Shown here: positions 1 through 36,235 of the stretch, in pieces
Layout of the letters: each line of letters starts with the position of its first letter
How positions within the stretch are numbered: position 1 is the stretch's first letter
Source: Candidatus Azambacteria bacterium RIFCSPHIGHO2_02_FULL_52_12
Lineage (GTDB): Bacteria > Patescibacteriota > Minisyncoccia > GWC2-36-17 > WO2-46-25
DNA length: 36,235 nt
NCBI GenBank assembly: GCA_001775835.1
Contig: MEYP01000006.1
Location: 16,486-52,720, forward strand
Direction of reading: 5' to 3'
Notes under the pieces: model-generated
The model's database searches: none
What the model saw: the letters and a program-made list of their open reading frames with translations, nothing else
What the model was told of the DNA's origin: nothing
Program-made: the position numbers and the translations under genes

Positions 1-1006
1 CGTCGTGTTCCGATCTTTCTTGCTCTGGTTCTTCCATCATGCGCTCGGCTTCTTTCGCCGCTTTGCGCGCTTGGACGGATGTGATAAAGGAGTCTCCGTA
101 TGAACCGCGCTCTGATTGAGTTCTTGCGTTCTCAAGCGCATGCTTTGCTTCTTCCAGTTTTTGTTCCGCGTTCGGCCGGCTTGCGCCTTCAGACTGCGCT
201 TTCTTAAGGGTCTGCTCCATCTCGCTAACCCTGTCTTGGACGGATCTTATTTTTTTGCGTGATTTTTCCTGGAACTCCTTGCGAACGGCTTTTTGCTCCG
301 TTAACAATGTCTCGCCCGTACCGGGAACTAGCGCGTCCTCTGTGGAGGTGCCTGCTAAAAGAGCGAGATTGGCGAATTCGTTCTGTGATTCCGCATGCTC
401 GTCAGCATCATCAAGGTATCGTTTAAGCGTATCGGCAAATGTCTTTTTCTGTGATTTTTCCGAGATCTCCTTGATGGTCTGCTGGTGCGCCGAGGTGGCT
501 CGGTCGATGCGCGTCGCGATCTCTTCGGTTTCCCGCGGATCTTCATCGAGCAGTTTTTGGCTTTCTTCCAGTTCAGTCTTATAGTTGATGAGCAAGGCGT
601 CTACGTTCATCTGTCGCGCCGATTCTTCCTGAACGATCTTTTCAAGCTCGTTCAAGCGCCGTGAGGCGAATTCCAAATGAAGCCCGCTTTTTTTTGCCGG
701 GCTTGCGCTTAATGCGACGCGTACCTGTTCGGTCCTAAGTTTCAACGGGTAGAGCGTATCGCCCGGCAAAGCATTCTGCGAAGCAAGCGTAACGCCGCCG
801 GTCGTCAGCACGACCGCAACGACCAACAATGCCGCGGCGCCTTTGTGCGCGAAGAAAAAGAACATCGCGCCAAATTCACGTCTTTGTTCAAGCGCCGGGT
901 ATGCCGCCATGTGCGACCGGAGCACAACCCGAAATTCCGCTTTGCGTTTTTCGCCGGCGCTCATGCGTCCAAGCCGTTGCAGTCTGTTTTTGATAGTGTT
1001 ACTCAT
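1..1006 (-). CDS. Membrane-anchored coiled-coil protein, putative anti-sigma partner (3' end outside window)
   Basis: This ORF is absent from the ORF track because it runs off the window edge. Hand translation of the minus strand from the ATG at 1006 gives MSNTIKNRLQRLGRMSAGEKRKAEF...GAMFFFFAHKGAAALLVVAVVLTTGG, which contains one TM helix. About 270 further codons of E/K/Q-rich sequence follow with no stop down to position 1. The ATG overlaps the sigma-factor stop (ATGAGTAA, 999-1006), which suggests translational coupling. The anti-sigma function is an inference from that position. Confidence 0.6.
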   Translation of the reverse strand, partial: MSNTIKNRLQRLGRMSAGEKRKAEFRVVLRSHMAAYPALEQRREFGAMFFFFAHKGAAALLVVAVVLTTGGVTLASQNALPGDTLYPLKLRTEQVRVALSASPAKKSGLHLEFASRRLNELEKIVQEESARQMNVDALLINYKTELEESQKLLDEDPRETEEIATRIDRATSAHQQTIKEISEKSQKKTFADTLKRYLDDADEHAESQNEFANLALLAGTSTEDALVPGTGETLLTEQKAVRKEFQEKSRKKIRSVQDRVSEMEQTLKKAQSEGASRPNAEQKLEEAKHALENARTQSERGSYGDSFITSVQARKAAKEAERMMEEPEQERSEHD

Positions 1007-1535
1007 GGATATTTTTCGTTTGCGCCATGCGTTTGAGCTTTTTAATTGCGCGGTGCGCTTCCACCCGAACGGAGACGGCGCTTTTGCTCAGAATTCCCGC
1101 GATTTCGGAAAACGACAGTTCTTGCGTGTAGCGCATGGTCAGGATCTCCCGGTGATGTTCCGGCAGCAGTTTGAGCAATTTCAGCATGTTGCCGATCTCA
1201 TCTTTCAAGACGGTCTTCTCGTGCATATCGTTACCATCGGGAATGGCATGCGCGACCTCTTCCAGGTCTATCGTTGTCTGCTTTTCTTTCTGCCGCCAAT
1301 GATCGATGACGATGTTGCGGGCTATAGTATAAAGAAACGCCCTTTGGTTCTTTACCTTCTCGCGCTTCCCGTCGCGCACATATTCCCACATTTTCAAAAA
1401 GCACTCCTGCGTCAAATCCCACGCAAGGGCCTGGTTGCTTGTCCTGAAAAAGATGAACCGGTAGACAGCGTCCGCGTAGGCATCATACAGGTCCGTAAAT
1501 TCTTGCGATAGTTGTTGATGGGGTTGAATGTTCAC
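999..1535 (-). CDS. ECF-type RNA polymerase sigma factor (sigma-70 family)
   Basis: The 178-aa ORF has a region-2-like segment (FLYTIARNIVIDHWRQ) and a region-4 HTH (LSFSEIAGILSKSAVSVRVEAHRAIKKLK). It starts with GTG at 1535. Confidence 0.85.
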   Translation of the reverse strand: MNIQPHQQLSQEFTDLYDAYADAVYRFIFFRTSNQALAWDLTQECFLKMWEYVRDGKREKVKNQRAFLYTIARNIVIDHWRQKEKQTTIDLEEVAHAIPDGNDMHEKTVLKDEIGNMLKLLKLLPEHHREILTMRYTQELSFSEIAGILSKSAVSVRVEAHRAIKKLKRMAQTKNIHE

Positions 1536-1574
1536 GAATTACACAATTAAAGACGATAAAAAGCGGTATTTGTT

Positions 1575-1603
1575 ACAATAAGATGAACAGCAGTTCTTGT
1601 CAA
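1575..1603 (-). promoter_or_regulatory. Sigma-70-type promoter for the sigma / anti-sigma pair
   Basis: The minus strand reads TTGACA (1603-1598), a 17-bp spacer, then TATTGT (1580-1575). The sufU TGA stop (1602-1600) lies inside the -35 hexamer. Confidence 0.5.
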
Positions 1604-1983
1604 GAATGCGTTTTACCCGATCTTAACACAGCAAGCGCAAGCAGGGCGCACGGCACGCGCGCGGGGCTGACATCCACCCCTAGAAGCTTGAACATTTTTT
1701 CCGGCGCGAGATTTTGTATCTTTTCAAGCTCTTTGCCTTTAGCGTATTCCAAAAGCACCGAAGCGGCCGCGCCGCTCAAGACACATCCTTGATGGATGAA
1801 TTTCGCCTCTTTTATCTTTCCTTTCGTAAGGGCAAGGTCGATGCTTATTTTGTCGCCGCACAGCAGATTGTCGCCTGACGCGCGCAGGTCCGGTTTTTTC
1901 AGTTTCCCCTTGTAAGGCGAGAGTTCGGCGTGGTTCCGCAGTTGTTTGAAAGCGTTTATGTCCATGGTATGTGTATAGCCCAT
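1600..1983 (-). CDS. sufU: SufU/IscU-like Fe-S cluster scaffold / sulfur acceptor
   Basis: This is the C-terminal 127 aa of track ORF 1600..2166, starting at the ATG at 1983, 10 nt after the sufS stop. Three conserved Cys contexts are present: LLCGD, QGCVLS and RVPCALLA. Confidence 0.8.
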   Translation of the reverse strand: MGYTHTMDINAFKQLRNHAELSPYKGKLKKPDLRASGDNLLCGDKISIDLALTKGKIKEAKFIHQGCVLSGAAASVLLEYAKGKELEKIQNLAPEKMFKLLGVDVSPARVPCALLALAVLRSGKTHS

Positions 1984-1993
1984 GTTTGGAAGT

Positions 1994-3214
1994 TCAACTT
2001 CCAAACATGGTTTTATTGATATCACCCAAAGCGTCATACAGCACGCCGATGTCTTTTTTGGTGTTATAGATGTAGGGACTGATGCGGCAGGTCGCCGGAA
2101 CGCCGAGGAATTTGTGCAGGGGCATCGCGCAGTGGTTGCCCGCGCGCACGGCGATGTTTTGTTCATCCAGCAGGGAAGCGATATCGTGCGGATGGATGCC
2201 CTTGAGGTTGAACGCGACCGCGCCGCTTCGGCGCTTCATGTCTGTGGGACCGTAGACAGTCACGCCGGGGACCTGCCGCAATTTTTCCAGAGTGTACTGT
2301 GCAAGCTCTTTTTCATGGCGCTCGATGTTTTTCATGCCGATATGTTCCAGATAATCGACCGCCGCGCCCAAAGCGATGGCCGCTTCGATGGCGGGCGTCC
2401 CCGCTTCGAATTTCGCGGGCGCGTCGGCAAAGACGACGTTCGTTTCCGAAACCGAGCGTATCATCTCGCCGCCGCCCAAAAACGGGGGCAGGGAACCAAG
2501 ATATTTGTCTTTCATGTATAAAACGCCGATGCCGGTCGGCGCGAGCATTTTGTGCCCCGAAAACGCGTAAAAGTCGCAGTCCATCGCCGACACGTCCACG
2601 CTCATGTGCGGCACCGCCTGCGCGCCGTCAATCAGCGCGGGAATCCCGCGCGCGTGGAAAAATGAAACCAGGTCGCGCGCGGGGTTCACGGTGCCAAGCA
2701 CGTTGGAAACATGGGTGAACGCCGCCAATTTCACCTTCTTGGTCGCTTTTGCCACCAGATCTTTGGGGTCCAGCGTTCCGTCGCTTGTGATGCGTACAAA
2801 CCGCAGTTTCAGCTTCTTTTCTTTTGCGACCAGATACCACGGCACGATATTGGAGTGGTGCTCCATGACGGTCAGCAGGATTTCATCGCCCGCTTTCAGA
2901 TGGTGACGCGCGAAGCTCTGCGCCACCAGATTGACGGCCTCGGTCGTATTGCGGGTGAAAATGATGTTTCTCGCACCTTGCGCGCCGATGAAGCGGGCAA
3001 TCTTTGCGCGCGCTTCCTCGTAGTGCTTCGTCGCTTGTTCGCTCATTTCATAAATGCCCCGGTGGATGTTCGCGTTGGTGTTTTCATAATGCTTCACCAG
3101 CGCGTCTATCACCGCCTGCGGCTTTTGCGTCGTTGCGGCGCTGTCCAAATACACCAATTTAGGATTGGCTTTGAAAATAGGGAAGTCTTTTTTAATGGTG
3201 TTTTTGTTTATCAT
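1994..3214 (-). CDS. sufS: Cysteine desulfurase SufS (class V aminotransferase)
   Basis: The 406-aa ORF carries a PLP-lysine context (FSGHKMLAPTGIGVLY), the catalytic Cys loop (RAGNHCAMPL) and HHSNIVPW. Its start overlaps the sufD stop by 4 nt. Confidence 0.93.
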   Translation of the reverse strand: MINKNTIKKDFPIFKANPKLVYLDSAATTQKPQAVIDALVKHYENTNANIHRGIYEMSEQATKHYEEARAKIARFIGAQGARNIIFTRNTTEAVNLVAQSFARHHLKAGDEILLTVMEHHSNIVPWYLVAKEKKLKLRFVRITSDGTLDPKDLVAKATKKVKLAAFTHVSNVLGTVNPARDLVSFFHARGIPALIDGAQAVPHMSVDVSAMDCDFYAFSGHKMLAPTGIGVLYMKDKYLGSLPPFLGGGEMIRSVSETNVVFADAPAKFEAGTPAIEAAIALGAAVDYLEHIGMKNIERHEKELAQYTLEKLRQVPGVTVYGPTDMKRRSGAVAFNLKGIHPHDIASLLDEQNIAVRAGNHCAMPLHKFLGVPATCRISPYIYNTKKDIGVLYDALGDINKTMFGS

Positions 3215-3789
3215 GGCGTCAGAGCGAGAACATTGCTCATATCTTGGAAAAATCCGGCGACGCAGATTTTTTTCGCTTCTTTTTCGGAAAGCCCGCGCGA
3301 CCGCAGGTAAAACAGGTCCTTTGCGCTGACGCGCCCGATGCTCGAGCCGTGGCTTGCCTTCACTTCGTTTTGCAGTATCTCCAGGTCGGGCTTGATGAAC
3401 GCGCGCGCTTGTTCCGAAAGCAAGAGCGCTTTGGCGCCCAGTTTGGCATCGGCGTATTTCGCGCTTTTTTCGATGCGCACCGTGCCGTGAAACGTTACGC
3501 GCGACGAGTCTGCGAGCGCCCCTTTGAAATTCACGTTTGACGCCGTCCCTTCTGCTTTATGGACGATATCAAGCGCGATGTCCGTTTGCATGTCGCCCGA
3601 ACCTTTATATGCCCATAGTATTTCAACGGAGCTTTTTTTGCCCGCGAGCGTGACGGAAAGATGCATCTTTCTGGGCGCGTGCTTCTCAAAAAGAAAAACA
3701 AGGCGCCGCGCTTCGTTCGCTTTCGCAAGGACGATGGCATGCTCGAACGTTTCCGGCAGGGTATTTGAATGAATGGTAATATCTTGCAT
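3211..3789 (-). CDS. sufD: Short SufD-like Fe-S assembly protein (C-terminal half only)
   Basis: The 192-aa ORF matches the SufB/SufD C-terminal region (FHGTVRIEKSAKYADAKLGAKALLLSEQA...EILQNEVKASHGSSIGRVSAKDLFYLRSRGLSEKEAKK). Confidence 0.8.
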   Translation of the reverse strand: MQDITIHSNTLPETFEHAIVLAKANEARRLVFLFEKHAPRKMHLSVTLAGKKSSVEILWAYKGSGDMQTDIALDIVHKAEGTASNVNFKGALADSSRVTFHGTVRIEKSAKYADAKLGAKALLLSEQARAFIKPDLEILQNEVKASHGSSIGRVSAKDLFYLRSRGLSEKEAKKICVAGFFQDMSNVLALTP

Positions 3790-3810
3790 GTTAAAGTAGA
3801 GTTGGATTTT

Positions 3811-3845
3811 TTCTATTTTCTATTTTCTAAATTCTAGCTTCTATG
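3811..3845 (-). repeat. Heptad array (TAGAAnn) x5 in the sufB-sufD spacer
   Basis: The plus strand reads ttctatt ttctatt ttctaaa ttctagc ttctatg. On the mRNA strand this follows the sufB stop directly: TAG-CATAGAA GCTAGAA TTTAGAA AATAGAA AATAGAA. Confidence 0.9.
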
Positions 3846-5243
3846 CTAACCGATCGCGTTCTCCATTTCCATTTCAATGAGACGGTTGAGCTCAAGAGCG
3901 TAGTCGGCGGGGAGTATTTTTGCCAGCGGCTCGAAAAAACCGGCAACGACTAAGGATGCCGCTTCCGTTTCGGAAAACCCGCGCGACTTAAGATAAAAAA
4001 GCTCCTTCTCGCTGATGCGGGACACCGTGGCTTCATGTTCAATCCTGGTATCCTGTTCTTCTATCTTCATGGTCGGATACGTGTCCGAGCGTGACTGCTT
4101 GTCCAGTATGAGGGCGTCGCACCGCACTTTTATCTTGGCGTTTTTCGCGCCTTTCACGACTTGCGCGAGCCCGCGATACGCGGTGCGCCCGCCGCCAAAC
4201 GCGACGGATTTTGAGACGATGTTGGAAGAAGTGTCGGATGCCATATGCACCACTTTCGCGCCCGCGTCCTGGCACTGCCCCTTGCCCGCCAGCGCCACGG
4301 ACAAGATATCCGCCCGCGCGCCCCGTCCGACCAAAAACACCGAAGGGTATTTCATGGTGATCTTCGAGCCCAGGTTGCCGTCTATCCATTCTACAAGCGC
4401 GTTTTCTTCCGCCCGCGCCCGCTTGGTCACCAGATTGTACACGTTGGCAGACCAGTTCTGGATGGTCGTGTAGCGCACCCGGGAGCCCTTCTTTGCGATT
4501 ATCTCCACCACGGCGGCGTGGAGCGCATCGGTGGTGTACACGGGCGCGGTGCACCCTTCAATGTAGTGCACATCGCTGCCCTCGTCGGCGATGATGAGCG
4601 TGCGCTCGAACTGCCCGATATTCTTGGTGTTGATGCGGAAATACGCCTGCAGGGGCATCGCGACCTTCACCCCCTTGGGCACGTAGATGAAACTGCCGCC
4701 CGACCAGCACGCGGAGTTGAGCGCCGCGAATTTGTTGTCGCCGATGGGCACCACCGTCCCGAAGTATTGCCGGAACAGGTCGGGATATTTCTTGAGGGCG
4801 GTGCCCGTGTCGGTGAAGATGATGCCCTGCTTCTCGAGATTTTTCTGGATGTTGTGGTATACCGTTTCGGAGTCGTATTGCGCGCCCACGCCCGCGAAGA
4901 ATTTCCGTTCGGCTTCGGGCACGCCCAGCTTGTCGAATGTTTTTTTGATGTCTTTGGGCACATCCTTCCATTCCCGGGTTTGCGCCCCTTCAGGCTTCGC
5001 GTAGTAGATGATGTTTCCAAAATCGATGGCGGACAGGTCGGGGCCCCACGCGGGCATTTTTTTTGCGTTGAATATCTCAAACGCGCGCACGCGGAAGTCG
5101 CGCATCCACTGCGGGTCGTTCTTCTCCGCCGAAATGCGCTCGACGATCTCGCGGGAAAGTCCGCGTTCGGTCTGATATGCGGGCTTCACGTCGCTGTGAA
5201 ATCCGTATTGGTATTTCGTGCTGGAGGTTGTATTACTGGGCAT
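3846..5243 (-). CDS. sufB: Fe-S cluster assembly protein SufB
   Basis: The 465-aa ORF is SufB-like along its whole length (YGFHSDVKP..., FIYVPKGVKV, ...HEATVSRISEKELFYLKSRGFSETEA). Confidence 0.95.
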   Translation of the reverse strand: MPSNTTSSTKYQYGFHSDVKPAYQTERGLSREIVERISAEKNDPQWMRDFRVRAFEIFNAKKMPAWGPDLSAIDFGNIIYYAKPEGAQTREWKDVPKDIKKTFDKLGVPEAERKFFAGVGAQYDSETVYHNIQKNLEKQGIIFTDTGTALKKYPDLFRQYFGTVVPIGDNKFAALNSACWSGGSFIYVPKGVKVAMPLQAYFRINTKNIGQFERTLIIADEGSDVHYIEGCTAPVYTTDALHAAVVEIIAKKGSRVRYTTIQNWSANVYNLVTKRARAEENALVEWIDGNLGSKITMKYPSVFLVGRGARADILSVALAGKGQCQDAGAKVVHMASDTSSNIVSKSVAFGGGRTAYRGLAQVVKGAKNAKIKVRCDALILDKQSRSDTYPTMKIEEQDTRIEHEATVSRISEKELFYLKSRGFSETEAASLVVAGFFEPLAKILPADYALELNRLIEMEMENAIG

Positions 5244-5955
5244 ATGATTTGTATCCTTCTTTTTCCAGTTTTTTAACGATCTCTTTTCCGCCCGACGTGA
5301 CGATGGTCCCTTTGCACATCACATGGATATAATCGGGTTTGAGCATTTTGATGATGCGCGGGGAATGGCTCACCAGCAGGAGCCCCATGCCTTTTTTGAC
5401 CATGCGTTTTAAGATCGCCGCGATGCTTTTAAGCGAATCGATATCGAGCCCCGAATCGATTTCGTCCAAAATGGCGAGCTTGGGGTTCGCCGCGACAAGC
5501 TGGAGTATTTCGCTTTTTCTCTTTTCTCCGCCGGAAAACCCGTCGTTTAAGAACCGCTCCATGAAATGTGCCGAAAGCCCGAGCTGTTTGGCGATTTTTT
5601 CCACATGCTCCACGGCCGCGCGGGGGTCGCCGCCTTTTTGCTTTTTTGCGACGGTGCGTAGGAAAGAAGACATGCCCACGCCCTGGATTTCAGGTACTTC
5701 CTGAAACGACAGGAACATGCCCTGTTTCGCGCGCTCTTCCGTCTCTAATTTCGCGATGTTTTTTTTACCAAATGCAATACTCCCTTTTATGATGCGATAC
5801 GAAGGGCTGCCGAGCAGAGTGGCGCACAGCGATGTTTTGCCCGACCCGTTGGGGCCCATCAGGGCGTGCATTTCGCCTTTGCGCACGTTCAAAGAAAGGC
5901 CGTTGACGACCTTCTTGCCTTCCCGTTCCACGGTGATTTTTTTGACGGAGAGCAT
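5233..5955 (-). CDS. sufC: Fe-S cluster assembly ATPase SufC
   Basis: The start is the internal ATG at 5955 of track ORF 5233..6123 (MLSVKKITVEREGKKV...). It has Walker A (GPNGSGKTS), an ABC signature (FSGGEKRK) and Walker B (LAILDEIDSGLD). It overlaps the sufB start by 11 nt. Confidence 0.93.
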   Translation of the reverse strand: MLSVKKITVEREGKKVVNGLSLNVRKGEMHALMGPNGSGKTSLCATLLGSPSYRIIKGSIAFGKKNIAKLETEERAKQGMFLSFQEVPEIQGVGMSSFLRTVAKKQKGGDPRAAVEHVEKIAKQLGLSAHFMERFLNDGFSGGEKRKSEILQLVAANPKLAILDEIDSGLDIDSLKSIAAILKRMVKKGMGLLLVSHSPRIIKMLKPDYIHVMCKGTIVTSGGKEIVKKLEKEGYKSYAQ

Positions 5956-5959
5956 ACGG

Positions 5960-6361
5960 TTATAATTGATCAAGGGTGAATCGTTCGAGCGTTTTACGGA
6001 TTTCCATTTCCGCCTTGTACCATCCTTTGCGGGTGGGGCATACCGAAACGAGCGCGCACGATTTTTCAGGAACCACGGAGTGCAGACAGCGCATGATGGG
6101 TTTTGCCTGAAAAACATCCACAATGTACTGCAGGGTTATTTTTTTCGGGTCTTGCACGAGCCGATATCCGCCATCTTTGCCGACCCGTGACCGGACGACG
6201 CCCGATTGCTTTAAAATAGTGGCGAGCTTTTCGATGTAGGAGTAGGGGAGCCTGTACTGCGCGGAAATACTGCGCAGGGATTTAAAGCGCCGCGAAGCGA
6301 ACGTGTCTTTCAACGCCCCTATCAAAATAAGTCCGTAATCTGTTTTGCGCGATATGTACAT
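5960..6361 (-). CDS. Rrf2-family transcriptional regulator (IscR/SufR-like, probable Fe-S sensor)
   Basis: The 133-aa ORF has an N-terminal wHTH (MYISRKTDYGLILIGALKD...) and a Cys cluster (CLHSVVPEKSCALVSVCP) resembling Rrf2 cluster ligands. It is the first gene of the suf operon. Confidence 0.85.
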   Translation of the reverse strand: MYISRKTDYGLILIGALKDTFASRRFKSLRSISAQYRLPYSYIEKLATILKQSGVVRSRVGKDGGYRLVQDPKKITLQYIVDVFQAKPIMRCLHSVVPEKSCALVSVCPTRKGWYKAEMEIRKTLERFTLDQL

Positions 6362-6380
6362 AACTTATTTCTTGTCCGCA

Positions 6381-6487
6381 GCCATGCTTCCCGGCTCTTT
6401 CCTCCATCCGCTCGCGCCCTTTATCGTAAAATGATAAGGAAGGGCTGCGCTTCCGTTGAGATTGCAGAAAGAGCTGGGGAGCATGGC
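6381..6487. repeat. 107-bp element closed by a 17-bp long-range inverted repeat
   Basis: The arms are gccatgcttcccggctc (6381-6397) and gagctggggagcatggc (6471-6487). They pair at 15 of 17 Watson-Crick positions. The 2 mismatches become G-U pairs only if the plus strand is read as RNA. Confidence 0.7.
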
Positions 6488-6503
6488 TATAAAGACCATT
6501 TCT

Positions 6504-6526
6504 ATTCAGACCATATTGCTCTGAAT
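6504..6526 (-). promoter_or_regulatory. Candidate operator (7-bp inverted repeat) downstream of the suf promoter
   Basis: ATTCAGA-N9-TCTGAAT lies between the predicted -10 box and the Rrf2 gene. Binding by Rrf2 is an inference. Confidence 0.3.
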
Positions 6527-6535
6527 TATCCTTGC

Positions 6536-6564
6536 ACTGTAGCAGTAGAACGCGTAATTGTCAA
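6536..6564 (-). promoter_or_regulatory. Sigma-70-type promoter of the Rrf2-suf operon
   Basis: The minus strand reads TTGACA (6564-6559), a 17-bp spacer, then TACAGT (6541-6536). Confidence 0.5.
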
Positions 6565-6568
6565 TGAG

Positions 6569-8704
6569 TCACTTAACCTTCAATTTCGGCTCGATGCGCT
6601 TGAGCAGGACGGCGTTGGCGGCAACGATGATGGAGGAGGCCGACATCAGGAGCGCGGAGATTTCCGGGCGCAAAGACCAGCCCAGGGACGGATAAAAAAC
6701 TCCGGCGGCGACGGGAATCGCGAGAATGTTGTAAATGGCGGCCCAGAACAGGTTTTGTTTCATGGTGCGCACGGTTGCTTTGGAAAGCGTGATGGCGGCA
6801 AGCACGTCCGCCGGGTCGGATCTCATCAGCACGATATTCGCGGTTTCGATGGCAACGTCGGTGCCCGCGCCGATGGCGATGCCGATATCGGCCTCTGCGA
6901 GGGCGGGCGCGTCGTTGATGCCGTCGCCCACCATCGCGACGAATTTCCCTTCTTCCTGCAGTTTTTTCACGTACGACGCTTTATCCTGGGGGAGCACTTG
7001 CGCGAACACGCGCGTGATGCCGAGCTCGCGGGCGACCGCTTGCGCGATTTTCGGGTGGTCGCCGGTGATCATGGCGACTTCAAGTCCCAGCGCACGCATG
7101 CCCGCAACGGCTTTTTTCGCCGTCGGTTTTATCGCGTCCGCGATGCCGACGACCCCGGCGGCTTTTCCGTCGACGGCCAGCAGGGCAACAGTGTTTCCTT
7201 CATCAAGCAGGCGCTCCATGTCCTGCGCGAGGGGGGTCATGTCGATAGCATTGTCGCGCATCAGGCGTTCCGTTCCGACGAGCACGAGTCTTTTTTCCAC
7301 CATACCGCGCATGCCATGGCCTCCCAGCGCTTCGAATTTTTCGACGTCGTTGCTCGGCATGATGTTTTTTTGTCTGGCGGCGGCGAGCAGTGCAAGCGCG
7401 ATCGGGTGGTTCGATTTTGCTTCAAGCGACGCCTCCAGGCGCACCACTTCTTCCTCGGTATAGGGAGCAAGCGCGATGATTCGCGTGATAACCGGCTTTC
7501 CCTGGGTGAGCGTACCGGTTTTATCAAGGACTACGGCATTGATTTTTGACGTGTTTTCAAGCGTGGCGGCGTCTTTGATGAGGATGTTGTATTTCGCGCC
7601 GATGCCGGTGCCCACCGCGACGGCGGTCGGCGTCGCAAGCCCTAGCGCATCGGGACAGGCGATGACGACGGCCGAAATGGCGAACGTCAGCGCGGCAAGG
7701 AGCGTGGAACCGCCGATGACGTACCACCCTAAAAACGTCGCGATGCCCGACCCCAGCGCCAGCACCACCAGCCACGCGGCGGCGCTGTCTGCGATACGCT
7801 GGCCGGGCGCTTTAGAGTTTTGCGCGGTTTGGACCAGCTTCGCTATCTGCGCGAGCACGGTATCACTGCCGATCTTGGTCGCCTGAAATACCAGCGCTCC
7901 GGACGTGTTGAGCGAGCCGCCAATCACGCTATCACCTATTTTTTTTACGACCGGCATGGATTCTCCCGTCACGAGCGACTCGTCAACGGAACTTTCACCG
8001 GAAACGACAACGCCGTCAACGGGGATTTTATCGCCCGGTTTCAGCACGACCCTGTCGCCCGGCGCGATTTCCGCCGTAAGCACGAGCGTTTCTGTGCCGT
8101 CGCGCAGGACGGTCGCTTTGGGCGGAACCAGATCGAACAACGCATGCAAGGCGTCGAACGTTCCTCTGCGCGATTTCATTTCCATCCAGTGGCCGAACAA
8201 TACGAACGCGACCAGCATCGCGGCGGCTTCAAAAAACGTTTCTTCTCGCGTAAAAACAGTGAGAAGGACGCTTGCGATGTACGCGGTCAAAACGCCGGTC
8301 GCGATGAGCACGGACATGTTGAGTTTGCGCGCTTTAAGGGAGTAGTACGTTCCGGTGATGAAGATCGAACCAGCCCAGAACACTACAGGCGTCGTCAGAA
8401 GCAGCATCATCCAATTTGCCGGCAGGAAAGCGGGAAGCGTCGGGCCCAAAAAAGCCGTTCCCAGCGATGAGTACAAGACCGTGGGAATGGAAAGCGCCAA
8501 CGAGACAAAGAAACGCCGCCGCATGTCCGCTTCCATCTCTTTCGCCATTCGCGGGTCGGTCATCGCCATTTCGTGGTCCCTGTGGCTCGCCTTCCGGATA
8601 GCGTGTCCCGTATGCGTATGATTTTGCGCTTTCAAGGAGAAAGAGAAAGATTTACGGCTGGCGATGCGTATCGTCTTTTTTATCGCCGGAGCGCGTTTGC
8701 GCAA
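6569..8704 (-). CDS. Heavy-metal translocating P1B-type ATPase (copper-type signatures, CPD variant)
   Basis: The 711-aa ORF has the phosphorylation site DKTGTLT, a hinge GDGINDAPAL, the TM6 motif ACPDALGLATP, and TM7/8 motifs YNILAIP and MSASS. The N-terminus is His-rich (HTHTGH...HRDHEM) with no CxxC HMA domain. The start is uncertain: 8704 overlaps the upstream gene by 53 nt, and 8569 is the alternative. Confidence 0.9.
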   Translation of the reverse strand: MRKRAPAIKKTIRIASRKSFSFSLKAQNHTHTGHAIRKASHRDHEMAMTDPRMAKEMEADMRRRFFVSLALSIPTVLYSSLGTAFLGPTLPAFLPANWMMLLLTTPVVFWAGSIFITGTYYSLKARKLNMSVLIATGVLTAYIASVLLTVFTREETFFEAAAMLVAFVLFGHWMEMKSRRGTFDALHALFDLVPPKATVLRDGTETLVLTAEIAPGDRVVLKPGDKIPVDGVVVSGESSVDESLVTGESMPVVKKIGDSVIGGSLNTSGALVFQATKIGSDTVLAQIAKLVQTAQNSKAPGQRIADSAAAWLVVLALGSGIATFLGWYVIGGSTLLAALTFAISAVVIACPDALGLATPTAVAVGTGIGAKYNILIKDAATLENTSKINAVVLDKTGTLTQGKPVITRIIALAPYTEEEVVRLEASLEAKSNHPIALALLAAARQKNIMPSNDVEKFEALGGHGMRGMVEKRLVLVGTERLMRDNAIDMTPLAQDMERLLDEGNTVALLAVDGKAAGVVGIADAIKPTAKKAVAGMRALGLEVAMITGDHPKIAQAVARELGITRVFAQVLPQDKASYVKKLQEEGKFVAMVGDGINDAPALAEADIGIAIGAGTDVAIETANIVLMRSDPADVLAAITLSKATVRTMKQNLFWAAIYNILAIPVAAGVFYPSLGWSLRPEISALLMSASSIIVAANAVLLKRIEPKLKVK

Positions 8705-9260
8705 GAAGCCATTTTACCGAAGCGACAAAGCCGACGATAAGCAGAACCCACACGACGAGCATGAGAAGCCCGCCGAACCATCCGGCGTGGCCGAAGCTGT
8801 ATGAAGGGCCATAGCCCATCATGCCCCACCCCCCGAAATGTCCGAATCCTCCGAACGAACCGCTGTGCATCATGGACATGAAATCACCGCTTCCCGCAGG
8901 ATATGCCGCGGTCATATCGCATCCGCTCATTTGTTTTCCCATCGCGGCATGCATCTCTTCTTCACCCTCTTTTCCCAGTCTTCGTTCTATCATTTCATTC
9001 ATGGCTTCGTGCGAGGAGCCCATCATCCGGCCCATGTAGTATTCTCCCAATGCCTCAAAATCTCCCTCGGACAGTTGAGCGCAGGTGATCTGCTTCGCCT
9101 GCAATTTTTCCCAGATTTCCTTGCCCTCCGCTTCTTCTTTTGCGGTATGGCCGTCCGTTTTTTCGCCATAGCCCATCATACCCATTTGCGCCGAACTTGG
9201 CGCGGCCGATACCGCGAAAACCCCCGCCAACAGCATTCCTAGAACGATGAAATATCTCAT
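8652..9260 (-). CDS. Met/His/Gly-rich exported, C-terminally anchored protein (putative metal-binding partner of the ATPase)
   Basis: The 202-aa ORF has a signal peptide (MRYFIVLGMLLAGVFAVSAAPSSA), M/H-rich stretches (QMGMMGYG, MMGSSHEAMNEM, FMSMMHSGSFGGFGHFGGWGMMGYG) and a C-terminal TM helix (LLMLVVWVLLIVGFV). The function is inferred. Confidence 0.6.
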   Translation of the reverse strand: MRYFIVLGMLLAGVFAVSAAPSSAQMGMMGYGEKTDGHTAKEEAEGKEIWEKLQAKQITCAQLSEGDFEALGEYYMGRMMGSSHEAMNEMIERRLGKEGEEEMHAAMGKQMSGCDMTAAYPAGSGDFMSMMHSGSFGGFGHFGGWGMMGYGPSYSFGHAGWFGGLLMLVVWVLLIVGFVASVKWLLAQTRSGDKKDDTHRQP

Positions 9261-9333
9261 AGTTTTCCGATTAATTGATTATAAAAAATATCCCCCTTCT
9301 AGTATACGCCCATTGACATATGATAGCAATGTA

Positions 9334-9463
9334 TTGACCCCTCACTTGGAAAGCGCTGCGCAAAGCGCAAACATGTTTTTTTAAAAAAAGAAGTATTGTT
9401 TTGCAAAACGGACTATGAAAGCATCAGCGTTGGTTGATTGCGCCTTCCAAGCGAGGGGTTGAC
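9334..9463 (+). repeat. 130-bp TTGA-flanked inverted-repeat element, copy A
   Basis: The structure is TTGA-CCCCTCACTTGGAAAG...CTTCCAAGCGAGGGG-TTGAC. The arms are 14 of 15 complementary. The right flank doubles as a -35 box. Confidence 0.85.
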
Positions 9464-9487
9464 TCGCTATTCGTCAAGTGCTATATT
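9459..9487 (+). promoter_or_regulatory. Sigma-70-type promoter with extended -10
   Basis: TTGACT (9459-9464), a 17-bp spacer, then TGc-TATATT (-10 at 9482-9487). Confidence 0.6.
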
Positions 9488-9558
9488 ACGGGGGTTGGCG
9501 AGGGATGATTCGTAGCTCGTTTACAACTGGTTTTCACTCAGGGAAAGGAGTGTGCGCC

Positions 9559-9717
9559 ATGCAATGTAACCGCTGCAAAGGTTTAATGGTTCGAGAGTGG
9601 GCTTCGGATTCAGAAGGAACCGCAGTTTGGATTGAATTGTGGGGCTGCATTTGTTGTGGAAATTATATAGACGAAAAAGTGATTTACAACAGAATGGATG
9701 TGAAGAATTTCAAATAG
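9559..9717 (+). CDS. Small zinc-ribbon protein (52 aa), hypothetical
   Basis: The start is the internal ATG of track ORF 9478..9717, preceded by the SD AAAGGAG (9544-9550). The product is MQCNRCKGLMV...WGCICCGNYIDE, with CxxC...CxxC. A strong terminator follows. Confidence 0.55.
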   Translation: MQCNRCKGLMVREWASDSEGTAVWIELWGCICCGNYIDEKVIYNRMDVKNFK

Positions 9718-9724
9718 TACCGAT

Positions 9725-9765
9725 AAAAGGGTCGTTTCGCTTTTTGAGCGAAACGACCCTTTTTG
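9725..9765 (+). terminator. Intrinsic terminator
   Basis: The stem is aaaagggtcgtttcgc / gcgaaacgaccctttt with loop tttttga. The T-run merges into the next -35 box. Confidence 0.75.
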
Positions 9766-9791
9766 ACATCTCACGTTTTTTATCGTAAGAA
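9763..9791 (+). promoter_or_regulatory. mnmA promoter
   Basis: TTGACA (9763-9768), a 17-bp spacer, then TAAGAA (9786-9791). The ATG is 9 nt downstream of the -10 box. Confidence 0.5.
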
Positions 9792-9800
9792 TAAAGCAGT

Positions 9801-10955
9801 ATGGAAGCGGCCGCAAAGAAAATTTTTGTAGCTATGTCGGGAGGCGTGGATAGCTCTGTTACTGCCGCTCTGCTTAAAGAGCAGGGGCGCGACGTAACAG
9901 GCATATTCATGAAGAACTGGTCTGACAGTGCGTTTTTGAAAGACACGACTATGTGCCCGTGGGTGGCGGACCAGGAAGATGCGCGCAAGGCGGCCGCGGT
10001 CATCGGCATTCCTTTGTATACGTTCGATTTTGAAAAAGAATATCGGGAAAAAGTCGTCGCGTATATGATAGCGGGATACAAGGCGGGGATTACGCCCAAC
10101 CCGGACGTGATGTGCAACAAGGAGATAAAGTTTGGACTGTTCTTACAAAAAGCGCTCGAGCTTGGCGCCGATTTTGTGGCGACCGGCCATTACGTCCGCC
10201 TTCGGCGGAATGACGAATTTCGAATTTCGAATTTCGAAATTGATTCAAAACTTAAAATTCAAAATTCAAAATTAGGTTGCCAGTTGTTACAAGCAAAAGA
10301 TCGAAATAAAGACCAATCTTATTTTTTGTGGACTCTTACGCAAGAACAGTTGAAATATTGCGTTTTTCCCATTGGAGAATATACCAAGCCGGAGGTGCGC
10401 GAGATGGCGCGGAAATACGGTTTGCATAACGCCCAGAAGAAAGACAGCCAGGGAGTGTGCTTCGTGGGCGACTTGGATGTGTTTGAATTTTTAAAGAGTC
10501 AAATCCCGACGCACAAGGGAAAGATCATGACCGCAAGCGGCAGGGAGGTCGGCGAGCACGAGGGTGTGGAATTTTACACTATCGGCCAGCGCCATGGCAT
10601 CGGTTCGCCTGGTGGCGGAACGGCGTATTATGTGGTTGGCAAGGATGCAAAGAAGAATATCTTGTATGTCGGCGAGGGCGCGGATGACAAAGAGCTCTAC
10701 GGCATGGCGCTTGAAGCCAGGGCAGCGCATTGGATTTCCGGCAACGAGCCAGAGTTGCCGTTACGCTGTGAAGCCAGAATACGGTATAGACAATCATTAC
10801 AGAAGTGTATTGTGAATTCTCTGTTTCATGTTTCACGTTTCATGTTTCACGTTGAGTTCGACGAGCCCCAGCGCGCTATCACGCCTGGCCAGTCTGTTGT
10901 TTTTTATGACGGGGATACGGTCCTTGGCGGTGCCGTAATCGTGCAAAAAGTTTGA
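9801..10955 (+). CDS. mnmA: tRNA 2-thiouridine(34) synthase MnmA
   Basis: The 384-aa ORF has the PP-loop (VAMSGGVDSSV), NPDVMCN, ATGHY, KDQSYFLW, DSQGVCF and the C-terminal AITPGQSVVFYDG. It contains two heptad-repeat tracts, listed separately. Confidence 0.93.
   Translation: MEAAAKKIFVAMSGGVDSSVTAALLKEQGRDVTGIFMKNWSDSAFLKDTTMCPWVADQEDARKAAAVIGIPLYTFDFEKEYREKVVAYMIAGYKAGITPNPDVMCNKEIKFGLFLQKALELGADFVATGHYVRLRRNDEFRISNFEIDSKLKIQNSKLGCQLLQAKDRNKDQSYFLWTLTQEQLKYCVFPIGEYTKPEVREMARKYGLHNAQKKDSQGVCFVGDLDVFEFLKSQIPTHKGKIMTASGREVGEHEGVEFYTIGQRHGIGSPGGGTAYYVVGKDAKKNILYVGEGADDKELYGMALEARAAHWISGNEPELPLRCEARIRYRQSLQKCIVNSLFHVSRFMFHVEFDEPQRAITPGQSVVFYDGDTVLGGAVIVQKV
10214..10276 (+). repeat. Nine 7-bp repeat units (63 bp, 21 codons) inside mnmA
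   Basis: The units read cgaattt x3, cgaaatt, gattcaa, aacttaa, aattcaa x2, aattagg. The tract is AT-rich compared with its flanks and encodes DEFRISNFEIDSKLKIQNSKL. Confidence 0.9.
10823..10853 (+). repeat. GTTTCAY heptad x4 inside mnmA
   Basis: The sequence gtttcat gtttcac gtttcat gtttcac gtt encodes FHVSRFMFHV. Confidence 0.9.
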
Positions 10956-11082
10956 CCCCATACTCAACAAGGATTGCCCCCTTGGCGCCAAGAGGTTTTT
11001 TTACTGTCAACAAGAAATAGCATAACAAGAATGTGCAAGACCAATTCATGAGGTAATTATCCTTGTTGAGTATGGGGTTGAC
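10952..11082 (+). repeat. 131-bp TTGA-flanked inverted-repeat element, copy C
   Basis: The structure is TTGA-CCCCATACTCAACAAGGAT...ATCCTTGTTGAGTATGGGG-TTGAC, a perfect 19-bp inverted repeat. The left TTGA contains the mnmA TGA stop. Internally there is a hairpin plus T7 (cccttggcgccaagagg-ttttttt) and arm-like copies at 11007-11016 and 11024-11032. Confidence 0.9.
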
Positions 11083-11105
11083 AAAGTATATAAAAAAAGT
11101 ATATT
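11078..11105 (+). promoter_or_regulatory. Promoter at the right end of element C
   Basis: TTGACA (11078-11083), a 16-bp spacer, then TATATT (11100-11105). Confidence 0.5.
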
Positions 11106-11159
11106 AGAGAACGGGTTGTTTTATGTTCATTTCATTTCTCACACAAGAGGAGGAGAATC

Positions 11160-11360
11160 GTGGAAACGATACCCTATGTGGTTTTAAAGCATGCTCATCT
11201 CATCGGAGATGAAGCATTTGTTTTGCGACGGTATCTGTTGTTCTTTCTTCCCGACTCGTTGCAGTATGTGGATGAAGAACAAGAGAAAAATCGTCAAAAA
11301 GCCCTTAATTGCAAGGAATGTTTCGAGGCGTTCGTCGAGGACTATAATCTTGGCGGTTAA
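11160..11360 (+). CDS. Hypothetical small protein (66 aa)
   Basis: A GTG start is preceded by a strong SD (GAGGAGGAG, 11147-11155) and followed by a strong terminator. I recognise no family. Confidence 0.5.
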   Translation: METIPYVVLKHAHLIGDEAFVLRRYLLFFLPDSLQYVDEEQEKNRQKALNCKECFEAFVEDYNLGG

Positions 11361-11385
11361 GCGGTTTTAAAGGGTATAACACAAC

Positions 11386-11420
11386 AGCGCCATGACGAAA
11401 TCTGTCGTGGCGCTTTTTTT
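11386..11420 (+). terminator. Intrinsic terminator
   Basis: The 11-bp stem is agcgccatgac / gtcgtggcgct with loop gaaatct, followed by T7. Confidence 0.8.
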
Positions 11421-11421
11421 A

Positions 11422-11450
11422 TTGCAATCATGGGAAAAATTTACTATGAT
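11422..11450 (+). promoter_or_regulatory. alaS promoter (leaderless geometry)
   Basis: TTGCAA (11422-11427), a 17-bp spacer, then TATGAT (11445-11450). The ATG at 11458 is 7 nt after the -10 box. Confidence 0.6.
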
Positions 11451-11457
11451 GGACGCT

Positions 11458-13404
11458 ATGACGACTAATGAAGTACGGCAGAAATTCCTTGAATTCTTCC
11501 GAGAAAAAGGGCATGCCGTCATTCCCTCGGCTCCGCTCGTGCCCGACGACAAAACGGTGCTGTTCGTGACGGCCGGCATGCAACCGCTGGTGCCGTATTT
11601 GATGGGGGAGAGAAAGCACCCGCAGGGCGCGCGGCTTGCCAACTCGCAGAAATGCCTTCGCACGGATGATATTTTAGAAGTGGGGGACAATCGCCACCTC
11701 ACATTCTTTGAAATGCTCGGCAACTGGTCGCTGGGGGACCCGTCCGAACCGGACGCCAGCCCGACAGGGTCATCCGCCCGGCCAGGCCATTCGGACGGGT
11801 TCCGGCGGGGTATCGGCCGGGCGGGCTATTTCAAAAAAGAGTCCATTGCGTGGAGTTTTGAGCTTTTGACGTCAAAAAAATGGTTCGGCATCGATCCCGA
11901 AAAACTGTATGTCACCGTGTTTGAAGGAGATGCGACAATGGGTATCGCGCGCGACGACGAATCTATCGGTTACTGGAAAGAAGCATTCAAAACCGCGGGC
12001 ATAGATGCGAGTTTGGAAAACGGGCGCATTTCCGCCTATCCCAAAAAGAAAAATTGGTGGGAACTTGCCGGGTCGGGACCATGCGGGCCGGATACGGAGA
12101 TTTTCTACGATATGGGAAAAGAACATGACCCGGTATTTGGCGAACAATGCCATGCGAACTGCGACTGCGGGCGGTTTGTGGAAATCTGGAACAATGTGTT
12201 CATGGAATACGAAAAAAAGGCGGACGGTCCGCCGGTTGGCGGAGGTGGATATTCGTATGTACCGCTCGCGCAGAAAAACGTGGATACCGGCATGGGTCTT
12301 GAGCGCATCACGATGGTTTTACAAGGCGTTGAAACGGTATTTGAGATAGATGTTTTTAAAAAAATCATCGGGAGCATAGAGACAAAAAAAGTCCCCTACG
12401 AGAAAGAAGCGCGAAGATATCGCATCATTGCTGATCATCTGCGCGCGGCGGTGTTTCTGATCTCTGACGGCGTTGCACCTTCGAATGTGGAGCGAGGATA
12501 TATTCTGCGCAGTCTTTTGCGGCGTGCAATAGCGCAGGCGAGGATTTTGAATTTGCCGTTGCGTGATTTTCCAGTGAAACCGATTGAAAGAACACGCGAG
12601 TACTATAAAGAAAATTACCGACTTTCCGCGCTGCCGGCGATTATTGATATTGTAAAAAAAGAATTTGACGCGTTTCTGACGGCATTTGAGAAAGGGAGAA
12701 AAGAGGTTTTACGCATTGTCGGGAAAATACCCGAGGGCGGCGTGATACCCGCCAGAGACGCGTTCAATCTTCATCAGACATACGGTTTTCGGATTGAGTT
12801 GATGATTGATCTGGCAAAAGATTCCGGGCATACCGTGGATGAAAAAGGGTTCTGGGAAGAATACAAAAAGCACCAGGAGATTTCCCGCGCGGGATCAGAG
12901 AAAAAATTCGGCGGGCATGGTTTAATGCTGCAGACCGGTGAGCTGAAAGCGGCTGATGAAGAAGAGTTGAAAAAAGTGACGCGCCTGCACACGGCGACGC
13001 ATCTTTTGCAGGCGGCTTTGCGCAGGGTTTTGGGCGACCACGTGCACCAGATGGGTTCGGACATCACGGCAGAACGCCTGCGGTTCGACTTTTCGCACCC
13101 GCAAAAAATGACGGATGAGGAAAAAAAGAAGGTGGAAGAGGTGGTGAATAAGGAAATCCAAAAAGGACACGCGATGACCCATAAGGAAATGCCGATTGAC
13201 GAAGCGGAAAAAACCGGCGCATTGATGTTTCAAAAGGAAAAATACGGGAAAACGGTGAAAGTATATTCGGCCGGAGATTTCTCCAAAGAGCTCTGCGGAG
13301 GACCGCATGTGGCGAACACGAAAGAAGTGGGAACATTCAAAATCCTCAAAGAAGAGGCATCTTCCGCCGGCGTTCGTCGCATCCGCGCAACAGTTGTTGA
13401 TTGA
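11458..13404 (+). CDS. alaS: Alanine--tRNA ligase, short form lacking the C-terminal C-Ala/DHHA1 region
   Basis: The start is moved to MTTNEVRQKFLEFFREKGH because track start 11392 lies inside the terminator stem. The ORF has FEMLGNWSLGD...YFKKE, the editing-domain motifs HTATHLLQAAL and CGGPHV, and ends at ...RRIRATVVD. It is 648 aa. Confidence 0.9.
   Translation: MTTNEVRQKFLEFFREKGHAVIPSAPLVPDDKTVLFVTAGMQPLVPYLMGERKHPQGARLANSQKCLRTDDILEVGDNRHLTFFEMLGNWSLGDPSEPDASPTGSSARPGHSDGFRRGIGRAGYFKKESIAWSFELLTSKKWFGIDPEKLYVTVFEGDATMGIARDDESIGYWKEAFKTAGIDASLENGRISAYPKKKNWWELAGSGPCGPDTEIFYDMGKEHDPVFGEQCHANCDCGRFVEIWNNVFMEYEKKADGPPVGGGGYSYVPLAQKNVDTGMGLERITMVLQGVETVFEIDVFKKIIGSIETKKVPYEKEARRYRIIADHLRAAVFLISDGVAPSNVERGYILRSLLRRAIAQARILNLPLRDFPVKPIERTREYYKENYRLSALPAIIDIVKKEFDAFLTAFEKGRKEVLRIVGKIPEGGVIPARDAFNLHQTYGFRIELMIDLAKDSGHTVDEKGFWEEYKKHQEISRAGSEKKFGGHGLMLQTGELKAADEEELKKVTRLHTATHLLQAALRRVLGDHVHQMGSDITAERLRFDFSHPQKMTDEEKKKVEEVVNKEIQKGHAMTHKEMPIDEAEKTGALMFQKEKYGKTVKVYSAGDFSKELCGGPHVANTKEVGTFKILKEEASSAGVRRIRATVVD
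11740..11826 (+). repeat. 87-bp GC-rich palindromic element translated in-frame within alaS
   Basis: It encodes PSEPDASPTGSSARPGHSDGFRRGIGRAG between the GD and YFK residues. It has interleaved perfect 10-bp inverted repeats at 11739-48 / 11790-99 and 11774-83 / 11815-24. Its core resembles the reverse complement of the 61-bp element at 14011 and 14728. Confidence 0.85.
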
Positions 13405-13426
13405 AGACGCTATAGTGTGGTATATT
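13397..13426 (+). promoter_or_regulatory. hicBA promoter (leaderless geometry)
   Basis: TTGATT (13397-13402), an 18-bp spacer, then TGg-TATATT (13421-13426). The ATG at 13433 is 6 nt after the -10 box. The -35 region overlaps the alaS stop. Confidence 0.55.
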
Positions 13427-13432
13427 TTATCT

Positions 13433-13651
13433 ATGAAACAGGAATTTACAGCGGTCTATAAAAAGAGCGGAAAGTGGTACGTGGGGTGGGTGGAAGAGGT
13501 TTCCGGCGTGAATACGCAGGGGAAAACGCTCAAGGAAACAAAGGAAAATCTCCGCGAGGCGCTTTCTTTGGTGCTTGAGACGAACCGGATGTTGAGCAGA
13601 ATAGACGGGCGTCGGGCGATACGCGAACCGATCAGCGTTTTTGCGCGATGA
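13433..13651 (+). CDS. hicB: HicB-like antitoxin (72 aa)
   Basis: The start is the internal ATG of track ORF 13307..13651. MKQEFTAVYKKSGKWYVGWVEEVSGVNTQGKTLKETKENLREALSL fits the HicB/UPF0150 N-terminal fold pattern. An ATGA overlap couples it to hicA. Confidence 0.7.
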   Translation: MKQEFTAVYKKSGKWYVGWVEEVSGVNTQGKTLKETKENLREALSLVLETNRMLSRIDGRRAIREPISVFAR

Positions 13652-13842
13652 AGCGGGGAGATCTGATTTCGCATCTTGTACGCGAAGGATGCGTATTCAT
13701 CAGGGAGGGCGCTCGCCATAGCGTCTTTTTTAATCCGTTTACCAGGCGGACCTCCACGGTACCGCGGCATACGGAAGTAAATGACTTTCTTGCGCGGAAA
13801 ATTTGCCGCGATTTGGGCGTTGATAATGTGCGGAAAAAGTAG
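13648..13842 (+). CDS. hicA: HicA-family mRNA interferase toxin (64 aa)
   Basis: MKRGDLISHLVREGCVFIREGARHSVFFNP...TVPRHTEVNDFLARKICRDLGV matches the HicA pattern (G-x-H ... VP-x-H). Confidence 0.8.
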   Translation: MKRGDLISHLVREGCVFIREGARHSVFFNPFTRRTSTVPRHTEVNDFLARKICRDLGVDNVRKK

Positions 13843-13863
13843 TTGCGATGGTGATTTAACATT

Positions 13864-15096
13864 ATGCCTTTCATTGAACGAAAAGAATTTCAAAAATATC
13901 AGGAAACGATCATGGTTGCCGTATACAGTGACAGGGTTTCCGCGTATGCGATAGGGAAAAATGCGGCCGGATACAACATTGTCGCCGGCGCGACCGAAGA
14001 ACAGGAAGAAGCCCGCCTGAACCCCGTCCGAACGGATGTTCATCCGGGCGGGGATCCAATGGTCGGGCAGGGAGAATTAAATACGGGAAAAATAAAACTT
14101 AACTGCCAGAAGGCGCTGCAGCGGCTCCCGCGCGAACACATGAAAAGCGGTATGCCCGTCGTCTTCGCGCTGGGGCCGGGCGCTTCGGAATGCGCTTTTG
14201 TATCGATCGATGCGCGGCGCGAACAGAAAGACGCGATCATTTCCGAAAGCGAAGTGAAGTCCATTATCGAGAGATCGTACGGCCTTAAGGCATCCGAAAG
14301 CGGCAAGGCATCCCTCAATGTTCCCGCGGGTTTTCTTGTGGACGGATTCTCGGTGCCTGACCCCGTCGGTTTGAACGGCCAGAATATCACCGTCAATCTG
14401 GTCAGCGTCAGCGCTTCCCGGGCGCTCGAAGAATCGTTTTCCGACATCGCGTCGTCGTACGGCTTGCGGTATGGCGGCATGGTCAATATATGCGGCATGC
14501 TTGCCGATGCCATGCCGTTATTCACGCAGGATGCCGATTGCGTGGCGATGCTCGTTTTCGAGCGGGAGATCATTCTGGCGCTCGTGCGCGGGAAAAAAAT
14601 ATCCGCCATTGGAAAAGCGGACGGCGGATATGGTATACTAGAACAAGAAGCGGCACGATCGTTTTCGGTAGGAATCGAGGAGGCGAAGAATATTTTGCGC
14701 GCGTTCGAGAAAAAACAGACGGATGCCGCCCGCCTGAACCCCGTCCGAACGGATGTTCATCCGGGCGGGGATCCAATGGTCGGGCAGGCCGTCGCGGAAA
14801 AGATAAACGAGCTGTCCGCGCGCGTCGTTTCCGACATCGCGCGGCGCATCGGATCGGCGCTTCCCAAGCTTGATTTTGAACATCTGATTCCCGCGACATT
14901 CCTGGTTGCGCAGTTCGGAAATCTTTCGCACCTGTCGCAGGCGTTGATCGACAACCCGACCTGGCTTGCCCAGGCGCCGGTCGCGAGAAACGCAGGGGTC
15001 GCGCGCATGAGCCCGCTCAAACAGAACATTCAGGACGACAAAAAAGTGCTCGCGGACGGCGATGCATACATACTAACCGCGCTTATGCGATCATGA
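13864..15096 (+). CDS. FtsA/PilM-like actin-fold protein (degenerate nucleotide-binding motifs)
   Basis: The 410-aa ORF has segments resembling FtsA (VNLVSVSASRALEESFSDIASSYGLRYGGMVNICGMLADA; GGYGILEQEAARSFSVGIEEAKNIL). The phosphate-binding DxGGG-type motifs are not evident. It contains two identical 61-bp inserts. Confidence 0.5.
   Translation: MPFIERKEFQKYQETIMVAVYSDRVSAYAIGKNAAGYNIVAGATEEQEEARLNPVRTDVHPGGDPMVGQGELNTGKIKLNCQKALQRLPREHMKSGMPVVFALGPGASECAFVSIDARREQKDAIISESEVKSIIERSYGLKASESGKASLNVPAGFLVDGFSVPDPVGLNGQNITVNLVSVSASRALEESFSDIASSYGLRYGGMVNICGMLADAMPLFTQDADCVAMLVFEREIILALVRGKKISAIGKADGGYGILEQEAARSFSVGIEEAKNILRAFEKKQTDAARLNPVRTDVHPGGDPMVGQAVAEKINELSARVVSDIARRIGSALPKLDFEHLIPATFLVAQFGNLSHLSQALIDNPTWLAQAPVARNAGVARMSPLKQNIQDDKKVLADGDAYILTALMRS
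14011..14071 (+). repeat. 61-bp GC-rich palindromic element, copy 1 (in-frame)
   Basis: The sequence is gcccgcctgaaccccgtccgaacggatgttcatccgggcggggatccaatggtcgggcagg. It encodes ARLNPVRTDVHPGGDPMVGQ and is identical to 14728-14788. Confidence 0.95.
14728..14788 (+). repeat. 61-bp GC-rich palindromic element, copy 2 (in-frame)
   Basis: It is a perfect copy of 14011-14071, lying 717 bp (239 codons) downstream in the same gene. The flanks are unrelated. Confidence 0.95.
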
Positions 15097-16814
15097 AAAA
15101 AATACTCTACGTACATCCCGACGAAACCATCGCCTATCTCATTGACCGGATGGAAAATACCGATTCGGATACGCTTTTTATCGTCGCGGACGCCAACGCC
15201 GCGCTCTTTATGGATTCGGTGAACCTGAAATTGCTCAAGCGCGAAGCGGACGGATTCCGCAAGCAATGCGTCATCGTTTCCCAAGCCCCGGCTGTTCTCG
15301 CCATGGCGCGCGAGGCCGGGTTTGACACATCGTCGGAAGATATCGCTCCTGAAGAGTCCGGGTACCCGCCCGTACCGAATGAGTACGTTCGGGCGGGCGG
15401 CGTGCAGCATGAAGTACCCAGTTCGACGGATTCGGCGGGCTCACTGCAGGCGGAATCGGAAGAAGAAGTGCCGGTGCATGTCCGGTCCAGCGCTCCCGAG
15501 AGCGGTCTTTCCATGGCTTCCGGGCGTTTTGTTTCGCATGACGCGCCACCCTCCGGCACAGAGGCCGATGAAGAGATGCATTATGAGAACAGCCCCGAAG
15601 AATCCGAAGAAGCGGGAGCGGGTGGTGCGCGCGACTATCGTGACGCCCGAAAAGGGGCGCCCGGCATGCCGCTCAACTGGAAATTCCTTGGCGCGACGCT
15701 CGCGGGGGTGCTTGTCGTCGCTGTCGCCGGTTTCTATCTTTTTTCCCCTAAGCTGTCCGTTTCCATCGTTCCCAAGAAAGAAACGCTGAATTTTGATTTT
15801 CAGGTGGTTGGCGACCTTGCGTTGTCGAGCGTTAATCTGACGAAAGCGCGCATCCCCGGGCAGGTCGTCACCATCGCGCAAGAGCAATCCGATTCGTTTC
15901 CCGCTACGGGAAAACAAGACAAAGAAACCAAGGCGGAAGGGGAGATCGTTATTTACAACGCGTTCGGCGCGGGCATCCAGACGCTGGTGAAAAATACCCG
16001 TTTCAAAGCGAAAGACGGCAAGTTGTTCCGCCTGGTGAGCGCGGTGACGGTTCCCGGCGCGAAGATGGAAGGAGGGAAAGTCGCCACGCCGGGCACGGTG
16101 AACGCGCGCGTTGTGGCAGACCAGCCGGGCGCGGCGTACAATATCGATCCGACTGATTTTTCAATACCCGGATTTCAGGATACTCCCAAGTTCCTCGGTT
16201 TTTACGGGAAATCAACCAAGCCCATGAGCGGAGGCGGTTCAAGCAACGCGCGGTTCGCCACTCGGGAAGATCTGGACAAAGCGAAGGCGGCGCTTTCCGA
16301 TGCTCTTGCCAAAAGCGCCCAAAGCCATGTCGCGTCGCAGATTCCCAAAGGGCTCAAGGCCGTTTCCGAGGCATTCGCACAGGAGGCGCCCCAGTTGACT
16401 CCCGGTTCGGTTGACGCGGACGGGATGTTCAAAGCGACGCTCAAAACGACCTATACCATTTTCGCTTTTTCCGAGAATGATATCATCGCGCTGATAGACC
16501 ATACGGTATCGGGAAGGATCTCGGAACGGCGCAAGGCCATCCCGGAGACGCGCGTTATTTCTTATGTCGATGAAGTCGTCAGTCAGGACAAAAAGTCGTT
16601 CTCGTTTACGGCAAAAATAAGCGAGCTGGTGCTTGGCATCATAGACCACAACGACATGCGGCTCCTGTTGGCGGGCAAAAACGAGTCGGAGATCAGGCAG
16701 ATACTGGGCGCCAATGAATCCATTGAGGGAGCGGAAATAACGTTTTGGCCGTTGTGGGCTTCGGCGGCTCCGGCAAACCCCGACATGATAAAGGTTTTTG
16801 TGGATGAGTCTTGA
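15093..16814 (+). CDS. Single-pass membrane protein with acidic linker and large extracytoplasmic domain, hypothetical
   Basis: The 573-aa ORF is coupled by an ATGA overlap to the FtsA-like gene. It has an N-terminal cytoplasmic domain, a low-complexity E/S/P-rich linker, one TM helix (LGATLAGVLVVAVAGFYLF) and about 350 aa outside. Confidence 0.75.
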   Translation: MKKILYVHPDETIAYLIDRMENTDSDTLFIVADANAALFMDSVNLKLLKREADGFRKQCVIVSQAPAVLAMAREAGFDTSSEDIAPEESGYPPVPNEYVRAGGVQHEVPSSTDSAGSLQAESEEEVPVHVRSSAPESGLSMASGRFVSHDAPPSGTEADEEMHYENSPEESEEAGAGGARDYRDARKGAPGMPLNWKFLGATLAGVLVVAVAGFYLFSPKLSVSIVPKKETLNFDFQVVGDLALSSVNLTKARIPGQVVTIAQEQSDSFPATGKQDKETKAEGEIVIYNAFGAGIQTLVKNTRFKAKDGKLFRLVSAVTVPGAKMEGGKVATPGTVNARVVADQPGAAYNIDPTDFSIPGFQDTPKFLGFYGKSTKPMSGGGSSNARFATREDLDKAKAALSDALAKSAQSHVASQIPKGLKAVSEAFAQEAPQLTPGSVDADGMFKATLKTTYTIFAFSENDIIALIDHTVSGRISERRKAIPETRVISYVDEVVSQDKKSFSFTAKISELVLGIIDHNDMRLLLAGKNESEIRQILGANESIEGAEITFWPLWASAAPANPDMIKVFVDES

Positions 16815-16940
16815 CCCCTCACTTGGAAAGGATATTTGATGGGAATATGCCGTAATACACTTAACGTTTTTGACTAACGTATTTTGGGAACTTGGAAGGC
16901 ATGTCGCTTTGCGACAATCCTTTCCAAGTGAGGGGTTGAC
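16811..16940 (+). repeat. 130-bp TTGA-flanked inverted-repeat element, copy B
   Basis: The structure is TTGA-CCCCTCACTTGGAAAGGAT...ATCCTTTCCAAGTGAGGGG-TTGAC, a perfect 19-bp inverted repeat. The left TTGA contains the TGA stop of the upstream gene. An internal third arm-like copy, ACTTGGAAGG, lies at 16890-16899. Confidence 0.9.
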
Positions 16941-16978
16941 TTCTTTTCTATAATTTGTTACAAAGGATAGGCTCGTAT

Positions 16979-17197
16979 ATGGTACAAGAAAACATTCGCC
17001 AAGAAGGCGTGGTCCAGGAGAATCTGCCCAATACCCTTTTTCGCGTCAAGTTTCCCGATGAGACGGTCATCCTCGCTCATCTTTCCGGCAGAATGCGGCT
17101 GCATTACATCAAAATTTTGCCCGGCGACAGGGTTATCGTGGAAATAACCCCCTACGACAAAACAAAAGGAAGGATAGTGCAACGACTCAAACAATAA
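16979..17197 (+). CDS. infA: Translation initiation factor IF-1
   Basis: The 72-aa product starts at the internal ATG at 16979 ([25 protein letters not shown]...GRIVQRLKQ). AAAGGA lies upstream. Confidence 0.93.
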
Positions 17198-17279
17198 AAA
17201 GAGCAGAAGCAGGAGACGACATTTCCGGAAAAACCGGGGATGTCGCAAAATTATCGTTGTCAAGTTACAATGTCCCGTC

Positions 17280-17393
17280 ATGAAAATCAGAGCATCCGTA
17301 AAAAAAATATGCGCGAAGTGCAAATCTGTGCGAAGGTTCGGAAGGATCTATGTGCTCTGCGCGAATCCAAAACATAAACAAAGACAGAAATAG
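17280..17393 (+). CDS. rpmJ: 50S ribosomal protein L36
   Basis: This ORF is too short for the ORF track. Hand translation gives [37 protein letters not shown] (37 aa). The stop TAG is the first unit of the heptad array. Confidence 0.9.
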
Positions 17394-17473
17394 AAACTAG
17401 AAATTAGAAAGTAGAATCTAGAACTAAGGAGTCCAAACTTCTATTTTCTAGATTCTAGCTTCTAGATTCCACA
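17391..17473 (+). repeat. Heptad palindrome: (TAGAAnn)x5, a spacer containing AAGGAG, then (TTCTAnn)x4-5
   Basis: The sequence is tagaaac tagaaat tagaaag tagaatc tagaact | aaggagtccaaac | ttctatt ttctaga ttctagc ttctaga ttccaca. For example, tagaatctagaa pairs perfectly with ttctagattcta. Confidence 0.9.
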
Positions 17474-17476
17474 ACT

Positions 17477-17863
17477 ATGCCCAGAATCGCCGGTATAAAC
17501 ATACCCGATAACAAACGAATAGAAATAGCGCTTGCCTATATTTACGGCATCGGCCCGACATTGGGGACGCACATCGTCACCCAGGTTGGCGTCGACCCGA
17601 ACAAGCGGGCCAACAAGCTGACCGCCGAAGAGCTCAACCGCATCAAAGAGTACATCGAAAAGCATTACAAGATAGAAGGGGATCTGAAGCGCGAGATTAT
17701 GCTGAACGTCAAACGGCTGAAAGACATCAAGGCGTATCGTGGCGTTCGGCACATGCGCGGGCTTCCCGTGCGGGGCCAGCGGACCAAAACCAATTCACGA
17801 ACGCGCCGTGGCAACACGAGAAAGACGGCGGGATCGGGAAGGAGATCGGTTGATAAGAAATAA
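17477..17863 (+). CDS. rpsM: 30S ribosomal protein S13
   Basis: The 128-aa ORF begins MPRIAGINIPDNKRIEIALAYIYGIGP and contains YRGVRHMRGLPVRGQRTKTN. Confidence 0.95.
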   Translation: MPRIAGINIPDNKRIEIALAYIYGIGPTLGTHIVTQVGVDPNKRANKLTAEELNRIKEYIEKHYKIEGDLKREIMLNVKRLKDIKAYRGVRHMRGLPVRGQRTKTNSRTRRGNTRKTAGSGRRSVDKK

Positions 17864-17871
17864 GGGCTTTC

Positions 17872-17994
17872 GTCCCCATCAGAATGCTTTTGCTTTGAGC
17901 GTTCTGATGGGGACTGAAAACCTTACCGAAGCACATAACCAATAGTTATGTGCTCGGTGCTCAATGTGAAAGTAAAATTTACTTCGCAGTGAGC
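17872..17994 (+). other. Three tandem stem-loops in the 154-nt rpsM-rpsK spacer (candidate cis-regulatory RNA or processing site)
   Basis: HP1 spans 17872-17914, with a 13-bp perfect stem gtccccatcagaa / ttctgatggggac. HP2 spans 17926-17957, with stems of 9 and 4 bp. HP3 spans 17959-17994 and is imperfect. Confidence 0.6.
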
Positions 17995-18017
17995 TCGCAA
18001 ATTTTAATCACATTGGC

Positions 18018-18473
18018 ATGGGAAAGAAGAAAATAACAACGCAGAACGAAGCGCAGATGTTGAAAGAAACAGGAGCCCTTGAAACGGCGTCTAAGAAAGT
18101 CGCGGCCGCGCCCGCCTCAAGCAAACGTTTCATAAAAAGCGGCAAAGCATACGTGCAGGCGACCTACAACAATACCATCGTATCGTTGACGGATGATGCG
18201 GGCAACGTGCTTGGCTGGGCGTCCGCGGGTTCCATGGGATTTAAAGGAGCGAAAAAATCGACGCCGTTCGCCGCGTCCAAAGTCGTTGAAGCGGTGGTGG
18301 AAAAGGGAAAGAAGGCCGGCATGCAGGATGTCGCGGTTTATGTGAAAGGCATCGGTTCAGGCAGAGAATCGGCCGTCCGGTCCCTCGCTACCCATCTTAA
18401 TCTGTCCAGCATAACGGACGTGACCCCCATCCCGCATAACGGATGCCGGCCGCCGAAAGTCAGGAGAGTATAA
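18018..18473 (+). CDS. rpsK: 30S ribosomal protein S11 (N-terminally extended)
   Basis: The 151-aa ORF contains [18 protein letters not shown] and ends [20 protein letters not shown]. Confidence 0.93.
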
Positions 18474-18514
18474 CAGAAATAGAAACTAGAATTTAGAAAA
18501 TAGAAACTAGAATA
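18473..18514 (+). repeat. Heptad array (TAGAAnn)x5-6 filling the rpsK-rpsD spacer
   Basis: The sequence is acagaaa tagaaac tagaatt tagaaaa tagaaac tagaatATG. The last unit overlaps the rpsD start, and there is no SD. Confidence 0.9.
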
Positions 18515-19134
18515 TGATCGATCCAAAATGCCACCAATGCCGCCACGCGGGTGAAAAACTCTTTTTGAAAGGAGCGCGTTGTTTTTCGCCAAAATGCGCA
18601 ATCGTGCGCAGAGTCGGGCCTCCCGGCGTGCATGGCGCGAAACGCAAGCGCGCGGGCTCGGAATTCGGCGTTCAATTGCAGGAGAAGCAGAAGGTGAAAC
18701 GAAGCTACGGATTGCGGGAGCGGCAGTTCCGGAAATATTTCGAGACCGCCAGCAAAAGCAAAGGGGAGACGTCTGCGATGCTGGCGCGCATTCTGGAAAC
18801 CCGTTTGGACAATATCGTATTCCGGCTCGGTTTTTCCGGTTCGCGCAGCCAGGCGCGCCAGATGGTCGGGCACGGCCACTTCACGGTGAACGGCAGGCGC
18901 GTCGACGTTCCTTCGATTCAGGTTAAAAAAGGAGATGTGGTCGCCATCAGGCCGCAATCGGCTTCCAAAAAGATATTCACCGACCTGCGCGCCATTTTAA
19001 AAAAGCATGAACCGCCCGTATGGCTTTCTTTGGACAAGGAAAATCTGAAGGGGCAGGTGGAGAAAGTTCCCGGGTATGATGAAATGGAGATGCCGTTCAA
19101 TTTGCAGCTTATCACTGAATTTTATTCAAAATAA
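18514..19134 (+). CDS. rpsD: 30S ribosomal protein S4
   Basis: The 206-aa ORF has an N-terminal Cys cluster (CHQCRHAGEKLFLKGARCFSPKC) and an S4 domain (RLDNIVFRLGF..SRSQARQMVGHGHF.VNG). Confidence 0.95.
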   Translation: MIDPKCHQCRHAGEKLFLKGARCFSPKCAIVRRVGPPGVHGAKRKRAGSEFGVQLQEKQKVKRSYGLRERQFRKYFETASKSKGETSAMLARILETRLDNIVFRLGFSGSRSQARQMVGHGHFTVNGRRVDVPSIQVKKGDVVAIRPQSASKKIFTDLRAILKKHEPPVWLSLDKENLKGQVEKVPGYDEMEMPFNLQLITEFYSK

Positions 19135-19200
19135 TTAATCACCAAAGGGCGGGCAGGGAAACTATAATATGGTATGCCTGATCGCCACGAGGCAATGTGT

Positions 19201-20169
19201 ATGTATATAACGCTCCCCAAAAAACCGGAGGTCATCAAGAAGGACAGGTTTCACGCGACCATCGAGATCGAGAATCTCTATCCGGGATACGGCATGACGC
19301 TCGGAAACGCCCTGCGAAGGGTTCTGCTTTCCTCGCTTGAAGGGTCGGCCGCGACGCTGGTGAAGATCAAGGGGGCATCGCATGAATTCTCGACCATTCC
19401 CAACGTCATGGAAGACGTGGTTGAAATTCTGCTGAATATCAAAAAACTGCGGTTCAAACTGCACTCGGAAGAGCCGCAAAAAGTGCACATCAAGGTGCAT
19501 GGGGAAAAAAAGGTGACGGCAAAGGATATCGAGGCGCCAAGCCAGGTTGAAGTGGTCAATACTGACGCGCATATCGCCACGCTGACCGATAAAAAAGCCG
19601 ATTTTGAAGCTGAAATAACCATTGAGAGGGGATTCGGCTATGTGCCGGTTGAAAATAGAAGGAAAGAAAAACTGGATATCGGCACGATTGCGCTCGATGC
19701 CATCTTCACTCCTTTGCGGAAAGTCAATTACGAAGTGGAGAATATGCGCGTGGGCGAACGAACCGATTTCGACCGGCTCCGTTTTTTCATCGAGACGGAT
19801 GGCATCATCGACCCGGAAGAAGCGTTTACGAAGGCCGCGCGCACGTTAGTGGACCAATTCCAGGAATTGATCGCGATGAAAGAGAGCGCGCCCGCGCAAG
19901 AAGGCGTTGAGCCGGACGAAAAAGAGAAAAAAGAAGAATCGGGTGAGAAGGAAAAAGACGGCGATGCGCTTAAAACAAAGGTTTCAGACCTGGCGCTGGG
20001 CTCACGCGCCATGCGCGCGCTTGAAGAAGCGGGCATCAAGACGGTGAGCGGCTTGATTCGCAAGACGGAATCTGATATATTGGCGCTCGAAGGCATGGGA
20101 GAAAAAGGCGTTTCAGAAATCAAGAAAGTTTTGAAAAAACTGGGCGTCAGCTTAAAAACGGAAGAATAA
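19201..20169 (+). CDS. rpoA: DNA-directed RNA polymerase subunit alpha
   Basis: The ORF contains GYGMTLGNALRRVLLSSLEG and a C-terminal HhH domain (LSDLALGSRAMRALEEAGIKTVSGL). The start at 19201 follows GAGG (19189-19192) by 8 nt. The alternative in-frame ATG is at 19174, 5 nt after TATAAT (19163-19168). Confidence 0.9.
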   Translation: MYITLPKKPEVIKKDRFHATIEIENLYPGYGMTLGNALRRVLLSSLEGSAATLVKIKGASHEFSTIPNVMEDVVEILLNIKKLRFKLHSEEPQKVHIKVHGEKKVTAKDIEAPSQVEVVNTDAHIATLTDKKADFEAEITIERGFGYVPVENRRKEKLDIGTIALDAIFTPLRKVNYEVENMRVGERTDFDRLRFFIETDGIIDPEEAFTKAARTLVDQFQELIAMKESAPAQEGVEPDEKEKKEESGEKEKDGDALKTKVSDLALGSRAMRALEEAGIKTVSGLIRKTESDILALEGMGEKGVSEIKKVLKKLGVSLKTEE

Positions 20170-20173
20170 TCCA

Positions 20174-20521
20174 ATGCGACACCTTAAAAAAGGCAGAAAA
20201 TTTCACCGGGAATCCGCACAGCGAAAAGCGCTCATGAAAGCGCTCTTGACCGCGCTCGTCGTCAACGGCAAGATTAAGACGACCCACGCCAAGGCGAAAG
20301 AATTACGTCCTGCGATAGAGAAAATGATCACGCGCGCAAAAGTGAAAACCCCCTATAATATCCGTCTTATCCGCAAGACGCTTGCCGAAAAAGTCACGAA
20401 AAAATTATTCGGAGAAATAGCGGCAAAATATCAGGATCGGGCCGGGGGCTATACGCGCATCATCCGGCTGGGACAGCGCAAATCAGACAGCTCTTCCATG
20501 GCGCATATCGAATTCATATGA
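20174..20521 (+). CDS. rplQ: 50S ribosomal protein L17
   Basis: The 115-aa ORF begins MRHLKKGRKFHRESAQRKAL and contains GGYTRIIRLGQRKSD. Confidence 0.95.
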   Translation: MRHLKKGRKFHRESAQRKALMKALLTALVVNGKIKTTHAKAKELRPAIEKMITRAKVKTPYNIRLIRKTLAEKVTKKLFGEIAAKYQDRAGGYTRIIRLGQRKSDSSSMAHIEFI

Positions 20522-20892
20522 AAAACAAGGAGCGCAACGCGCATACAATCGATGCAACGGACAAATCGCTGGGCCGACTCGCCACCGAAGTCGCTTTATT
20601 GCTGATGGGCAAGAACAAAGCGACTTTCCAACGCCACATTGACGGGGGAGATTCCGTCGATGTGTTCAATTTTGACGCGGTAAAGATAACCGGCAATAAA
20701 CGCGAGCAGAAGACCTATTACCGGCATTCCGGATATCCCGGCGGCCTGAAGGAAGAGAAGCTTAAGAATCTGCTTGAAAGAAACCCGGGAGAAGTCCTGA
20801 AGAAAGCCGTATACGGCATGTTACCGAAGAATAAACTGCGCCCGCTCATGATAAAGCGGCTTACGACGCATCGGAAAGAAATCGCATCATAA
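20518..20892 (+). CDS. rplM: 50S ribosomal protein L13
   Basis: The 124-aa ORF contains IDATDKSLGRLATEVALLLMGK, YYRHSGYPGGLK and AVYGMLPKN. An ATGA overlap couples it to rplQ. Confidence 0.95.
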   Translation: MKNKERNAHTIDATDKSLGRLATEVALLLMGKNKATFQRHIDGGDSVDVFNFDAVKITGNKREQKTYYRHSGYPGGLKEEKLKNLLERNPGEVLKKAVYGMLPKNKLRPLMIKRLTTHRKEIAS

Positions 20893-20901
20893 CGGGAAAC
20901 C

Positions 20902-21438
20902 ATGAAAACCACAAAAACCACAACCGCATCAAAAACGGAAAAAGAGAAAAAACGAGCAACAGCCGAGGAGCGCGTTGTTCCTGTTGTCGACACCGCCGCT
21001 GTTTCTCCGGAAGACGACGGTGAGAATATCACCTATGTGACCGACACGAAGTCAGACCGGTATTATGAAGCCGTGGGAAGGAGAAAAACGGCAATCGCGC
21101 GCGTAAGGATTTATACCAAAGGGACTGGCTGTGCGGTAAACGGCAAAGATTACATGACCTATTTCCCGCTTGCAACACTGCGCATCATCGACGCGCCTTT
21201 GAAGAAAATGAAGAGCATGGACCGTTTCAGGATAGAAGCCCTGCTCTCGGGCGGCGGCCTGCATGCGCAGGCGGAGGCTTTACGCCACGGCATCGCGCGG
21301 GCGCTGGTGGTTTTCAACCAGGATTTTCGAAAGCGGTTAAAGCGGGCGAAATTTTTGAAACGCGACCCGCGCCGGAAGGAACGAAAGAAATTCGGACTCA
21401 AAAAAGCAAGAAAGGCTCCGCGATGGAGCAAGCGCTAG
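20902..21438 (+). CDS. rpsI: 30S ribosomal protein S9 (N-terminally extended)
   Basis: The 178-aa ORF contains YEAVGRRKTAIARVRIY, GGGLHAQAEALRHGIARAL and a C-terminal ...PRWSKR. Confidence 0.93.
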   Translation: MKTTKTTTASKTEKEKKRATAEERVVPVVDTAAVSPEDDGENITYVTDTKSDRYYEAVGRRKTAIARVRIYTKGTGCAVNGKDYMTYFPLATLRIIDAPLKKMKSMDRFRIEALLSGGGLHAQAEALRHGIARALVVFNQDFRKRLKRAKFLKRDPRRKERKKFGLKKARKAPRWSKR

Positions 21439-21451
21439 CCGATGCTGTATT

Positions 21452-21487
21452 AAAAAAATCCCTCTACCAACAGGCGGAGGGATTTTT
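21452..21487. terminator. Bidirectional intrinsic terminator between convergent genes
   Basis: The hairpin is aaaaaaatccctc-(loop)-gagggattttt, with an A-run and a T-run flanking a GC core. Confidence 0.7.
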
Positions 21488-21488
21488 G

Positions 21489-22883
21489 TTATTCGAGCAG
21501 CGATATTTTCTTGAGCGTCGTTCCGTCAAGGAAGTAGATGGTGTCGTCATAGGAATTATAGATGATCTTTGAGGAGCTCTTTACCGCGATGACGTCGTGC
21601 GTATTGCGTTCATCCCTGCCGTCGAGCTCGGTCAATTTCAGTTTTCCCTCCGTGGTGAACAGGATGTGTTCGTTGTCGTACGCGAACCATTCGCTGTTTT
21701 GGATGGGCCGGGAAAATCGCGTGATGAGTTCGATATCTCCGATCTTTTTGTACGGCTGGATGAGAATGTCCCTCAAATAGAGCACGTATAGCTCATTTTG
21801 ATTCTGATAGAGCAGTTTTTTCTTATCGGAAGAAAATGCGGCTTTCAGCACGTTGCGGGCAATTTGGTTGAAGGCGTTTTTTTCATTATCATAGAGGAAA
21901 AGCGTTTTTTTGCTGTCGATGATGGCGATATGCCCGTCATCCGACCGGAGCATCTTTCCGGCGTTATCAAAATTCTCAAGGGGCGTTCGGGTGATCTGCG
22001 TCGTTTCGCCCGACGCAAGATCTTTTTCGTAGAGAATCGTCGGCGTTATCGTCGCGTACATCACCTTTGAGCCGAACAACTCGAAATTGCTTACATTTCT
22101 CGCCAGAACTGTTTTCTCGCCGGGCGTATCAAGATCAAGCGCATAGAGGGCGTTTTGGTCGGAAAGCGCCACCAGTTTTTTCTGGCCGCCGGGGTACTGT
22201 TTCAGCTTCATGTATTGCTCCATCTCATCTTCGGGGATGTCGGTGACCGTTCCGGTATCGCGGTTGAGGACATATTTTCTTGTTTTGTTCTTTTGCAGGC
22301 TTTCGATGATGAGATAGTTTTCGTCGCTTCCGAAATTTATCTTTCCGATGGATTCTCCTTCAGCGCGGGGGATCAGAGTCGCCGCGTTCGTGGAAACGTC
22401 CAGCACGGTAATGCCTTCTTTCTGAACGAACGCGATGAGCGCATGAGAATCGGATATGATAAAACCGTTGATCGCCAAAGCGATGATAATAGCCTGTTTT
22501 TCCAAAGGAGCCAGAAAAATATTGCGCGCTTCCGTCACCTTATTGGGCTCTATATCAAGCGTTTTTTCCCATGGCGCAAAACCCGATTTTTCAACCCGTA
22601 CGGCGTGCCGGGCGGGGGTGAGCCGGGAAACAAGCTTGCCCTGGGAAAGCAGAAATGTGCTGGTCGTCCCCTTGAGCGCGCCGTCGATGCGTATGTCCGT
22701 TCCTTTCGGGTATGCGCCGATATAGACGCCCCCCGTCTTTTCAAGGCTTCCCGTGCCCCAATTCATCCGGTATCCCGAAGAATACAAAATGACCAACGGC
22801 GTCCCGATGAGAAAAGCCGCCGCCAAGAGCGCGAAATAAAGCCTTCGTTGCGTGAGCGTCATCGTAGGTATGGTAGCATACAC
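21489..22883 (-). CDS. PEGA-domain membrane-anchored protein with beta-propeller-like C-terminal region
   Basis: The 464-aa ORF has an N-terminal TM helix (LYFALLAAAFLIGTPLVILY) and a PEGA-like segment (GAYPKGTDIRIDGALKGTT...LTPARHAVRVEKSGFAPWEKTLDI). Confidence 0.7.
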   Translation of the reverse strand: MYATIPTMTLTQRRLYFALLAAAFLIGTPLVILYSSGYRMNWGTGSLEKTGGVYIGAYPKGTDIRIDGALKGTTSTFLLSQGKLVSRLTPARHAVRVEKSGFAPWEKTLDIEPNKVTEARNIFLAPLEKQAIIIALAINGFIISDSHALIAFVQKEGITVLDVSTNAATLIPRAEGESIGKINFGSDENYLIIESLQKNKTRKYVLNRDTGTVTDIPEDEMEQYMKLKQYPGGQKKLVALSDQNALYALDLDTPGEKTVLARNVSNFELFGSKVMYATITPTILYEKDLASGETTQITRTPLENFDNAGKMLRSDDGHIAIIDSKKTLFLYDNEKNAFNQIARNVLKAAFSSDKKKLLYQNQNELYVLYLRDILIQPYKKIGDIELITRFSRPIQNSEWFAYDNEHILFTTEGKLKLTELDGRDERNTHDVIAVKSSSKIIYNSYDDTIYFLDGTTLKKISLLE

Positions 22884-22949
22884 AAGACGCGCCGCACAAT
22901 AATTATTCCGGGATTATAGAGCATTTTGCATTTAGGAGGCGCGCATGAT

Positions 22950-23960
22950 ATGCTGAATGAAGAAATATTTATTTTTTTACATCATACTATGCCAAAAGTA
23001 TTCGTTACCAGAAAGATCCCTGACGCGGGGATCCGCATGTTGGAGCAAAAAGGATATGCGGTCGCGGTCAGCGCGAAAGACGGCGTGCTCACGAAAGATG
23101 AATTAGGACAGGAATTGCAGGGGAAACAGTATGACGCGCTCTTGTCTTTGCTGACTGACAAGATAGACGGGGCGATTTTGGACGCCGCCGGAGCGCAGCT
23201 GAAGATCGTCGCAAACTACGCCGTCGGCTATGATAATTTTGCCCTGGCCGATTTCAAGCAGCGCAACATTTACGCGACCAACACGCCCGACGTGCTGACC
23301 AACACGGTCGCCGAGCACGCGTTCGGTCTCATCCTCTCCATCGCCCAGCGCATCGCGGAAGGGGACAGGTTCACCAGGGCCGGCAAGTATCACGGCTGGC
23401 AGCCGATGCTCCTTTTGGGGAACGACCTGTATAAAAAAACGCTCGGCATCCTGGGTCTGGGGCGGATAGGCAGCCGCGTCGCGCACCATGGTTCGCGCGG
23501 TTTCGATATGCCCGTCATCTATTATGACGTGCGCCGCAACGAGGCGTTTGAAAAAGAATATAACGCGACATTCATGGCGACTCCCGAAGAGCTGCTCGCG
23601 CGAGCCGACTTCGTGTCCGTGCACGTGCCGCTTTTGCCGACAACGCATCATCTTATGAATGCCGAACGCTTAGGGATGATGAAGAAAACCGCTTATCTTA
23701 TCAATACGTCGCGCGGTCCCATCATCGACGAAGCGGCATTGGTGGAAGCATTGCGCACTAAGGTCATCAGGGGCGCGGCGCTTGACGTGTTTGAAAAAGA
23801 GCCGGATCTCGCGCCGGGCCTTGCGGAGCTTGAAAACGTCGTGCTGACGCCCCACACCGCTTCCGCGACGGAAGAGACGCGCGCCGCCATGTCGGAAGTC
23901 GCCGCCCGGAATATCATCGAAGCCCTTGAGGGCCGCGTTCCTCCCAATGCGCTTTCTTAA
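22950..23960 (+). CDS. D-isomer-specific 2-hydroxyacid dehydrogenase (glyoxylate/hydroxypyruvate reductase-like)
   Basis: The ORF has the NAD-binding motif GILGLGRIGSRVA and catalytic-region motifs (NTSRGPIIDE, ALDVFEKEP, TPHTASAT). The start at 22950 lies 10 nt after AGGAGG. The alternative start at 22989 gives MPKVFVTRKIP. Confidence 0.88.
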   Translation: MLNEEIFIFLHHTMPKVFVTRKIPDAGIRMLEQKGYAVAVSAKDGVLTKDELGQELQGKQYDALLSLLTDKIDGAILDAAGAQLKIVANYAVGYDNFALADFKQRNIYATNTPDVLTNTVAEHAFGLILSIAQRIAEGDRFTRAGKYHGWQPMLLLGNDLYKKTLGILGLGRIGSRVAHHGSRGFDMPVIYYDVRRNEAFEKEYNATFMATPEELLARADFVSVHVPLLPTTHHLMNAERLGMMKKTAYLINTSRGPIIDEAALVEALRTKVIRGAALDVFEKEPDLAPGLAELENVVLTPHTASATEETRAAMSEVAARNIIEALEGRVPPNALS

Positions 23961-23972
23961 GCTGTTGAGGGG

Positions 23973-24001
23973 TTGATTATTTTTTTCATCCATGCTATTC
24001 T
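23973..24001 (+). promoter_or_regulatory. Sigma-70-type promoter with extended -10
   Basis: TTGATT (23973-23978), a 17-bp spacer, then TGc-TATTCT (23996-24001). It is preceded by GGGG, as at the ends of the inverted-repeat elements. Confidence 0.55.
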
Positions 24002-24027
24002 TAATCAGTCGAAGAAGCCCTTTCCTT

Positions 24028-24336
24028 ATGGCGAAAAAGGCGACAAAAACCATATTTTTGGGACTCTGTCCGATTTGCCGCAAGAAATTGCACGAAAAGA
24101 ACCTTGCGATCATCGATAAAAGCAATGTCACGACGCTCTGTTGCGTTAAATGCCTTTCGTGCGAAAGCTCCGTTCTGTTCACTGTCGCGTCGCAGGAGCA
24201 CAACATGGTGACTACGGTGGGGATCCTGACGGATGTCCAGGCGCAAGACATTGCGATGCTCAAAAACGGCGCCAAAGTGGATTATGACGACGTGCTGGCA
24301 ATGCACGTATTTTTAGAAAAACATGGCACATCTTAA
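24028..24336 (+). CDS. Zinc-ribbon-containing hypothetical protein (102 aa)
   Basis: The start is the internal ATG (MAKKATKTIFLGLCPICRKKL...CCVKCLSCES). It overlaps the L25 start by 14 nt. Confidence 0.5.
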   Translation: MAKKATKTIFLGLCPICRKKLHEKNLAIIDKSNVTTLCCVKCLSCESSVLFTVASQEHNMVTTVGILTDVQAQDIAMLKNGAKVDYDDVLAMHVFLEKHGTS

Positions 24337-25003
24337 AGCAAAACCAAGAGACGTGGAAAAAGACAGCATTAAGCGGATGCGGAAAACGGGAAGCGTTCCC
24401 GCTGTTTTGTACGGGCATAAAGTCAAAAATCTGCACCTGACGCTGGACGGCTCGCTGTTTCAAAAATTATATAAAACGGCCGGAAGGACGACGGTGGTCG
24501 GCTTAGCGTTGGAAGGAGAGAAGGAAGACCGCAACGTGCTCATTCATGAGGTTGCCGTCGATCCGGTCTGGAGCTTCGTTACGCATGTCGATCTGTATCA
24601 GGTCAATGCGAAAGAAAAGATAAAAACGGAGGTTCCGCTGGTTTTCATCGGCGAATCGAACGCGGTGAAGTCGGAAGGAGGCGTGCTCGTGAAGAATATC
24701 CATCATGTCGAAGTTGAGGCGTTCTTCAAGGACTTGCCCCATGAAATCAAGGTGGATATTTCCAAACTGGCGACCTTTGCCGACAGCATTACCGTCGCAG
24801 ATCTGGATATCGCTCCTGAAGTCAAGATCCACGCCGATCCCAAGGAAGTCATCGCGAAAGTCGCTCCGCCGCGAACCGAAACGGAATTGGCTTCTCTGAA
24901 AGAAGAGGTGGTCATAAAAGTTGATGAAGTGAAGGTGGAGGGCGAGGAGAAGAAGAAGGAGCGCGAAACCGCCCAAGCCCTCGAGGAAAAAACGGAGAAG
25001 TAA
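24323..25003 (+). CDS. rplY: 50S ribosomal protein L25 / general stress protein Ctc
   Basis: The 226-aa ORF contains RMRKTGSVPAVLYGH, HVDLYQV and VPLVFIGESNAVKSEGGVL, with an acidic C-terminal tail. Confidence 0.88.
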   Translation: MAHLKAKPRDVEKDSIKRMRKTGSVPAVLYGHKVKNLHLTLDGSLFQKLYKTAGRTTVVGLALEGEKEDRNVLIHEVAVDPVWSFVTHVDLYQVNAKEKIKTEVPLVFIGESNAVKSEGGVLVKNIHHVEVEAFFKDLPHEIKVDISKLATFADSITVADLDIAPEVKIHADPKEVIAKVAPPRTETELASLKEEVVIKVDEVKVEGEEKKKERETAQALEEKTEK

Positions 25004-25019
25004 TTCCCAATCCCCAATA

Positions 25020-26381
25020 ATGGGTGAATCATTGAAAATCGCATTTTGGTATTTTGAAAAAGCCTTGTTGAGCTTCGTGCTTACCGGGCTTTTTCTGTTT
25101 GCGGCGTCCGGCGCCGTTACGTGCGCGCAAAACGATGCCGGCGCCCCCCAAGACACCAAAGAAGCCCTGCGCGCGGAGCTGAAGGAGGTTGAGCGGCAGA
25201 TCGCCGAGTCCAACACGAACATTGATGAAGTCCGCAAACAGCAAAAATCCCTGAAGCAGGAAATCGCGCTCCTGGACCAGCAGGTTAAAAAACAGAAACT
25301 GCAGCTGCGCGAGACCGACCTTATTCTCAAAGAGGTCGAAGAAAACATCAAGGATACCGGCAACGAAATCAGCGGACTGGAAGGCACCCTGGAAGAAAGA
25401 AAGCGCCTGCTTGACGCGTCGCTTAAAAAACTCAACGAATATGACCGCACAAGCTGGGCGAGCATTTTTCTGATGAGCGACAGTTTATCCGGTTTTCTAA
25501 ACCAGATCCGCTATCTGCACGCCATTCAGGCGGATATCGCCGATTTCATCGCCAATATCGATACTATCCGCATGAATCTGGAAAGCCAAAAATCCGATTT
25601 AGAGGACAAGAAGACGGATATCTTGAGGTTGCGGGGACTGCAGAGCCTGCAAAAAACATCTCTGGAGCAGAAACAGAAGCAAAAAAGCGCGCTGCTTTCC
25701 CAAACAAAAGGACAGGAAAAGCTGTACGAGGCGACGATCAAGAAATCGAAAAAAGACATTATTTCCATCAAACAGCAGCTTTTCGTGCTTGAAAGCGTCG
25801 GGGTTTCCTTGTCGTTCGAGGAAGCGATGGAGCGGGCGAAATTCGCGGCTGAAAAAACAGGGATCCGTCCCGCATTTCTGCTTGCTGTTTTCCAGGTTGA
25901 ATCCCGTTTGGGAACCTATGTGGGCGGCGGTTCCTGGCGCGTTGACATGAAACCCAAAGAACGCTCAATCTTTTTACAGCTCACCAGCAAGCTGGGACTC
26001 GATCCGGACACCATGCCCGTATCAAAACGGCCCTCTTACGGCTGGGGCGGGGCCATGGGCGCGGCGCAATTCATCCCTTCCACGTGGATGATCTATGAAA
26101 ACCAGATAGCGGGCCTTACCGGGCACAATCCTCCTTCGCCGTGGAACATCGAGGACGCGTTCATCGCTTCCGCGCTGAAGCTGACTTCAAATGGAGCGGG
26201 AAGCCAAGCGCAAAAGGACGAACACAAAGCGGCAGCCATGTACCTGGGAGGAGGGAACTGGAAGAAACGCGTTTCGCAAAATTACGCAAATACGGTGCTG
26301 GACTGGGCCGAGTACTACCAGGAACAGATGGACGCCATCAACGGCGTGAGCGTTTCACGAAGCGCGATAGGGAATAATTAA
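25020..26381 (+). CDS. Exported coiled-coil protein with C-terminal lytic transglycosylase-like domain
   Basis: The 453-aa ORF has a signal/TM segment and about 230 aa of heptad coiled coil. It also has FLLAVFQVESRLG and GWGGAMGAAQFIPSTW, which is MltB/SLT-like. Confidence 0.72.
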   Translation: MGESLKIAFWYFEKALLSFVLTGLFLFAASGAVTCAQNDAGAPQDTKEALRAELKEVERQIAESNTNIDEVRKQQKSLKQEIALLDQQVKKQKLQLRETDLILKEVEENIKDTGNEISGLEGTLEERKRLLDASLKKLNEYDRTSWASIFLMSDSLSGFLNQIRYLHAIQADIADFIANIDTIRMNLESQKSDLEDKKTDILRLRGLQSLQKTSLEQKQKQKSALLSQTKGQEKLYEATIKKSKKDIISIKQQLFVLESVGVSLSFEEAMERAKFAAEKTGIRPAFLLAVFQVESRLGTYVGGGSWRVDMKPKERSIFLQLTSKLGLDPDTMPVSKRPSYGWGGAMGAAQFIPSTWMIYENQIAGLTGHNPPSPWNIEDAFIASALKLTSNGAGSQAQKDEHKAAAMYLGGGNWKKRVSQNYANTVLDWAEYYQEQMDAINGVSVSRSAIGNN

Positions 26382-26388
26382 ATAGCGT

Positions 26389-26406
26389 ATCCGCCAGCTG
26401 GCGGAT
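26389..26406. terminator. Palindromic hairpin between convergent genes (possible terminator)
   Basis: atccgccagctggcggat is a perfect 18-nt palindrome. The U-tracts are weak. Confidence 0.35.
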
Positions 26407-26412
26407 TAAAGA

Positions 26413-34335: not shown

Positions 34336-36235
34336 ATGTATATCAAGTCGATTTCGCTCAGCAATTTCAAAAAATTCGACAAGCTCTCAGTGGCCTTTCC
34401 TTCGGATATCACCGTGGTGAAGGGCCCCAACGAACAGGGCAAATCAAGCCTGCTCGCGGCGCTTTTGGCGGGTCTTTTTTACGATCCGAAAAAAAGCAAC
34501 CAGCAGATCTCCTCGCTCAAATCGTGGCAGTCGGACAAGCTGTATGAGCTGGTCACCGGCATCGAACACAACGGCGAGGATATCGTGCTTTCGAAGAATT
34601 TCGAGACCAAGGAACTACTGTTGGAGAATAAGACGACGGGGAAAAAGCTCAATACGTTCGCCGCAATCGGCGATGAACTGTACACGATCGGCGCCCTGCG
34701 GTCGCTTGCTCTTTTTGAGAATACGGCGTGCGTGCGGCATGACGCGCTGGCACAGATGACTGAAGGCAAGAAAGAGATTTCACAGGCGTTGCAGGCGCTC
34801 ATGACTGCGTCGGGGGAAAACGTCAGCTCCGAGAAAATACTGAAAAAACTCGGCGACGGCATCGCGTCGCTTCAGCGCGGCACGAAACAGCAGGCGAAAA
34901 CGCCGGGCCTGTTGAAGCAGCTTGATGCCGACCTTGCTGTACTTGCGGGGAAAAAGACGGCCATAGCATCCGCGCTTGCGGACTTGGCGGCAAAAAGCGC
35001 CCATGCGGGAGAGCTTGCCGCGCTCGAACGCATCAGCAAACGCGAGTACGACGCGAAAGAGAGCCAATACCAGAAGAATATCGCGTATTTCAAGACGATG
35101 CAGGAGCTTGAGAAACTGCACGCGCAGGCGGACAAGGCGAACGCGGATTACAACGCGCTCATGGACATCGAGAACAAAAAAGGATATTTGAGCGTCCAAC
35201 AGGAAAAAATGAAAACGCTCAAAGCGATCGACTGGGAAAAGCTCTACGCGCAACGGGAGGCGTTGAGCGTCAAGAAAGAAAAGCAGAAAAATATTCTCGA
35301 GGAGGCGGAGCGCCTTGCCAAAGAAAAGAAGAAAACGAAAATACACGTGAAAATATCGCATGTTGCCGTGTCTGCTCTACTCGCCGCGCTCGGGTTTCTG
35401 GGGTTTGTGCGCGTTGAGCTGTTCGCGGCGTGGGTTTTGTCTGCCGTTGCGTTCGCGTACAGTTTCGTGTTTCGGCGCGGCATCGTCGTGCATACGGGCG
35501 TCCAGCTTGGCGCCGAGTCGGAAAGTCTGGCGCATGAGATCGCGGTGCTTGAAAAACAGCACACCAGCATCATGGATGAGAACGGCGTTTCCAGCATCGA
35601 AGAGCTGGTCCAGAAAGTGAAACGATACAACGAATTCGGGGTTGAACGGGAAAAATTGGAAAGCAAAGAAGAAGGGATATTGCGCGGCGGACGCCGAGAC
35701 AATTTCAAAAAAGAGCGCACCGAACTGCTCAAACGCATCGCCATCGAAGAAGCGAAGATCTCCGATGAAGAAAAAGCATCGCCGCCGTCTCCGTCGGCGC
35801 AGCGGCTCTTGGAAGTAGACCGGGAAAGGCACAAGCAGGAACTGGATAAGCTGGATAAGGAAATAGCGCACGTGAACGCTATCTTGCATTCGCAGTACAG
35901 CAGGGAGGATCTGGCGAAGACGGAGGAAGAGATGGAATACAAGCAAGCGCAGAAAGTGAACGCGGAGCGCAAGCTTGAAACGCTCCAGGTGCTTGCGGAC
36001 GCGCTCGCGGAAGCCCAGATAAGAACGATCGCGCAGTCGCGCTCCGTCATCGAACAATACATGCGGCGCTATCTGCCGGCCATCACCGACGGACGGTATA
36101 CGAACGTGAAGATCAAAGACGACCTGTCGTTCGAGGTGTGGTCCGACGAGAAGAAAGGGATGATCGTGCCGGAAGAAAATCTCTCCAAAGGGACGATCGA
36201 CCAGTTTTATCTCGTCGCGCGCTTTGCCGTGCTCG
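34336..36235 (+). CDS. sbcC: SbcC/Rad50-like SMC-type ATPase (3' end outside window), with a hydrophobic hairpin in the coiled coil
   Basis: This ORF is absent from the ORF track because it is open-ended. Hand translation from the ATG at 34336 gives MYIKSISLSNFKKFDKLSVAFPSDITVVKGPNEQGKSSLL (Walker A), long K/E/A-rich coiled coils and a signature-like LSKGTIDQFYLVARFAVL at the window end. The stretches I translated from 34336 to about 35520 contain no in-frame stop, and the window end reads in the same frame. The segment between them I inferred to be open only because the track lists no complete ORF in that frame. Confidence 0.8.
   Translation, partial: MYIKSISLSNFKKFDKLSVAFPSDITVVKGPNEQGKSSLLAALLAGLFYDPKKSNQQISSLKSWQSDKLYELVTGIEHNGEDIVLSKNFETKELLLENKTTGKKLNTFAAIGDELYTIGALRSLALFENTACVRHDALAQMTEGKKEISQALQALMTASGENVSSEKILKKLGDGIASLQRGTKQQAKTPGLLKQLDADLAVLAGKKTAIASALADLAAKSAHAGELAALERISKREYDAKESQYQKNIAYFKTMQELEKLHAQADKANADYNALMDIENKKGYLSVQQEKMKTLKAIDWEKLYAQREALSVKKEKQKNILEEAERLAKEKKKTKIHVKISHVAVSALLAALGFLGFVRVELFAAWVLSAVAFAYSFVFRRGIVVHTGVQLGAESESLAHEIAVLEKQHTSIMDENGVSSIEELVQKVKRYNEFGVEREKLESKEEGILRGGRRDNFKKERTELLKRIAIEEAKISDEEKASPPSPSAQRLLEVDRERHKQELDKLDKEIAHVNAILHSQYSREDLAKTEEEMEYKQAQKVNAERKLETLQVLADALAEAQIRTIAQSRSVIEQYMRRYLPAITDGRYTNVKIKDDLSFEVWSDEKKGMIVPEENLSKGTIDQFYLVARFAVL

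What the first reader, a model, noticed from the sequence alone, without database searches (positions are those of the whole stretch)
9334..9463. Copy A of the TTGA-flanked element between divergent promoters of the metal-efflux genes and a zinc-ribbon ORF
The structure is TTGA | CCCCTCACTTGGAAAG ... CTTCCAAGCGAGGGG | TTGACT-17-TGcTATATT. The arms are shorter (about 15 bp) with one mismatch, which would be a G-U pair only on the minus-strand transcript. The interior has small palindromes (TGCGCAAAGCGCA, TTTTTTTAAAAAAA, GTTTTGCAAAAC).

The left arm is nearly identical to copy B's left arm (CCCCTCACTTGGAAAG), although the interiors are unrelated. There is no upstream co-directional gene here, so the left TTGA is not a stop codon. 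This shows that the TTGA flank belongs to the element or its target, not to the gene ends.
Basis: seen in the sequence. Interest (0 to 1): 0.6.

Follow-up and report, generated by a model that had tools for sequence, protein, structure and literature searches.

The report
Hairpin mini-transposon inserted in a promoter
The 121-base hairpin at 9338-9458 is a gene-less copy of a small mobile DNA element of ultra-small (CPR) bacteria. It landed in the TTGA of a promoter and duplicated it, and its gene-carrying relatives encode only a tiny GIY-YIG nuclease, which may make this an undescribed kind of bacterial transposon.

Summary
Copy A (9338-9458) and copy B (16815-16935) are both 121 nt. Their arms are 19 nt and start CCCCTCACTTGGAAAG, and both copies are flanked by TTGA...TTGA.

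Two syntenic relatives have the copy B site empty, with a single TTGA. So the flank is a 4-bp target-site duplication, not part of the element.

The same arms bracket 121-143-nt elements in more than 100 loci from Patescibacteria (CPR) genomes and metagenomes.
- Flanking direct repeats of 4 nt or more occur in 38 of 71 elements, against about 4 expected.
- 27 of 71 sit at TTGA/TCAA, and these are mostly genuine promoter -35 boxes (17 of 22 have a -10, against a 9% background).
- 22 of 71 abut tRNA gene ends within 0-2 nt. Two more abut tmRNA ends.

Longer elements with the same or related arms hold one ORF, an 84-87-aa GIY-YIG nuclease that resembles Slx1 and UPF0213. Its stop codon lies in the right arm. 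These elements sit inside duplicated tRNA 5' ends, and their terminal G-run rebuilds the tRNA.

Copy A is therefore a non-autonomous, MITE-like member of this family, and the -35 box it split was restored by the duplication. That the GIY-YIG protein moves these elements is inferred, not shown. I found no published description.

The parts
9334..9337 (.). Left copy of the target-site duplication (TTGA) of copy A
   Evidence: Read from the sequence. The same TTGA follows the right arm. Its status as a duplication rests on copy B's empty sites and on family statistics.
9338..9458 (-). Copy A: a 121-nt ORF-less hairpin element. The strand given is the 'sense' strand, defined by the covarying subterminal hairpin lying next to the right arm as in the ORF-bearing relatives.
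   Evidence: It folds at -45 to -46 kcal/mol with z = -4.4 to -5.4. Metagenome contigs match only this stretch at about 90% identity, with unlike flanks.
9338..9356 (.). Left terminal inverted repeat of copy A (CCCCTCACTTGGAAAGCGC)
   Evidence: It has 2 mismatches to the right arm.
9357..9369 (.). Subterminal hairpin TGCGCAAAGCGCA
   Evidence: The homologous hairpin covaries across the family.
9440..9458 (.). Right terminal inverted repeat of copy A (GCGCCTTCCAAGCGAGGGG)
9459..9487 (+). Promoter-like site TTGACT-17-TATATT. Its first four bases are the right copy of the duplication. It faces the zinc-ribbon ORF (ATG at 9559) and mnmA (9801-10955).
   Evidence: 10 of 12 matches, TG extension. 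Across the family, -35/-10 pairing is enriched at such edges.
9301..9329 (-). Divergent promoter-like site TTGCTA-17-TATACT for the 202-aa gene and P-type ATPase operon. It lies 4 nt (9330-9333) left of the left TTGA, that is 8 nt left of the element.
16811..16814. Left duplication copy (TTGA) of copy B. Its TGA is the stop codon of the 573-aa gene.
16815..16935 (+). Copy B: a 121-nt ORF-less element with perfect 19-nt arms and a subterminal hairpin at 16902-16916
   Evidence: z = -7.3 to -8.3. The insertion is proven by the empty sites in L029 and L030.
16936..16939 (.). Right duplication copy (TTGA) of copy B, the start of TTGACT upstream of infA

Best explanation
Copy A is a non-autonomous, MITE-like member of a family of small mobile DNA elements that is widespread in Patescibacteria (CPR). 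An element consists of two about 19-bp terminal inverted repeats (CCCCTCACTTGGAAA...) around a short AT-rich interior with a conserved subterminal hairpin.

Shown: it inserts with a short target-site duplication. Here it landed in the TTGA of a sigma-70-type -35 hexamer. The duplicated TTGA plus the old downstream sequence rebuilds TTGACT-17-TATATT, so the promoter of the zinc-ribbon ORF and mnmA stays intact.

Also shown: the family's other favoured targets are the 5' and 3' ends of tRNA and tmRNA genes. There the duplication plus the element's terminal G-run rebuilds the RNA gene.

Inferred: gene-carrying relatives hold a single ORF for an 84-87-aa GIY-YIG nuclease, closest to UPF0213 and Slx1, exactly between the arms. 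I infer that this nuclease, supplied in trans, cuts at the base of the hairpin or cruciform formed by the arms and nicks the target, so that it mobilises ORF-less copies like A and B.

Not shown: any benefit of copy A to the host. Most likely it is a tolerated selfish insertion.
For: Insertion and target duplication:
- The spacer between the 573-aa gene and infA reads gagtcTTGA|CTTCTC in L029 and gagtcTTGA|CTTACT in L030. The window has TTGA-[121 nt]-TTGACTTCT at that site.
- Of 71 non-redundant elements, 38 have a flanking direct repeat of 4 nt or more. About 3.7 are expected when flanks are re-paired.

Mobility:
- Copies at unrelated loci of one MAG are up to 99% identical inside, while their flanks are about 50% identical.
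- Metagenome contigs match only the element part of copy A.

Target choice:
- 27 of 71 elements have TTGA/TCAA at the junction, against a background of 4.3% per flank.
- 17 of 22 outward-facing TTGANN hexamers at element edges have TAnnnT at 16-18 nt, against 9% for all such hexamers (p = 3e-14).
- 22 of 71 abut tRNA ends within 0-2 nt. tmRNA ends are abutted in L039 and L093.

Link to the nuclease:
- ORF-bearing elements have the same or related arms, with the start codon 3-12 nt inside the left arm.
- The stop codon lies in the right arm in four of them (L008, L019, L027, L129) and just before it in L131 and L133.
- The clearly distinct ORF-bearing elements lying beside a tRNA 5' end are co-directional with that tRNA.
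- Arm variants track protein divergence.
- The catalytic residues Y5, Y16, G18, R26, H30 and E50 are invariant.
- The Pfam GIY-YIG match has E = 4e-16. The nearest folds are UPF0213 and Slx1, at TM 0.62-0.66.
- The subterminal hairpin keeps pairing through compensatory changes in all 4 of its pairs.
Against: - No GIY-YIG gene lies in this 36-kb window. I could not scan the rest of the genome.
- No experiment or read-level evidence shows excision or trans-mobilisation. Only assembled contigs were available and no RNA runs were listed.
- I found no empty site for copy A itself.
- Duplication length is not fixed: 4-5 bp is usual, but 7-9 bp occurs at tRNA 5' ends. That is unusual for a classical transposase.
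- Similarity between ORF-less interiors and the ends of ORF-bearing elements is only modest (z = 2.9 and 1.9).
- An 86-aa protein with only a catalytic core has no obvious DNA-recognition domain.
- Arm conservation in the collected set is partly forced by the search pattern.
Confidence: 0.62

Rival explanations
1. It is a mobile MITE, but the GIY-YIG ORF is only a passenger (a free-standing homing-type gene that itself invaded the hairpin element). The real mobilising enzyme is an unidentified transposase or a host function.
For: The nuclease is tiny and has no DNA-binding domain. The window holds no such gene. Some bacterial MITE families have no known cognate transposase (my own knowledge). 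In L021-L026 and L132 the ORF lies between two arm-only hairpins rather than inside one.
Against: At least six different arm families each bracket an ORF of this same protein clade with the same tight layout: the start codon just inside the left arm, and the stop codon in or beside the right arm. Arm divergence parallels protein divergence. No other candidate gene recurs next to the elements in about 130 loci.
Confidence: 0.2
2. It is a host-serving structured repeat that is now kept for function. Examples would be an RNase III processing or insulating hairpin, a terminator or mRNA stabiliser, or a promoter-region architectural site. Mobility would be only its origin.
For: It forms very stable hairpins (z down to -8). 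The subterminal hairpin covaries. Copies sit between tRNA genes, where transcripts must be processed. A terminator-like hairpin plus T-run lies inside copy A. Hairpin insertions in 23S rRNA are known to be removed by RNase III (PMC11270868, introduction).
Against: Copy A lies upstream of both divergent -35 boxes, so neither adjacent promoter should transcribe it. Close relatives manage without the element at the copy B site. Orientation relative to neighbouring genes is not fixed. The interiors differ greatly between copies.
Confidence: 0.12
3. It is an independent small RNA gene, or a chance resemblance of GGGG/TTGAC-proximal promoter sequence.
For: A TTGAC lies just upstream of each copy. 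No other support was found.
Against: The arm 16-mer occurs 4 times against 0.17 expected. The arms recur in more than 100 loci from different CPR phyla. Nothing reaches any Rfam gathering score in the window, and the permissive scan of 9250-9550 gives only chance-level hits (E of 2.5 or more) to unrelated families. Empty sites show insertion. The element occurs in both orientations relative to TTGA.
Confidence: 0.03

Closest known systems
Bacterial MITEs, for example Correia elements (CREE/NEMIS) of Neisseria and ERIC/IRU and RUP elements (from my own knowledge of these families)
   Same: Size of about 100-150 bp, terminal inverted repeats, short target duplications, intergenic location, many copies per genome, long hairpins when transcribed, and frequent overlap with promoters.
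   Different: The arm sequence is unrelated. The duplication is TTGA or another 4-5 bp (7-9 bp at tRNA 5' ends), not TA. The hosts are CPR bacteria. The targets are -35 hexamers and tRNA/tmRNA ends. Gene-carrying relatives encode a GIY-YIG nuclease, not a DDE transposase.
Intervening sequences (IVS) of bacterial 23S rRNA genes, and the uncharacterised GIY-YIG-encoding and short (under 200 bp) non-intron insertions reported in CPR rRNA genes (PMC11270868)
   Same: Hairpin-forming insertions in stable-RNA genes of reduced genomes. Some carry a small ORF. GIY-YIG proteins in CPR were noted there to lie in insertions that are not introns.
   Different: The window copies lie in promoter DNA, not in rRNA. 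I did not show that the rRNA insertions carry these arms. RNase III removal is untested here.
GIY-YIG homing endonucleases (I-TevI, the Seg proteins of phage T4)
   Same: A GIY-YIG catalytic core encoded by a selfish element that targets highly conserved sequences.
   Different: Those enzymes are over 200 aa with a separate DNA-binding domain. They spread by double-strand-break repair and leave no inverted repeats or target duplications. This protein is 84-87 aa, and its fold is nearer to Slx1 and UPF0213 than to I-TevI.
Slx1 and UPF0213 (YhbQ-type) minimal GIY-YIG nucleases
   Same: They are the best sequence and fold matches: 1ywl and 1zg2 by sequence, and Slx1 at TM 0.62-0.66 with rmsd about 2 A. 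Slx1 cuts branched DNA, the kind of structure the arms would extrude.
   Different: Those are housekeeping repair-type proteins and are not known to lie between inverted repeats. No activity data exist for this clade.
Penelope-like retroelements (GIY-YIG endonuclease plus reverse transcriptase; PMC8557442)
   Same: A GIY-YIG nuclease serves integration of a mobile element. Variable-length target duplications are reported for them (my own knowledge).
   Different: They are eukaryotic, copied through RNA, and need a reverse transcriptase. No polymerase is encoded here.
REP/BIME with RAYT, and IS200/IS605-derived palindromic elements
   Same: Short palindromic repeats mobilised in trans by a small nuclease-type protein, with subterminal hairpins as likely recognition features.
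   Different: Those use HUH (Y1) enzymes, have no terminal inverted repeats spanning the element, and make no target duplication.

Membership tests
MITE (miniature inverted-repeat transposable element) | Small size (under about 300 bp) and no coding capacity | tested here: met
   The element is 121 nt. It holds no ORF of its own; the only ORFs of at least 40 aa overlapping it start outside it and merely run into it (9247-9384 +, and 9478-9717 + from an upstream GTG).
MITE (miniature inverted-repeat transposable element) | Terminal inverted repeats | tested here: met
   The arms are 19 nt, with 2 mismatches in copy A and none in copy B.
MITE (miniature inverted-repeat transposable element) | Target-site duplication, shown against an empty site | tested here: met
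   Met for copy B: L029 and L030 have one TTGA where the window has TTGA-element-TTGA. Family-wide, 38 of 71 elements have repeats of 4 nt or more against about 4 expected. For copy A itself only the flanking TTGA pair is seen, and no empty site was found.
MITE (miniature inverted-repeat transposable element) | Multiple dispersed copies with similar sequence | tested here: met
   There are 2 copies in the window, at least 7 in one MAG with up to 99% interior identity, and about 110 loci overall.
MITE (miniature inverted-repeat transposable element) | An autonomous partner with the same ends that encodes the mobilising enzyme | tested here: inconclusive
   Longer elements with the same arms exist (L008, L108/L038, L129). 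They encode a GIY-YIG nuclease, which is not a recognised transposase class, and its role in mobility is untested.
Correia element (Neisseria) | Characteristic 26-bp inverted repeats and TA duplication | tested here: not met
   The arms are CCCCTCACTTGGAAA..., and the duplications are TTGA, TCAA and others. The Correia consensus is recalled from memory and was not aligned.
REP/BIME-RAYT or IS200/IS605-type palindromic element | No terminal inverted repeats across the element, no target duplication, HUH enzyme | tested here: not met
   Inverted repeats and duplications are present. The associated ORF is GIY-YIG.
Integron attC site | R''/R' core sites RYYYAAC ... GTTRRRY at the two ends | tested here: not met
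   The right edge GTTGACT and the left edge do not fit the consensus on either strand (read). There is no integrase or cassette array in the window.
23S rRNA intervening sequence (IVS) | Lies in an rRNA gene and is removed from the transcript by RNase III | tested here: not met
   The window copies lie in intergenic promoter DNA. RNase III processing is not testable here because no RNA runs were listed.
GIY-YIG homing endonuclease gene (for the associated ORF) | GIY-YIG catalytic motifs | tested here: met
   Pfam PF01541 at E = 4e-16. Y5, Y16, G18, R26, H30 and E50 are invariant in 16 homologues.
GIY-YIG homing endonuclease gene (for the associated ORF) | Separate DNA-binding domain, and spread by homing without target duplication | tested here: not met
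   The protein is 84-87 aa with the core plus one C-terminal helix only. The elements are flanked by target duplications.
Known Rfam RNA family | Score at or above a family's gathering threshold | tested here: not met
   No match in the whole window. Only chance-level hits (E of 2.5 or more) in 9250-9550.

The most novel reading that the evidence does not exclude
These hairpin elements are a previously unrecognised class of prokaryotic transposable element. Their only protein would be an about 86-aa Slx1-like GIY-YIG nuclease that acts on the cruciform or hairpin formed by the element's own ends. The class would specialise in 'safe' universal targets (promoter -35 hexamers and the ends of tRNA and tmRNA genes) and would repair the target it splits through the duplication plus its terminal G-run. 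The uncharacterised GIY-YIG and short insertions in CPR rRNA genes may belong to the same class.
Probability: 0.45. Interest if true: 0.85.

Novelty: new variant of a known kind. Interest (0 to 1): 0.7.

Why it matters
If the GIY-YIG protein is the mobilising enzyme, it would add a nuclease family to the short list of enzymes known to move prokaryotic DNA elements. It would also be one of the smallest such enzymes.

The target logic is unusual and testable. The element splits the most conserved short non-coding sequences of a genome (-35 boxes and tRNA/tmRNA ends) and restores them by duplication. This explains how it can multiply in tiny, gene-dense CPR genomes.

There are practical consequences too. 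These hairpins break assemblies, shift gene-start and tRNA predictions (orphan tRNA 5' fragments), and can be mistaken for terminators or sRNAs. The work also gives a concrete candidate identity for unexplained insertions in CPR stable-RNA genes.

Tried and rejected
- Rfam found nothing at gathering thresholds in the whole window, and only chance-level hits around copy A with the permissive scan. ARAGORN found no tRNA in the window.
- Empty site for copy A: a search with the adjacent 202-aa protein found no relative above about 56% identity, so no orthologous spacer was available. The syntenic relative L030 lacks the ATPase cluster.
- Read-level evidence: only assembled contigs of DNA runs were available. 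They show no joints that skip the element. No RNA runs were listed.
- I tried to orient the elements by their GC-richer subterminal hairpin, to see whether TTGA or TCAA depends on orientation. There is no consistent relation, and 15 of 71 elements are ambiguous.
- attC, REP and IS200/IS605 readings were rejected on end structure and on the presence of duplications.
- The operator-pair or DNA-looping reading was rejected because of the empty sites and the dispersed copies.
- Eight literature searches found no description of this family. The library lacks most subscription journals, so earlier work cannot be excluded.

Full report
**1. The observation**

The sequence at 9334-9487 reads TTGA | CCCCTCACTTGGAAAGCGC ... 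GCGCCTTCCAAGCGAGGGG | TTGACT-17-TATATT. The arm 16-mer CCCCTCACTTGGAAAG occurs four times in the window, allowing up to 2 mismatches. These are the two arms of copy A (9338-9458) and the two arms of copy B (16815-16935). Chance would give 0.17, and none of 100 shuffles reached four.

Both copies are exactly 121 nt, and both are flanked by TTGA on the left and TTGAC(T) on the right. Each strand folds far better than shuffled controls, at -45 to -51 kcal/mol with z from -4.4 to -8.3.

The arms of A pair over 19 nt with two mismatches, and both mismatches are G.U only on the minus-strand transcript. Copy B is inverted relative to A. With B flipped, the two interiors share a subterminal hairpin (GCGCAAAGCGC against TCGCAAAGCGA) followed by ACATG.

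**2. Context**

The window comes from a Patescibacteria (CPR) genome recovered from groundwater. Identical stretches occur in GCA_001774085.1, on a 941-kb ENA scaffold, and in other assemblies.

To the left of copy A, on the minus strand, lie a 202-aa gene and a P-type ATPase. To its right lie a 52-aa Cys-rich ORF and mnmA. The promoter scan finds TTGACT-17-TATATT starting exactly at the right TTGA. It also finds a divergent TTGCTA-17-TATACT that ends 4 nt before the left TTGA. So copy A sits between two back-to-back -35 boxes.

Copy B sits between the stop codon of a 573-aa gene and infA.

**3. It is an insertion with a target-site duplication**

Two relatives keep the same gene order: 573-aa homologue, infA, rpsM, rpsK, rpsD, rpoA. 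Their spacers are only 38 and 40 nt, and read ...gagtcTTGA|CTTCTCATCGATAATTTGTTACAAAGG (L029) and ...gagtcTTGA|CTTACTATCTATAATTTGTTACAAAGG (L030). The window reads ...gagtcTTGA-[121 nt]-TTGA|CTTCTTTTCTATAATTTGTTACAAAGG.

So one TTGA became two, one on each side of the element. The TTGA belongs to the target.

A third relative (L028) carries a different CCCC...GGGG hairpin (CCCCGTTACAATCC...GGATTGTAACGGGG) just before the same TTGACTTC. This marks the site as a hot spot.

I could not find an empty site for copy A. Its left neighbour has no close relatives.

**4. The family**

A two-arm pattern found 12 loci among species-representative genomes, from Paceibacterota, Parcubacteria-group, Saccharibacteria and other Patescibacteria. 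It found 98 stretches in metagenomes. After removing duplicates, 71 ORF-less elements of 121-143 nt remained.
- **Duplications.** A strict direct repeat of 4 nt or more flanks 38 of the 71, against about 3.7 expected when flanks are re-paired. Lengths of 4 and 5 nt dominate, with a few of 6-9 nt.
- **tRNA and tmRNA ends.** 22 of 71 abut a tRNA gene end within 0-2 nt, 15 at the 3' end and 7 at the 5' end. Two further copies abut the 5' or 3' end of tmRNA.
- **TTGA/TCAA sites.** 27 of 71 have TTGA or TCAA at the junction, and 23 of these have it on both sides. The background is 4.3% per flank.
- **Real -35 boxes.** Of 22 outward-facing TTGANN hexamers at element edges, 17 have TAnnnT 16-18 nt further on. 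For all such hexamers in the same loci the figure is 9% (p = 3e-14).
- **Recent movement.** Within one MAG, copies at unrelated loci are 88-99% identical inside, while their flanks are about 50% identical.
- **Paralogues of copy A.** Metagenome contigs match only the element part of copy A at about 90% identity, with unlike flanks.

**5. Architecture**

Most elements have 19-21-nt arms, an AT-rich hairpin next to one arm, a variable AT-rich spacer, and a short GC-richer hairpin next to the other arm.

In an alignment of 18 members, all four pairs of the GC-richer hairpin keep pairing through changes on both sides: UA/CG, GC/UA, GC/AU and CG/UA. The arms themselves are invariant, which is partly forced by the search pattern.

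Copy A (TGCGCAAAGCGCA, 9357-9369) and copy B (TGTCGCTTTGCGACA, 16902-16916) both have this hairpin.

**6. Gene-carrying relatives**

In L008 the same arms enclose 295 nt, not about 130, and this element lies between tRNA-Leu and tRNA-Val. Inside is one ORF of 87 aa. It starts 12 nt after the left arm, and its stop codon TGA lies in the right arm (...TCC AAG TGA GGGG).

It is a GIY-YIG domain protein (Pfam E = 4e-16). The word-based protein search returned 441 hits at E of 0.001 or below. The hits listed are mostly 84-87 aa, and nearly all the named ones come from Patescibacteria. In a library clustered at 50% identity it matches 834 clusters at E of 1e-10 or below. Y5, Y16, G18, R26, H30 and E50 are invariant in 16 homologues.

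By sequence, the nearest solved structures are the UPF0213 proteins 1ywl and 1zg2. The predicted fold has mean pLDDT 86. It matches UPF0213 and the nuclease domain of Slx1 (TM 0.62-0.66, rmsd about 2 A) better than I-TevI or UvrC.

Further contexts show the same layout:
- L019/L020: GGCCAGGTAG|CCCCTCACATGGAAATTAT-ATG...ATAATTTCCATGTGAGGGG|CCAGGTAGCCAAGCGG... (a tRNA).
- L027: an ORF element followed in tandem by a 75-nt ORF-less element with the same ACTTGC arm variant. Each is preceded by a copy of CGATTAG from the tRNA 5' end.
- L108/L038 and L129: ACTTGGAAA and ACTTGAAAA arms at tRNA 5' ends.
- Other arm families around more distant members of the same protein clade:
  - CCCCCACACCATAACAAGCTT, duplication TCCA, at a tRNA 3' end.
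  - CCCGGTAATTCAAC..., duplication TATG.
  - CCCCGTAGTAGAATTTCAAAT, duplication TATG.
  - CCCGCACACCATTTGAGT, duplication CCTG, at a tRNA-Ala 5' end.
  - CCCCCCACCACTTT, in an Omnitrophota MAG.

Proteins at 60% identity or more to the L008 protein carry CCCCTCAC arms. Those at 40-50% carry other arms.

At tRNA 5' ends the element lies after tRNA position 10 (...TAG|C) in most cases, and after position 7 in L133. It is co-directional with the tRNA. It is preceded by an orphan copy of the first 7-10 nt of the tRNA. The terminal GGG(G) of the right arm plus the duplicated bases rebuilds a complete tRNA gene.

**7. Relation of ORF-less to ORF-bearing elements**

Three things tie them together: shared arm variants at the same loci, the same targets, and the same duplications.

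Direct similarity of the interiors is only modest. For the two L008 elements, the first and last 45 interior bases align with z = 2.9 and 1.9 in the matching orientation. In the wrong orientation the values are 1.3 and -0.7. So origin by internal deletion is plausible but not proven.

**8. Mechanism**

Shown:
- Insertion with a short target duplication.
- Preference for -35 hexamers and for tRNA/tmRNA ends.
- Restoration of the split target.
- Recent multiplication within genomes.
- A conserved subterminal hairpin.
- Tight physical association with an intact, conserved GIY-YIG ORF.

Inferred:
- The nuclease recognises the branched DNA formed by the arms, as Slx1 recognises branched DNA, and cuts at the stem base.
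- It makes staggered nicks in the target. Two independent nicks would explain why duplication length varies.
- ORF-less copies are moved in trans.
- ORF-bearing copies at tRNA 5' ends are transcribed from the tRNA promoter, and RNase P then releases the rebuilt tRNA.
- The arm stem may let RNase III remove transcribed copies.

For copy A specifically, the reconstructed pre-insertion sequence is ...TAGCAAtgtaTTGACTcgc.... The insertion leaves TTGACT-17-TATATT intact on the right, and the divergent promoter untouched on the left. Neither adjacent promoter should transcribe the element. Its two arm mismatches suggest an older, decaying copy.

**9. Unexplained**

In 12 of the 38 elements with a duplication of 4 nt or more, GGG directly precedes the left copy, or CCC directly follows the right copy. 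The expectation is 1.6% (p = 7e-13). The target therefore often resembles the element's own right end plus the duplication. G-rich tRNA acceptor ends explain part of this.

The duplication length is bimodal: 4-5 nt in general, and 7-9 nt at tRNA 5' ends. This also lacks an explanation.

**10. Comparison and novelty**

By structure the window element passes the tests for a MITE. It is not a Correia, REP, IS200/IS605-type, attC or Rfam family member.

The closest published hint I found is a survey of CPR rRNA insertions. It notes that GIY-YIG proteins are encoded by insertions that are not introns, and that many short insertions of under 200 bp are uncharacterised (PMC11270868). It describes no arms, duplications or tRNA/promoter targets.

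Eight searches found no description of the family. The library is incomplete, so earlier work cannot be excluded.

I rate the window feature as a new variant of a known kind. If the nuclease is shown to be the transposase, the family would be a new class of prokaryotic mobile element.

Noticed in passing
window 14004-14071 and 14721-14788: A 68-nt direct repeat, 96% identical, whose copies start 717 nt (239 codons) apart inside the ORF 13864-15096. It contains its own palindrome (CCCGCC..CGGATGTTCATCCG..GGCGGGG). It could be another small palindromic insert or a recent internal duplication.
   Followed up: no
window 30154-30198 and 30793-30837: Two 45-nt palindromic direct repeats (AATCGTACACAA...TTGTGTACGATT, 96% identical) bracket a 185-aa ORF with a PaaX/Cas2-like domain. 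They are possibly operator sites.
   Followed up: partly
window 3811-3844, 17370-17476, 18473-18512: TAGAAA/CTAGAA-rich repeats lie in three intergenic spacers (suf cluster, infA-rpsM, rpsK-rpsD). They are up to 94% complementary to each other in opposite orientation.
   Followed up: no
L028 5385-5695: In a 72%-identical relative, the site of copy B holds a different hairpin element (arms CCCCGTTACAATCC / GGATTGTAACGGGG) plus a partial arm repeat, directly before the same TTGACTTC. This is an independent hit on the same -35 box.
   Followed up: partly
L021-L026 (about 2920-3340) and L132 (about 1420-1830): Arm-only mini hairpins of about 38-41 nt each lie inside a duplicated tRNA-Ala 5' end. 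There are two copies, and they bracket a GIY-YIG ORF. This layout differs from 'ORF between the arms' and is conserved in two lineages.
   Followed up: partly
L039 6753-6889 with tmRNA 6887-7257; L093 tmRNA 12148-12521 with element 12523-12657: Elements also abut the 5' and the 3' end of tmRNA genes. At the 5' end, a GATGC duplication plus the arm's GGGG rebuilds the tmRNA start.
   Followed up: partly
L038 3668-7851: The 23S rRNA gene spans 4184 nt against a 2925-nt model, so it holds about 1.2 kb of insertions. A hairpin element (8099-8229) and two GIY-YIG ORFs lie just upstream in the same operon.
   Followed up: no
71 family members in loci L007-L128: GGG directly precedes the left duplication copy, or CCC directly follows the right copy, in 12 of 38 cases against 1.6% expected. 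The target therefore often mimics the element's right end plus the duplication. This is unexplained.
   Followed up: partly
window 13433-13842: A HicB/HicA toxin-antitoxin pair lies between alaS and the 410-aa ORF. The assignment comes from gene calls on identical contigs, shifted by 200 nt.
   Followed up: no

What the first reader, a model, noticed from the sequence alone, without database searches (positions are those of the whole stretch)
10952..11082. Copy C of the TTGA-flanked element: mnmA stop codon in the left flank, promoter in the right flank, terminator inside
The structure is TTGA | CCCCATACTCAACAAGGAT ... ATCCTTGTTGAGTATGGGG | TTGACA-16-TATATT. The mnmA TGA (10953-10955) is part of the left TTGA.

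If the element and one TTGA are removed, the mnmA stop falls inside the -35 hexamer of the next promoter. That is exactly the architecture seen at uninterrupted junctions in this window, and it fits an insertion with a TTGA duplication.

The interior carries a terminator-like hairpin plus T7 (10975-11002). It also has two arm-like partial copies (TCAACAAGAA at 11007-16; AACAAGAAT at 11024-32) that match this copy's own arm and not copy B's arm.
Basis: partly seen in the sequence, partly recalled or inferred. Interest (0 to 1): 0.7.

Follow-up and report, generated by a model that had tools for sequence, protein, structure and literature searches.

The report
Tiny palindromic mobile element in CPR bacteria
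The 122-base stretch after mnmA is a non-coding copy of a previously undescribed family of tiny hairpin-ended mobile elements of ultra-small (CPR) bacteria. It slipped into a TTGA without damaging the stop codon or the next promoter; its relatives carry a small nuclease gene or whole tRNA genes, the latter nested inside other tRNA genes.

Summary
Window 10956-11077 is a 122-nt element with perfect 19-nt terminal inverted arms (20 with the flanking A/T). TTGA flanks it on both sides. The left TTGA holds the mnmA stop codon, and the right one starts the best promoter-like site in the region.

It is one of four related elements in the window and belongs to a family ('E') spread across CPR/Patescibacteria. 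E has about 19-bp arms (core CCCCGCACTAAnTTT) that covary to stay paired, and usually a 4-nt direct repeat (TTGA, TTCA). Copies lie in either orientation.

A 290-nt form carries an 84-aa GIY-YIG nuclease gene whose stop codon lies inside the right arm. Two 100% identical copies of that form sit at unrelated loci of one assembly.

A 32-nt mini-copy in the window's own sugar-dehydrogenase gene gives a precise empty site: removing 32+4 nt restores the sequence found in 30 homologues.

About a third of the sampled copies carry a complete tRNA gene, and these sit inside another tRNA gene, of the same anticodon wherever the host could be rebuilt.

Best reading: copy C is a non-autonomous mobile insertion that is neutral at this site. 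The internal 'terminator' is weak and not a family feature. I found no description of the family.

The parts
10952..10955 (+). Left TTGA, one copy of the 4-nt target duplication. TGA at 10953-10955 is the mnmA stop codon.
   Evidence: TTGA/TTGA flanks occur in 44 of 99 non-tRNA, non-nuclease family members.
10956..10974 (+). Left terminal arm CCCCATACTCAACAAGGAT.
   Evidence: perfect complement of 11059-11077. Family arms covary.
10975..11058 (+). Non-coding cargo. It holds an imperfect hairpin at 10977-10995 followed by T7 at 10996-11002, and arm-like direct copies at 11007-11016 and 11024-11032. It contains no tRNA and matches no Rfam family.
11059..11077 (+). Right terminal arm ATCCTTGTTGAGTATGGGG.
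11078..11105 (+). Right TTGA (11078-11081, second copy of the duplication). It is the start of the -35 hexamer TTGACA, followed by a 16-nt spacer and the -10 hexamer TATATT. This is a target-site promoter for the 66-aa ORF.
   Evidence: 11 of 12 matches, best in the region. 33 of 40 TTGA-class relatives have TTGAnn-N15-19-TAnnnT in the same place.
9801..10955 (+). mnmA, the upstream gene whose stop codon is kept by the duplication.
11160..11360 (+). 66-aa ORF of unknown function, downstream of the promoter. It is absent from the relatives, where mnmA abuts alaS.
9338..9458 (+). Copy A (121 nt). Arms are CCCCTCACTTGGAAAGCGC and GCGCCTTCCAAGCGAGGGG, with two A.C mismatches. Flanks are TTGA at 9334-9337 and 9459-9462. 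The right flank reads TTGACT-17-TATATT.
16815..16935 (+). Copy B (121 nt). Arms CCCCTCACTTGGAAAGGAT are perfectly complementary. Flanks are TTGA at 16811-16814 (holding the TGA stop of the 573-aa ORF) and at 16936-16939. The cargo is inverted relative to copies A and C.
31478..31517 (+). Mini-element CCCCGTTAGAGG-ttaaaaac-CCTCTAACGGGG (31482-31513, 32 nt) with a TTCA duplication at 31478-31481 and 31514-31517. It sits in frame inside the PQQ sugar-dehydrogenase gene and adds 12 amino acids.
   Evidence: This is the precise empty site, shown in homologues at protein level and in relative L171 at DNA level.

Best explanation
Copy C is a non-autonomous, MITE-like member of a family of very small hairpin-ended mobile DNA elements ('E') specific to CPR/Patescibacteria.

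Anatomy. An E unit is two inverted arms of about 19 bp that begin CCCC and end GGGG, enclosing a variable cargo. In copy C the cargo is 84 nt of non-coding DNA.

Insertion. The element entered the tetranucleotide TTGA that was both the end of mnmA (T-TGA) and the start of the next promoter's -35 box (TTGACA). The TTGA was duplicated. As a result the left copy still stops mnmA and the right copy still forms TTGACA-16-TATATT, so the insertion is selectively near-neutral in a compact genome.

Why promoters. This is also why family members pile up just upstream of promoters. TTGA in a -35 box is the commonest harmless TTGA.

Inference. Mobilisation acts on the arms as a hairpin or cruciform. It is supplied in trans by the 84-aa GIY-YIG nuclease that the 290-nt form of the same element carries between identical arms.

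Shown: the anatomy, the 4-nt duplication, the both-orientation insertion, discrete unit boundaries, arm covariation, a precise empty site for a sister copy, and the nuclease-arm linkage.

Inferred: that the nuclease is the mobilising enzyme, that the substrate is a hairpin, and that copy C has no regulatory role.
For: Element and flanks:
- They are real and far beyond chance.

Family distribution:
- A flank-plus-arm pattern found 27 loci in species-representative genomes against about 2 expected by my own estimate. About 24 look like true members, and they lie in MAGs labelled or resembling CPR.
- An arms-only pattern hit more than 120 metagenome loci.

Direct repeats:
- In that flank-unbiased set, 35 of 76 copies with a cargo that is neither a tRNA nor the nuclease gene have a perfect 4-nt direct repeat. 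About 0.3 would be expected by chance.
- Over all 145 unique elements collected, the repeat sequences are TTGA 44, TTCA 7, CAAG 2 and TGTG 2.

Orientation and promoter:
- The cargo lies in either orientation relative to the TTGA..TTGAC flank.
- The -10 box follows in 33 of 40.

Arm covariation:
- Over 140 unique arm pairs, positions 12-19 each show 3-5 Watson-Crick pair types.
- The Watson-Crick fraction at variable positions is 0.74, against 0.55 (maximum 0.57) when partners are shuffled.

Precise empty site in the same genome:
- Removing 32+4 nt at 31482-31517 restores IMFMPYP, as found in 30 homologues.
- Relative L171 reads ATGTTTATGCC at the site.

Unit boundaries:
- L163 and L164 carry a 293-nt element that is 100% identical from ACCCC to GGGGT. 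Their flanks are unrelated, and both come from one assembly with matching coverage.

Nuclease linkage:
- The GIY-YIG ORF scores Pfam E=9e-13. It has 284 homologues, and most of those listed are exactly 84 aa.
- It lies between E arms, with its stop codon inside the right arm, at 5 distinct loci: L051, L163, L164, L165/L167 and L168.
- Diverged homologues (42-46% identity) in L111 and L026 have different but again inverted CCCC..GGGG arms.

Native architecture:
- Stop codons overlap -35 boxes at uninterrupted junctions of this genome.
Against: - No exact empty site exists for copy C itself. All available strains are identical, and the nearest relatives are too distant to be decisive.
- The window's arms differ from the core family arm at many positions (CCCCATACTCAACAAGG against CCCCGCACTAACTTTGC). 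Membership therefore rests on architecture plus bridging variants such as L033.
- No GIY-YIG gene lies in the window, and the rest of this genome could not be read.
- The interiors of the short copies share no detectable homology with the nuclease-bearing form, so they are not simple deletion derivatives.
- No prokaryotic transposon is known to me that uses a GIY-YIG catalytic domain alone. The nuclease could be just another cargo.
- Copies inside tRNA genes lack direct repeats (1 of 42). They carry a 4-nt one-sided tail instead, which a simple cut-and-paste model with target duplication does not explain.
Confidence: 0.7

Rival explanations
1. E is primarily an RNA-level intervening sequence. 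The long arm helix marks the unit for excision from transcripts by an unknown endonuclease and ligase, or for RNase III cleavage. Copies such as C are the intergenic version, transcribed by read-through from mnmA and cut out or cleaved, which would set the mnmA 3' end. This reading does not exclude DNA mobility.
For: - 44 of the 121 matches in the arms-only metagenome scan carry a whole tRNA gene, and they sit inside another tRNA gene.
- The host tRNA folds correctly only after E plus 4 nt is removed. L130 gives a perfect tRNA-Leu(CAA) after removing [TTTA+E1] and [E2+CAGG]. L069, L070, L085, L122, L132 and L159 also resolve. L054, L060, L079 and L082 were parsed by eye.
- The rebuilt host tRNAs L069 and L130 have fully paired stems. 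L130 and L132 share an acceptor stem although their bodies have diverged.
- Another E lies inside a 16S rRNA gene, L088.
- Arm covariation fits an RNA helix. The stem of about 19 bp is close to the size RNase III cuts (my own knowledge).
Against: - RNase III cleavage leaves fragments, which a tRNA anticodon or D loop could not tolerate.
- No bulge-helix-bulge motif can be drawn at the junctions (checked by eye on L054, L060, L069 and L082).
- There is no ribozyme-sized conserved core and no Rfam match.
- Inner and host tRNA share the anticodon in all but one of the resolved cases (the exception, L064, is uncertain). That is what a gene-replacement model predicts and what splicing does not require.
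- At least one host (L057) has mismatches in the anticodon stem, as a decaying pseudogene would.
- The in-frame coding copy at 31482-31513 is 36 nt with its duplication, which suggests it is translated rather than spliced.
Confidence: 0.3
2. Copy C is a selected cis-regulatory module: an insulator that terminates mnmA transcription with its internal hairpin and T7 run, and supplies or strengthens the downstream promoter.
For: - Copies A and C both have a hairpin followed by a T-run reading in the direction of transcription.
- The arms end in GGGG directly against a strong -35 box in all three window copies and in most relatives.
Against: - The hairpin-plus-T-run is absent from copy B and from most relatives. 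There the conserved small hairpin (TGCGCC-AAA-GGCGCA) is followed by A's and lies on either side.
- The promoter hexamers lie outside the unit, and the sequence downstream of them is not conserved.
- The same element occurs inside coding, tRNA and rRNA genes.
- Only 5 of 40 TTGA-class copies follow an open frame of 60 or more codons ending at that TGA.
- Relatives manage the mnmA junction without it.
Confidence: 0.1
3. E is a palindrome-associated element mobilised as single-stranded DNA by a Y1 (HUH) transposase of the IS200/IS605 or RAYT type. It would insert 3' of a tetranucleotide and carry its own 4-nt end.
For: - Hairpin structure, not arm sequence, is conserved.
- tRNA-embedded copies carry a one-sided 4-nt tail.
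- A Y1_Tnp gene sits next to mnmA in relative L041.
Against: - The cargo lies in both orientations relative to the non-palindromic TTGA flank, which a strand-specific mechanism does not predict.
- There is one long terminal helix rather than two subterminal hairpins.
- The protein consistently found between the arms is GIY-YIG, not Y1.
- The 4 nt preceding tailed copies are not constant.
Confidence: 0.08

Closest known systems
Correia elements (CREE) of Neisseria
   Same: Both are 100-155-bp non-coding elements with terminal inverted repeats and a short target duplication. Both are intergenic, often sit next to promoters, and give transcripts that fold into a long hairpin. No transposase is encoded in the short copies. 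(From my own knowledge of the literature.)
   Different: Correia arms have a different sequence, the duplication is TA, and the host is Neisseria. No tRNA-carrying or nuclease-carrying forms are known. E arms vary between copies while staying paired.
Rickettsia palindromic elements (RPE)
   Same: Both are small palindromic elements found in frame inside protein-coding genes and in RNA genes of a reduced-genome bacterium. The window's 36-nt in-frame copy in the dehydrogenase gene behaves the same way.
   Different: RPEs are 100-150 bp with unrelated sequence, and no clear target duplication or associated enzyme has been described for them. E has a defined 4-nt duplication and a linked GIY-YIG gene.
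Non-intron GIY-YIG-encoding insertions and short (<200 bp) uncharacterised insertions in CPR rRNA genes (Tsurumaki et al. 2024, PMC11270868; Brown et al. 2015 as cited there)
   Same: Same organisms and same protein family. These insertions are explicitly not group I or II introns and are scattered rather than homing to one site. One E copy here lies in a 16S gene, L088.
   Different: That paper does not mention inverted repeats, palindromes, target duplications, tRNA genes or intergenic copies: there were 0 text hits for these terms. Whether its insertions are E elements was not tested.
23S rRNA intervening sequences (IVS) removed by RNase III
   Same: Both are short insertions with terminal inverted repeats in stable-RNA genes that form a long helix. 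Some IVS carry a small ORF.
   Different: IVS are confined to rRNA helices and leave fragmented rRNA. E also sits in tRNA loops, in coding DNA and at promoters, and it shows target duplications.
Archaeal tRNA introns at non-canonical positions (bulge-helix-bulge; Thermoproteales intron transposition, cited in PMC10714607)
   Same: Both show several intervening sequences per tRNA at D-loop and anticodon-loop positions, with related sequences at different sites.
   Different: No bulge-helix-bulge can be formed at E junctions. The hosts are bacteria, and E can contain a second tRNA gene.
REP/BIME with RAYT, and IS200/IS605-derived palindromic elements
   Same: Both are structure-defined hairpin repeats mobilised in trans by a small single-domain nuclease encoded by a related unit.
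   Different: The enzyme there is a Y1 HUH protein. REPs are 20-40 nt with a conserved tetranucleotide and have no target duplication.

Membership tests
MITE-like non-autonomous element (generic definition) | Short (<300 bp), with no coding capacity | tested here: met
   The element is 122 nt. It has no ORF of note, no tRNA and no Rfam family match.
MITE-like non-autonomous element (generic definition) | Terminal inverted repeats | tested here: met
   19-20 of 20 arm positions are complementary, with 0 matches in 100 shuffles.
MITE-like non-autonomous element (generic definition) | Target-site duplication of fixed length | tested here: met
   TTGA lies on both sides of A, B and C. In the unbiased set 35 of 76 copies have a perfect 4-nt repeat. 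A sister copy's duplication is proven by an empty site.
MITE-like non-autonomous element (generic definition) | Multiple copies at unrelated loci in one genome | tested here: met
   There are 3 long copies and 1 mini copy in 36 kb. There are 4 in MAG MFSB01, and identical copies at two loci in L163/L164.
MITE-like non-autonomous element (generic definition) | An autonomous partner with the same ends that encodes the mobilising enzyme | tested here: inconclusive
   A 290-nt form with the same core arms encodes a GIY-YIG nuclease. However, there is no interior homology to the short copies, no activity data, and none was found with the window's own arm variant.
Correia element | Characteristic 26-bp Correia arm sequence and TA duplication | tested here: not met
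   The arms begin CCCC and the duplication is TTGA. The comparison with the Correia consensus is from memory.
Intrinsic terminator (interior of copy C) | Uninterrupted G+C-rich stem directly followed by a T-run | tested here: inconclusive
   T7 is present. The stem has a C.A mismatch and was not called by the scan.
Sigma-70-type promoter (right flank) | TTGACA, a 16-18-nt spacer, then TATAAT | tested here: met
   11 of 12 consensus matches at 11078-11105. Function was not tested.
Any Rfam RNA family | Covariance-model match | tested here: not met
   There is no match to A, B or C at the gathering threshold or at E<=10, and none to 7 relatives at E<=0.1.
Group I / group II intron | Conserved ribozyme core (over 200 nt, or over 400 nt) | tested here: not met
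   The element is too short, the cargo is not conserved, and there is no Rfam hit.
Archaeal-type bulge-helix-bulge intron | Two 3-nt bulges separated by a 4-bp exon-intron helix at the splice sites | tested here: not met
   The 4-nt tails (TTTA, CTTG, CAAG, CAGG) do not pair with the opposite exon in L054, L060, L069 or L082 (read by eye).
IS200/IS605-type palindromic element | Strand-specific insertion 3' of a fixed tetranucleotide, no duplication, Y1 transposase | tested here: not met
   The cargo lies in both orientations relative to TTGA. The duplication is proven. The linked protein is GIY-YIG.
GIY-YIG nuclease superfamily (the 84-aa cargo protein of the long form) | Pfam PF01541 match above the gathering score | tested here: met
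   48.7 bits against a cut-off of 22.6. No solved structure matches by sequence. There is a weak match to the group I intron endonuclease family.

The most novel reading that the evidence does not exclude
E is a new kind of bacterial genetic unit: a hairpin-bounded cassette that is both mobile DNA and a protein-dependent intervening sequence removed from RNA. On this reading CPR bacteria keep tRNA genes interrupted by up to three or four such units. Some of those units contain a second, complete tRNA of the same anticodon, so one transcript would yield two tRNAs. Excision would be by an unknown stem-base endonuclease and ligase, possibly involving the E-encoded GIY-YIG protein, with cuts offset by 4 nt. 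Copy C would then be the intergenic form of a non-ribozyme, non-bulge-helix-bulge bacterial intron.
Probability: 0.3. Interest if true: 0.92.

Novelty: new variant of a known kind. Interest (0 to 1): 0.8.

Why it matters
For this locus the result is modest. It shows a harmless insertion and explains the odd stop-codon / hairpin / promoter layout.

The family behind it matters more.
- It is a candidate for the smallest self-contained mobile element known to me, about 290 bp holding an 84-aa single-domain nuclease. It would also be the first prokaryotic transposon-like element built on GIY-YIG that I know of.
- It shows how mobile DNA survives in 1-Mb genomes: by using a 4-nt target that is shared by stop codons and -35 boxes.
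- Copies of the family lie inside tRNA genes, a 16S rRNA gene and rRNA-operon spacers of CPR bacteria. It may account for some of the short uncharacterised insertions reported in CPR rRNA genes, although that link was not tested.
- Whole tRNA genes nested inside tRNA genes of the same anticodon pose a sharp, testable question. Either bacteria have an unrecognised protein-based tRNA splicing pathway, or a selfish cassette spreads by destroying a tRNA gene while supplying its replacement.
- Practically, tRNA and rRNA gene finders will miss or mis-call genes in these genomes unless E is masked.

Tried and rejected
- Rfam found nothing for A, B, C or for relatives, at gathering and at permissive thresholds.
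- ARAGORN found no tRNA in the window, so the window cargos are not tRNAs.
- The viral contig scan with the arm pattern gave 0 hits.
- Empty site for copy C: all 10 strain contigs are identical at A, B and C. In relatives whose MnmA is 70-74% identical, mnmA is followed directly by alaS after 56-67 nt with a TAA stop. That is consistent with insertion but not a precise empty site.
- I searched about 1 Mb of CPR loci for arm pairs 150-5000 nt apart. Apart from adjacent or tandem elements and two cases of 162-177 nt that I did not examine, the only long unit was the 290-nt nuclease form. No larger arm-flanked gene was found.
- Deletion-derivative idea: blastn of short-copy interiors against nuclease-bearing copies gave only chance 12-15-mers.
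- Bulge-helix-bulge and simple RNase III models for the tRNA-embedded copies were rejected on geometry (see the membership test).
- Stop codon in the left TTGA as a family rule was rejected. It holds for only 5 of 40 copies.
- Automatic reconstruction of host tRNAs worked for only 11 of the 121 matches tried, because many hosts carry further insertions of other types. The remainder is unresolved, not negative.
- Literature: eight searches found no description of the arms, of nested tRNAs, or of CPR MITEs. The closest paper is PMC11270868.
Full report
1. THE OBSERVATION

Window 10956-11077 is a 122-nt element. Its terminal 19 nt, CCCCATACTCAACAAGGAT and ATCCTTGTTGAGTATGGGG, are perfectly complementary, or 20 nt if the flanking A and T are counted. 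The arm occurs only at these two places and never in 100 shuffles of the window.

TTGA lies on both sides.
- The left TTGA (10952-10955) contains the TGA of ORF 9801-10955, which is MnmA (NCBIfam E=6e-131).
- The right TTGA opens TTGACA-16-TATATT (11078-11105). This is the best promoter-like site between 9000 and 17500, with 11 of 12 matches. An AGGAGG and a 66-aa ORF (11160-11360) follow.

Inside the element, hairpin 10977-10995 is followed by T7. The stem has a C.A mismatch and the terminator scan did not call it. The two arm-like stretches (11007-16, 11024-32) are real, and they match this copy's own arm better than the arms of copies A or B (9 of 10 against 7 of 10). For the best match, 41 of 2000 shuffles did as well. 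Copy B shows the same thing (23 of 2000), and copy A does not.

2. OTHER COPIES IN THE WINDOW

Copy A (9338-9458) and copy B (16815-16935) have the same size, CCCC..GGGG ends and TTGA flanks.
- The left TTGA of B holds the stop of the 573-aa ORF.
- The right flank of A is TTGACT-17-TATATT.
- The arms of B and C differ at 6 of 19 positions, yet each pair is perfectly complementary.

A fourth, 32-nt copy (31482-31513, arms CCCCGTTAGAGG, flanked TTCA/TTCA) lies inside the PQQ sugar-dehydrogenase gene.

3. SOURCE ORGANISM

The window comes from Candidatus Azambacteria MAGs (CPR/Patescibacteria) of the Rifle aquifer. Ten contigs from different samples are identical at all three sites.

4. THE FAMILY

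A pattern built from the flanks and the outer arm found 27 loci among species-representative genomes, against about 2 expected by my own estimate. About 24 are convincing, and they lie in MAGs labelled or resembling CPR (Moran-, Falkow-, Buchanan- and Kaiserbacteria, Parcubacteria, Saccharimonadales). Most share the core arm CCCCGCACTAA(C/T/A)TTT.

Over 140 distinct arm pairs:
- positions 1-11 are nearly invariant;
- positions 12-19 each show three to five Watson-Crick pair types;
- pairing drops to about 36% at position 20;
- the Watson-Crick fraction at variable positions is 0.74, against 0.55 (maximum 0.57) when left and right arms are re-paired at random.

The helix, not only the sequence, is therefore maintained.

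5. INSERTION SIGNATURE

In the flank-unbiased set, 35 of 76 elements whose cargo is neither a tRNA nor the nuclease gene have a perfect 4-nt direct repeat. About 0.3 would be expected by chance. Over all 145 unique elements collected, the repeat sequences are TTGA 44, TTCA 7, CAAG 2 and TGTG 2.

For TTGA copies, the base after the right repeat is almost always C followed by A or T, and 33 of 40 have a -10 box at the right distance.

A conserved small hairpin in the cargo (TGCGCC-AAA-GGCGCA, itself covarying) lies next to the left arm in 6 copies and next to the right arm in 10. The unit therefore sits in either orientation in a non-palindromic target.

In this genome, stop codons normally overlap -35 hexamers at compact junctions (13402, 32564, and 1602 on the minus strand). 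Deleting copy C plus one TTGA recreates exactly that architecture.

The stop-codon overlap is not a family rule, since it holds for only 5 of 40 copies.

6. EMPTY SITE

No close relative covers copy C. In relatives whose MnmA is 70-74% identical, mnmA ends in TAA and alaS follows after 56-67 nt, with neither the element nor the 66-aa ORF.

The mini-copy in the same genome gives the missing proof.
- Thirty homologues of the dehydrogenase read ..TRTIMF-MPYP.., whereas the window reads ..TIMF-TPLEVKNPLTGF-MPYP...
- Removing the 32-nt hairpin plus one TTCA (36 nt, in frame) restores ATG TTC ATG CCG.
- The closest relative (76% identity, L171) has ATGTTTATGCC at that point.

7. UNIT BOUNDARIES AND A LINKED ENZYME

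A scan for arm pairs farther apart found a 289-nt unit in L051. Its cargo is an 84-aa GIY-YIG nuclease (Pfam 48.7 bits). It has 284 homologues, and most of those listed are exactly 84 aa.

At five distinct loci the gene lies between core arms (L051, L163, L164, L165/L167, L168). The ATG comes 5-10 nt after the left arm, and the stop codon TAG lies inside the right arm, as in ..AGCAAAAGTTAGTGCGGGG. Three of these loci have TTGA..TTGAC flanks followed by a promoter-like -10 hexamer.

More distant homologues (42-46% identity) in L111 and L026 are flanked by different inverted arms that again start CCCC. This points to co-evolution of protein and arms.

L163 and L164 come from one assembly with equal coverage. 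They carry 293 nt that are 100% identical from ACCCC to GGGGT, within unrelated flanks.

The interiors of the short copies show no homology to the long form.

8. UNEXPECTED: tRNA CASSETTES

ARAGORN finds a complete tRNA gene between the arms in 44 of the 121 metagenome matches. None of these has TTGA flanks, and after removal of duplicates only 1 of 42 has any direct repeat.

Their flanks are pieces of another tRNA gene on the same strand. Removing E plus 4 nt on one side (TTTA or CTTG at the 5' side; CAAG or CAGG at the 3' side) rebuilds a canonical cloverleaf.
- L130 becomes a perfect 84-nt tRNA-Leu(CAA) after removal of [TTTA+E1] from the D loop and [E2+CAGG] from between positions 33 and 34.
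- L069, L066, L132, L085/L141, L159, L070 and L122 also resolve.
- L054 (Glu-CTC), L060 (Ile-GAT) and L079/L082 (Pro-CGG) were parsed by eye.

In all of these the inner and host tRNA have the same anticodon. The one apparent exception, L064, is uncertain.

Inner and host tRNAs are 55-71% identical in four cases. In L130 they are identical over the whole body, with different acceptor stems.

The rebuilt host tRNAs L069 and L130 have fully paired stems, but L057 shows stem mismatches.

Other E copies lie in a 16S gene (L088) and in rRNA-operon spacers.

I could not decide between two readings:
(a) E is spliced from RNA;
(b) a tRNA-bearing cassette is tolerated only in the cognate gene, because it replaces what it destroys.

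9. WHAT COPY C IS AND DOES

The best-supported reading is a non-autonomous E element inserted into a TTGA shared by the mnmA stop codon and the next -35 box. The duplication preserves both. Its arms are kept as a helix because the mobilising activity recognises a hairpin or cruciform. That activity is probably, but not demonstrably, the E-encoded GIY-YIG nuclease.

The interior hairpin with T7 may stop some read-through, but family data give no sign that it was selected for that.

The internal arm-like copies fit a history of nested or tandem insertions and partial duplications. Comparable features elsewhere are the tandem arrays in L049, the solo right arms left of several copies, and the internal mini-hairpin of copy B.

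10. RELATION TO WHAT IS KNOWN

In behaviour E resembles Correia elements, Rickettsia palindromic elements and rRNA intervening sequences. It is not a member of any of them (see the membership test).

Tsurumaki et al. 2024 (PMC11270868) report that GIY-YIG ORFs in CPR rRNA genes sit in insertions that are not introns, and that many short insertions are uncharacterised. Their text does not mention inverted repeats or tRNA.

Eight literature searches found nothing on the arms, on CPR MITEs or on nested tRNAs. The library is incomplete, so prior description elsewhere cannot be excluded.

11. VERDICT

The element belongs to an apparently undescribed, CPR-wide family with unusual relatives.

- Confidence that copy C is a mobile-element insertion with a TTGA duplication: about 0.7-0.8.
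- Confidence that the GIY-YIG protein mobilises it: about 0.5.
- Confidence that the family is also removed at the RNA level: about 0.3.

Noticed in passing
window 31478-31517: A 32-nt perfect hairpin (CCCCGTTAGAGG..CCTCTAACGGGG) with a TTCA duplication is inserted in frame in the PQQ sugar-dehydrogenase gene. It adds 12 amino acids that are absent from 30 homologues. Its arm type matches the arms around a GIY-YIG gene in L111.
   Followed up: yes
L069 5560-5805; L130 915-1161; L082 8490-8633; L079 2493-2640; L054 140-268; L060 993-1100; L070 1027-1200: Complete tRNA genes bounded by the E arms sit inside another tRNA gene of the same anticodon, in the D loop or the anticodon loop. Some host tRNAs carry two to four such insertions, including cargo-less mini-hairpins.
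   Followed up: partly
L163 1471-1763 and L164 1471-1763: Two 100% identical 293-nt elements encoding the 84-aa GIY-YIG nuclease lie at unrelated loci of one assembly. L164 also holds a second, diverged GIY-YIG gene (327-575, minus strand) next to a tRNA-like sequence.
   Followed up: partly
L088 2034-2145; L144 about 343-467; L155 about 5064-5190: E copies lie inside a 16S rRNA gene (about model position 218), in a tRNA-16S leader, and in a 23S-5S spacer.
   Followed up: partly
window 17861-17925: Directly after rpsM there is a 39-nt hairpin, CCCCATCAGAATGCT..AGCGTTCTGATGGGG, within a longer imperfect palindrome. Its arm start resembles that of copy C (CCCCAT..). It has no TTGA flanks and no T-run.
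   Followed up: no
window 14004-14071 and 14721-14788: Two 96% identical 68-nt repeats lie 717 nt (239 codons) apart, in the same phase, inside the 410-aa ORF of unknown function. Each contains a 32-nt CCCC..GGGG hairpin (CCCCGTCCGAACGGATGTTCATCCGGGCGGGG). Weak sub-threshold Rfam 'mraW' hits fall on them.
   Followed up: no
window 3811-3844, 17370-17476, 18473-18512: Arrays of a 7-nt unit (TAGAAAN / TTCTANN) lie in direct and inverted arrangement in intergenic spacers, next to suf genes and upstream of rpsM and of the S4 gene.
   Followed up: no
window 30154-30198 and 30793-30837: A 45-nt repeat containing the palindrome AATCGTACACAA..TTGTGTACGATT lies on both sides of a PaaX-like regulator gene (30219-30776). 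It looks like an operator pair.
   Followed up: no
window 13402, 32564, 1602 (minus strand): Gene stop codons (TGA) are embedded in the -35 hexamer of the next promoter-like site at uninterrupted junctions. This shows how tightly transcription units are packed in this genome.
   Followed up: yes
L041 2958-3626 and 4780-4990: In a relative, a 222-aa Y1 transposase-like gene (PF01797) directly precedes mnmA. A different inverted-repeat element of about 190 nt follows mnmA.
   Followed up: no
L171 about 10590-10625: The closest relative's dehydrogenase gene has its own 30-nt imperfect palindromic in-frame insertion a few bases from the window's insertion point (MFMP-VHKSLSVGR-PYPN). This loop appears to be a hot spot.
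   Followed up: no
L049 12491-12739 and 13194-13460: There are tandem arrays of E units: two adjacent copies sharing TGAA flanks, and four 67-nt repeats of left arm plus small hairpin that end in a single right arm.
   Followed up: no
L011 (minus strand) about 6535-6551; L022 243-254; L124 2645-2658: A solo right-arm fragment (..TTAGTGCGGGG) lies immediately left of the TTGA of a complete element. The direct repeat at these sites is therefore 13-16 nt rather than 4 nt.
   Followed up: no

What the first reader, a model, noticed from the sequence alone, without database searches (positions are those of the whole stretch)
10214..10276. Nine heptad units (63 bp = 21 codons) inserted in-frame in mnmA between the ATGHY and KDQSYF motifs
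The tract reads CGAATTT x3, CGAAATT, GATTCAA, AACTTAA, AATTCAA x2, AATTAGG. It is markedly AT-rich inside a GC-richer gene. It encodes DEFRISNFEIDSKLKIQNSKL.

The spacing between ATGHY and KDQSYF here is 38 residues. I recall about 19 in E. coli MnmA. The tract therefore looks like a ~21-codon insertion. Seven-nt units preserve the frame only in multiples of three, and there are exactly nine.

This links the intergenic heptad arrays to coding sequence, and implies that heptad-array expansion can invade essential genes.
Basis: partly seen in the sequence, partly recalled or inferred. Interest (0 to 1): 0.65.

Follow-up and report, generated by a model that had tools for sequence, protein, structure and literature searches.

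The report
Seven-base repeats inserted inside mnmA
A run of 7-letter DNA repeats sits in frame inside a tRNA-modifying enzyme gene of a tiny groundwater bacterium and lengthens a surface loop. Relatives gain, lose and rewrite such repeats at the same two loops, so a repeat type known mostly from non-coding DNA is also reshaping conserved proteins.

Summary
The tract is real. Window 10208-10273 is an AT-rich (24% GC against 51% for the rest of the gene) period-7 array. It lies in frame in mnmA between ATGHY and KDQSYF. That spacer is 38 aa here, 19 in E. coli MnmA and 20 in S. pneumoniae MnmA.

It is not nine equal units. It is two imperfectly complementary arms, about four GAATTTC units and about four AAATTCA units, around a 5-nt loop. 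The net insertion is 18-20 codons.

It belongs to a class of 7-bp arrays that is lineage-wide in Patescibacteria: 40 arrays in 432 kb, against 4 in 920 kb of Bacillota loci. Other periods are rare. In the window these arrays also fill four intercistronic spacers and a second site in mnmA (10820-10854).

Across 118 orthologues the same two beta-hairpin tips carry heptad arrays with different units and lengths. Four close relatives show all four presence/absence combinations. One array differs by exactly three units (ATGTTTC x1 against x4, 21 nt).

The insert is predicted to be disordered (pLDDT below 50) on an otherwise intact MnmA fold. It is monomorphic in the contigs held.

Best reading: arrays gain and lose units in situ and survive only at permissive loops. 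It is probably near-neutral and is not a phase switch. This is a new variant of a known kind, of moderate interest.

The parts
9801..10955 (+). mnmA (tRNA 2-thiouridine(34) synthase), 384 aa. This is the host gene of both in-frame arrays.
   Evidence: ORF. PDB sequence matches to MnmA, E 1e-105. AF2 model has mean pLDDT 91.5 and TM 0.88/0.93 to 2deu_A.
10208..10273 (+). Site-1 heptad tract, the finding itself. It is about 9.4 period-7 units at 24% GC and encodes NDEFRISNFEIDSKLKIQNSKL. It sits at the tip of the beta-hairpin between ATGHY and KDQSYF.
   Evidence: Insert residues 139-156 have pLDDT below 50 and lie between strands 132-135 and 161-164.
10215..10238 (+). Left arm, (GAATTTC)3 followed by GAA.
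   Evidence: Inverted-repeat pair I1, 24 nt, 79% complementary, 5 nt between the arms.
10244..10267 (+). Right arm, TTCAAAACTTAAAATTCAAAATTC, of the (AAATTCA) type.
   Evidence: A perfect partner unit, TGAATTT, in the left arm would place TGA in one of the three frames (read directly from the sequence).
10820..10854 (+). Site-2 in-frame heptad array, (GTTTCAY)4, encoding SLFHVSRFMFHV. It sits at a beta-hairpin of the C-terminal domain and is 4 aa longer than in S. pneumoniae MnmA.
   Evidence: Orthologues P0002 and P0004 have one unit and P0005 has four. Flanking strands are 334-340 and 348-358.
3802..3843 (-). Intercistronic heptad array, TAGAANN x5 on the minus strand, between sufB (3849-5243) and the downstream SufBD-core gene (3214-3789).
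17387..17473 (+). Intercistronic heptad hairpin: an (AGAAANT)5 arm, a loop containing AAGGAG, then a (TTCTAGN)5 arm. It lies between the rpmJ stop codon and the rpsM ATG at 17477.
   Evidence: RNA fold z = -4.5 on the plus strand and -4.3 on the minus strand. rpsM identified.
18477..18512 (+). Intercistronic heptad array, AGAAANT x5, that abuts the rpsD ATG at 18514. It lies downstream of rpsK.
34260..34335 (+). Intercistronic hairpin with heptad-type arms (AGCTTTN and CTNAAAG). It lies between an SbcD-like phosphoesterase gene and an SbcC-like ATPase gene whose ATG is at 34336.
   Evidence: RNA fold z = -4.2 and -5.0. Pfam assignments.

Best explanation
The tract is an in-frame heptanucleotide simple-sequence array with two imperfectly complementary arms. 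It has lengthened the tip of a surface beta-hairpin in the N-terminal PP-loop domain of MnmA by about 19 residues.

It is one product of a lineage-wide process in Patescibacteria that makes and remodels 7-bp tandem arrays everywhere in the genome. These arrays are often built on both sides of a short palindrome.

Arrays change in situ by gain and loss of whole units. Inside genes, only net changes divisible by 3 nt survive, typically three units (21 nt, 7 aa). Stop-free units are also required, and the site must tolerate an insertion. In MnmA the tolerated sites are two beta-hairpin tips.

Because 7 is not a multiple of 3, each array is read in all three frames in turn. This gives 7-residue-periodic, low-complexity peptides such as EFRISNF and SKFKIQN.

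The insert is translated into a flexible loop. It is probably neutral or nearly so for catalysis, and it is not acting as a phase-variation switch in this population.

What is shown:
- the array and its periodicity;
- that it is an insertion;
- recurrence at the same sites in orthologues;
- a three-unit difference between close relatives;
- a predicted disordered insert on an intact fold;
- no sequence variation in the contigs held.

What is inferred:
- slippage as the mechanism;
- translation of the insert;
- near-neutrality.
For: Periodicity and enrichment:
- Period 7 is the only enriched short period in the window.
- Loci labelled as candidate phyla radiation (CPR) hold 40 period-7 arrays in 432 kb, against 0-8 for each of periods 4-11. 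Bacillota loci hold 4 in 920 kb, all from one genome.

It is an insertion: 38 aa here, 19 in E. coli and 20 in S. pneumoniae.

Same sites, different arrays:
- Among 118 orthologues the site-1 spacer ranges from 18 to 62 aa. Site 2 also varies, and both carry peptides of the heptad type.
- DNA of relatives shows units GAATCAT, GAATTAC, AAATCAA, GCAAAGT, CCCCAAA, AAGTTCA and others at the same place.

In-situ unit change:
- At site 2, P0004 and P0002 read CAGAAAC-ATGTTTC, which contains the palindrome GAAAC-AT-GTTTC.
- P0005 is 91% identical to P0004 overall and reads (CAGAAAC)2-TATAAATA-(ATGTTTC)4.
- The four close relatives show all four combinations of sites 1 and 2.

Length classes: site-1 lengths cluster at 19, 25, 31-34, 36-39, 44-46 and 50-51 aa.

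Tolerance: AF2 gives pLDDT below 50 for residues 139-156, between strands 132-135 and 161-164. The rest of the model averages above 90 and superposes on MnmA crystal structures at 2.1-2.4 A.

Generality: in-frame arrays occur in nine other housekeeping protein families and in LeuRS, and one lies at the extreme N-terminus of an Adk ORF.

Not a switch: the gene is identical, 0 differences in 1155 nt, in 9 contigs from different samples and assemblers. The 90% identity protein cluster holds a single sequence.

No mRNA hairpin: the sense-strand fold has z = 0.0.
Against: - Slippage itself was not observed, and no reads were available.
- The direction of change (expansion or contraction) at site 2 cannot be fixed. 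The window, which is the outgroup to P0002/4/5, also carries four units there.
- Length quantisation is imperfect. The best period is about 6.5 aa rather than 7, and the sequences are phylogenetically non-independent.
- Pure local slippage does not predict several observations:
  - units are more alike within a genome than between genomes (mean distance 2.2 against 2.66; 0 of 5000 permutations reach this);
  - the same unit sits at both MnmA sites in P0008;
  - the same two-arm array type occurs in a LeuRS of another organism;
  - the array is 85-92% identical between the window and P0002, while the genes are about 70% identical.
- Some array types persist within clades. That could mean the loop has acquired a function.
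Confidence: 0.6

Rival explanations
1. The tract is a copy of a small mobile or copy-pasted palindromic element, comparable to Rickettsia palindromic elements or REP/MITE elements. It would have inserted in frame or been imported by recombination, rather than growing in place.
For: - It has a two-arm palindromic layout.
- The same two-arm type, (GAATTTC)n...(AAATTCA)n, lies in frame in a LeuRS of another organism (L186).
- (GAATTTC)3 occurs in at least 120 metagenome contigs with GC from 30 to 70%.
- The array segment is 85-92% identical between the window and P0002, while the genes are about 70% identical. P0002 against P0004 is a mosaic of 100% blocks and 60-80% patches, so recombination does move segments.
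- Units are more alike within genomes than between them.
- A Y1_Tnp gene lies next to mnmA in L214 and L215.
Against: - There is no conserved non-repeat core.
- Unit number and unit sequence vary from locus to locus.
- No clean insertion boundaries or target-site duplication appear when filled and empty alleles are aligned.
- There is no second copy of this unit in the 36-kb window.
- Site 2 shows both arms differing by whole units around a resident palindrome.
- Y1_Tnp is absent from the window and shows no general association with arrays. Homologues were found in 5 loci out of 2.2 Mb held.
Confidence: 0.2
2. The insert is a selected, lineage-specific extension of the MnmA beta-hairpin with a protein-level role, such as contact with tRNA or with a sulfur-donor partner.
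For: - Particular insert types are shared within clades of orthologues whose identity to the window protein is only 55-60%. An example is EFRISNFE..SKFKIQNSK.
- Flanking residues co-vary with insert presence: LLQAKD with the insert, LLAGxD without it.
- Both sites are surface hairpins of an RNA-binding enzyme.
Against: - Sequence and length are hypervariable, and the insert is present or absent among relatives that are 86-91% identical in DNA.
- The same peptides occur in unrelated enzymes and at both MnmA sites.
- Insert residues 139-156 have pLDDT below 50.
- The peptide composition is what the DNA repeat dictates.
Confidence: 0.12
3. The tract is a contingency locus. Slippage by one or two units would switch mnmA off and on, giving phase variation of tRNA thiolation.
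For: The unit length is not a multiple of three, so +/-1 or +/-2 units would shift the frame (read directly from the sequence). Heptanucleotide repeats are used for phase variation in some pathogens (PMC2651432; PMC8262952).
Against: - Only 3.6 perfect units are present, and the rest is interrupted.
- There are 0 differences in 9 contigs from several samples, and the 90% identity cluster holds a single sequence.
- The look-up is by exact protein sequence, so frameshifted alleles would not be retrieved by it. This evidence is therefore weaker than it looks.
Confidence: 0.04
4. The tract is kept because it forms a nucleic-acid structure with a regulatory role inside the ORF. This could be an mRNA pause hairpin, an antisense RNA element or a DNA cruciform.
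For: The antisense strand folds into a 23-bp hairpin at -21.3 kcal/mol, z = -3.7. Intergenic relatives of the tract are strong hairpins, z -4.2 to -5.0.
Against: - The sense mRNA fold is no better than shuffled sequence (z = 0.0).
- Many orthologous arrays are single-armed, for example P0006-P0008, L013 and L017.
- No minus-strand gene lies next to the tract that could use it. The nearest listed minus-strand ORF that is not embedded in a plus-strand gene is 8652-9260.
Confidence: 0.04

Closest known systems
Heptanucleotide long simple-sequence repeats of prokaryotes (Mrazek, Guo & Shah 2007, as summarised in PMC4679880 and PMC4692102). This includes cyanobacterial STRR repeats, Xanthomonas GGGAATC and Beggiatoaceae TAACTGA arrays.
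   Same: - Tandem 7-nt units, a few to a few dozen copies, strongly over-represented relative to other unit lengths.
- Often located between genes and just upstream of start codons.
- Sometimes arranged as inverted pairs (Xanthomonas, PMC4692102).
- Length and sequence differ between close relatives.
- The window's four intercistronic arrays fit this description directly.
   Different: - The described families are intergenic and have one dominant unit per genome.
- The same literature holds that units whose length is a multiple of three are the ones expected in coding regions (PMC4679880).
- Here a 7-nt array is in frame inside a conserved enzyme, recurs at the same two structural sites across a whole radiation, and uses many different units.
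- I found no description of heptad arrays in Patescibacteria in the searchable library.
Rickettsia palindromic elements (RPEs): palindromic elements inserted in frame in metabolic genes (reviewed in PMC10969869).
   Same: A palindromic DNA segment sits in frame in unrelated housekeeping genes. It adds a peptide at positions compatible with the protein fold.
   Different: - RPEs are about 150 bp and fall into families with conserved sequence and a conserved peptide. They are regarded as mobile.
- This tract is about 60 bp, is built from 7-nt units, has no conserved core and has no recognisable termini.
- At least at site 2 it changes by whole units in place.
Borg amino-acid tandem repeats (PMC9879509).
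   Same: Rapidly evolving tandem DNA repeats inside ORFs create new, low-complexity or disordered protein segments. They arise independently at many loci.
   Different: - Borg in-ORF repeats translate as repeats of whole amino-acid units (aaTR units of 4-17 aa, PMC9879509).
- Here the unit is 7 nt, so the peptide period (7 aa) comes from reading three units in three frames.
- Only steps of three units are viable.
- The hosts here are core bacterial enzymes rather than proteins of an extrachromosomal element.
Phase-variable SSR contingency loci (for example Haemophilus; PMC2651432, PMC8262952).
   Same: A repeat whose unit is not a multiple of three lies inside a coding sequence.
   Different: No polymorphism was seen, the tract is interrupted, and the host is a housekeeping gene rather than a surface or restriction gene.

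Membership tests
MnmA (tRNA 2-thiouridine(34) synthase), the host gene | PP-loop SGGVDS, the two catalytic Cys motifs (PDVMCNK and SQGxCF), and the three-domain MnmA fold. | tested here: met
   The motifs are invariant in the 94-sequence alignment: S13-S18, C105 and C220. PDB matches at E 1e-105. TM 0.88/0.93 to 2deu_A.
Heptanucleotide simple-sequence repeat (long SSR / STRR-type) | Head-to-tail copies of a 7-nt unit, three or more. | tested here: met
   TRF finds CGAATTT x3.6 at 100% and ATTCAAA x4.4 at 83%.
Heptanucleotide simple-sequence repeat (long SSR / STRR-type) | Over-representation relative to chance and to other unit lengths. | tested here: met
   No matches expected in shuffles. 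There are 5 period-7 regions against 0 at periods 4-6, 8, 10 and 11. CPR loci hold 40 period-7 arrays against 0-8 at each of periods 4-11.
Heptanucleotide simple-sequence repeat (long SSR / STRR-type) | Unit number differs between related genomes. | tested here: met
   ATGTTTC x1 against x4 at site 2. Site 1 is 18 aa against 25 aa against 36-38 aa among orthologues.
Heptanucleotide simple-sequence repeat (long SSR / STRR-type) | Intergenic location, as in the described families. | tested here: not met
   This tract and the one at 10820-10854 lie inside the mnmA ORF. Four other arrays in the window are intercistronic.
Phase-variable contingency locus | Length polymorphism of the tract within a population or among strains. 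| tested here: not met
   0 differences in 1155 nt across 9 contigs. The 90% identity cluster has one member sequence. Caveat: the contigs were retrieved by exact protein match, and reads were not examined.
Phase-variable contingency locus | A long uninterrupted repeat tract. | tested here: not met
   Only 3.6 perfect units, and the remainder is interrupted.
RPE / MITE-like in-frame palindromic element | Multiple copies per genome sharing a conserved element sequence. | tested here: inconclusive
   There is no other copy of the unit in the 36-kb window, and the rest of the 0.94-Mb genome was not available. Units are somewhat more alike within loci than between them.
RPE / MITE-like in-frame palindromic element | Defined termini (terminal inverted repeats) and target-site duplication. 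| tested here: not met
   Alignment of filled against empty alleles shows no clean boundaries or duplications.
RPE / MITE-like in-frame palindromic element | In-frame insertion at a position compatible with the fold. | tested here: met
   The insert lies between strands 132-135 and 161-164, and the fold is otherwise intact.
REP / RAYT system | A cognate Y1 (RAYT) transposase in the genome and REP hairpins with a conserved recognition sequence. | not testable with these tools
   Only 36 kb of the genome is in hand. tblastn with the L214 Y1_Tnp finds nothing in the window.
Borg-type amino-acid tandem repeats | The DNA unit translates directly as a repeated amino-acid unit, which requires a unit length divisible by three. 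| tested here: not met
   The unit is 7 nt.

The most novel reading that the evidence does not exclude
Patescibacteria, and some other lineages, may possess a sequence-biased process that actively builds heptad arrays and heptad-armed hairpins on short palindromic seeds. The agent could be a property of their replication or repair machinery, or a dedicated factor.

In this reading the intercistronic arrays are functional RNA or DNA elements. They would act as three-frame stop cassettes and as start-proximal leaders lacking a Shine-Dalgarno sequence. The same process would act as a standing generator of new surface loops in core enzymes, copying preferred units between loci. The mnmA tract would then be one visible output of a previously undescribed engine of protein-loop innovation, not a passive slippage scar.
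Probability: 0.15. Interest if true: 0.8.

Novelty: new variant of a known kind. Interest (0 to 1): 0.55.

Why it matters
Heptanucleotide repeats have been known for decades as the most over-represented long SSR class in bacteria. They have been treated as intergenic curiosities of unknown origin.

This case shows them in frame inside core translation and replication enzymes of the candidate phyla radiation. They recur at the same beta-hairpin tips and change in 21-nt quanta. That has three practical consequences:

- It gives a natural system for studying how a non-triplet repeat can create and remodel protein loops.
- It explains part of the puzzling length variation of conserved CPR proteins. 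MnmA orthologues here range from 347 to 482 aa.
- It warns annotators and phylogeneticists that these segments are DNA-driven, low-complexity insertions and not homologous protein sequence.

It also offers a concrete handle on the open question of why the period is 7.

Tried and rejected
- **Literature.** Searches for heptad repeats in Patescibacteria/CPR found nothing specific. General SSR literature was found.
- **Idealised peptide search.** A database search with an idealised array peptide returned only short ORFs with no Pfam domain. These are presumably spurious calls over intergenic arrays, and some come from cyanobacteria and Bdellovibrio. It gave no list of invaded protein families and was a poor use of a capped search.
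- **mRNA hairpin.** Rejected, because the sense-strand fold has z = 0.0.
- **RAYT/REP lead.** A Y1_Tnp gene sits next to mnmA in L214 and L215. It is absent from the window, and homologues were found in only 5 loci out of 2.2 Mb held.
- **Strict 7-aa length quantisation.** The distribution is multimodal, but the best period is about 6.5 aa and the sequences are not independent. I use it only as supporting evidence.
- **Inverted-partner count.** My first count was flawed, because GAATTTC and GAAATTC differ at one base and every array matched itself. The redone count gives 12 of 120 loci.
- **Apparent alaS split in L006.** It is caused by scaffold Ns.
- **Tree building.** One attempt timed out and was redone. 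The result is a quick neighbour-joining ordering without support values.
- **Assembly artefact.** Rejected, because the DNA is identical in contigs from several samples and assemblers.
Full report
**Observation**

It lies inside ORF 9801..10955 (384 aa). The ORF is MnmA. phmmer gives E 1e-105 to S. pneumoniae MnmA (2hma/9hlv) and 5e-97 to E. coli MnmA (2der). An AlphaFold2 model built on 94 orthologues has mean pLDDT 91.5 and superposes on the E. coli MnmA-tRNA cocrystal chains with TM 0.88/0.93 and rmsd 2.1 A.

Tandem Repeats Finder reports two period-7 arrays: 10214-10238 (CGAATTT, 3.6 copies, 100%) and 10243-10273 (ATTCAAA, 4.4 copies, 83%). The tract is 23.8% GC, against 51.1% for the rest of the gene. 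A 20-mer of the unit with up to 3 mismatches hits only this tract, with none expected in shuffles.

The spacer between ATGHY and KDQSYF is 38 aa here. It is 19 aa in E. coli (2der Y141 to K161) and 20 aa in S. pneumoniae.

**Anatomy**

The 'nine units' are really two arms. Arm 10215-10238 is (GAATTTC)3 plus GAA. Arm 10244-10267 is of the AAATTCA type. They are 79% complementary with 5 nt between them. A degenerate unit, GAATGAC, extends the array to 10208.

The mismatches are regular. They are C in arm 1 opposite A in arm 2, once per unit. The perfectly pairing unit, TGAATTT, would put TGA into one of the three frames that a heptad array passes through. Stop avoidance therefore explains them.

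As a consequence the sense mRNA has no significant hairpin (-12 kcal/mol, z = 0.0). The antisense strand, where the mismatches become G.U pairs, folds at -21.3 kcal/mol (z = -3.7).

The net insertion is 18-20 codons, depending on the comparator. It is not exactly 21.

**Context in the window**

Period 7 is the only enriched short period: 5 regions, against 0 at periods 4, 5, 6, 8, 10 and 11. Besides the finding there are:
- a second in-frame array in mnmA, (GTTTCAY)4 at 10820-10854;
- four intercistronic arrays, at sufB-[3802-3843]-sufD-like, rpmJ-[17387-17473]-rpsM, rpsK-[18477-18512]-rpsD, and SbcD-like-[34260-34335]-SbcC-like.

Two of the intercistronic arrays are strong hairpins whose arms are heptad arrays (z -4.2 to -5.0 on both strands).

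**Lineage**

The genome is a Rifle-aquifer Patescibacteria (CPR) MAG: GCA_001774085.1, also present as a 941-kb scaffold. The closest MnmA orthologues that carry a source name are labelled Azambacteria, Sungbacteria, Parcubacteria or Patescibacteria group.

I fetched 80 MnmA loci from GTDB genomes.
- The 28 CPR-labelled loci (432 kb) hold 40 period-7 arrays, against 0-8 for each of periods 4-11.
- The 46 Bacillota loci (920 kb) hold 4, all in one Anaerobacillus genome.

In a larger set of 538 kb, made of these CPR-labelled loci, four unlabelled loci and the window itself, 30 of 46 arrays lie inside ORFs of at least 150 aa. Besides MnmA these ORFs include GltX, a ROK kinase, TatD, a class-V aminotransferase, LigA, a GatA-like amidase, a POR/IOR subunit and ThiI. 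Two further arrays lie at the extreme N-terminal ends of the Adk and ribosomal protein L4 ORFs.

**Orthologue test**

Among 118 orthologues the site-1 spacer ranges from 18 to 62 aa. Both site 1 and site 2 carry highly variable inserts with the 7-residue-periodic signature of translated heptads. Examples are EFRISNF, SKFKIQN, SEIRNPK, ITNYELR, IIHNSKF and LLATRYS.

DNA confirms this:
- P0006 has (GAATCAT)5.
- P0008 has (GAATTAC)5 at site 1 and the same unit again at site 2.
- P0007 has (AAATCAA/AATTCAA)5.
- All three give 25 aa, which is 18 plus 7.

GTDB loci show further units at the same place: GCAAAGT, CCCCAAA, AATTTAA, AATACAA and AAGTTCA.

The closest relatives, P0002, P0004 and P0005, are 86-91% DNA-identical to each other and about 70% identical to the window gene. 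Together with the window they show all four combinations of array presence at the two sites.

At site 2, P0004 and P0002 read CAGAAAC-ATGTTTC, which is the palindrome GAAAC-AT-GTTTC. P0005 reads (CAGAAAC)2-TATAAATA-(ATGTTTC)4. The right arm thus differs by exactly three units, or 21 nt. It also shows change of unit number in place, on both sides of a resident palindrome.

Site-1 lengths are multimodal, at 19, 25, 31-34, 36-39, 44-46 and 50-51. The best-fitting period is about 6.5 aa and the sequences are not independent, so I treat this only as consistent with 21-nt steps.

**Protein consequence**

In the model the insert (residues 139-156) has pLDDT below 50. It sits between strands 132-135 and 161-164, so it is at the tip of a beta-hairpin. 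Site 2 lies between strands 334-340 and 348-358. The catalytic motifs are intact. I could not measure the distance to tRNA, because no coordinates were available.

**Stability**

The gene is identical in 9 contigs from several samples and assemblers, and the 90% identity protein cluster has one member sequence. Nothing indicates hypervariability or an assembly artefact. However, retrieval was by exact protein match, and reads were not examined.

**Mechanism**

The published proposal for the excess of heptanucleotide SSRs in prokaryotes is polymerase slippage favoured by a 7-nt contact length (Mrazek et al. 2007, as cited in PMC4679880 and PMC4692102). My best explanation is:
- arrays gain and lose units in situ;
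- selection filters the results for frame (multiples of 3 nt), for the absence of stops, and for structural tolerance;
- the surviving insert is translated into a flexible loop of little functional consequence.

Confidence in this explanation is 0.6.

Four observations are not predicted by purely local slippage.
- Units are more alike within a genome than between genomes (mean distance 2.2 against 2.66; 0 of 5000 permutations reach this).
- The window's array is 85-92% identical to that of P0002, although the genes are about 70% identical. P0002 against P0004 is a recombination mosaic.
- (GAATTTC)3 occurs in at least 120 metagenome contigs with GC from 30 to 70%. In 12 loci it has a cognate inverted partner, always in the same arm order.
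- The same two-arm array lies in frame in a LeuRS (L186).

These keep a copy-paste or mobile reading alive (confidence 0.2). Against it, I saw no conserved core, termini or target duplications. A Y1 transposase gene next to mnmA in two relatives shows no general association with arrays. The remaining rivals are a selected protein-level role (0.12), a phase switch (0.04) and an intragenic structural element (0.04).

**Comparison with known systems**

- The nearest known kind is the heptanucleotide long SSR. It includes cyanobacterial STRR, Xanthomonas GGGAATC (some as inverted pairs) and Beggiatoaceae TAACTGA arrays upstream of start codons (PMC4692102, PMC4679880). The window's intercistronic arrays fit this kind. 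The in-frame arrays do not fit the described location.
- Rickettsia palindromic elements share the in-frame palindromic insertion into housekeeping genes. They are about 150-bp conserved mobile families (PMC10969869).
- Borg tandem repeats share the creation of disordered segments, but they translate as repeats of whole amino-acid units (PMC9879509).
- I found no description of heptad arrays in Patescibacteria or of their recurrent in-frame residence in conserved enzymes.

**Verdict**

This is a new variant of a known kind. The single tract is probably near-neutral. The pattern it reveals is well supported here and appears undescribed: a non-triplet repeat class remodels the same surface hairpins of core enzymes across a bacterial radiation in 21-nt quanta. 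Interest is 0.55.

Noticed in passing
window 10820-10854: A second in-frame heptad array, (GTTTCAY)4, lies in mnmA at a C-terminal-domain beta-hairpin. Among close relatives it has one unit or four units.
   Followed up: yes
window 3802-3843, 17387-17473, 18477-18512: The intercistronic arrays share the unit family NTAGAAA/TTTCTAN. Every unit carries TAG, so three units place a stop in all three frames. The arrays run from the upstream stop codon almost to the downstream ATG, where no Shine-Dalgarno sequence is visible. In the rpmJ-rpsM hairpin, AAGGAG sits in the loop (17427-17432), about 45 nt from the ATG.
   Followed up: partly
L214 2958-3626; L215 1-108: A Y1_Tnp (PF01797; IS200/RAYT-like) gene lies directly upstream of mnmA in the P0008 and P0007 relatives. 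Weak homologues occur in L146, L044 and L129. None is in the window, and there is no general association with arrays.
   Followed up: partly
L046 8727-8777, 14249-14344, 18209-18242: Anaerobacillus arseniciselenatis is the only Bacillota locus with heptad arrays. It has four arrays of AACTCAA in 21 kb, one of them inside a 413-aa ORF.
   Followed up: no
L189, L200, L178, L111, L172 (metagenome contigs): Some metagenome contigs, several with GC-rich flanks, carry long hairpins made of (GAATTTC)4, an inner segment that is a GC-rich stem in L189, L200 and L178, and (GAAATTC)4. The arm order is always GAATTTC first (17 of 17 hits). (GAATTTC)3 occurs in at least 120 contigs with GC from 30 to 70%.
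   Followed up: partly
L186 (minus strand), 838-aa ORF: A LeuRS carries in frame EKISNFEFRISKLKNSNIQSKFKIQNSKLESLL. This is the same two-arm array type, (GAATTTC)n...(AAATTCA)n, as the window's mnmA tract.
   Followed up: partly
P0027 and P0029 site 1; P0006 site 2 (L213 10980-11013): The peptide LLATRYSLLA, encoded by (CTACTCG)4 in P0006, appears at site 2 in one orthologue. It also appears at site 1 in others whose loop has the normal length of 19 aa. Heptad arrays can therefore overwrite a loop without lengthening it.
   Followed up: no
(orthologue flanks of site 1): Residues just after the insert co-vary with its presence: LLQAKD, LxVAKD or KIAKD with long inserts, LLAGxD without. In P0002 against P0004 the differing patch includes these flanks.
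   Followed up: no
L006 (window equivalents 8903-8909 and 12219-12224): The apparent split of alaS in one contig is caused by scaffold gaps (runs of N). It is not a real variant.
   Followed up: yes

What the first reader, a model, noticed from the sequence alone, without database searches (positions are those of the whole stretch)
11740..11826. GC-rich palindromic element translated in-frame inside the conserved GD-YFK motif of AlaRS
The alaS product reads FFEMLGNWSLGD-[PSEPDASPTGSSARPGHSDGFRRGIGRAG]-YFKKESIAWSFELL. As I recall, in characterised AlaRS (E. coli ...FEMLGNFSFGDYFK...) the GD and YFK residues are contiguous. The 29 extra codons therefore look like an exact in-frame insertion into a catalytic-domain motif.

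The inserted DNA is much more GC-rich than its flanks. It carries two interleaved perfect 10-bp inverted repeats: CCCGTCCGAA (11739-48) with TTCGGACGGG (11790-99), and CCGCCCGGCC (11774-83) with GGCCGGGCGG (11815-24).

Its central ~60 nt aligns by eye with the reverse complement of the 61-bp element found twice in the FtsA-like gene. The shared blocks are CCnGCCCGAC, CCGCCCGG and TTCGGACGGG(G)TTCnGGCGGG. So one element family appears to sit in both orientations relative to host reading frames, and both orientations stay open.

This is the behaviour described for Rickettsia palindromic elements (RPEs). I am not aware of it being described for this kind of genome.
Basis: partly seen in the sequence, partly recalled or inferred. 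Interest (0 to 1): 0.82.

Follow-up and report, generated by a model that had tools for sequence, protein, structure and literature searches.

The report
Nested hairpin repeat translated inside AlaRS
An essential enzyme gene (alanyl-tRNA synthetase) of a groundwater Patescibacteria bacterium carries an 87-bp GC-rich nested-hairpin repeat inserted in frame; it belongs to an apparently undescribed family of small mobile hairpins that also sits inside many other housekeeping genes, the same behaviour known from Rickettsia palindromic elements.

Summary
Window 11740-11826 holds 87 extra bp (29 codons, 77% GC) exactly between GD and YFK of AlaRS. The 23 closest AlaRS relatives and solved AlaRS structures lack it. 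It is identical in six independent assemblies.

It is repeat DNA. Its inner 54 nt is homologous, in reverse orientation, to two 60-nt copies in the neighbouring FtsA-like gene. One of those copies is missing from a 97%-identical orthologue.

The shared core hairpin (CCCGTCCGAAYGG-loop-CCGGGCGG) occurs at 86 further unique sites in Patescibacteria, Bacteroidota and Planctomycetota contigs. About 23% of these lie in frame inside genes such as LigA, RNase J, MnmA, RsmH and Mur ligase. No transposase is nearby, there is no Rfam family, and I found no prior report for Patescibacteria.

- The alaS copy is nested: an inner element sits in the loop of an outer, inverted core-type hairpin.
- Open frames in both orientations are what GC-rich sequence gives by chance.
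- Short 10-11-aa loops resembling the outer arms occur at the same site in scattered AlaRS lineages. These may be older hairpin insertions.

Verdict: a real, RPE/REP-like selfish element translated as a disordered loop. It is a new member of a known kind.

The parts
11446..13404 (+). alaS (alanyl-tRNA synthetase), the host gene. The called product is P0001 (652 aa); the mechanical ORF starts at 11392.
   Evidence: Pfam tRNA-synt_2c E = 4.7e-117 plus tRNA_SAD. PDB AlaRS hits at 1e-74. P0001 is 100% identical and is seen on 12-15 contigs, including a 941-kb scaffold.
11740..11826 (+). The whole 87-nt (29-codon) insertion between GD and YFK. It is a composite nested-hairpin element, 77% GC.
   Evidence: The full length aligns to composite elements in unrelated contigs L022, L044, L055, L083 and L069. 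There is 1 nt of junction ambiguity (GGGGA|C...GGG|C).
11740..11757 (+). Outer hairpin, 5' arm (CCGTCCGAACCGGACGCC, encoding PSEPDA). With base 11739 it carries the core-family lower stem and bulge CCCGTCCGAAC.
   Evidence: It is 10/10 complementary to 11790-11799. It matches the family core consensus and the outer arms of L022 and L044.
11758..11811 (-). Inner 54-nt element (18 codons, SPTGSSARPGHSDGFRRG). It is the same type as the 60-nt FtsA-like copies but on the opposite strand. It contains the core GAACCCGTCCGAATGG-CCTGG-CCGGGCGG.
   Evidence: nhmmer hit 11817-11755 on the minus strand, E = 1.1e-12. Alignments A1 and A6. Boundaries are good to 1-3 nt.
11812..11826 (+). Outer hairpin, 3' arm (ATCGGCCGGGCGGGC, encoding IGRAG). 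It carries the core-family 3' stem CCGGGCGGG.
   Evidence: It is 10/10 complementary to 11774-11783. It matches the CCCGCCCGG outer arm of L022 and L044 on the reverse strand.
13864..15096 (+). FtsA-like gene (weak SHS2_FTSA hit; the called product P0126 starts at 13912). It hosts two element copies.
   Evidence: Pfam SHS2_FTSA E = 7e-4, below the curated cut-off. Orthologues P0127-P0130.
14011..14070 (+). 60-nt element copy 1 (20 codons, ARLNPVRTDVHPGGDPMVGQ).
   Evidence: It is absent from orthologues L109/P0128 (empty site GAA GAA|GGC GAG) and L007, P0129 and P0130. DNA hairpin z = -2.6.
14728..14787 (+). 60-nt element copy 2, identical over these 60 nt to copy 1 (the shared identical run is 61 nt, one base beyond the insert).
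   Evidence: It is absent from P0127, which is 97% identical and still has copy 1 (KKQTDA|VVAEKINE), and from P0128-P0130.

Best explanation
The 87 bp is a non-autonomous, GC-rich hairpin repeat of the REP/RPE kind that has landed in frame in alaS. It is carried as a translated, structurally disordered 29-residue loop at a permissive strand/helix junction just after class-II motif 2.

Architecture. The element is nested. A 54-nt inner element has the form CCCCGCC-[core hairpin CCCGTCCGAAYGG-loop-CCGGGCGG]-ATGAC..GTCGGGCTGG. It lies in the loop of an outer, oppositely oriented core-type hairpin of 33 nt (11 codons).

Other copies. Two 60-nt relatives sit in the FtsA-like gene 2-3 kb away.

How it works (inferred). 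The family spreads without a target-site duplication and without a linked transposase. It is presumably mobilised in trans as a single-stranded DNA hairpin, as REP/REPIN and IS200/IS605-type elements are. It tends to land in loops of related hairpins. In essential genes only insertions survive that are a multiple of 3 nt long, free of stop codons, and in surface-tolerant positions.

Shown versus inferred. Shown: insertion status, family membership, presence/absence polymorphism, in-frame occupancy of many genes, hairpin covariation. Inferred: translation, neutrality, the transposition mechanism, and whether the outer and inner parts arrived in one step or two.
For: 1. Exact insertion. The closest 23 AlaRS (64-80% identity) and PDB AlaRS chains have GD-YFK contiguous.

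2. Repeat family within the window. Three copies, with nhmmer E = 1e-12 to 1e-21.

3. Mobility. Copy 2 in the FtsA-like gene is missing from the 97%-identical P0127. Both copies are missing from P0128 (66% identity in the alignment), with clean 60-nt empty sites and no TSD.

4. Family outside the window. The core pattern has 23 hits in GTDB genomes and 74 in JGI metagenome loci, giving 89 unique sites including the window's three. My own arithmetic expects about 0.1-2 by chance. Flanks that the pattern did not force are conserved within subfamilies.

5. In-frame occupancy. 20 of 86 outside sites lie well inside ORFs. Pfam-confirmed hosts are RsmH, Mur ligase, MnmA, LigA, a pseudouridine synthase, pol III delta', RNase J, an HI0933-like flavoprotein, a TPR/histidine kinase, a PMT_2 glycosyltransferase, a DUF772 transposase, a transglutaminase-like N-terminal domain protein, and an N-terminal extension of S10. 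Both orientations and all three codon phases are used.

6. The hairpin is maintained. The unconstrained upper stem pairs in 25 of 28 distinct variants, with A-T to C-G swaps. Only 11 of 5000 shuffles reach this.

7. No recurrent transposase among 103 neighbouring ORFs.

8. Not an artefact. The element is identical in six assemblies.

9. Structure. In the AlphaFold2 model the insert residues 102-124 have pLDDT below 50 and are coil. They lie between a strand (87-95) and a helix (130-142), both mostly above 90.

10. Permissive site. An unrelated insert of about 41 aa occupies the same junction in P0195.
Against: - No direct evidence of translation or of AlaRS activity with the insert.
- No mobilising enzyme was identified.
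- A genome-wide census of the 941-kb source genome was not possible. There are only 3 copies in about 45 kb, all within 3 kb. In other loci extra copies are rare, about 7 in 690 kb. This is a low-copy family, unlike classic REPs and RPEs.
- No clean empty-site allele of alaS was found within the species. All cluster members that cover the site cleanly (P0121, P0123, P0125) keep the insert. The one apparent short-loop allele, P0122/L111, is a chimeric scaffold.
- The ends of the insert resemble a 10-11-aa peptide loop found in scattered AlaRS lineages. Part of the 29 codons might therefore predate the inner element.
- The cross-phylum assignments rest mostly on MAG binning. Only Niabella defluvii (L026) is a complete genome, and it shares just the core hairpin.
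Confidence: 0.8

Rival explanations
1. Two-step history with a pre-existing protein loop. The lineage already had an 11-aa AlaRS loop (PxxPDx[IL]GxxG), a genuine selected protein feature found in other AlaRS. Only the inner 54 nt is a recent mobile insertion. The complementarity between loop and inner arms is what attracted the element, or is coincidental.
For: - Loops PSAPDGIGAG, PDAPDRVGAG, PNSPDKIGAG, PSAPDKIGAG, PDAPDGVGAG, PASPGGIGPDG, PQSPDGIGALG and PASPDGLGEAG occur at the same site.
- Their DNA differs at synonymous sites while the peptide is kept.
- The window's outer part is also 11 aa and fits the pattern.
- Composites elsewhere have different outer arms and spacers, which suggests repeated nesting.
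Against: - The 23 closest relatives have no loop at all, and loop-bearers are scattered in the tree.
- The window's outer arms are canonical family DNA: CCCGTCCGAAC and CCGGGCGGG, shared with the L022 and L044 composites.
- The two departures from the 10-aa loop consensus (GAA for Glu, and the extra CGG) are exactly what make the arms canonical.
- The loops may themselves be fossil hairpins. L008 has z = -3.9 and L111 z = -2.2.
Confidence: 0.45
2. The hairpin is a functional cis element selected for its own sake, acting on mRNA or DNA. Possible roles are translational pausing, transcript stability, or a recombination or replication signal. On this reading it is not selfish DNA.
For: - The core sequence is nearly invariant across phyla while the upper stem covaries.
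- Many copies lie at gene boundaries, as REPs do.
- The better-pairing strand is the mRNA strand in alaS.
Against: - There is no Rfam family.
- Copies occur in both orientations and all codon phases in unrelated genes.
- Presence/absence varies between near-identical orthologues.
- The closest AlaRS relatives function without it.
- Folding z-scores of the full elements are modest.
- The invariance of the core was partly imposed by the search pattern.
Confidence: 0.12
3. The segment is not translated. It is removed from the mRNA or bypassed by the ribosome, like an intron or the mitochondrial 'byp' elements, or spliced out of the protein like an intein.
For: It is a GC-rich hairpin insert in an essential, highly conserved motif. 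Translational bypass of GC-rich palindromic inserts is known in yeast mitochondria (from my own knowledge).
Against: - All three window copies are multiples of 3 nt (87 = 33 + 54; 60; 60) and free of stops in the host frame.
- At 29 aa it is far too short for an intein, and it begins with Pro rather than Cys, Ser or Thr.
- No intron or ribozyme family matches.
- Every intragenic copy I counted preserves the host frame. This is partly by construction, because sites were scored as intragenic only where an ORF spans them, so frame-breaking insertions would have been counted as intergenic.
Confidence: 0.03
4. Assembly or scaffolding artefact.
For: One scaffold (L111) has an N-gap exactly inside the element and a chimeric join there.
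Against: The sequence is identical across the element in six independent contigs from different samples and assemblers. The same insert is present in the NCBI proteins OGD32239.1, OGD34208.1 and OGD37160.1.
Confidence: 0.01

Closest known systems
Rickettsia palindromic elements (RPE; Ogata et al. 2000, as summarised in PMC10969869)
   Same: Small palindromic repeats inserted in frame in unrelated housekeeping genes. They are translated as extra peptide segments that are compatible with the fold, are non-autonomous, and form several subfamilies.
   Different: - There is no sequence relation to RPEs.
- These elements are shorter (30, 54-60 and 87 nt, against about 100-150 nt for RPE-1).
- The hosts are free-living or episymbiotic Patescibacteria and other phyla, not Rickettsiales.
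- Copy density appears low.
- The architecture is nested (hairpin within hairpin loop).
- The conserved-peptide property of RPEs was not tested.
GTAG/CGTC-tagged REPs, including intragenic REP dimers (Di Nocera et al. 2013, PMC3733652)
   Same: - GC-rich stem-loops of 20-40 nt, often in inverted pairs that can form one larger hairpin.
- Some lie inside genes and encode 20-30 aa.
- CGTC REPs lack a dedicated transposase and occur in several phyla, including Bacteroidetes.
- About 20 of my loci show this core hairpin inserted into a TGTC-AT...TCCCGCGGAGGCGGGAAT-CC REP of that kind.
   Different: The core here has its CGTC inside the stem, not as an unpaired head. The stem does not start with AT, the loop is not 4-5 nt, and there is no CCA tail (definition). 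Patescibacteria are not among the phyla reported there.
REPIN/RAYT and IS200/IS605-derived hairpin elements
   Same: Hairpin-defined ends, insertion without target-site duplication, and inverted doublets.
   Different: No RAYT or Y1 transposase was found next to any of about 86 sites. There is no GTAG head. Mobilisation by an HUH enzyme is only inferred.
Mitochondrial GC clusters and double-hairpin elements of fungi, and 'byp' elements (from my own knowledge, not checked here)
   Same: GC-rich mobile hairpins in AT-richer genomes that insert into coding regions and into each other.
   Different: Those are organellar. Byp elements are bypassed, not translated. No homology was tested.

Membership tests
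Rickettsia palindromic elements (RPE) | Palindromic repeat present in many copies in one genome | tested here: inconclusive
   There are three copies in about 45 kb of the source genome. The rest of the 941-kb scaffold could not be read.
Rickettsia palindromic elements (RPE) | In-frame insertion into unrelated protein-coding genes, absent from orthologues | tested here: met
   AlaRS, the FtsA-like gene twice, and 13 Pfam-identified hosts elsewhere.
Rickettsia palindromic elements (RPE) | Sequence homology to RPE-1 to RPE-10, and Rickettsiales hosts | tested here: not met
   The hosts are Patescibacteria, Bacteroidota and Planctomycetota. The core does not fit the CGTC-1/-4 definition to which RPE-6 and RPE-4 belong. 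No direct alignment to RPE sequences was possible.
CGTC-tagged REP superfamily | Unpaired CGTC (or TGTC/CCTC) head, 8-9 bp stem starting with AT, 4-5 nt loop, CCA-like tail | tested here: not met
   The core here is CC-CGTC-CGAAYGG...CCGGGCGG, with CGTC paired inside the lower stem, a GAA bulge and a variable upper stem.
REPIN / REPtron (RAYT-mobilised) | GTAG-headed REPs in inverted doublets, with a flanked RAYT gene somewhere in the genome | tested here: inconclusive
   There is no GTAG head. No Y1/RAYT family recurs among 103 neighbouring ORFs. Whole genomes were not searched.
Classical MITE | Terminal inverted repeats plus a target-site duplication, derived from an IS | tested here: not met
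   Empty-site comparison shows clean 60-nt inserts with at most 1 nt of junction ambiguity and no TSD. No parent IS was seen.
Described structured RNA (Rfam 15) | Match to a curated covariance model at gathering score | tested here: not met
   The window plus 10 loci gave only a tRNA. A permissive scan of the element gave only sub-threshold chance hits.
Intein / mini-intein | At least about 130 aa with Cys/Ser/Thr at position 1 and a C-terminal His-Asn followed by Cys/Ser/Thr | tested here: not met
   The segment is 29 aa, starts with Pro, ends with Gly and is followed by Tyr.

The most novel reading that the evidence does not exclude
A single superfamily of about 30-nt core hairpins (CCCGTCCGAAYGG-loop-CCGGGCGG) and their 54-60-nt derivatives moves between bacterial phyla (Patescibacteria, Bacteroidota, Planctomycetota). 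It preferentially nests in the loops of its own relatives and repeatedly seeds new peptide loops in essential enzymes. On this reading the conserved 10-11-aa PxxPDG[IV]GAG loop seen in scattered AlaRS lineages is a domesticated fossil of such an insertion, and the window's alaS shows the process caught in the act.
Probability: 0.3. Interest if true: 0.75.

Novelty: new member of a known kind. Interest (0 to 1): 0.58.

Why it matters
In-frame colonisation of essential genes by selfish palindromes has been treated as a curiosity of Rickettsia and a few REP-rich genomes. Finding it in ultra-small Patescibacteria has several consequences:

- It occurs here in alaS, ligA, RNase J, mnmA and others, so small streamlined genomes are not protected from such elements.
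- It offers a natural map of insertion-tolerant sites in core enzymes.
- It warns annotators that lineage-specific loops in CPR proteins can be repeat DNA.
- It is a practical cause of assembly breaks (see L111).

If the short AlaRS loops are fossil hairpins, this is also a concrete route by which selfish DNA creates lasting protein sequence.

Tried and rejected
- Peptide census. A concatenation of all open-frame translations of both element types was searched against 5.8 billion proteins. It returned one weak hit and not even the window's own proteins.
- Source-genome census. Neither public collection held the source scaffold, so no genome-wide count was possible. Extending the window gave only 9 kb upstream, with no copy. 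The downstream look-up failed.
- DNA for P0127, the allele lacking copy 2, is not on record.
- Vectors. Searches of phages, plasmids and IMG/VR were all negative.
- Rfam gave nothing.
- P0122 first looked like a same-species allele with only the outer loop. The DNA showed a scaffold gap and a chimeric join, so I rejected it as a clean empty site.
- Rejected on evidence: intein, intron or bypass, and assembly artefact.
- The idea that the element is designed to stay open in both orientations was rejected.
- The syntenic 299-aa ORF of L009 was too diverged to serve as an FtsA-like orthologue.
Full report
**1. The observation**

The window's ORF 11392-13404 (called gene from 11446; P0001, 652 aa) is an alanyl-tRNA synthetase. 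Pfam gives tRNA-synt_2c at E = 4.7e-117 plus tRNA_SAD.

Positions 11740-11826 are 87 nt (29 codons, PSEPDASPTGSSARPGHSDGFRRGIGRAG) lying exactly between ...FFEMLGNWSLGD and YFKKESIAWSFELL. The segment is 77% GC in a 51% GC gene and forms one of the strongest fine-scale GC spikes in the window.

Against solved AlaRS structures the alignment breaks at query residues 116 and 145, which map to adjacent residues of the chains. GD and YFK are therefore contiguous in characterised enzymes.

The organism is a Patescibacteria bacterium. The identical protein is OGD32239.1 of Candidatus Azambacteria bacterium RIFCSPLOWO2_01_FULL_46_25, and the longest contig is a 941-kb Rifle-aquifer scaffold.

**2. It is an insertion and not an artefact**

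Among the other 59 closest AlaRS in a 5.8-billion-protein collection, 55 have GD-YFK contiguous. These include all 23 closest relatives at 64-80% identity.

The 87 nt and its flanks are identical in six independent contigs from different samples and assemblers. The three cluster members that cover the site cleanly (P0121, P0123, P0125) keep the 29 residues.

**3. It is repeat DNA**

The reverse complement aligns to two copies in the neighbouring FtsA-like ORF (13864-15096) that are 96% identical to each other. A profile built from the three finds only these three places in the window, with E = 1.5e-21, 2.5e-21 and 1.1e-12.

Orthologues of the FtsA-like protein settle the status of these copies:
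- P0128 (66% identity in the alignment), P0129 and P0130 lack both.
- P0127 (97% identical) has copy 1 but lacks copy 2 precisely (KKQTDA|VVAEKINE).

DNA of the empty sites (L109, L007) shows that each insert is exactly 60 nt: 14011-14070 and 14728-14787, GCCCGCC...GGGCAG. Junction ambiguity is at most 1 nt and there is no target-site duplication. Presence/absence between 97%-identical proteins is the clearest sign of recent gain or loss.

**4. The family outside the window**

I scanned public collections with a pattern of the blocks common to all three copies: GAACCC(N0-1)GTCCGAAYGG(N3-10)CCGGGCGG. My own arithmetic expects about 0.1-2 chance matches in 596 Gb.

The scan gave 23 loci in GTDB species genomes and 74 in JGI metagenomes. 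That makes 89 unique sites including the window's three. By record title, the GTDB carriers are:

| Group | Loci |
|---|---|
| Patescibacteria (Nomura-, Taylor-, Sacchari-, Parcubacteria, Minisyncoccia) | 9 |
| Unclassified | 3 |
| Bacteroidota (including the complete Niabella defluvii genome) | 8 |
| Planctomycetota | 2 |
| Pseudomonadota | 1 |

Sequence that the pattern did not force is conserved within subfamilies.
- *60-nt type.* (G/A)CCCGCC(T/C/A)-core-...(G/A)TCGGGCAGG recurs in L018, L101, L078, L052, L108 and L065.
- *Composite alaS type.* It recurs along its whole length in L022 (a 33% GC Taylorbacteria contig), L044, L055, L083 and L069.
- *Other contexts*. The bare core is embedded in a TGTC-AT...TCCCGCGGAGGCGGGAAT-CC REP (about 20 loci). 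It sits between short AT-rich repeats in Bacteroidota. It occurs as tandem cores near tRNA-Ile in Saccharibacteria.

The upper stem, which the pattern left free, covaries (GGAT/ATCC, GGCC/GGCC, GGAC/GTCC). The first pair forms in 25 of 28 distinct variants, and only 11 of 5000 shuffles reach that. No Rfam family matches.

**5. Architecture of the alaS copy**

Read on the minus strand, the 87 nt is [GCCCGCCCGG-CCGATA]-[CCCCGCCG-GAACCCGTCCGAATGG-CCTGG-CCGGGCGG-ATGACCCTGTCGGGCTGG]-[CGTCCGG-TTCGGACGG].

The middle part is an inner element of the 60-nt type. The two flanks are the reverse complements of the core's own arms. In other words, they form a second core-type hairpin (plus strand: CCCGTCCGAAC-CGG...CCGG-GCGGG) whose loop holds the inner element.

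In other genomes the outer arms come in at least two kinds (CCGCCCGG.../...TTCGGACGGG and CCCGCCCGAACGTAC.../...GTACGGGCGGG) with different spacers. That pattern suggests repeated nesting into hairpin loops rather than one fixed composite. The order of events in alaS is not resolved.

**6. In-frame occupancy of genes**

Of 86 sites outside the window, 20 lie at least 20 codons inside ORFs of 90 aa or more. Pfam identifies the following hosts:
- RsmH/MraW
- a Mur ligase
- MnmA
- NAD-dependent DNA ligase
- a pseudouridine synthase
- DNA polymerase III delta'
- RNase J
- an HI0933-like flavoprotein (L018), which reads PNPVRTDVHPGG, the same peptide as the FtsA-like copies
- a TPR/histidine kinase
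- a PMT_2 glycosyltransferase
- a DUF772 transposase
- a transglutaminase-like protein
- an N-terminal extension of ribosomal protein S10

Both orientations and all three codon phases are used, which gives a few recurrent peptide classes.

Only about 23% of sites are intragenic. From my own knowledge, Patescibacteria genomes are roughly 90% coding, so this fraction fits selection against most genic insertions.

The number of open frames (4 of 6 for the 60-nt type, 5 of 6 for the 87-nt type) equals that of composition-matched shuffles. Staying open in both orientations is therefore a by-product of GC-richness.

**7. Mobilisation**

No family recurs among 103 flanking ORFs. They are ordinary housekeeping genes. 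No copies occur in phage, plasmid or IMG/VR collections.

Four features fit the REP/RPE class, which is thought to move as single-stranded hairpins through trans-acting HUH enzymes: hairpin-defined ends, no TSD, inverted nesting and no linked transposase. This step is inference. Di Nocera et al. note that CGTC-type REPs, which include RPE-4 and RPE-6, also lack a dedicated transposase and occur inside genes as dimers encoding 20-30 aa (PMC3733652). The core here does not meet their structural definition of a CGTC REP.

**8. Effect on the protein**

An AlphaFold2 model of P0001, built on a 65-sequence alignment, has mean pLDDT 84.8. It gives a strand at 87-95 and a helix at 130-142 with high confidence. 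Residues 102-124 of the insert have pLDDT below 50 and no secondary structure.

The junction follows the second strand of class-II motif 2. From my own knowledge of AlaRS structures, it lies away from the catalytic pocket. P0195 carries an unrelated insert of about 41 aa at the same junction, so the site is permissive. Translation and activity are inferred, not shown.

**9. The short loops at the same site (unresolved)**

Ten- or eleven-residue loops occur exactly at GD|YFK in AlaRS from at least three separate places in the tree: PSAPDGIGAG, PDAPDRVGAG, PNSPDKIGAG, PSAPDKIGAG, PDAPDGVGAG, PASPGGIGPDG, PQSPDGIGALG and PASPDGLGEAG. They resemble the two ends of the window's insert (PSEPDA...IGRAG, also 11 aa).

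Their DNA differs at synonymous sites, so the peptide is under selection. The motif S-A-P...G-A-G is what a DNA palindrome encodes. Two of the four loop DNAs examined are still significant hairpins (L008 z = -3.9; L111 z = -2.2), and two are not.

The window's outer arms are canonical family DNA, also seen in L022 and L044. Its two departures from the 10-aa consensus (GAA, and the extra CGG) are what make them canonical. I therefore lean towards the short loops being older hairpin insertions at one permissive site that were later kept as peptide. The alternative, a pre-existing protein loop later hit by the 54-nt inner element, is not excluded.

The apparent intermediate P0122 is a chimeric scaffold with an N-gap inside the element and cannot decide the matter.

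**10. Comparison and verdict**

The behaviour is that of Rickettsia palindromic elements and intragenic REPs. By sequence, structure and host, the element is not a member of any described family I could test.

I found no report of such elements in Patescibacteria in the searchable literature. That is absence of evidence in one library only.

It is a new member of a known kind. Three aspects are unusual:
- nesting;
- a core shared across phyla, although most non-CPR assignments rest on MAG binning;
- a possible link to conserved AlaRS loops.

Limits of this analysis:
- The source genome could not be censused beyond about 45 kb.
- Extra copies in other loci are rare, so this is a low-copy family.
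- The mobilising enzyme is unknown.

Noticed in passing
window 3809-3844, 17386-17469, 18477-18512; also 10214-10273 and 10822-10853: Arrays of 7-nt tandem repeats (TTTTCTA / AGAAACT / TTCTAGA / AAATAGA; CGAATTT / ATTCAAA; TGTTTCA). The first three sites are related to each other in direct and inverted orientation. By the ORF and gene coordinates they fall mainly in spacers, for example around rpsM/rpsK and after sufB, but this was not checked site by site. Similar short AT-rich repeats flank the hairpin in Bacteroidota and some CPR loci.
   Followed up: partly
window 30154-30198 and 30793-30837: Two 45-nt direct repeats, 96% identical, each containing its own inverted repeat (AATCGTACACAA...TTGTGTACGATT). 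They bracket ORF 30219-30776, which has a PaaX_M (PaaX-like regulator) domain. They are probably operator sites before this gene and the next.
   Followed up: partly
L111 about 1195-1205 (corresponds to window about 11780): A public scaffold has a 10-N gap exactly inside the element and joins two different alaS populations there. The element evidently breaks or mis-joins metagenome assemblies, and the resulting 'protein' P0122 is chimeric.
   Followed up: yes
L012, L013, L028, L031, L036, L039, L043, L047, L053, L070, L074, L075, L093, L099, L103, L105 (core positions as): In about 20 loci the 30-nt core hairpin sits inside a TGTC-AT...TCCCGC(N4)GCGGGAAT-CC stem-loop. This is the published CGTC-type REP shape, often followed by a conserved ...AGAAAAGTNCGAAATGCGTAAGTCC tail. 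This is a hairpin inserted into another repeat family.
   Followed up: partly
L023, L034, L068, L071, L088: In Saccharibacteria-like contigs the core occurs as two to four tandem copies close to a tRNA-Ile(GAT) gene, in very AT-rich surroundings.
   Followed up: partly
protein P0195 (AlaRS representative), residues about 95-140: An unrelated insert of about 41 aa (YNADGDCHPESASQRDEGSGRLDSSSPTQNDKNVCNDENNA) sits at the same G|YFK junction of AlaRS. Its origin was not examined.
   Followed up: no
window 13433-13842: A HicB-like (UPF0150) / HicA toxin-antitoxin pair lies between alaS and the FtsA-like gene. In one strain contig (L002) only the HicB-like gene was called.
   Followed up: no
window 13864-16814 and loci L007, L009, L109: The FtsA-like gene and a following gene of about 560-580 aa with no Pfam domain form a conserved pair. 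The pair sits upstream of infA-rpsM-rpsK-rpsD-rpoA in several Azambacteria-like contigs, usually just after alaS. All three element copies in the window fall within this 3-kb neighbourhood.
   Followed up: no

What the first reader, a model, noticed from the sequence alone, without database searches (positions are those of the whole stretch)
14011..14788. Two 100%-identical 61-bp palindromic inserts, in-frame, 717 bp apart within one FtsA-like gene
Positions 14011-14071 and 14728-14788 are identical (gcccgcctgaaccccgtccgaacggatgttcatccgggcggggatccaatggtcgggcagg), while the flanks share nothing. Each copy adds the same 20 residues (ARLNPVRTDVHPGGDPMVGQ) to the protein.

The element folds on itself: CCCGCC+TGAAC pairs with GTTCA+(bulge)+GGCGGG, and an inner CCGT/ACGG hairpin sits inside.

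Perfect nucleotide identity of short GC-rich segments inside an otherwise unique gene argues for recent mobility, gene conversion or templated repair, not ordinary domain duplication. Together with the alaS copy, this suggests an active coding-sequence-invading element family. It is my best candidate for something undescribed in this window.
Basis: seen in the sequence. Interest (0 to 1): 0.85.

Follow-up and report, generated by a model that had tools for sequence, protein, structure and literature searches.

The report
Tiny mobile hairpins inside protein genes
Two identical 60-base GC-rich hairpin sequences, plus two related ones nearby, were inserted in frame into working genes of a tiny groundwater bacterium; they belong to a widespread family of miniature repeats, a known kind of selfish DNA but in an unusually small, stackable form.

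Summary
An identical 61-mer lies at 14011-14071 and 14728-14788, in frame, in an FtsA/PilM-fold gene of a Candidatus Azambacteria (CPR) genome.

Both copies are true 60-nt insertions. A 66%-identical orthologue lacks both precisely, and a 97%-identical protein lacks only the second. At least 17 contigs from many samples carry both, so it is not an assembly artefact.

The window holds two more family members. One is an 87-nt insert in alaS (11740-11826), with no counterpart in solved AlaRS. The other is a 33-nt insert in the next gene (15366-15398), absent from the orthologue.

The shared unit is a ~30-nt GC-rich imperfect hairpin (GCCCGCCCGG-loop-TTCGGACGGGC) whose stem covaries. It occurs in over 100 places in CPR, Bacteroidota and Planctomycetota genomes. 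Most copies are intergenic, but some sit in frame inside LigA, UvrD, LeuRS, Fmt and other proteins. Units of ~30, ~60 and ~90 nt look like hairpins nested in hairpin loops.

There is no Rfam family, no consistent target duplication and no recurrent neighbouring transposase.

The kind is known: Rickettsia palindromic elements and intragenic REPs. This family fails their defining tags and was not found in the literature I could search. How it moves is inferred, not shown.

The parts
14011..14070 (+). Insert 1: a 60-nt two-layer hairpin element in the FtsA/PilM-like gene, encoding ARLNPVRTDVHPGGDPMVGQ (aa 50-69). The core hairpin, in the model's orientation, lies on the - strand at 14017-14057.
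   Evidence: Exact repeat. Precise 60-nt gap in L001 at GAAGAA|GG. Absent from P0003, P0004 and P0005, present in P0002. Covariance model R1 scores 52.6 bits, E = 2.8e-10. Coincides with the low-confidence coil at residues 50-70 of the AlphaFold model.
14728..14787 (+). Insert 2: an identical 60-nt two-layer element 717 nt downstream, in the same orientation and frame (aa 290-309). The core lies on the - strand at 14734-14774.
   Evidence: Exact repeat. Precise gap in L001 at GCC|GCC. Absent from the 97%-identical P0002 (TDA|VVAEK) and from P0003, P0004 and P0005. R1 scores 52.6 bits. Part of the insert (residues 291-305) is a low-confidence coil that interrupts a long helix, 271-336.
11740..11826 (+). 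An 87-nt three-layer element in alaS, encoding PSEPDASPTGSSARPGHSDGFRRGIGRAG between the conserved GD and YFK. The inner core lies on the + strand at 11768-11805, opposite to its orientation in inserts 1 and 2.
   Evidence: Local alignment to the reverse complement of the 61-mer scores 42 against a null maximum of 29. R1 scores 47.8 bits, E = 3.8e-9. Solved AlaRS chains align up to ...GNFSFGD and resume at YFK, leaving this segment with no counterpart. A second allele on L006 has only a 33-nt hairpin here. Near-identical three-layer units occur in L137/L147, L142 and L133; L134 and L138 share the inner two layers but have a more diverged outer layer.
15366..15398 (+). A 33-nt single-layer hairpin in the next gene (15093-16814), encoding PPVPNEYVRAG. 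Its arms, CCCGCCCGTACCGAA...GTACGTTCGGGCGGG, match the outermost layer of the three-layer elements.
   Evidence: R1 scores 17.8 bits, E = 0.05. Precise 11-aa, 33-nt gap in the L001 orthologue. Arm identity with the outer layers of L137 and L142. Folds at -28 kcal/mol.
13864..15096 (+). Host gene of inserts 1 and 2: an actin-fold ATPase of the FtsA/PilM type (410 aa, or 394 aa from the alternative start at 13912).
   Evidence: Weak Pfam SHS2_FTSA match. PDB profile search gives FtsA at E = 0.16. AlphaFold model has pLDDT 66 and pTM 0.67. Foldseek top hits are FtsA and PilM at E about 1e-13.
11392..13404 (+). alaS (alanyl-tRNA synthetase), host of the 87-nt element. Other gene callers start it at 11446.
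   Evidence: Pfam tRNA-synt_2c at 4.7e-117 and tRNA_SAD. PDB AlaRS at E about 1e-48.
15093..16814 (+). A 573-aa protein of unknown function, host of the 33-nt element.
   Evidence: ORF list. The L001 orthologue is 561 aa and its N-terminal ~200 aa are 62% identical.

Best explanation
The two 61-mers are copies of a small non-autonomous repeat, a GC-rich imperfect DNA hairpin, that inserted into a working gene and is tolerated there. Its ~30-nt building block has an outer stem GCCCG/CGGGC, a bulged A, CC/GG, a bulged TTC, then CGG-X/X'-CCG closing a short loop. The block spreads on its own, as a ~60-nt two-layer unit (the form in this finding) and as a ~90-nt three-layer unit (the alaS form). 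The larger forms look like one hairpin lodged in the loop of another.

Shown: the inserts are gains relative to orthologues. They are polymorphic between near-identical strains. The family is dispersed over several phyla. The stem is kept by compensatory changes. Insertions leave no consistent target duplication. All four window copies have lengths that are multiples of three, are free of stops in the frame used, and leave the ORFs intact. For the two copies in the FtsA-like gene, the inserted segment coincides wholly or partly with a low-confidence coil of the structure model.

Inferred: copies land anywhere, and in a gene-dense CPR genome mostly in genes. Selection then keeps only insertions of 3n length without stops at structurally tolerant positions, where they are translated into Gly/Pro/Arg-rich loops.

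Inferred with low confidence (about 0.3): movement goes through the folded single strand and is catalysed in trans by a hairpin-recognising enzyme of the HUH/Y1 type, as proposed for REPs. The second copy in this gene was most likely templated from the first or from an identical master copy, after the split from the P0002 strain.
For: Empty sites: (L001/P0003 lacks inserts 1, 2 and the 33-nt copy; P0002 lacks only insert 2). AlaRS structures lack the alaS segment. Not an artefact: at least 17 contigs from many samples carry P0001, and 24 contigs were read for the neighbouring S4 gene, all 8 shown places that span the host gene having the 394/410-aa form. Family: over 118 stretches in GTDB genomes for a 21-base pattern, where I estimate about 4 by chance, with non-specified positions also conserved. 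Two- and three-layer units recur in metagenomes. Structure conservation: the anchored inner stem averages 2.30 bp against 0.41 +/- 0.11 in shuffles; 92.5% of cells are paired against 87.9%, with 56 double-sided changes against 22.5, and 0 of 500 shuffles reach either value; pair 8-39 is GC 33 / AU 17 / GU 17 / CG 4 and pair 18-25 is AU 30 / CG 29. In-frame copies in unrelated proteins: LigA, UvrD_C, LeuRS, Fmt, HATPase_c, UPF0029 and a HI0933-like protein; an IcmF-like mutase in two genomes was identified by eye only. Low-confidence coils of the model overlap the inserts: residues 50-70 cover insert 1 and residues 291-305 lie within insert 2. Nesting: the window's 33-nt copy equals the outer layer of L137/L142 with an empty loop. 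No described RNA family matches.
Against: No mobilising enzyme was identified. No protein family recurs next to copies in about 120 loci, and I could not survey whole genomes. I saw no transposition event directly; polarity rests on parsimony, and precise excision in P0002 is not excluded. P0002's DNA could not be retrieved, so the strain-level junction is known only at protein level. In an unbiased set, flanks of core copies are only marginally more complementary than controls (p about 0.05), so loop-targeted nesting is a property of a subfamily, not a general rule. Wobble and mismatch positions do not single out one folding strand. The census within this genome covers only about 51 kb of about 0.94 Mb. 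Near-invariance of the core across phyla was partly imposed by my search pattern.
Confidence: 0.78

Rival explanations
1. The second copy was not transposed. It was written into the gene by local templated repair or gene conversion, such as microhomology-mediated template switching that used copy 1, 717 nt upstream on the same strand, as the template.
For: The copies are 100% identical, in the same orientation and frame, in the same gene, and only copy 2 is missing from the 97%-identical P0002. The junctions show 1-3 nt of identity with the target (G at site 1, GCC at site 2) and no consistent duplication.
Against: This cannot explain how the family spread to four sites in three genes here and to over 100 loci in several phyla. 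Flanks share no homology that could prime conversion. It is a possible mechanism for this one event and is compatible with the main explanation.
Confidence: 0.3
2. The hairpins are kept because they do something for the host. They might act as RNA or DNA signals (terminator, mRNA stabiliser, protein-binding site, translational pause), or the inserted loops might benefit the proteins.
For: The stem covaries, so the fold is under selection of some kind. About 100 of 126 copies elsewhere did not lie well inside a long ORF, and some are followed by T runs. REPs have such proposed roles (PMC3733652).
Against: Coding copies occur in both orientations and in different frames, giving unrelated peptides: RPNGSSGR, RPDDPFGRVS, NPVRTDVHPGG, PSER. 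That argues against a protein-level role. Sites are empty in close relatives. Selection on the fold is equally expected for a hairpin that must be recognised in order to move.
Confidence: 0.1
3. The inserts are intervening sequences, intron-like or intein-like, removed from the RNA or the protein, so the mature proteins are unaffected.
For: They are strongly structured and interrupt essential genes such as alaS.
Against: All measured insert lengths are multiples of three (60, 60, 87, 33) and free of stops in the frame used. Splicing would not require that. At 11-29 aa they are far too small for an intein. No Rfam intron or ribozyme family matches.
Confidence: 0.03
4. One copy is an assembly artefact, from repeat collapse or a chimeric join.
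For: Contigs of some assemblies break at or inside the alaS element, and one scaffold (L006) has a run of N and a chimeric allele there.
Against: Both copies in the FtsA-like gene are present, identical and in frame on every contig recovered that spans the gene, from ENA, JGI and NCBI assemblies that, by contig naming, come from at least two pipelines. The ORF is intact.
Confidence: 0.02
5. The inserts arose by ordinary internal duplication, or are ancient conserved segments of the protein family.
For: None beyond the repetition itself.
Against: Orthologues at 66% and about 33% identity lack both segments, and one at 97% lacks the second. Flanks share nothing. The same element occurs in unrelated genes.
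Confidence: 0.01

Closest known systems
Rickettsia palindromic elements (RPEs; Ogata et al. 2000, as summarised in PMC10969869 and PMC3733652)
   Same: Palindromic, non-autonomous repeats inserted in frame into many unrelated housekeeping genes of a small genome. They are translated as extra peptide segments at positions compatible with the fold, sometimes twice in one ORF, and have no known dedicated transposase.
   Different: RPEs are about 100-150 bp, are restricted to Rickettsia (with analogues in Wolbachia), and according to Di Nocera et al. end in a CGTC tag. The present units are 30-90 nt, G+C-rich and modular or nested. Their core is shared by CPR, Bacteroidota and Planctomycetota.
REP / REPIN elements with RAYT transposases; GTAG- and CGTC-tagged palindromes (PMC3733652, PMC3116915)
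   Same: 20-40-nt G+C-rich imperfect palindromes with conserved irregularities. They are dispersed, mostly extragenic but sometimes intragenic, encoding 20-30 aa. They combine into larger hairpins and are proposed to move as single-stranded hairpins without target duplication.
   Different: The core has no terminal GTAG or CGTC tag (a CGTC lies inside the stem). The stem does not begin with A-T pairs, and there is no CCA tail. No RAYT was found next to copies. REP dimers sit side by side in inverted orientation (REPINs) rather than one inside the loop of another. REP families are usually specific to a species or genus.
Small dispersed repeats (SDR) of heterocystous cyanobacteria (Elhai et al. 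2008, Genome Res 18:1484). Cited from memory and from the reference list of PMC3116915; the paper itself is not held.
   Same: Very small (21-27 nt) mobile repeats, some of them hairpins, reported inside larger conserved contexts and inside one another, with an unknown means of movement.
   Different: Different sequences and a different phylum. I could not re-read the paper, so the comparison rests on memory.
GC clusters of yeast mitochondria and double-hairpin elements of Allomyces and chytrid mitochondria (from my own knowledge)
   Same: Short G+C-rich hairpin elements in A+T-richer genomes that insert into coding regions in frame and are polymorphic between strains.
   Different: These are organellar, with unrelated sequences; no link to bacteria is known.
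Bacterial MITEs (Correia, Nezha, ERIC, QMITE; PMC10969869, PMC5896051)
   Same: Non-autonomous, dispersed, able to create in-frame fusions.
   Different: MITEs are usually over 100 bp, with terminal inverted repeats matching a parent IS and with target-site duplications. None of this is seen here.

Membership tests
Rickettsia palindromic elements (RPE) | Palindromic repeat inserted in frame into unrelated protein genes, absent from orthologues | tested here: met
   Four in-frame inserts in three genes. Three have precise empty sites in an orthologue or near-identical strain, and the alaS insert has no counterpart in solved AlaRS. In-frame copies also occur in LigA, UvrD, LeuRS, Fmt and other proteins elsewhere.
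Rickettsia palindromic elements (RPE) | Sequence membership in RPE-1 to RPE-10, size about 100-150 bp, Rickettsia host | tested here: not met
   Units are 30-90 nt in a Candidatus Azambacteria genome. The core sequence is shared with Bacteroidota, CPR and Planctomycetota. I did not align directly to RPE consensus sequences, which were not available.
CGTC- or GTAG-tagged REPs (Di Nocera et al. 2013) | Conserved CGTC or GTAG tetranucleotide at one end of the palindrome | tested here: not met
   Alignment A5 shows no GTAG. CGTC occurs only inside the stem (GCC-CGTC-CGAAC on the complementary strand), not at an end.
CGTC- or GTAG-tagged REPs (Di Nocera et al. 2013) | 8-9-bp stem starting with A-T pairs, 4-5-nt loop, short CCA-like tail (CGTC families) | tested here: not met
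   The stem begins GCCCG/CGGGC, is 11-12 bp long with two bulges, and no CCA tail is conserved.
REP/REPIN-RAYT system | G+C-rich imperfect palindrome kept by compensatory change, dispersed in many copies | tested here: met
REP/REPIN-RAYT system | Cognate RAYT (Y1/HUH) gene flanked by the repeats in the same genome | tested here: inconclusive
   No recurrent protein family lies within about 4 kb of copies in about 120 loci, and no transposase appears among the called genes of the window region. Whole genomes could not be searched.
MITE (DDE-transposase derived) | Terminal inverted repeats plus target-site duplication of fixed length | tested here: not met
   Junctions are GAAGAA|...|GGAGAA, GATGCC|...|GCCGTC and GGGTAC|...|GGCGTG, with only 1-3 nt of incidental identity and no constant duplication.
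IS200/IS605-derived palindrome-associated elements | Insertion 3' of a fixed tetra- or pentanucleotide, without duplication | tested here: inconclusive
   The absence of duplication fits. The four known left flanks (…GAAGAA, …GATGCC, …GGGTAC, …GGGGAC) share no motif, but four sites of three sub-forms are too few to judge.
Described structured RNA (Rfam) | Match to a curated covariance model at its gathering score | tested here: not met
   No hit at the elements in the window or nine loci. The best sub-threshold hit is mraW RNA at 20 bits against a gathering score of 50, on both strands.
Intein or self-splicing intron | Size and motifs sufficient for self-excision | tested here: not met
   The inserts are 11-29 aa or 33-87 nt. 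No intron or ribozyme family matches. Lengths are all 3n and the frames are open.
FtsA/PilM actin-fold ATPases (host gene label) | Actin-like fold with an SHS2 (1C-type) subdomain | tested here: met
   Foldseek top hits are FtsA and PilM at E about 1e-13. Sequence-level support is weak: Pfam SHS2_FTSA is below its cutoff and the PDB profile gives E = 0.16. FtsA and PilM cannot be told apart.

The most novel reading that the evidence does not exclude
A single ~30-nt G+C-rich hairpin, nearly invariant in sequence from CPR bacteria to Bacteroidota and Planctomycetota, is an ultra-small mobile element of an undescribed class. It would have no element-encoded or neighbouring transposase, no tag and no target duplication. 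It would grow by lodging in the loops of its own copies (30, then 60, then 90 nt), and would be actively colonising essential genes of minimal CPR genomes. That implies either a mobilising activity shared across phyla or a host replication/repair route that copies hairpins into new sites.
Probability: 0.25. Interest if true: 0.8.

Novelty: new variant of a known kind. Interest (0 to 1): 0.6.

Why it matters
In-frame colonisation of genes by palindromic repeats has been a curiosity of Rickettsia and a few REP-rich bacteria. Here the same process appears in a candidate-phyla-radiation genome of about 1 Mb, in essential genes (alaS and an FtsA/PilM-type gene), with a strain-level presence/absence difference that marks it as recent.

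The building block is among the smallest repeat units reported to spread, and its core is shared across distant phyla. That poses a sharp question: what recognises and copies a 30-nt hairpin in organisms with so few enzymes?

On the practical side, such inserts add 10-30 residues to conserved proteins, break metagenome assemblies at the repeat (seen here at alaS), and can mislead alignment, phylogeny and domain annotation of CPR proteins. Cultivated carriers (Pinibacter aurantiacus, Daejeonella, Pedobacter superstes) make the question open to experiment.

Tried and rejected
- **Rfam.** The gathering-threshold search of the window and nine loci, and the permissive search of the element, found nothing relevant.
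- **Literature by sequence.** Searching for the 10-mers returned only unrelated primers. Keyword searches found the known kinds but not this family. The Elhai 2008 paper is not held.
- **P0002 DNA.** This is the strain with the empty second site. It is not on record, and a look-up through the neighbouring S4 gene returned only assemblies with both inserts.
- **Protein-database census.** A query made of the four open translations of the 60-mer returned 'no candidate', even though P0001 contains one of them twice. This is a limit of the word index, not a negative result.
- **Neighbouring mobilising enzyme.** All-against-all BLAST of 1,748 flank ORFs found no recurrent transposase-like family. 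A YraN-like protein in 4 loci is within chance.
- **Viral, plasmid and phage carriers.** There were 2 hits in 2.9 million viral contigs, and none in the plasmid or phage collections.
- **General loop-targeting.** I tested whether core copies always sit at the tip of a larger hairpin. The enrichment seen at first came largely from loci chosen with an upstream-arm pattern. In the unbiased set it is marginal (p about 0.05), so I claim nesting only for the two- and three-layer subfamily.
- **Considered from the sequence and rejected.** Integron attC sites (no RYYYAAC/GTTRRRY boxes), CRISPR repeats (whole units repeat, with no spacers), tRNA T-arm mimicry (loop one base short) and twister-type ribozymes (no Rfam match).
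- **alaS in L001.** Its upstream gene is not alaS, so it offers no comparison at that site.
Full report
**1. The observation**

None of 100 composition-preserving shuffles gave a match. Identity ends abruptly on both sides. The copies are 717 nt (239 codons) apart inside one ORF, 13864-15096, and both are read as ARLNPVRTDVHPGGDPMVGQ. The element is 69% G+C in a 52% G+C window and folds well on either strand: -31.9 and -34.5 kcal/mol, z = -2.6 and -3.8.

**2. Are they insertions, and are they real?**

A search of the protein database found five relatives of the host protein. In the alignment:
- P0001 is the same protein.
- P0002 (97% identical in the aligned part, 390 aa) carries the first 20-aa segment but has a precise gap at the second (…KKQTDA|VVAEK…).
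- P0003 (66%, 370 aa) and two proteins at about 33% identity lack both.

The DNA of P0003 (locus L001, GCA_964448905.1, with the same downstream gene order) shows clean 60-nt gaps at both places. These are GAACAGGAAGAA|GG… and …GCC|GCC…. So the inserted length is 60 nt, and one G of the 61 identical bases belongs to the target.

There is no consistent target-site duplication, only 1 nt (G) and 3 nt (GCC) of junction identity. Parsimony puts insert 1 after the split from the L001 lineage and insert 2 after the split from the P0002 strain. Precise loss in P0002 cannot be excluded.

The gene with both inserts was found on at least 17 contigs from many ENA, JGI and NCBI samples, assembled by at least two pipelines judging from contig names. 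All 11 retrieved contigs spanning both sites carry both copies identically. Every further place recovered through the S4 gene that spans the host gene has the 394/410-aa form with both inserts. An assembly artefact is therefore very unlikely.

The organism is a candidate-phyla-radiation bacterium, Candidatus Azambacteria (RIFCSPHIGHO2_02_FULL_52_12 and related Rifle aquifer assemblies). The longest scaffold is 941 kb.

**3. The host gene**

Sequence evidence for 'FtsA-like' is weak. The Pfam SHS2_FTSA match is below its cutoff, and a PDB profile search gives FtsA at E = 0.16. An AlphaFold model (pLDDT 66, pTM 0.67) matches FtsA and PilM structures best, at E about 1e-13. The label therefore holds at the level of fold.

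In the model, the low-confidence coils at residues 50-70 and 291-305 overlap the two inserts (aa 50-69 and 290-309). Insert 1 follows the third strand of the first subdomain. Insert 2 interrupts a long helix (271-336).

**4. More copies in the window**

*The alaS copy.* The segment in alaS is a diverged copy (about 75% identity) in the opposite orientation, scoring 42 against a null maximum of 29. The whole alaS insert is 87 nt (11740-11826; 29 aa) between the conserved GD and YFK. Solved AlaRS chains align up to …GNFSFGD and resume at YFK. A second allele on scaffold L006 has only a 33-nt hairpin at that exact site (GD-PASPDGLGEAG-YFK). Several assemblies break inside this element.

*A fourth copy.* A covariance model of the core (R1) was run without filters over 88 kb: the window, two flanking loci and L001. 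It recovered the three copies at 48-53 bits and found a fourth at 17.8 bits (15360-15403). This is a 33-nt in-frame insert (15366-15398, PPVPNEYVRAG) in the next gene, precisely absent from the L001 orthologue.

*Density.* The window thus has four in-frame inserts in three neighbouring genes. No copy was found in the roughly 15 kb beyond the window.

**5. The family**

A pattern made from the blocks shared by the 61-mer and the alaS copy has 21 specified bases, and I estimate about four chance hits for it.

Carriers include:
- many CPR lineages (Nomura-, Uhr-, Wolfe-, Taylor- and Campbellbacteria, Saccharibacteria, Paceibacterota);
- Bacteroidota (Chitinophagaceae, Sphingobacterium, Pedobacter, Daejeonella, Flavipsychrobacter, and the isolate Pinibacter aurantiacus);
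- Scalindua and other Planctomycetota.

Many of these genomes have 30-45% G+C. Hits in very G+C-rich genomes are probably chance.

Positions not fixed by the pattern are also conserved or covary. The region between the arms forms CGG-X…X'-CCG, with X/X' being A/T, AT/AT, AC/GT, C/G or CC/GG. The mean anchored stem is 2.30 bp, against 0.41 +/- 0.11 after shuffling. On an 85-sequence alignment:
- the structure GCCCG/CGGGC, bulged A, CC/GG, bulged TTC, CGG-X/X'-CCG has 92.5% of cells paired against 87.9%;
- there are 56 double-sided changes against 22.5, and 0 of 500 shuffles reach either value;
- the outermost pair is GC 33, AU 17, GU 17, CG 4.

The hairpin is therefore under selection as a fold. 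Wobble and mismatch positions do not single out one strand.

**6. Position of copies**

About 100 of the 126 copies in other genomes did not lie well inside a long ORF by a crude stop-to-stop test, so most appear to be intergenic. About a dozen lie inside long ORFs of low-G+C genomes, in frame. Pfam places the following within or adjacent to recognised domains:
- the LigA adenylation domain;
- UvrD_C;
- the LeuRS anticodon-binding domain;
- Fmt;
- HATPase_c, in a histidine kinase that carries two copies in opposite orientations;
- UPF0029;
- a HI0933-like flavoprotein, in a Planctomycetota MAG, whose two-layer copy encodes NPVRTDVHPGGDRKVGQ, nearly the window's peptide.

An IcmF-like mutase is hit in two genomes in opposite orientations; I identified that host by eye and did not run it through Pfam.

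Depending on orientation and frame, the core is read as RPNG(S)SGR, RPD..FGRVS, NPVRTD… or PSER…. This argues against a selected peptide function.

**7. Layers**

A scan of metagenome contigs for the two-layer form gave 18 loci. Two-layer units close to the window's 60-mer occur in L141, L145 and L058. Three-layer units of about 90 nt, close to the alaS insert, occur in L137/L147, L142 and L133; L134 and L138 share the inner two layers but have a more diverged outer layer.

The window's fourth copy reads CCCGCCCGTACCGAA-TGAG-TACGTTCGGGCGGG. L142 reads CCCGCCCGTACCGAA-CG[60-nt two-layer unit]-TACGTTCGGGCGGG. This is the same hairpin with and without a passenger in its loop.

In many Bacteroidota copies the core also sits in the loop of an unrelated hairpin (GAGATTGC|core|TTCG…GCAATGAC). 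But when tested on the unbiased genome-scan loci, flanks of the core are only marginally more complementary than controls (p about 0.05). The stronger signal came from loci selected with an upstream arm. Nesting is therefore a feature of a subfamily, not a rule.

**8. What moves it?**

- No Rfam family matches.
- No protein family recurs within about 4 kb of copies in about 120 loci.
- No transposase is among the called genes around the window.
- Viruses, plasmids and phages are not notable carriers.

The anatomy is an imperfect hairpin with conserved bulges, no terminal inverted repeats beyond the stem itself, no target duplication and dispersal in both orientations. This is what is described for REP-type elements, thought to be handled as single-stranded hairpins by HUH/Y1 transposases (PMC3733652, PMC3116915). 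I commit to that as the most likely route but give it only about 0.3.

Templated copying during repair or replication is the main alternative for the individual event that created copy 2. That copy is identical to copy 1, on the same strand, in the same frame and 717 nt away.

What is shown is gain, strain polymorphism, dispersal and fold conservation. The enzyme and the intermediate are inferred.

**9. Comparison with what is known**

In-frame palindromic repeats in genes are known. Rickettsia RPEs integrated into dozens of unrelated genes and encode conserved peptides (PMC10969869). Di Nocera et al. (PMC3733652):
- describe GTAG- and CGTC-tagged REPs inside coding regions that encode 20-30 aa, sometimes twice in one ORF;
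- note many such copies in replication and repair genes;
- report that CGTC REPs lack a dedicated transposase.

The present family works like these but fails their membership tests. It has no terminal GTAG or CGTC tag (a CGTC is internal), a stem that starts G-C rather than A-T, and no CCA tail. It is not a MITE in the DDE sense, having no TIR/TSD signature.

Cyanobacterial small dispersed repeats (Elhai 2008; recalled from memory, paper not held) and mitochondrial GC clusters and double-hairpin elements (own knowledge) are further analogues.

Four features seem distinctive:
- the very small module;
- stacking into 60- and 90-nt units that then propagate as units;
- a near-invariant core across distant phyla, partly imposed by my pattern;
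- occurrence in minimal CPR genomes.

I found no description of this family in the searchable literature. That literature is incomplete.

**10. Verdict**

It is a recent, in-frame double insertion of a miniature palindromic repeat. The repeat belongs to a widespread family that also sits in alaS and in the next gene.

The phenomenon is a new variant of a known kind, not a new category. Interest is moderate to high (0.6), because of the cross-phylum core, the nesting and the open question of how it is mobilised. The most novel reading that remains possible is an ultra-small, self-nesting mobile hairpin with no element-encoded enzyme; I put it at about 0.25.

Noticed in passing
window 13307-13842: A HicB-like (UPF0150) and HicA toxin-antitoxin pair lies between alaS and the FtsA-like gene (Pfam). 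The gene upstream of the host gene in sibling species L001 is not alaS, so gene order differs there.
   Followed up: partly
window 17370-17476, 18473-18512 and 3811-3844: A+T-rich repeats built on TAGAAA-like units (e.g. ACAGAAATAGAAACTAGAAATTAGAAAGTAGAATCTAGAA) occur as direct and inverted copies in intergenic spacers (families D1, D9, I1, I4, I5). From the gene coordinates, 17370-17476 lies between rpsM and rpsK, 18473-18512 lies between rpsK and rpsD, and 3811-3844 lies between the two SufB/D-like genes. This is a second, unrelated repeat family, possibly promoter or terminator related.
   Followed up: no
window 30154-30198 and 30793-30837: Two 45-nt direct repeats (96% identical) flank the 185-aa PaaX_M-like gene at 30219-30776. 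Each contains an inverted repeat (TCGTACACAA...TTGTGTACGA). They look like paired operator sites or the ends of a small cassette.
   Followed up: no
window 17861-17925: A 28-nt-arm inverted repeat (82% complementary, 9-nt spacer) lies just upstream of the S11 gene. It could be a ribosomal-protein leader or a terminator hairpin (I12).
   Followed up: no
L006:1190-1300, and the ends of L007 and L010: Metagenome assemblies break or mis-join at the alaS element. L006 has a run of N followed by a diverged alaS allele carrying a shorter 33-nt hairpin. L007 starts inside the element with G-rich errors. L010 starts at its end. This is a practical sign that the repeat disturbs assembly, and that alleles differ in the population.
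   Followed up: partly
L064:2458-3345 (Flavipsychrobacter MAG) and L032:5435-5557 (Prolixibacteraceae MAG): The core also occurs in tandem arrays. L064 has seven pattern matches in a run at a ~106-nt period, where the whole unit is conserved, so it is not CRISPR-like; relaxing the pattern finds up to nine. L032 has four head-to-tail cores at a 28-nt period.
   Followed up: partly
L017, L042, L053, L055, L067, L080, L083, L107, L109, L111, L114, L125, L129: In Sphingobacteriaceae (Sphingobacterium, Pedobacter, Daejeonella) one core copy sits at an apparently orthologous intergenic site with conserved flanks (...attaaatcatgatcgC-core-CTTCatcacctttaaaaaacaataaataaacggatgaaa). A copy can therefore be retained across genera, or this copy has acquired a local function.
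   Followed up: no
L014, L048, L059 (two copies), L112 (Candidatus Uhrbacteria): The core is embedded in a longer repeat with at least 40 nt of conserved flank on each side, present several times in one genome and lying within ORFs (…SPTRPALCPFGRVSPF…). This may be a larger element or a paralogous gene family carrying the hairpin.
   Followed up: no
window 3274-3487 versus 3960-4173: Direct similarity at a 686-nt offset (families D7 and D8) overlaps the two adjacent SufB/D-like genes (3211-3789 and 3846-5243, both SUFBD_core). I read it as paralogy and an ordinary feature, but did not test that.
   Followed up: no

Follow-up and report, generated by a model that had tools for sequence, protein, structure and literature searches.

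Correia elements of Neisseria, ERIC sequences of enterobacteria and RUP elements of Streptococcus pneumoniae are non-coding MITEs of 100–150 bp with TA duplications, derived from DDE insertion sequences with matching ends. REP units are short palindromes with a GTAG-type 5′ tetranucleotide and no flank duplication, their enzyme being an HUH Y1 protein, while piggyBac combines a TTAA flank with CCC...GGG termini. GIY-YIG homing endonucleases such as I-TevI and the T4 Seg enzymes possess DNA-binding domains, have neither inverted-repeat ends nor flank repeats and act at one cognate site (the region of a tRNA gene for SegB), and the overhangs left by typical members are of 2 nt, not 4 nt. In stable-RNA genes, intervening sequences (IVS) are removed by RNase III and the transposing tRNA introns of Thermoproteales by the bulge-helix-bulge (BHB) endonuclease. 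Genomes of CPR/Patescibacteria are tiny and streamlined, and classical mobile elements are considered scarce in them. According to Tsurumaki et al. (2024, PMC11270868, where the IVS of 23S rRNA are also summarized), their rRNA genes harbor insertions with GIY-YIG ORFs that belong to neither the group I nor the group II introns and give no indication of site-specific homing; many other insertions there are short (<200 bp), lack ORFs and are termed "uncharacterized".

The window analyzed here, by which we mean the whole stretch of 36,235 nt, holds at positions 16811–16940 what is very probably a non-autonomous mobile element of 121 bp with perfect 19-bp terminal inverted repeats (CCCC...GGGG) and a 4-bp TTGA direct repeat, belonging to a Patescibacteria-wide family. 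This element, copy B, lies directly upstream of infA in the context gagtcTTGA-(121 bp)-TTGACttcttttctataatttgttacaaagg, the length being given without the TTGA flanks. Its coordinates and pairing are exactly as the first-pass annotation had them, with the left TTGA supplying the TGA stop codon of the upstream ORF (Table 1), and its arms are 100% complementary over 19 nt, or 20 nt when a flanking A/T pair is counted. The internal "third arm" described in that annotation is likewise real, agreeing with the left arm in 11 of 13 positions (shuffle p about 0.01). The hairpin that it could form as an alternative is much weaker than the main stem (−13.6 vs −28.1 kcal/mol as DNA, −27.3 vs −50.6 as RNA), and the segment is not conserved across the family.

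Table 1. Positions of the three window copies with their parts and neighboring features, and of longer members at other loci (L numbers).
Feature	Position	Strand	Remarks
Copy A	9334..9462	+	TTGA 9334-9337; element 9338-9458; TTGA 9459-9462
Small hairpin of copy A, TGCGC-AAA-GCGCA	9357..9369		
Promoter-like TTGACT-17-TATATT (with TG) from right flank of copy A	9459..9487	+	10/12 match
mnmA	9801..10955		TGA stop contained in left TTGA of copy C
Copy C	10952..11081	+	TTGA 10952-10955 with mnmA stop; element 10956-11077; TTGA 11078-11081
Promoter-like TTGACA-16-TATATT from right flank of copy C	11078..11105	+	11/12, best match in region
Copy B	16811..16939	+	TTGAC on the right at 16936-16940
Left TTGA flank, copy B	16811..16814	+	TGA stop (16812-16814) of ORF 15093-16814; single TTGAC at empty sites in L002 and L003
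Left terminal arm, copy B, CCCCTCACTTGGAAAGGAT	16815..16833	.	100% complementary to partner; covaries in family
Interior, copy B, 83 nt	16834..16916	.	Non-coding, no tRNA, no Rfam family; inverted relative to copies A and C
Partial direct copy of left arm ("third arm"), ACTTGGAAGGCAT	16890..16902	+	11/13 match
Small internal hairpin TGTCGC-AAA-GCGACA (read on - strand)	16902..16916	-	Subfamily signature adjoining one arm
Right terminal arm, copy B, ATCCTTTCCAAGTGAGGGG	16917..16935	.	Complementary to left arm
Right TTGA flank + CT = TTGACT	16936..16941	+	Native -35-like hexamer upstream of infA
infA (IF-1), downstream of copy B	16979..17197	+	PF01176, E 1e-24
Nuclease-carrying member	L133 5140-5428		TCAA/TCAA flanks
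Nuclease-carrying members	L245, L251		TTGA/TTGA flanks, then TTGAC...TATACT/TATAAT
Nuclease-carrying member	L244		Same arms and flanks
Nuclease-carrying members	L247-250		Between rpsP and rplJ

Two further copies with CCCC/GGGG termini, TTGA flanks and near-equal length had been claimed, and all three are recovered by scanning the window for TTGACCCC-N(100–130)-GGGGTTGA, which returns three matches, all on the + strand, and 0 in 100 dinucleotide shuffles. The TTGA-CCCC...GGGG-TTGA(C) copies have 19–20-bp arms around interiors of 83–84 nt, amounting to elements of 121–122 bp that have no appreciable ORF, contain no tRNA and match no Rfam family. Copy A, situated in a divergent intergenic region, has two A-C mismatches in its arms (17/19 paired), while copy C has perfect arms of 19/20 nt (CCCCATACTCAACAAGGAT) and an internal hairpin followed by T7. 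The claim that every arm difference is compensated holds between B and C, which differ at six positions, all compensated, and not fully for A with its two mismatches. The interior of copy B is inverted relative to those of A and C (A(+) vs B(−), z=3.1), and on every strand the elements fold much more stably than shuffled sequences (z −4 to −8). Reading the right TTGAC as a −35 box fares well for copies A and C, where it gives the two best sigma-70-type matches within 9200–17500, but the right flank of copy B does not pass this consensus scan, though both the flank and the sequence that follows it (tataatttgttacaaagg) are conserved in relatives. ARAGORN found no tRNA over the window. Three copies are known from the source genome within 42 kb, that is, the 36-kb window and a 6.2-kb extension in which no new copy was found.

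Comparison with relatives provides empty sites. In L002 and L003 (ortholog identities 58% and 53%) the orthologous junctions are uninterrupted (gagtcTTGACtt...ataatttgttacaaagg), and copy B is therefore a 125-bp insertion composed of the 121-bp element and a second TTGA. Looking for TTGAC-only sites had been suggested in the first-pass annotation, and for the copy B junction they exist in these two relatives, the single TTGA at the empty infA junction containing the upstream gene's stop codon and at the same time opening the infA −35 box. At this junction L001 (72%), the closest relative, has a different CCCC...GGGG hairpin that belongs to another arm subfamily. Base-precise empty sites are confined to copy B; in relatives the junction corresponding to copy C is short and without element, also without TTGA and not base-alignable, and that corresponding to copy A is short and without element in relatives too diverged for base alignment. 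Insertion very probably took place at the TTGA of an existing TTGAC, which acts as stop codon for the upstream gene and as −35 hexamer for infA, and the left TTGA copy now retains the stop codon and the right copy the promoter. Since TTGA on both sides keeps both, such an insertion would be nearly neutral, so that copies would accumulate at stop/−35 sites.

Further copies, another check proposed at the outset, were found in related genomes and beyond. Copies in Moranbacteria, Parcubacteria and other Patescibacteria MAGs came from a scan of genome contigs with the pattern freed of its TTR prefix, most rows of which are chance matches or an unrelated Fimbriiglobus repeat, true members being recognized by an arm-pairing filter. 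A flank-free metagenome scan yielded at least 120 further loci, and a scan of viral contigs 0 matches. Among the matches listed from the flank-free set there are 101 distinct elements, and in 39 of these the left and right 4-mers are identical, where about 0.4 are expected by chance: TTGA accounts for 25 and TTCA for 7, and CAAG, CTAG, CTTG, TAAA, TGTG and ATAT also occur. The remaining listed elements have non-identical flanks, hence duplication is not universal, and in some copies one flanking 4-mer was probably carried in, not duplicated. The 4-mers covary between the two sides (TTGA/TTGA, TTCA/TTCA, TTAA/TTAA as in L081, CAAG/CAAG and others). Within an unbiased subset with TTGA flanks, C comes next in 19 of 23 (background 15%) and TAnnnT follows 16–18 nt downstream in 17 of 23 (background 5%); judged by sequence, the TTGA sites hit by family elements are genuine promoters. 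Interiors are found in both orientations relative to the asymmetric TTGA→TTGAC flank. A 16S rRNA gene contains one element and a 23S–5S spacer another; a hairpin inside the 16S gene of L219 proved to be the natural V3 helix and no family member.

The family extends across the Patescibacteria, is defined by its hairpin-forming ends and comes with three classes of cargo. Class 1, to which the window copies belong, has a short non-coding interior, often with a small TGCGCC-AAA-GGCGCA hairpin (as in L010, L016, L042, L127, L139, L157, L196, L198, L215 and copy A), class 2 comprises elements of about 280–293 bp with an 84-aa stand-alone GIY-YIG nuclease, and class 3 carries a complete tRNA gene. 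The interior is not conserved, and beyond arms and small hairpin no homology was seen between short and long members. No account of such elements turned up in literature searches that covered GIY-YIG elements with inverted repeats, nested tRNAs, and MITEs and tRNA introns of CPR, and this large family of CPR/Patescibacteria has apparently not been described before.

The arms covary strongly, as the first-pass annotation had proposed to check. Over the family, 93.8% of arm cells are paired vs 70.6% in shuffles, both-sided changes occur at 15 of the 19 arm pairs, and 240 double-change cells compare with 13 one-sided ones. Only CCCC/GGGG is invariant within the arms; positions 12–19 vary freely between copies and stay complementary within each copy. 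The changes are almost all Watson–Crick double changes with few G-U intermediates, and an RNA-strand signature in the arms of tRNA-carrying copies was rejected, G-U and A-C each being seen four times. No Rfam family reached its gathering score in the window and none matched the elements at E≤5, thus there is no covariance-model match to any RNA family (tRNA, Y RNA, SRP RNA and ribozymes included). An intrinsic (Rho-independent) terminator was discarded on the grounds that the 19-bp main stem closes an 83-nt loop without T run, T-followed small hairpins being present in A and C only, and an integron attC site (RYYYAAC/GTTRRRY) on the grounds that the left end, gtcTTGACCCC, has no AAC inverse core and the flanks are direct, not inverted.

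About 40 members enclose a complete tRNA and themselves sit within a tRNA gene, with outer and cargo anticodons equal in 10 of 11 automated cases and in 2 manual ones. Deleting 4 nt together with the hairpin restores the interrupted outer tRNA. Outer tRNA-Leu genes carry two or three hairpins, which is why excision of a single hairpin gave poor tRNA models for them. L010 was dismissed as a tRNA with a short intron, its 36-nt hairpin adjoining only a 3′ tRNA-Leu fragment and its excision restoring no tRNA. In having hairpin-shaped insertions in stable-RNA genes, at several positions of different tRNAs, these members resemble 23S IVS and the tRNA introns of Thermoproteales; unlike the latter, their hosts are bacteria, there is no evident BHB motif and the insertion brings along a second tRNA of equal anticodon. 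The interrupted outer tRNAs, which are missed by ARAGORN, may still be functional.

The longer members of 278–293 bp have the same arms and flanks and encode the GIY-YIG nuclease, a bare 84-aa catalytic domain whose closest relative of solved structure is the UPF0213 protein 1ZG2 (E 0.08). An identical nuclease protein occurs at two unrelated places within one assembly, the TAG stop codon of the ORF sits inside the conserved arm, and a variant with 42% identity is bracketed by a second arm subfamily (CCCCGTTAG). The nuclease is found in at least six independent places and with two arm subfamilies, and its subfamily tracks that of the arms. No nuclease gene or autonomous copy was found in the 36-kb window and an extra 6 kb of the same genome, nor does the arm variant of the window copies (CCCCTCACTTGG / CCCCATACTCAA) occur in any nuclease-carrying copy found. 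Between arm pairs in about 0.94 Mb of element-bearing loci no transposase or recombinase gene was seen, GIY-YIG being the sole protein cargo found; a long-range arm pair in L151 brackets a LuxR-type regulator and probably represents two separate elements. These longer members are like I-TevI and T4 Seg in being selfish small nuclease genes between housekeeping genes, but were not accepted as homing endonuclease genes in view of their 19–20-bp hairpin-forming inverted ends, the lack of a DNA-binding domain and their presence at several unrelated sites. We infer that the nuclease mobilizes the elements; it could also be just another passenger, and we know of no GIY-YIG enzymes that act as transposases.

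As a class, the short members are non-coding, below 300 bp, terminated by inverted repeats, flanked by a direct repeat and present in multiple copies with empty sites, as MITEs are, and their longer, same-ended relatives encode a GIY-YIG nuclease and no recognized transposase. With Correia, ERIC and RUP they share terminal inverted repeats able to form a long hairpin, short flank duplications, intergenic locations next to promoters or genes, high copy number and presence/absence polymorphism. They differ from them in a 4-bp repeat (mostly TTGA), inner arms that are free to vary if paired, coding relatives with a nuclease in place of a transposase and members with tRNA genes. Relative to the insertions of Tsurumaki et al. 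(PMC11270868), the bacterial group is the same, GIY-YIG members likewise occur beside short ORF-less ones, and one element here also lies inside an rRNA gene, but terminal hairpins, flanking repeats, promoter insertions and tRNA cargo do not feature in that paper, in which "hairpin" and "palindrom" occur 0 times.

Two rival explanations differ in the enzyme that would move the elements. A conventional one that escaped detection, either a piggyBac/IS1380-type DDE transposase or a tyrosine recombinase with a 4-bp core or coupling sequence, would make the GIY-YIG gene a passenger like the tRNAs, and we consider this unlikely, though worth keeping in mind. The resemblance to piggyBac/IS1380, and it is resemblance only, lies in the CCC(C)...(G)GGG termini, CCCC/GGGG being invariant here, and in a roughly TTNA-type flank (TTGA, TTCA, TTTA and TTAA, but also CAAG, CTAG and TGTG); ends of this type that retain a 4-nt flank, or staggered-cut enzymes with retained overhangs and Tn916-type coupling sequences more generally, would explain 4-mers carried over on one side, and the hairpins demonstrably tolerate varied cargo. 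Yet the elements are an order of magnitude smaller, no DDE transposase turned up between the arms over the 0.94 Mb surveyed, the one protein found there comes in subfamilies that track those of the arms, and free variation at arm positions 12–19 is unlike sequence-specific transposase binding. Transfer as single-stranded DNA by an HUH/Y1 enzyme (RAYT or IS200/IS605 TnpA-type), reading the hairpin and cleaving at the tetranucleotide in the manner of a REPIN- or PATE-like element, is improbable. It would account for recognition that seemingly depends on hairpin shape plus a short terminal sequence and for the 4-mer that travels with the hairpin on one side, and REPIN/RAYT and IS200/IS605-derived elements are likewise hairpin-forming, non-autonomous intergenic repeats that rely on structure, short adjacent sequence and a single trans-acting enzyme. 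A Y1_Tnp gene is indeed present in a related Azambacteria-like contig (L256), adjoining mnmA, but this sole Y1_Tnp is flanked by a different repeat, TGGGGACACC, no Y1 gene adjoins or lies inside any element found, and both the non-palindromic arms and the identical flanks noted above among the listed matches argue against membership of the REP/REPIN-RAYT group.

Least probable of all is that the element is primarily a host-selected structured module between a gene end and the next promoter, serving as insulator/terminator, RNase III processing site or upstream promoter element. This had been the second of the two first-pass readings, and perfect stems despite 6/19 differences between copies, the constant abutment on a −35 box, the small hairpin that, with a T run behind it, closely follows the upstream gene or arm in copies A and C and the folding scores all speak for it. 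As the primary nature of the element it is nevertheless not supported, given the orthologous infA promoters of two relatives, where stop codon and −35 box overlap directly and the element is missing. Neither is its polarity fixed nor its interior conserved, copy B has no T run, Rfam is silent even at E≤5, G-U and A-C mismatches are equally rare while double changes far outnumber one-sided ones, and these ends elsewhere enclose a nuclease gene or tRNAs and are also found within tRNA and rRNA genes. That stems stay perfect while sequences diverge so widely could still reflect host-level selection for the hairpin. The other first-pass reading, a MITE-like element that duplicates TTGA upon insertion into TTGAC, gains support from the empty sites, the further copies, the covarying flank 4-mers, the two interior orientations and the arm covariation.

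For this mobile family we tentatively propose, as a possibility that falls somewhat short of an even chance, a minimal autonomous element class of about 290 bp in which an 84-aa GIY-YIG nuclease lies between 19–20-bp hairpin ends and effects a structure-guided cut-and-join with a 4-nt stagger, and from which the non-coding and tRNA-carrying elements derive. As part of the main explanation, too, the nuclease would act in trans on the ends, recognizing CCCC(G)CAC together with the hairpin or cruciform shape, and joining would occur with the 4-nt stagger such that an element can bring along the 4-mer from its previous site. Where the carried 4-mer equals the target 4-mer, as with TTGA at −35 boxes, an apparent target-site duplication would result, and where it differs, the flanks would be non-identical, as for insertions in tRNA genes. 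In the proposed class, non-coding derivatives, the window copies included, would colonize the TTGA of −35 boxes, and tRNA-carrying derivatives would enter tRNA genes by "self-complementing insertion", an alternative to intron or intein splicing that would be harmless because a replacement tRNA with the same anticodon is brought in.

If a density of roughly one copy per 12–20 kb holds true, the family would constitute a major overlooked component of CPR genomes, and it would also be a likely cause of fragmented CPR assemblies. Should an 84-aa GIY-YIG domain and two 20-bp hairpin ends suffice, these would be among the smallest self-mobilizing DNA units known and would represent a new biochemical route to transposition. 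For annotation the nested tRNAs of equal anticodon are important, as the interrupted outer genes go unnoticed by ARAGORN, and they bear on how selfish DNA can enter essential single-copy genes without splicing; functional outer tRNAs, if such they are, would imply that bacteria have an unknown way of removing hairpin insertions from RNA. The family may also account for part of the "uncharacterized short insertions" and of the non-intron GIY-YIG insertions in CPR rRNA genes. Finally, insertion at the first four bases of a −35 box that overlaps a stop codon suggests that extreme gene packing itself makes neutral landing pads for such elements.

The motif TTGACCCC-N(100-130)-GGGGTTGA is matched three times in the window, on the + strand only (copies A, B and C, see the table), and in 0 of 100 shuffles. 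A repeat finder returned the arms of copy B as 20 nt including the flanking A/T pair, 100% complementary and 83 nt apart, with an equivalent pair for copy C at 10955-11078 (spacing 84 nt), and the long hairpin folds far above shuffles on all strands (z -4 to -8). The first-pass annotation had all arm differences compensated, which is so between B and C (6 of 19 positions, each compensated) but not for copy A, whose arms have the outer 16 nt in common with B and contain two A-C mismatches. The internal "third arm" of copy B is real, 11 of its 13 positions agreeing with the left arm (p ~0.01); the alternative hairpin that it could form is far less stable than the main stem, and it is not shared across the family. 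As proposed, the left TTGA of copy B supplies the TGA stop of ORF 15093-16814, and that of copy C contains the TGA stop of mnmA (9801-10955). Gene order in the window is of a housekeeping kind (suf operon, P-type ATPase, mnmA, alaS, two unknown genes, infA, rpsM, rpsK, onward), with no transposase, recombinase or nuclease gene within the window, and three copies are present in 42 kb of this genome. Its MnmA protein has 100% identity to one labelled Candidatus Azambacteria bacterium RIFCSPHIGHO2_02_FULL_52..., which makes the host a member of CPR/Patescibacteria, and the region also occurs in GCA_001774085.1 and on a 941-kb scaffold.

Coordinates of the window copies and of family members with nuclease, tRNA or rRNA associations (L-handles are fetched loci of relatives or metagenomes)
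Feature	Position	Strand	Description
Copy A	window 9334-9462	+	
Copy C	window 10952-11081	+	
Copy B	window 16811-16940 (motif match 16811-16939)	+	cTTGA, arm CCCCTCACTTGGAAAGGAT, 83 nt, arm ATCCTTTCCAAGTGAGGGG, TTGAC
Nuclease-carrying element	L133 5140-5428		289 bp; arms 19-20 bp, TCAA/TCAA flanks
Other nuclease elements	L244/L245 2472-2762; L247 872-1157; L251 2473-2762; L189 2380-2657		wedged among housekeeping genes
tRNA-Leu(CAA) hairpin	L149 5547-5868		after TTTA, between D-loop and 3' D-stem of well-formed outer tRNA-Leu(CAA)
tRNA-Pro(CGG) hairpin	L159 8448-8672		after TTTA, between U33 and C34 of outer tRNA-Pro(CGG)
Member in 16S rRNA gene	L165 2034-2145		~112 nt extra within model positions 1-408
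Member in 23S-5S spacer	L229 5063-5189		

Gene order around infA is kept in three relatives (L001-L003). From the 5xx-aa gene to infA, L002 and L003 have a junction of 38-40 bp that reads ...aatgagtcTTGACtt(c/a)...(g/t)ataatttgttacaaaggataagc and is the same sequence as that of the window minus 125 bp, namely the 121-bp element and the second TTGA, so that the copy B locus and these two junctions form a base-precise filled/empty pair. Since the empty sites already have a stop codon overlapping the -35-like TTGAC, this overlap is native, neither signal being supplied by the element, and both outlive the insertion through the TTGA on either side. The closest relative, L001 (72% identity ortholog), carries another hairpin at the infA junction, with CCCCGTTACAATCC arms and a loop of 83 nt as in B, a sign that a single hot spot was colonised independently. 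The L001 hairpin has TTAA as its left flank, the upstream gene ending in TAA, not TGA, and within 5627-5660 a 10-bp tandem duplication (GTAACGGGGT x2) lies between its right arm and the TTGAC of the infA promoter. At copies A and C the available relatives are too diverged to be compared base by base; their mnmA-alaS spacers, at 60-67 bp, are without an element.

Several other repeats and genes were seen. A second, unrelated family of CTAGAA/TTCTAG-rich hairpins, up to 94% similar, is placed after sufD, infA and rpsK (3811-3844, 17384-17469, 18473-18512) and may represent terminator-like elements; L001 has an analogous AT-rich hairpin block at 5385-5525. Hairpin-forming 45-nt repeats, 96% identical (AATCGTACACAA...TTGTGTACGATT; 30154-30198, 30793-30837), surround ORF 30219-30776, and ORF 13864-15096 contains a 68-nt direct repeat, also 96% identical (14004-14071, 14721-14788); this repeat includes a GC-rich palindrome and has a weak, sub-threshold Rfam likeness to mraW RNA on both strands (E ~2). 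From copy C to alaS, 11160-11414 holds a 66-aa ORF, a gene in the public record too, and a strong terminator-like hairpin followed by T7 (11386-11414). The first ATG of the long alaS ORF falls within this hairpin's overlap, public annotation has a later alaS start (648-652 aa), and the segment may act as an attenuator or leader. Downstream of alaS, before the next gene (~13400-13860; L258 1402-1811), an annotated HicA toxin and UPF0150 (HicB-like) antitoxin are found.

Further copies are plentiful. A noisy genome-collection scan with a reduced pattern, its members retained by an arm-pairing filter, gave elements with arms of about CCCCGCACTAACTTTTG in MAGs of Moranbacteria, Parcubacteria and other Patescibacteria, with TTGA at the left although the pattern left that flank unspecified. 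With the ten outer bases per arm and free flanks, at least 120 metagenome loci were found, and the same pattern gave no match in viral contigs; the fetched metagenome loci hold about one element per 20 kb, the searched-for copy excluded. Among the matches listed, 39 of 101 distinct elements have the same 4-mer on both sides where chance would give ~0.4, distributed as TTGA (25), TTCA (7), CAAG (2) and CTAG, CTTG, TAAA, TGTG and ATAT (1 each); L081 has TTAA/TTAA. The flanking repeat thus co-varies, as for a target-derived duplication. Two elements (L127 9314-9441, L131 13329-13460) adjoin a DnaA-box-like TGTGGATAAC, with TGTG/TGTG flanks in L127 and CGTG left, TGTG right in L131. In L010, and identically in L132, a solo arm (1454-1473) is joined to a full element via a common TTGA, with the look of tandem or nested insertion, and a 36-nt arms-only hairpin (CCCCGCACT...AGTGCGGGG, 2725-2760) adjoins a 3' tRNA-Leu fragment. 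Fimbriiglobus MAGs (L034, L056, L065, L067, L068, L072, L101), and also L073, L038 and L023, hold an unrelated ~110-bp repeat with ends gctcaaCCCCAGGCTAATGGCT...GGGGttgagcg, a chance match of the genome scan in which TCAA/TTGA is part of the inverted repeat.

The TTGA preferred as a site belongs to a genuine -35 box. C follows the TTGA flank in 19 of 23 cases of the flank-unbiased subset, against 15% at other TTGA sites of the same loci, and TAnnnT lies 16-18 nt downstream in 17 of 23, against 5% in the background; the two best sigma-70-type matches in window 9200-17500 have starts that coincide with the right flank of copy C (11/12) and that of copy A (10/12). This bias is partly survivorship, since a coding TTGA cannot tolerate 125 extra bases, and an active promoter preference of insertion is possible.

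In a set of 64 distinct arm pairs 93.8% of cells are paired, versus 70.6% when shuffled, with changes on both sides at 15 of 19 positions. CCCC/GGGG is the sole invariant part, positions 5-11 falling into few subfamilies (GCACTAA, GTTAG/C, TCACTTG, ATACTCA). One-sided G-U changes are rare (13 cells versus 240 double changes), and the tRNA-carrying copies, in which the sense strand can be told, have as few G-U as A-C pairs (4 each). An ordinary selected RNA helix is thereby disfavoured and complementarity at the DNA level favoured, either because only copies with an intact stem move or because one arm is homogenised against the other. The ends behave like a recognised shape more than a recognised sequence. 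The interior is without fixed polarity: A(+) is similar to C(+) (z=5.1) and also to B(-) (z=3.1), and the TGCGCC-AAA-GGCGCA small-hairpin subfamily, which includes the window copies, is about as frequent in one orientation as in the other with respect to TTGA->TTGAC.

Elements of 278-293 bp with the family hairpin ends carry a stand-alone 84-aa GIY-YIG nuclease (in L133, PF01541, E 9e-13). This protein has more than 300 close homologues, many on very short contigs, the named ones from Parcubacteria, Moranbacteria or Patescibacteria, and the same arms bracket all six independent homologue sites fetched (58-80% identity), so that the window copies are seen as short non-coding relatives of the nuclease-carrying element. 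L245 and L251 have TTGA/TTGA flanks leading into TTGACT...TATACT and TTGACG-17-TATAAT, those of L244 are non-identical, and the elements of L247-250 lie between rpsP and rplJ immediately ahead of TTGACA-17-TATAAT; one assembly encodes an identical nuclease at two unrelated places. Arm segment AAGTTAGTGCGGGG is conserved because it holds the TAG stop of the ORF. In L189 a 42%-identity homologue is bracketed by the second arm subfamily, CCCCGTTAGAAAT, so arm type and nuclease type go together; a 55% homologue adjoining rRNA genes (L252) is without arms. The nuclease consists of the catalytic domain alone; the closest solved structure, a weak match, is that of UPF0213 protein BH0048, and NCBIfam gives nothing beyond a sub-threshold likeness to group I intron endonucleases and UvrC. 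Within the mobile-element model, chances are about even that it is the mobilising enzyme. More distant GIY-YIG homologues (38-52%) without CCCC arms (L139 3420-3840, L245 1327-1680, L127 10290-10690, L152 1950-2330) adjoin tRNA genes or fragments, some with another palindrome, TCCGCCAGCYGGCGGA. An Azambacteria-like contig (L256 2800-3640) has a 222-aa Y1_Tnp (HUH, RAYT-like) gene immediately upstream of mnmA, with a different repeat, TGGGGACACC, on either side in inverted copies.

A complete tRNA (Pro, Glu, Ile, Leu, Arg, Gly, Ala, Val or Ser) is carried by about 40 of the ~200 CCCC...GGGG hairpins of the fetched loci. These tRNA hairpins stand on bacterial contigs (RecG, RelA/SpoT, MltG, RNase J and MiaB present) and within other tRNA genes, which they enter in the D-loop, at positions 33/34 or on the anticodon loop's 3' side. 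Outer genes often hold 2-3 hairpins (that of L149 has a second, then CAGG) and are uncalled by ARAGORN; same-anticodon nesting also occurs in L162, L164, L199, L208, L212 and L216. Automated excision restored the outer tRNA in 11 of 33 cases, 10 of them with the cargo anticodon, plus two by hand. Restoration takes removal of the hairpin and 4 nt of one side (TTTA, CTTG, CAGG or CAAG), and one flank 4-mer is therefore brought in, the target not being duplicated; among tRNA-gene insertions only L199 has CTTG on both sides. The carried-in 4-mer would be accounted for by a 4-nt staggered joint whose overhangs are kept, comparable to Tn916 coupling sequences or piggyBac ends; such a joint would also fit both the 39% of elements whose flanks are identical and the 61% whose flanks differ.

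The anticodon match has two possible explanations. Insertion into a single-copy tRNA gene may be survived only if the cargo replaces the destroyed gene, dead outer genes then gathering further insertions. Alternatively, the outer genes may still work, their hairpins being taken out of the RNA. The evidence is mixed: L149 and L159 have intact outer stems, and divergence between organisms is of a similar degree for inner and outer copies, but the outer anticodon loops of L227 and L183 are damaged.

Members also lie in a 16S rRNA gene and a 23S-5S spacer. Tsurumaki et al. 2024 (PMC11270868) reported that CPR rRNA GIY-YIG ORFs reside in insertions that belong to introns of neither group I nor group II and are not homing-like, and that many further rRNA insertions are short and ORF-less; terminal hairpins and flank repeats are not described there. 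The hairpin-ended family plausibly overlaps with these insertions.

Assignment of copy B as an attC site, REP/REPIN, intrinsic terminator or Rfam family was rejected on defining features. Like Correia and ERIC elements, copy B is a hairpin-forming passenger beside a promoter, and its flanks (TTNA) and termini (CCC...GGG) resemble those of piggyBac. With a base-precise empty site, a large family and co-varying flanks, the transposon reading of the first-pass annotation is correct, and copy B qualifies as a MITE by all features but one, its coding partner not being a recognised transposase. No published description of the hairpin-ended family was found in the literature searched. The family is widespread in CPR, with nuclease and tRNA cargo, and there is a substantial chance that as a whole it constitutes a new class of minimal nuclease-driven mobile element.
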